Shown: positions 1-10,231 of the stretch, in pieces
How the letters are laid out: the number at the start of each line of letters is the position of its first letter
How positions within the stretch are numbered: position 1 is the first letter of the stretch
Origin: Acidobacteriota bacterium
Lineage (GTDB): Bacteria; Acidobacteriota; UBA6911; JACQSX01
DNA: 10,231 bases
Assembly (NCBI GenBank): GCA_036507075.1
Contig: DASXQR010000126.1
Span: 1-10,231, forward strand
Direction: 5' to 3'
Translations under genes and position numbers: made by a program
The notes under the pieces: generated by a model
Told to the model about the DNA's origin: nothing
Database searches by the model: none
The model's input: the letters and a program-made list of their open reading frames with translations, nothing else

Positions 1-625
1 CGCGGACCGCGAAGAAGATTTCCCTAGGCAGTTCGCTATTAAGCAGTCCACTAACATTTCTGCGGCGCACCCAGACGGCCAGAGCACTGTTGGTATCCAC
101 CGCAACGGCCGGGTCGAAGTGATCGAACTCAGTCGTGCCATTGACAACCGTACCCATGGCAACGACCGAGGGGTCAGTCCAGATGCCGGTGTCAAGGTCC
201 AATCTGGATGAGAAGATAGACCATGGTCCCGGTGCGGATCCTATCCCGTCGGCATGCTGCCAGACCGCCAGCGCGTACCCTGCAGCGAAACCCACATGAG
301 GATTTTTGTCATCACCGGCCGGAGGAGTCCCAAAAGGCGGAGCAATCGGTGCCGTCTGGGCTATCGTCCCATCAGGCCGCCGGGCGTGCCACCCGAGATT
401 GCCCTGCGCGTCTCTTCCGGCAATGGAATACCAGATATCCCAGCCTGGCAAAGTTGCTCCAAGACCATCGTTGTGCTGCCAAACTGCCACTGCTTCATCA
501 GTCCGGCCGTCAAAGGCCGCGACTTCTGGAACGCGGAACACCAGGGCTTTACCGCTCAACAACAATGCCGCAACCAACATGAGAACAGCGGGAAGAAACG
601 ATTGATTTCGACGGGGTTTTTCCAT
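1..625 (-). CDS. Secreted repeat protein, probably a beta-propeller (partial; runs off the left edge, absent from the ORF track)
   Basis: Manual translation from ATG 625 is open for 208 codons to the window edge: MEKPRRNQSFLPAVLMLVAALLLSGKALVFRVPEVAAFDGRTDEAVAVWQHNDG...WDIWYS...DKNPHVGFAAGYALAVWQHADG...WSIFSS...DHFDPAVAVDTNSALAVWVRR...EIFFAVR. The basic then hydrophobic N-terminus is signal-peptide-like. The upstream sequence AGGTGAAAGGAATTAAAC-ATG gives a good SD. Three internal repeats of D..P.V...A.AVW...I. Confidence 0.8.
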   Translation of the reverse strand, partial: MEKPRRNQSFLPAVLMLVAALLLSGKALVFRVPEVAAFDGRTDEAVAVWQHNDGLGATLPGWDIWYSIAGRDAQGNLGWHARRPDGTIAQTAPIAPPFGTPPAGDDKNPHVGFAAGYALAVWQHADGIGSAPGPWSIFSSRLDLDTGIWTDPSVVAMGTVVNGTTEFDHFDPAVAVDTNSALAVWVRRRNVSGLLNSELPREIFFAVR

Positions 626-742
626 GTTTAATTCCTTTCACCTAGAAAACTAGGAAACACACTGCCAACTCCCCTAAGAACATTCGGGGGAAGGAGGAGG
701 AAAACGAGATCGCCATCTTCTTACTCGCCACGCTCTTTGCTG

Positions 743-757
743 GCAAAGCAAGAACCA
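743..757 (-). promoter_or_regulatory. Putative sigma54 (RpoN) -24/-12 promoter for the secreted repeat protein gene
   Basis: Minus strand TGGTTCTTGCTTTGC has exact GG-N10-GC spacing and a TTGC -12 box. The -24 box TGGTTC deviates from TGGCAC but is identical to the one at 9795-9809. Confidence 0.5.
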
Positions 758-827
758 ATCCATTCTCATAGAAGCTGCGAAAACCATTTAAATTAAAGAT
801 TTGCTCGAATAGCGCGGTCGGCAACTG

Positions 828-867
828 TGCAAACTTTTACCCAAAAATGCAGACTTCTACCCAAAAA
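828..867 (-). repeat. Two-copy 20-bp tandem direct repeat; putative tandem activator (enhancer) binding sites
   Basis: Minus strand TTTTTGGGTAGAAGTCTGCA / TTTTTGGGTAAAAGTTTGCA (18/20 identical). The proximal copy extends to the imperfect palindrome TGGGTA-AAAGTT-TGCACA (826-843). Confidence 0.7.
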
Positions 868-1163
868 GTGTTAAGGCGTAAATAGGAGGAGATTTTGCCG
901 GCTAACATGCTCCGAAACCCGGGGGAAGAATGTTCCAAAAAAATCTGGCTGGAAAAATATGTGTGGCAGTCACTGGGATGGTGATTGATTTCGACGCTGG
1001 CGGATTCTTTACATTCCAACAATAAAGCGGTGTAGGAGGCTATGAAATCATTCATAAGGTTATGCGCGAGCACCAAGGTGGCTCTCTTTATCTCGCTTCG
1101 ATGGGCCTTGATGGCCTTGCCCAAAAGCGCATTGACTATGGAGCAATGGAAGGCGATTAGACC

Positions 1164-2111
1164 CTAGCTTTCACCAGTTCCATCGTGACCATTGCATAAC
1201 TGGTCTCCGGCCCTTAACACTTCTGAAGCACTGAAGAATTTCTCTCCCACTTGGACTTTCTGCACCAGGATCCATTCATCCAGAGATGCGATGGGAACAC
1301 CGTTCTCCTCCGGCTCCAGCACTGTGCCGGGAGGAGCGTCAGCAGGTCTTCCGGCTCGCGACGCTTTAGCAACGCCTATCTGCAGGGCACCGCGGTTGGT
1401 TCGCGGATGTCCCCACGGAGATGGAAAGGGGAAGTAGTCAGCCGCTCGAATGAAATTCAGTATTTCCCGTGCAGGACGGGACCAGGAGACCTTGCCGTTG
1501 CAGGGGACCTCACGTCCGAAGTACTCCCTCTTTGTAAGATCCTGCTCAATGCGAGGAATGCTTTGGGGATCCGCTGCAGCCGCATTGATCAATCGAAGCA
1601 TCAGAGGTACACCCTTTGTGATGCACCTGGCTGCCAAAGAGAGGCCGGTATCGTTATCGTCAATATCGAAGAGCGCCTGGAAGGCAATGGGACCAGTATC
1701 GATTTCCGGTTCCATACGATGCACCGTCACGCCATGCTGAGGTTCCCCTCGGTAAATCGCCCAACTTGGCGCATTCAATCCCGCGTACCGGGGAAGCGGG
1801 CCGGGATGTAGGTTGAAGCAGCCAAGCCGAGGAGCCTTCAGAATTTCCGGATGAATTATGAAAAGAGAGTGAACATTGAGGAGTATGTCCACTTGTCTTG
1901 AGCGAACTTCTGGTCCAAAGTGAGGATCCCTAACCAGCGCGGCGTGCTGCGGCGAGAGTCCCAAACTTTCCGCCACACTCCAAACGGTGGCTCTATTTTG
2001 GGAAGCGCGCGGTGGCGAAGTAAACACGGAAATCTCGTGCTCGTTGCGTTGCACCAGAGCTCTTAGCAACTGGATGCCGGCCGATTCTTCGGCCACCAAC
2101 AAGATCTTCAC
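1164..2111 (-). CDS. N10-formyltetrahydrofolate-dependent formyltransferase (Fmt/ArnA-N-terminal-like, with C-terminal domain)
   Basis: 315 aa from a GTG start. Motifs NLHPGPLPRYAG (N-x-HP..LP.Y.G) and GVTVHRMEPEIDTGPI (catalytic Asp), plus an Fmt_C-like tail (PPGTVL). Lacks the N-terminal FMGTP signature of housekeeping Fmt. Confidence 0.88.
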   Translation of the reverse strand: MKILLVAEESAGIQLLRALVQRNEHEISVFTSPPRASQNRATVWSVAESLGLSPQHAALVRDPHFGPEVRSRQVDILLNVHSLFIIHPEILKAPRLGCFNLHPGPLPRYAGLNAPSWAIYRGEPQHGVTVHRMEPEIDTGPIAFQALFDIDDNDTGLSLAARCITKGVPLMLRLINAAAADPQSIPRIEQDLTKREYFGREVPCNGKVSWSRPAREILNFIRAADYFPFPSPWGHPRTNRGALQIGVAKASRAGRPADAPPGTVLEPEENGVPIASLDEWILVQKVQVGEKFFSASEVLRAGDQLCNGHDGTGES

Positions 2112-2135
2112 GTCTATTTGTCTGCCTGGGCGAGA

Positions 2136-3494
2136 TTAGCCCTGCTGCTCCTCATGACTGTAAATGATGCGGTCGCCTTGCAGCCGCGCATATGCGACGC
2201 TGGCTCGCTCCTTGCCCGATCCCTCAATTCGCCACCTGCCTTTTTCTTCGACCAGTTTCATCTGGCTACGTTCTCGCCACCAATCGTTTACTTCCCGAGG
2301 AAGCGCAATCCATATCCGTTTTTCGGAGCGTAGCTGTGAAAGATAGGCCAGCAACTCTCTATAGGTTTTCCTGGCGCGTCTCTCAATGATGTAATCCGGA
2401 TGAATAATGAAACTTACTAGCCCATGTTTCTCCGTGATCAAGTCTATCTGGCTTTTCCAGACCTCAATGGAGTAATCGCCGATAATGTGGAACAGGGAAT
2501 AGTCTTGGGTCGTGGTGACGGGTAACTCCAGAATATGGTTCACGAAATACGGCATCACCGTGCAACATCCACCACGCTGGGGTTCCAAGTGAGCGGCATT
2601 AGGCACAGACATGTCGTAGGAAAACTGAAGGGCATCGTACCAGTCCTGGTTTCGATAGAGAATAGCGGAGCGAAAACCGGCAGCACGGTATTGCTGCGCA
2701 TATTCATTTATCTGTTTGGCGCGAGCCAAGAACTGCTCGCGGCTGGAGAAAAGATGCCCATCATGATTGAGGTCCTGAACGACTATCTCAAATCCCCTTG
2801 CGCGAATTTTGTCCAGCAGATCTTCAGAGAAGCGATAACGCTTCTCTGGCACGATTTGAAATGAAGCCTTAACCGCATATGAGTCATCCAGGTCCATTAG
2901 GGAAGGGCAAAAGTCGCGACCGGCGGAGGTCTCCACGTCGTGAGTAATGATGGCACAACTAGGCGCACCATTTGGCCAGAACCAGATGAACGGTATCTTG
3001 TCAGCATTGTGTGCTCGCAGCGACAGCATTAGAAGTTTTTCCAGGATCCGTTCGACCGTTCGGTCAACAGGCCAATGCGGAAAGTGTATCTGGCTCCAGT
3101 CACTCAAGTGGATCCTTTGGAAATGCTTGCGCATCCACACAGGCATTAAGGGCCGGACCAGATAATAAGCCTGTTTCACCGATCTGTTGGGAGCAAGCCT
3201 TGTCCCGTTTTGCAGGTGAGCAACGTAGCGTTCATAGCGCAAGTTGTCTATTGCCTCGGTCGGGTCAAACGGCAGACAGCAAGTGGTCCCTTCGAGTTGC
3301 ACCTCGTCGAATGTGTCAAATAACGTACCTGTGGGTCTCGGGGCGCGAAACCCGCAAGTGGACCGTCCATAGCAGACTGCATCGGTGCCAAATAAAAAGT
3401 AACCGGTGTCACTTGACAATGCACCGGCCGACGTGAAATCGGCAAACTTCTGCGGACAACGATAATAATCCAGATAAGCCTGGTTTGTTTTCAT
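2136..3494 (-). CDS. CE4/NodB-like polysaccharide deacetylase/deformylase family protein with a long N-terminal extension
   Basis: 452 aa. The C-terminal half has CE4-type motifs in order: IITHDVE, QDLNHDGH, GFRSA, YDMS, ELPVT, IIHPDY. The N-terminal ~170 aa has no motif I recognise. Confidence 0.72.
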   Translation of the reverse strand: MKTNQAYLDYYRCPQKFADFTSAGALSSDTGYFLFGTDAVCYGRSTCGFRAPRPTGTLFDTFDEVQLEGTTCCLPFDPTEAIDNLRYERYVAHLQNGTRLAPNRSVKQAYYLVRPLMPVWMRKHFQRIHLSDWSQIHFPHWPVDRTVERILEKLLMLSLRAHNADKIPFIWFWPNGAPSCAIITHDVETSAGRDFCPSLMDLDDSYAVKASFQIVPEKRYRFSEDLLDKIRARGFEIVVQDLNHDGHLFSSREQFLARAKQINEYAQQYRAAGFRSAILYRNQDWYDALQFSYDMSVPNAAHLEPQRGGCCTVMPYFVNHILELPVTTTQDYSLFHIIGDYSIEVWKSQIDLITEKHGLVSFIIHPDYIIERRARKTYRELLAYLSQLRSEKRIWIALPREVNDWWRERSQMKLVEEKGRWRIEGSGKERASVAYARLQGDRIIYSHEEQQG

Positions 3495-3615
3495 AGGTAC
3501 TTTGCTTTTGGCTGGTGTGGTCCCCTAACTGATATGTCTGTACAAGAGTCTGGCGGCTGCAGTCGTGGCATAGCTATACGACAAGGCTATCGGGAAATTT
3601 GGAGAGGTTGGTCGC

Positions 3616-4506
3616 TTACGTTGGACGACTGGGCGCCAATGCAATTGCGGCTAGATATCCCCGGGCGGGCGAAAACGATCGCACCTTCCACTCAGTTCGA
3701 GTTGGTAATTGTCCTGCGATACTCAGGATTTCAGCCTCTTCCCCTGGTGTGAGCGTAACTTCCACCTTCGCCAACCCACCGCCGATGCCTTCACCGGTCG
3801 CCTTCAAGAAGGACTCCTTGCCGGTCCAGTAGGCAAAAAACCTTTCAATCCGGCTTTCGGTTGGCACCGCCAACAACGTCGCCGCTTCACGCGGAGAGAA
3901 GAACTGCGAGGCGATCTCTTCGAAATTTGGAACCGGCCGAAGGTACTCGACATCCACGCCGATTGAGAATGCGCGTGTCACTGCGTATATCGCTAAATCT
4001 CCGGAATGTGAGGCATTGAAGTTCAAACGGTTGCGAGCGGCATCATGTTGGATTTCCGGCTTCCCGAACGGTCCATAACAAAAATCAATTGCGGAAGGAT
4101 GTCGCTTTAGATAACGGCCGAGGATTAGCCGAAGTATTCCGTGGCGGATGATGTAATGATTACGGTCTTTGGAAAACCGGAATCTCTCGGCTTTGGCTCG
4201 CTCGGCGGATGAAATTAGGGCCTCGAACCGCGGCAACTCGCAATCAAAGTCACTCAGAGCTGCGCACCAAACGTGGATTTGTTCGCTCTCGAGACGCAGA
4301 GTCTCAGGTGGACAAGGCCACGAGATCACCGAAGTAGTGAAAACCACCGATTCTGTTAAGTTTCTTGTTCCCGGCATTGCGCCGCAATCCATAAAGGGGG
4401 CGTTCGGAATCGAGATGCCGTGCCAGCCCGTGGCAGAAGAGAATCTCACCCGTGTGGTCGTGTACGCAGAAAATGGGGAAACGGTGAGAGCCTCATTTAG
4501 CTCCAA
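3616..4506 (-). CDS. Sfp-type 4'-phosphopantetheinyl transferase
   Basis: Motifs GKP, FNASHSGD, IGVDVE and WTGKESFLKATG. The start is uncertain: conserved sequence begins near ISWPCPP (~4329), and ATG 4392, ATG 4377 or GTG 4329 are alternatives to TTG 4506. Confidence 0.92.
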   Translation of the reverse strand: MELNEALTVSPFSAYTTTRVRFSSATGWHGISIPNAPFMDCGAMPGTRNLTESVVFTTSVISWPCPPETLRLESEQIHVWCAALSDFDCELPRFEALISSAERAKAERFRFSKDRNHYIIRHGILRLILGRYLKRHPSAIDFCYGPFGKPEIQHDAARNRLNFNASHSGDLAIYAVTRAFSIGVDVEYLRPVPNFEEIASQFFSPREAATLLAVPTESRIERFFAYWTGKESFLKATGEGIGGGLAKVEVTLTPGEEAEILSIAGQLPTRTEWKVRSFSPARGYLAAIALAPSRPT

Positions 4507-4531
4507 CCAGGGAAGATTGCAAACCCGCGGA

Positions 4532-6289
4532 TCAGTGATCGCGAATTATTTTTGCGAGATCTTTTATTGTCTGCACCTTGAACAGCATGGCCACGGGAAT
4601 TTTTACTCCAAAGGCCTTCTCGATTTGCGCGAATAGCTGCGCAGCAAGCAGAGAGTCCCCTCCTAATTCGAAAAGGTTCTGGTCAATTCCGATCGGCCGG
4701 ATGCGCAACGCCGCTTCCCAGATATCCACTAACTTGGATTCCAGGTCGTCTCTCGGTGTACTGATCTCTACCCGAGTAGTCCGTTGAATCTCCATTGGTG
4801 GCGGCTTCGGGTCAACCTCGATATTGCGGATTCGCCGTGTCGGATCCTTCAACATCGCTTGGAGAATGGTCCGATAATGCTCCAAAAGGCGCCTCATCGT
4901 TGCGGGTTCAAACAAGTCCGTGCTGTACTCCATCGCTACCTCGAGTGTTGGTTCAATTTTGAGCCGAACAGTGAGGTCGAATTGCGCGTTTCGGGTTTCG
5001 ACCGGGAACCAACCGATGTTCAATTCGGGAATCTGCCACTCGACTTTAGGCGCGTTTTGCAAAACGAACATCACTTGAAACAGTGGATTCCGGCTCGGGT
5101 CAGGTACAGGCACAAGTTCCTCTACCAACTTGCCGAAAGGCAAATCATGGTAGGAATAAGCCGTCAGCGTATTCTCGCGAATCTGAGCGAGAAGCTCGCG
5201 GAACGTCGGGTTCCCCGACATGTCAGCGAAAAGAATAAACTGATTCCCAAACCGGCCGATCAGCCCTTCGACCTCGATCAAAGAACGATTTGCCGCGCAG
5301 GAGGCCACTCCTATGGTTTGATGGCTTGAATAAAGGTGGAGAAGGCACTGGAACGCCGCCAGCAGCATCATAAACGGGCTGACTCGCTCTCGCTGGCTCA
5401 TGACTTTCAAGAAATTAGCCGTGTCATCCGAAAAGGTCATCACTTCGCGGGCACCGCGATAGCTCCGGCGTGCCGGACGGGCCTGATCAGTCGTCAAATG
5501 GTGAAAGTCGTTCTTGTCGCTCAACTGCTGCTTCCAGAAATGAAGTCTTGATTCGAGTTCTCTCCCACGCAGCCGCTCCTGTTGCCATCTCACGAAATCT
5601 CCATATTGGAAACTCGGTTCGGAGAGCGGGGAACGGAATCCAGTGTCGAACGCCGGATACAATGTGGACAATTCGCGAATAAGGATTGCCGTGGACCAGT
5701 CGTCATACACGATGTCATGGGTAGTCAACTGCAGGACGTGATCCTCCGCGCCCAATCGCAACAGACCAACTCGAAGCAAAGGTCCTCGTCTGAGATCGAA
5801 TGGCCGGCTGGCTTCTTCCAGAACCAGGCGGGACGCTTGAGCGTTTCTTTCGGCTTCCGGCATCCGCGTCAAATCCATTACCGCTATTTCGATAGGCTCC
5901 GCCGGAATGATGATCTGGACAAGCTTCCCGTCTACATTCCTGAAAACTGACCGCAATACCTGGTGCCGTCGCACGATCTCCTGAAGACTTGCTTCCAGAG
6001 CCTTCAGATTGAGGGGACCTTGAATTCGAAGCGGCAGGGGATAGTTATGTGCAGCACTGTCCGACTCCCAAGGCTCCTGAACCCACCACTGCTGTTGAAA
6101 GAACCATGTCGGCGCTGGAAACGCAGCTTCAGCATGTAATTCGAGTTTGCTCTGACCTTTGCTGTCGAGCAACCCTAGAAGCAGGCAACCGCATAATCCC
6201 ATCCCTTCCCACCCCATGAACATCAGCGGATCGTTATCCGCCAGCACCAGCGTCAGTATCGCCAACATGAAGATTTTCCACAGCTTCAT
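4532..6289 (-). CDS. NRPS-like protein: N-terminal NuoL-like hydrophobic hairpin + atypical condensation domain + PCP (no A domain)
   Basis: C-domain landmarks RHQVLRS, PFDLRRGPLLR, YGDFVRWQ, LIGRFGN, LPFGKLVEEL, RNPLFQVMF. The active-site motif reads THDIVYDDWS. C-terminal PCP QNLFELGGDSLLA. ATG 6289 has GGTGG upstream; ATG 6322 and GTG 6349 are alternative starts. Confidence 0.88.
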   Translation of the reverse strand: MKLWKIFMLAILTLVLADNDPLMFMGWEGMGLCGCLLLGLLDSKGQSKLELHAEAAFPAPTWFFQQQWWVQEPWESDSAAHNYPLPLRIQGPLNLKALEASLQEIVRRHQVLRSVFRNVDGKLVQIIIPAEPIEIAVMDLTRMPEAERNAQASRLVLEEASRPFDLRRGPLLRVGLLRLGAEDHVLQLTTHDIVYDDWSTAILIRELSTLYPAFDTGFRSPLSEPSFQYGDFVRWQQERLRGRELESRLHFWKQQLSDKNDFHHLTTDQARPARRSYRGAREVMTFSDDTANFLKVMSQRERVSPFMMLLAAFQCLLHLYSSHQTIGVASCAANRSLIEVEGLIGRFGNQFILFADMSGNPTFRELLAQIRENTLTAYSYHDLPFGKLVEELVPVPDPSRNPLFQVMFVLQNAPKVEWQIPELNIGWFPVETRNAQFDLTVRLKIEPTLEVAMEYSTDLFEPATMRRLLEHYRTILQAMLKDPTRRIRNIEVDPKPPPMEIQRTTRVEISTPRDDLESKLVDIWEAALRIRPIGIDQNLFELGGDSLLAAQLFAQIEKAFGVKIPVAMLFKVQTIKDLAKIIRDH

Positions 6290-6318
6290 TGCAAATCCAC
6301 CCCACCCCACCGGTCTCG

Positions 6319-6420
6319 TCATCCATCGGAGGCACATCCCAGCCCACACTGATTTTCGTTATTGGGGCGTTCGGGCTCCGAAAGAAGGCTGATGCTATCA
6401 ATTGCCTCACTCCTACTCAT
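6319..6420 (-). CDS. Possible 33-aa small ORF bridging the P450 and C-PCP genes
   Basis: MSRSEAIDSISLLSEPERPNNENQCGLGCASDG. Its ATG overlaps the P450 stop (ATGA, 6417-6420) and its stop overlaps an in-frame ATG of the C-PCP gene (ATGA, 6319-6322). Only a weak SD. Confidence 0.25.
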   Translation of the reverse strand: MSRSEAIDSISLLSEPERPNNENQCGLGCASDG

Positions 6421-7721
6421 GGGCCGCTCTTCTCGCATTGACCTCCCAGCGAGGCATCGCTGGCACGCTTCGGAGTTCCGAAGCTGACGGGCAGAGCCTT
6501 CAGACCACGATATGCCTGGTTCGTTCGCCAAACGAGCGGACCGGAATCCAGGACAAGATCAGGCATTCGGACTAACATTTCTTCAAATGCAGTCTGGCCT
6601 TCGAGGCGCGCCAGAGGTGCGCCGAAACAGAAGTGGGCACCCCAGCCAAATGCAACGTGGCGGTTGTCTCTGCGGGTGATATCCAGCCGGTCCGGATCCG
6701 GGAAGCATTCCGGATCCCGGTTCGCGGAGGCCATTACGGCCAGGACCGCCTGCCCCTTGCGAAGCTCTTTTCCTCCCAGTACGGTGTCTTCAGGAGCCAG
6801 GCGGGCCGTGTACTGAATTGGGCTCTCGTACCGCAGAAATTCCTCAACCGCTGACGGGATCAGCGAAAGGTCTGAGCGGATTTTTTCGAGTTGATCCGGA
6901 TTGCGCAAAAGCGAGAGCACGCCGTTGCCGATAAGATTTGTGGTGGTCTCCTGGCCGCCTACCATCGTTATGATACAGTTGGCGACCACTTCTTCTTCAG
7001 TCAGCCGGCTGCCTTCAATCTCCGCATTCAGAAGGGCGCTCACCAGCCCTCCTCGTGGCTGCAAGCGCTGGTCGCGAATCGCGGTTTGGAAATAGGCGGC
7101 CATCTCCCGCACGCTCTCAAGAATCTGCAGCGCATGATCAGGATTGTGCTGAAAATTGCCGAGCATCTCGGCGAAGTCTTGTGACCACGCTTTCAACTGA
7201 GGATGGTCCTCGACGGGCACGCCGAGCATCTCGGCAGTGACGATGGATGGAAGCGGCTCGCCTAAGTCCGCGATCACATCCATTCGGCCTTGAGATTGCA
7301 CCGCATCAAGCAGGCTTTTTACGATATCCCGGATGTGTGACCGCAACACCTCGACGCGCTGAGGCGTGAATGCCACGGATGCTAAGTTCCGCAGTCGAGC
7401 ATGCGCGGGAGGATCCATAAAGAGCATCTGCTTCACCATCACTTCGGCAATCGGATTCAGCGCCGATAGACCCAAGGAGGTCAGCTGATCCGGCGTGGGG
7501 GTGCGTTCAGCAGAAAAATGGCGGAGCACATGGACAACGTCATGATAGCGAGTGACGACCCAAGCGTGCAGGAATGGGTCCCAGTGCACAGGGTTCTCGC
7601 TGCGGAGCCGATGAAAGAGTGGATATGGATTCGCTAAGACCTCAGGGTTGAGTAAATGAGAAAGGCTTGGGGTCGGATCCGGCCTCCCTGTGCCGGGAGG
7701 AACTTGAATGTCCATAGTCAC
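6417..7721 (-). CDS. Cytochrome P450
   Basis: 434 aa. MDPPAHARLR, I-helix GGQETT, ExxR (EFLRYESP), NRDP..FPDPDRLDI and heme motif FGWGAHFCFG (Cys codon 6627-6629). The GTG start overlaps the upstream stop (GTGA 7718-7721); ATG 7715 is an alternative. Confidence 0.97.
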   Translation of the reverse strand: MTMDIQVPPGTGRPDPTPSLSHLLNPEVLANPYPLFHRLRSENPVHWDPFLHAWVVTRYHDVVHVLRHFSAERTPTPDQLTSLGLSALNPIAEVMVKQMLFMDPPAHARLRNLASVAFTPQRVEVLRSHIRDIVKSLLDAVQSQGRMDVIADLGEPLPSIVTAEMLGVPVEDHPQLKAWSQDFAEMLGNFQHNPDHALQILESVREMAAYFQTAIRDQRLQPRGGLVSALLNAEIEGSRLTEEEVVANCIITMVGGQETTTNLIGNGVLSLLRNPDQLEKIRSDLSLIPSAVEEFLRYESPIQYTARLAPEDTVLGGKELRKGQAVLAVMASANRDPECFPDPDRLDITRRDNRHVAFGWGAHFCFGAPLARLEGQTAFEEMLVRMPDLVLDSGPLVWRTNQAYRGLKALPVSFGTPKRASDASLGGQCEKSGP

Positions 7722-9604
7722 GGCGGATTCGCATCTGACTGCGGCGCTTCGCTAAGAATCGATAGAGCTTCGCTCCCCGCATCCAGTTTGGCGAGAATAA
7801 GCCGTTCGATCTCGCGTGACAGTTCTACCAGGGTGGGAGATTCAAACAGGCTGCGCAGGCTGAGACTGACTCCGAATGTGTCGCGAACTCTGGCGATGAG
7901 CTGGGTTCCCAACAAGGAATGTCCACCAAGGAGAAAGAAGTTGTCTTCCACGCTTACCTGATCGAGACCAAGAAGCGGCGCCAGGGTTGTTGCCAGCCAT
8001 TCCTCCACCTCTGTTCGAGGTGCAGCGAAGTTGTCGTCACGAAGGGTATTAGCGGCACTTGGCGAAGGAAGTGCCGCGCGGTCCAATTTGCCGTTCGGGT
8101 TCAGCGGCAGAGCCGGCAGGACCACAAACATGGCCGGCACCATGTATTCGGGCAGACGTGCCGCAAGAAAGGTCCGCAACGCGCTGGCGACAGGCCGGGA
8201 TTTCGGGTCTAGGACAAGATAGGCGACCAAGCGCTGGTCCCCAAGGCCAACTTCCCGAGCCACAACGGCGCTCTGTAAGACTGCTGGATGCTCGTCCAAT
8301 AGTGTCACGACTTCGTTCGGCTCGATTCGAAAACCCCGGATCTTGATTTGATCGTCGATCCGCCCCAAAAAGACAATCTGCCCGTCCGCTAAATAACAGC
8401 CCAAATCTCCAGTCTTGTAAAGACGCGTGTTGGGCTCGGTGCCGAAAGGATTCGGGAGAAATCTCTCCTCGGTCAGATCCGGTCGATTCCGATAACCCCG
8501 GGCAACGCCGGCTCCGCCGATGTAGATTTCTCCAACCGTGCCGACAGGGACTGGTTGGAGAGATCCATCCAAAAGGTAAACCTGCACGTTTGCGATGGGC
8601 CGGCCGATCGGAGGAAGTCGATACGGTCGCGCGTTCGGAAGGACGGGCCCGGACGTGGTCACCACCGTGCATTCCGTGGGACCATAATTGTTGATCAGCT
8701 GAAATGGGAGATTTATCGGCGGGTAGTAATGTAGTGTATCAGCTCCCGTCAGCATCGTACGCAGGGCGGTGTCTGCAGGCCATTGCAGAGCCATTAATCG
8801 CTCAGCCACCGGTGTTGGCACGAATCCGATGGTGATGCCCTGCGCAACCAACCAGTCGCGAAGCGCTTCAGGCTCGGTCAAGATACCTTCATTCGAAATG
8901 TGCAGGCTGGCTCCCGCTGTCAAATAGGGCCACAGTTCCCATACGGCAGCGTCGAAGCCCACTGGGGAAAGGTGGCTCGCGCGATCGGCAGCCGTTACCC
9001 CGAAGGTCCTCCGGTGCCAATGCACAAGATTCAGGAGGCTGTCGTGAGTAATCTCCACTCCCTTTGGCTGGCCGGTGGAACCAGAAGTATAGATAACATA
9101 GGCCAAGTCATCTGATTTTGCGTCGAGGACAGGGAACTCCGGAGGCAGGGCATAGGACGGTATTTCATCCAGGGTCACCAAATGGCGGCGGCCCTCAGCG
9201 AGTTTTTCTCTCAAGGATGCGCTTGTCACAACCACACGAGCTTGCGCGTCATCCAGAAGGAACTCCAACCGAGTCACGGGATGAGATGGATCGAGTGGCA
9301 AGTATGCGCCGCCCGCTTTAAGGATTCCGAGCGCGCCCACAACAGAAGCTGTGGATCGATGCAGGCATAGCCCAACGACACTGTCAGGTCCTACTCCTAG
9401 CGAGCGCATATGATGAGCCAGACTATTGGCCTGGACGTCCAGTTCTTTGTAGGTCAGGATCCGATCGCCGGCCGCTACAGCAACTGCATCTGGGGTCGCC
9501 AGGGCCTGGTCTGCCACCAGATCGGGAACGCTCTTCTCCTGGGGATACGGCCGATGAGTCTCTAGATGACGTATCCAAGTGCTGTTCTTCGCACCTTTTG
9601 GCAT
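7718..9604 (-). CDS. Stand-alone NRPS adenylation-PCP didomain, predicted leucine-activating
   Basis: A-domain cores LKAGGAYLPLDP, YVIYTSGSTGQPKG, FDAAVWE, NNYGPTE, GEIYIGGAGVARGY, YKTGDL, GRIDDQIKIRGFRIE, NGKLDR. PCP motif DNFFLLGGHSLL. Start placed at ATG 9604 (purine-rich GAAGGAAACGGAAAGAG upstream), giving 628 aa. Confidence 0.95.
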   Translation of the reverse strand: MPKGAKNSTWIRHLETHRPYPQEKSVPDLVADQALATPDAVAVAAGDRILTYKELDVQANSLAHHMRSLGVGPDSVVGLCLHRSTASVVGALGILKAGGAYLPLDPSHPVTRLEFLLDDAQARVVVTSASLREKLAEGRRHLVTLDEIPSYALPPEFPVLDAKSDDLAYVIYTSGSTGQPKGVEITHDSLLNLVHWHRRTFGVTAADRASHLSPVGFDAAVWELWPYLTAGASLHISNEGILTEPEALRDWLVAQGITIGFVPTPVAERLMALQWPADTALRTMLTGADTLHYYPPINLPFQLINNYGPTECTVVTTSGPVLPNARPYRLPPIGRPIANVQVYLLDGSLQPVPVGTVGEIYIGGAGVARGYRNRPDLTEERFLPNPFGTEPNTRLYKTGDLGCYLADGQIVFLGRIDDQIKIRGFRIEPNEVVTLLDEHPAVLQSAVVAREVGLGDQRLVAYLVLDPKSRPVASALRTFLAARLPEYMVPAMFVVLPALPLNPNGKLDRAALPSPSAANTLRDDNFAAPRTEVEEWLATTLAPLLGLDQVSVEDNFFLLGGHSLLGTQLIARVRDTFGVSLSLRSLFESPTLVELSREIERLILAKLDAGSEALSILSEAPQSDANPP

Positions 9605-9794
9605 CTCTTTCCGTTTCCTTCTCACTCGAAGGAACGCGCCGTGTAGCGGATGAATTCTGAGGGCGCGTTCTGGATGATCATGATTTTGAAAATCTAGTAA
9701 CAAGCGCCTGGGAGCGGGGAGAGCCGTAGCCAATAGTGGCATTAGTGCTGACTGTTTCGGCCGGGACGATAATCCCCCCCACTTTCTCTGGCCT

Positions 9795-9809
9795 GCAATC
9801 TAGGAACCA
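9795..9809 (-). promoter_or_regulatory. Putative sigma54 (RpoN) -24/-12 promoter for the NRPS-like operon
   Basis: Minus strand (C)TGGTTCCTAGATTGC(A) has exact GG-N10-GC spacing and a canonical TTGCA -12 box. It lies in the 392-bp intergenic region upstream of the A-PCP gene. Confidence 0.58.
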
Positions 9810-9852
9810 GAACCTCTCCTGACCACAAAACATTAAATCCGAAGAAGTTGGA

Positions 9853-9879
9853 CAGAGTCCGTAAACACAACCGACTCTG
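9853..9879. repeat. Inverted repeat CAGAGTC-N13-GACTCTG
   Basis: Perfect 7-bp arms between the putative enhancer box and the -24/-12 element. No strong U-tract, so not called a terminator. Confidence 0.4.
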
Positions 9880-9882
9880 AAG

Positions 9883-9900
9883 TGTGCAGTCACATACCCA
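9883..9900 (-). promoter_or_regulatory. Putative enhancer/activator binding site TGGGTA-N6-TGCACA
   Basis: Minus strand TGGGTATGTGACTGCACA has both 6-bp arms and the spacing identical to the site at 826-843. It lies 73 nt upstream of the -24 box (68 nt at the other promoter). Confidence 0.55.
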
Positions 9901-9996
9901 ACGATGGTAAGTCCAATCATAACGCTTTTAGACAGCATGCTTGCTGAAGGCATTTCATTGCCACGACTGACACTTTTGAGGCCTTCCCCCAGCCGT

Positions 9997-10231
9997 TCAA
10001 CGGCGGAGCACTTCCTTCCTGACAAACTCATATGCTCCCCTGTCCCACACGCCATCTGTGCCTCGGGTGGTGCCATTTGGATCTAAAGTAAAAGGGGCTG
10101 AAAGTACGTTTCCCGCCCTGGTGGCTGCCGTTAAACGAAAATCTGCATCTGCGGGATCCGTCAATGAATTCCAGGTTTGGAAGGGATTCCCGCTTCCCAG
10201 TTGACTGTTGGATTCGCCGGCCACCGCCCCG
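9997..10231 (-). CDS. C-terminal fragment of a probable secreted parallel beta-helix / choice-of-anchor-Q-like protein (partial; begins beyond the right edge)
   Basis: The frame is open to the window edge. The tail DFRLTAAT...DPNGTTRGTDGVWDRGAYEF matches the DF.L....D..G..R.....D.GAYE C-terminal motif common in pectin-lyase-fold extracellular proteins. Confidence 0.65.
   Translation of the reverse strand, partial: GAVAGESNSQLGSGNPFQTWNSLTDPADADFRLTAATRAGNVLSAPFTLDPNGTTRGTDGVWDRGAYEFVRKEVLRR

Follow-up and report, generated by a model that had tools for sequence, protein, structure and literature searches.

A nuoL fragment captured in frame at the start of a nonribosomal peptide synthetase gene in a soil acidobacterium

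How does a piece of a respiratory gene come to open a nonribosomal peptide synthetase (NRPS) gene, and could the hairpin that it encodes hold the enzyme at the membrane? The question is raised by a contig of 10,231 nucleotides from an Acidobacteriota bacterium, analysed here over its whole length and called the window. Its minus strand bears an open reading frame, 6289..4532, that opens, as the original prediction had it, with MKLWKIFMLAILTLVLADNDPLMFMGWEGMGLCGCLLLGLLDSK. The nuoL origin of this N-terminus is confirmed as real. The features that concern the protein are as follows.

4532..6289, minus strand: hairpin-C-PCP open reading frame, 585 aa (Pfam Condensation 1.8e-85, PP-binding 7e-18)
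~4817-6103, minus strand: condensation (C) domain (Pfam)
~4547-4735, minus strand: PCP (Pfam)
~6172..6277, minus strand: nuoL-derived DNA, encoding residues 5/6-39 and corresponding to NuoL TM4-TM5 (BLAST, NCBIfam, alignment)
6239..6274, minus strand: hydrophobic segment 1, IFMLAILTLVLA, residues 6-17 after MKLWK, a short TM helix or signal-peptide-like h-region (mean Kyte-Doolittle 3.0 over 12 residues)
6227..6238, minus strand: turn DNDP, residues 18-21 (alignment)
6167..6226, minus strand: hydrophobic segment 2, LMFMGWEGMGLCGCLLLGLL, residues 22-41, with the Glu28 codon at 6206-6208 (borderline mean Kyte-Doolittle of 1.68 across its 20 residues)

The first 50 residues alone match the NCBIfam NuoL model NF005141 with an E value of 6.7e-9 (profile positions 119-158 of 615) and TIGR01974 with 1.3e-8; the lack of a significant NuoL/ND5 match, which the original prediction had named as its refutation, is thus not what was found. 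Only these full-length NCBIfam models detected the piece, and Pfam returned no match for the 50 residues. Among sequences of solved structures, residues 5-41 give gap-free alignments with positions 121-157 of E. coli NuoL (3rko_L/7z7r_L, E 7.3e-8) and 108-144 of T. thermophilus Nqo12 (PDB 4he8_L, E 5.9e-8). An independent count on the E. coli alignment gives the same 19 identical positions as before. Glu28, within GWEG, is aligned with Glu144 of E. coli NuoL, the TM5 glutamate, and LVLAD and GLC are likewise retained from NuoL/ND5/Nqo12. The profile, structure-sequence and DNA matches together uphold TM4-TM5 of nuoL as the source of the segment.

Complete NuoL and ND5 proteins have about 14-16 TM helices, whereas the window protein has 40 of the ~615 profile positions (119-158 or 120-159) and scores 28-35 bits against curated cut-offs of 407.5 and 556 (TIGR01974, NF005141), so that it is no full NuoL. 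The hairpin stands without partner helices or the Lys relay, which makes antiporter action impossible. At eleven positions the piece departs from residues that do not vary among the nuoLs of the class, and the turn reads DNDP in place of the canonical [DN]N[YF][LVA] of the class. Thermus Nqo12 has a native Pro at the fourth turn position.

At the DNA level, window positions 6172-6271 are 83% identical over 100 nt to the nuoL of the same genome (C144:62-161, BLAST), and a second nuoL copy, on C45, is 83% identical over 80 nt. The genome's own nuoL is the best DNA match among 538 Acidobacteriota genomes (137 of the class and 401 of the phylum), with the runner-up at 80% over 92 nt. The coordinates first proposed, 6170-6274, are correct and the best bounds are ~6172-6277; the sole nuoL match in the window's contig lies at 6158-6277, so no other part of nuoL is present in the window. 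In the alignment, the homology ends abruptly after GGGT, and no flanking repeats or target-site duplication were found around the insert. Two abrupt borders, the lack of flanking repeats and absence from every homologue bear out the suggestion that the fragment was inserted by illegitimate recombination. Ku is encoded in the genome (150 bits), and the insert is most likely filler DNA captured at a rearrangement breakpoint. It resembles chimeric genes that arise when illegitimate recombination or NHEJ takes up filler DNA: a short copy from elsewhere in the genome occupies a joint without homology, the target is not duplicated and Ku is present. The described cases met in a literature search (PMC2686159 and PMC1463047 among the papers) are eukaryotic, whereas this one is bacterial.

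An assembly chimera, in which NRPS DNA was falsely fused with nuoL sequence from another read or contig, is highly improbable. In its favor, the genome is metagenome-assembled and both true nuoL copies are located at contig ends. In X1, the possible source run, however, a 9561-nt contig spans 5200-7200 with 0 differences, and in soil sample X2 a contig covering 5702-6258, also with 0 differences, bridges the nuoL/C-domain joint by 470 and 86 letters on either side. Speaking for a chimera, the X2 contigs listed break at 6258/6271, within the most conserved nuoL core; positions 6259-6270 are covered by none of them, and none extends 31 letters to both sides of the 5' border. Depth in the flanking contigs is equal across the break (5.4-5.6). 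A chimera would also need two borders within ~105 nt, and at only 83% identity to the genome's nuoL there are no shared k-mers for mis-joining. The sequence is identical from two assemblers on X1 and from X2, and the presence of the nuoL/C-domain joint in contigs of two soil samples argues that it is no chimera. X3 and X4 yielded short pieces only, part of them from nuoL or P450 genes of other organisms. The same protein is also found on a 10,869-nt contig (the window contig has 10,231 nt), which looks like a further assembly and not independent support.

The C-PCP protein belongs with a C-PCP-TE cluster family that is widespread in soil Verrucomicrobiota and Acidobacteriota and appears uncharacterised. 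Members (for example loci L038, L047 and L041) are 47-58% identical over residues ~45-585, share the unusual N-terminal C-domain motif (F..P.WF.QQ..W ... NYPL) and have the same neighbours, the A-PCP and P450 proteins being 59% and 67% identical to those of L038. They differ at both ends: members have a polar leader of 2-90 residues where the window protein has the nuoL hairpin, and a C-terminal thioesterase (TE) where the window has only a broken TE stub past the stop. Leaders are polar in 47/47 aligned homologues. The hairpin is carried by 0/123 other fetched family proteins, and GWEG or an N-terminal hydrophobic window occurs in P0007 alone of 124; absence from all homologues had been proposed as the mark of a recent accident, and this is the pattern observed. 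Family homology begins at Leu40-Leu41-Asp42 (LLD...), exactly at the nuoL joint, which means that the original 5' end was replaced. No orthologues were found in 40 relatives, where the best matches are 43-44% to C domains within large NRPSs, and a metagenome scan returned 9 loci (32-51% identity), in none of which residues 1-37 had a match. Origin from nuoL, capture and restriction to one lineage are all established.

Whether the captured piece is translated turns on the start codon, for which the following features are relevant.

6287..6289, minus strand: ATG, the likeliest start codon, 12 nt upstream of the nuoL-derived DNA (gene call, anti-SD pairing)
6170..6172, minus strand: TTG codon in frame (Leu40), placed precisely where nuoL and NRPS DNA meet; initiation here is possible and would bypass the hairpin
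6290..6416, minus strand: 127-nt spacer from the P450 stop to ATG 6289, with the G-rich SD-like run ggtggggtggggtgga

Two gene calls are on record, one of 585 aa from ATG 6289 and one of 596 aa from ATG 6322. ATG 6289, itself not nuoL-derived, shows stronger anti-SD pairing than any other of the 14 candidate starts compared (-7.3 kcal, in the upstream G-rich run). Pairing at the TTG is weak and too near (context ...ctaggg TTG). Translation from ATG 6289 through the hairpin is plausible, given this start context, the open frame and the amino-acid changes described below. A promoter and terminator scan of 5900-6700 gave 0 sites, and Rfam gave 0 families in the window.

The main competing account, possible though short of an even chance, is that the nuoL piece is an inert scar, either untranslated or functionless filler, with translation starting at the TTG or the C-PCP gene becoming a pseudogene. 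Its absence from 123/123 other family proteins suits a scar. Starting at TTG 6172 would give MLDSKGQSK..., a leader resembling those of the homologues, some of which (P0027, P0028) start just 1-3 residues before the TTG-aligned point, but the TTG is without a usable SD-like sequence and ATG 6289 is the best of the 14 candidates.

The changes since capture bear on the same alternative. The fragment has 21 substitutions in 105 nt relative to nuoL and zero indels, which counts against an inert scar, and 11/11 amino-acid differences from canonical nuoL fall on the fragment's branch. A search of 5.8 billion clusters with residues 1-45, meant to reveal a nearer donor or a second protein with the hairpin, returned only the window's own among 25 candidates, which is weak evidence; as no protein nearer to the variant hairpin was found there, the amino-acid changes probably post-date capture. 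All 11 leave hydrophobicity the same or higher. Neither hydrophobic segment has gained a polar residue, and three polar residues were lost (S>G, Y>C, Y>L). With 11-13 replacements drawn at random, the probability of no new polar residue is 0.0004-0.002 and that of a hydrophobicity at least as high as observed is 0.010-0.017 (8000 simulations for each of 3 donors), with the hydrophobicity test, the segment bounds and the polar set all picked post hoc on a sequence already seen. Neutral drift would be very unlikely to produce such replacements (P ~0.002), and this speaks against the scar. On the other side, pairwise dN/dS between the fragment and the genome's own nuoL is 0.34, relaxed compared with 0.07-0.13 for six real nuoLs, and on the fragment's branch it may approach 1. 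The open frame is weak evidence, since the probability of no stop given 21 random substitutions is 0.49-0.59 and chance could readily have kept it open. With one lineage only, purifying selection across species is unmeasurable.

The remainder of the protein is intact, a further point against a decaying gene. PF00668 matches in full length with 287.8 bits against a gathering threshold of 30.6 (profile positions 9-445 of 456), and PF00550 matches the PCP with 65.1 bits, LGGDSL being present and Gly544 and Ser546 lying in invariant or near-invariant columns. Of 121 near-invariant columns, 11 deviate, which places the protein 7th of 48 and within the range of other lone lineages. The AF2 model is folded from residue 51 onward, with block-mean pLDDT mostly at least 88; residues 1-49 have pLDDT below 50 and helices only at 2-16 and 33-42, and are uninformative on membrane insertion. 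HHxxxDG is the active-site motif of condensation domains. The window C domain reads T-H-D-I-V-Y-D-D, with the second His replaced by Asp; the first His and the Asp show no variation among the homologues. As a sign of decay the H-D was rejected, since 5/47 homologues have H-D too, and 3 more have H-Q or H-T.

The 3' end of the gene is damaged. The conserved cluster is A-PCP/P450/(C)/C-PCP-TE/PPTase, and the normal architecture of the family is C-PCP-TE. In the window the neighbouring features are the following.

4380..4531, minus strand: thioesterase-domain remnant in the same frame, after TGA 4534-4532 (tblastn, X-masked alignments)
6417..7721, minus strand: cytochrome P450 gene, intact, 67% identical to a Verrucomicrobiia cluster homologue
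7718..9742, minus strand: A-PCP didomain gene, its stop overlapping the P450 start by 4 nt, with homology to relatives from 9535
3616..4506, minus strand: Sfp-type PPTase open reading frame, with homology over 3637-4293, on the same strand as the C-PCP gene

The PPTase of L038 and L047 is on the opposite strand, unlike that of the window, and Pfam found no families in five other small open reading frames. Searches by tblastn with full-length homologues cross the C-PCP stop and reach 4382 (4/6), 4349 or 4307. A further TGA interrupts the remnant in frame at 4495-4493, and its ~50-75 codons end before the catalytic G-x-[SC]-x-G, so the remnant is no TE domain. This remnant and the strand of the PPTase relative to that in relatives fit a rearranged locus. 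Reading the TGAs as selenocysteine was rejected: the homologue columns hold Gly/Lys/Thr/Ser/Arg and Pro/Ser, never Cys, and the domain is truncated as well. No close TE substitute was found in the contig, and elsewhere in the genome there is one weak PF00975 match only. With the TE domain lost and no close substitute, decay of the cluster is possible, and the fusion could be a scar that is tolerated; a pseudogenised 3' end with two TGAs in the same gene favors the inert-scar account.

If the hairpin is translated, its first segment could serve in another way. A cleavable Sec signal peptide, with MKLWK-IFMLAILTLVLA cut after VLA and helix 2 acting as an N-out/C-in stop-transfer anchor, is decidedly unlikely; should helix 2 fail as stop-transfer, the protein would be mis-exported. 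Two Lys in the n-region, an h-region of 12 residues (a length of signal peptides rather than of TM helices) and, as read from the sequence, a Val (-3) and an Ala (-1) ahead of Asp18 fit such a peptide, these regions (MKLWK / IFMLAILTLVL / V-L-A before D) being assigned by eye only. NuoL TM4 is a permanent TM helix, which counts against cleavage, and an exported C-PCP would be beyond the reach of the cytoplasmic A-PCP and PPTase for loading.

The explanation proposed here, filler capture followed by in-frame fusion and a membrane-held C-PCP, is judged as a whole to be about evenly balanced between right and wrong. Some 105 nt were copied from the TM4-turn-TM5 region of the lineage's own nuoL and captured, most likely as filler, at a non-homologous rearrangement joint, and the rearrangement deleted the original start and first codons of the C-PCP-TE gene of the conserved cluster. 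The piece landed in frame behind an ATG, 12 nt farther upstream, that now serves as the opening codon, so that the C-PCP protein most likely has a new N-terminus of 40 residues, which consists of a very hydrophobic helix, the DNDP turn and a marginally hydrophobic helix with the NuoL Glu. This hairpin might insert N-in/C-in, with Lys2 and Lys5 on one side and Lys44 and Lys48 on the other, and could hold the C-PCP, still cytoplasmic, at the inner membrane; translation, insertion and any benefit are inferred.

The membrane anchor is supported by substitutions since capture that preserve or raise hydrophobicity and by the SD-like context of ATG 6289. Two points tell against it: a Glu lies in the middle of helix 2, whose hydrophobicity is only marginal, and the TE domain of the gene is gone as well. 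Helix 1 has 12 uninterrupted hydrophobic residues and helix 2 combines its low hydropathy with the Glu and five Gly, which makes stable membrane insertion doubtful. The nuoL TM4-TM5 origin, the in-frame fusion to the C domain and the non-homologous insertion thus stand from the original prediction, while the co-opted membrane anchor is a possibility with evidence on both sides. A bolder version is rather unlikely: the capture-born anchor would have been tuned by selection outside complex I (the DNDP turn; Ser/Tyr/Tyr to Gly/Cys/Leu), and the membrane-tethered, TE-less enzyme might pass its product to a membrane acceptor or exporter.

Membrane-bound NRPS machinery as such has precedent in two systems. 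Pls-type synthetases (epsilon-poly-L-lysine synthetase and relatives) are A/T-type enzymes whose C-like domains are held in the membrane by TM helices; their conserved architecture alternates six TM segments with three C domains of acetyltransferase-like type (10.1101/2020.07.24.220772). The window protein has instead one foreign N-terminal hairpin, a single pair of hydrophobic segments, on one canonical Pfam Condensation domain in one lineage, and is therefore not of the Pls type. CesCD tethers cereulide synthetase to the membrane and likewise brings an NRPS condensation-type domain there, which matters for product formation; the tether is a separate ABC transporter with no fused TM segment (PMC7527721). 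Judged by titles and the openings of abstracts, none of the papers found to name both NuoL and nonribosomal peptide deals with a NuoL-NRPS fusion.

The annotation as a 585-aa C-PCP protein conceals a broken C-PCP-TE gene. If the hairpin is no more than a scar, the locus remains a record of filler DNA taken up at a rearrangement joint, in a soil acidobacterium that encodes Ku. If it is made and inserted, a bacterial protein has been caught gaining a TM anchor from ~100 bases of an unrelated housekeeping gene. Nature would thereby have moved an NRPS domain to the membrane, an experiment relevant to pathway engineering and to the reasons for which certain synthetases operate there.

The window spans contig C126 (DASXQR010000126.1) in full; the contig comes from a 6.1-Mb genome in 233 contigs that is 95.7% complete, and the minus strand carries every gene of its 10,231 nt.

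Genes and other features of the window
9742..7718, minus strand: A-PCP didomain gene, first in gene order
7721..6417, minus strand: cytochrome P450, second
6289..4532, minus strand: Condensation-PCP (C-PCP) gene, third
4506..3616, minus strand: Sfp-type PPTase, fourth
2136-3494, minus strand: ORF of a 452-aa protein, fifth, with weak, sub-threshold deacetylase and DUF5878 matches
Last in gene order, minus strand: formyltransferase
2-625, 642-824, 837-1124, 9678-10076 and 9997-10230, minus strand: five ORFs, 60-208 aa long, none of them matching a Pfam family at E ≤ 0.01
4380-4534, minus strand: thioesterase (TE) domain remnant in the C-PCP frame, with TGA 4534-4532 and TGA 4495-4493

At its N-terminal end the A-PCP ORF is extended by ~45-70 codons (9535-9742, minus strand) without counterpart in homologues, tblastn homology running from 9535; its true start may be an internal ATG after gagaaggaa.

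The C-PCP ORF opens with MKLWKIFMLAILTLVLADNDPLMFMGWEGMGLCGCLLLGLLDSK, in exact agreement with the N-terminus read in the original prediction, which took this piece for a NuoL/ND5 fragment. The resemblance is real. The proposed profile search against NuoL gave a significant match to TIGR01974 (E 1.3e-8), and NF005141, the NCBIfam full-length NuoL model, matches with E 6.7e-9 over profile positions 119-158 of 615. NCBIfam models of the relatives MrpA, FpoL, and HyfB match the same stretch more weakly, and a Pfam search of the piece gave no match. Among PDB sequences, the piece aligns without gaps to residues 108-144 of Thermus Nqo12 (E 5.9e-8) and 121-157 of E. coli NuoL (E 7.3e-8), where position 144 corresponds to Glu28 of the window protein. 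In complex I the aligned residues form TM4 and TM5, with Glu144 as the TM5 proton-path residue. By score and coverage, the piece falls short of NuoL membership; it is a NuoL derivative at the head of a Condensation and PCP family member.

The piece originates from nuoL DNA. Over the 100 nt of window 6172-6271, identity to the genome's own nuoL on contig C144 is 83%, and a second own copy on contig C45 shows 83% over 80 nt. On the 3′ side the homology ends abruptly after GGGT, and on the 5′ side it fades at ~6277. The C144 copy is the top DNA match among 137 class genomes and 401 phylum genomes, the runners-up reaching either 79-80% across >90 nt or, across just 68 nt, 84%. Each of the two nuoL paralogues (G000:C45:33921-34447 and G000:C144:1-581, G000 being this genome) runs out at the edge of its contig, in both cases at ...KKAFVVNR, and their final ~130 nt do not differ. 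Evidently this common stretch is where the assembly breaks, leaving both nuoL genes incomplete in the MAG.

For an assembly chimera, two borders would have to fall inside 105 nt and k-mers would have to be shared, for which a copy of 83% identity is too divergent; as far as contigs can show, the fusion is not such an artefact. In X1, a run that may be the source, a 9561-nt Logan contig spans 5200-7200 with 0 differences. X2, a second soil sample from a different study, yields three contigs (5702-6258, 6271-6423, and 6437-7200), likewise with 0 differences, at a depth of 5.4-5.6. The first of these bridges the joint between nuoL and the C domain at 6172; no listed X2 contig reaches across the 5′ border by 31 letters in both directions. 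The break at 6258/6271 falls within the part of nuoL that is most conserved, a core on which short nuoL pieces of other organisms also land. The same protein is also recorded from a 10,869-nt contig, and the record of it from the Logan contig calls a longer form, starting 11 codons further upstream. The predicted in-frame fusion of a NuoL fragment to an NRPS condensation domain is present in real DNA.

The hairpin is unique to this lineage. The C-PCP family is large, with 1166 proteins at E ≤ 1e-30 among 8000 scored candidates, and the 120 listed homologues are nearly all C-PCP-TE proteins of 800-900 aa with 47-58% identity. Homologues were collected as had been proposed, and the hairpin is absent in all 47 that were aligned; these have polar leaders of variable length ending in a conserved ...LL..L....PEL.AEDAFVVP.WF.QQ..W. 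Window Leu40-Leu41-Asp42...ELHAEAAFPAPTWFFQQQWW aligns with this leader, so family homology begins at the codon where nuoL homology ends (GGG followed by TTG, 6172). Among 124 fetched family proteins, GWEG or an N-terminal hydrophobic window occurs in the window's own alone; three others reach a Kyte-Doolittle (KD) value of 1.6, only at positions 37-91, within either the C domain or the conserved leader/C1 region. A metagenome scan gave no match to residues 1-37, a search with residues 1-130 found the N-terminal part only in the window's own protein, and the genomes of 40 relatives hold no C-PCP orthologue. The ancestral 5′ end has been replaced. In the family alignment (A2), the C domain carries an unusual N-terminal motif, F..P.WF.QQ..W, and the second His of C3 is variable.

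The 3′ end has also been lost. At two homologous loci of Verrucomicrobiia (L038 and L047), A-PCP, P450, a stand-alone C protein, and C-PCP-TE are followed by an opposite-strand PPTase, and at L041 (Terriglobia) A-PCP and P450 are followed by a 257-nt gap and C-PCP-TE. The window A-PCP and P450 are both intact, 59% and 67% identical to their L038 counterparts. The tblastn matches of full-length homologues continue through the window C-PCP stop, and the frame beyond TGA 4534-4532 reads SAGLQSSLVGAK-TGA-GSHRFPIFCVHDHTGEILFCHGLARHLDSERPLYGLR, which aligns with the family TE start and ends well ahead of the catalytic motif. PPTase homology starts at 4293. Selenocysteine at the two TGAs is ruled out by the homologue columns (Gly/Lys/Thr/Ser/Arg and Pro/Ser), so these are nonsense codons. 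The TE domain is lost, and the "585-aa C-PCP" is a truncated C-PCP-TE. The window PPTase (3616-4506) is co-directional with C-PCP and its counterparts (L038:9466-10296 and L047:9607-10449) are convergent, consistent with a gene that was inverted or replaced at the 3′ breakpoint.

The main rival to a hairpin in use, possible but doubtful, is that the cluster is decaying and the piece is an inert scar. The TE remnant and the replaced 5′ end mean that the gene has been severed at either end; what remains in between, the C-PCP part, has no visible decay. Among 121 near-invariant family columns it differs at 11, ranking 7th of 48, a level also found in other lone lineages. The AF2 fold of this part is a confident one, with a mean pLDDT of 86.1, with block means ≥88 in most blocks from residue 51. 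The C3 motif reads H-D instead of H-H, as in 5 of the 47 homologues.

This type of soil cluster (A-PCP, overlapping P450, optional stand-alone C, C-PCP-TE, PPTase) is widespread, at L038, L047, L041, and other loci in Verrucomicrobiota, Terriglobia, Ca. Cybelea, and others, and appears uncharacterised. The family TE consensus, G-Y-C-F-G-G, has Cys in the usual place of the Ser nucleophile. Cys-TEs acting on beta-hydroxy amino acids give beta-lactones, as in obafluorin, and with this precedent the family Cys may be worth a look.

The piece may have arrived by filler-DNA capture in end joining or other illegitimate recombination, and the same event would have removed the gene's original start. 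Filler capture is suggested by the two abrupt borders, the lack of a flanking direct repeat around the insert, the presence of the donor at another site of this genome, a further breakpoint at a distance of 1.7 kb, and a Ku gene in the genome. A stand-alone C gene occupies this spot in Verrucomicrobiia-type clusters.

Translation probably starts at ATG 6289, whose anti-SD pairing (-7.3 kcal) is the strongest among 14 candidate starts compared and falls in a G-rich run. This run, ggtggggtggggtgga (6296-6311, minus strand), lies just upstream and is taken as SD-like. The TTG at the joint has a weak anti-SD match that is too close. None of the runs listed for the stretch is an RNA run. The hairpin frame is open with no indel, although chance alone would leave a frame open in about half of cases. 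The most telling point for translation is the set of 11 amino-acid differences from the class nuoL consensus, all on the fragment's branch; at these sites the own nuoL and the consensus agree. Nine of the 11 fall in the two hydrophobic segments, all non-polar, three of them replacing polar residues (S>G, Y>C, Y>L). The other two lie in the turn and produce Asp-Pro; a native Pro stands in Thermus Nqo12 where the window protein has Pro21. Random nucleotide change was simulated, with stops forbidden, until 11-13 residues differed (8000 runs for each of three donors), and in 0.04-0.2% of runs neither segment gained a polar residue. Hydrophobicity was at least that observed in 1.0-1.7% of runs, or 0.4-0.9% with 21 random substitutions instead. 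The test was chosen after the sequence was seen. No other protein in a 5.8-billion-cluster collection has the variant hairpin, a blank that argues weakly that the changes came after capture. Pairwise dN/dS to the own nuoL is 0.34 vs 0.07-0.13 for six real nuoLs, and the fragment's own value could be near 1 because synonymous changes are split between two branches. The 21 nucleotide differences lie at 12 third, 6 first, and 3 second codon positions, a skew partly from the nuoL branch.

Segment 1 is very hydrophobic (KD 3.0), yet its uninterrupted hydrophobic stretch is only 12 residues long. At KD 1.68, segment 2 is borderline, and the counterpart of its mid-helix Glu lies buried among partner helices in complex I. 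AF2 pLDDT is <50 over residues 1-49, uninformative either way. Taken together, an N-in/C-in hairpin or a cleaved signal plus one anchor, either of which would hold C-PCP in the cytoplasm at the membrane, is slightly more likely than not; a selective benefit of the hairpin would be less probable.

Membrane-bound NRPS machinery is already known in other forms. Pls-type synthetases have six TM segments (10.1101/2020.07.24.220772), and cereulide synthetase is held at the membrane by the ABC transporter CesCD (PMC7527721). A limited literature search, which is no proof of absence, found no complex-I-derived hairpin on a canonical C domain, and, judged by title or abstract start, none of the papers found that name both NuoL and nonribosomal peptide concerns a fusion. 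The original prediction thus holds as an observation, in its nuoL origin and its in-frame fusion, and in part as an interpretation, that of a hairpin co-opted as an anchor or inserted by illegitimate recombination. The fusion is a one-off evolutionary event and a good case on which to test "anchor by capture", though on present evidence it is as much rearrangement scar as innovation.
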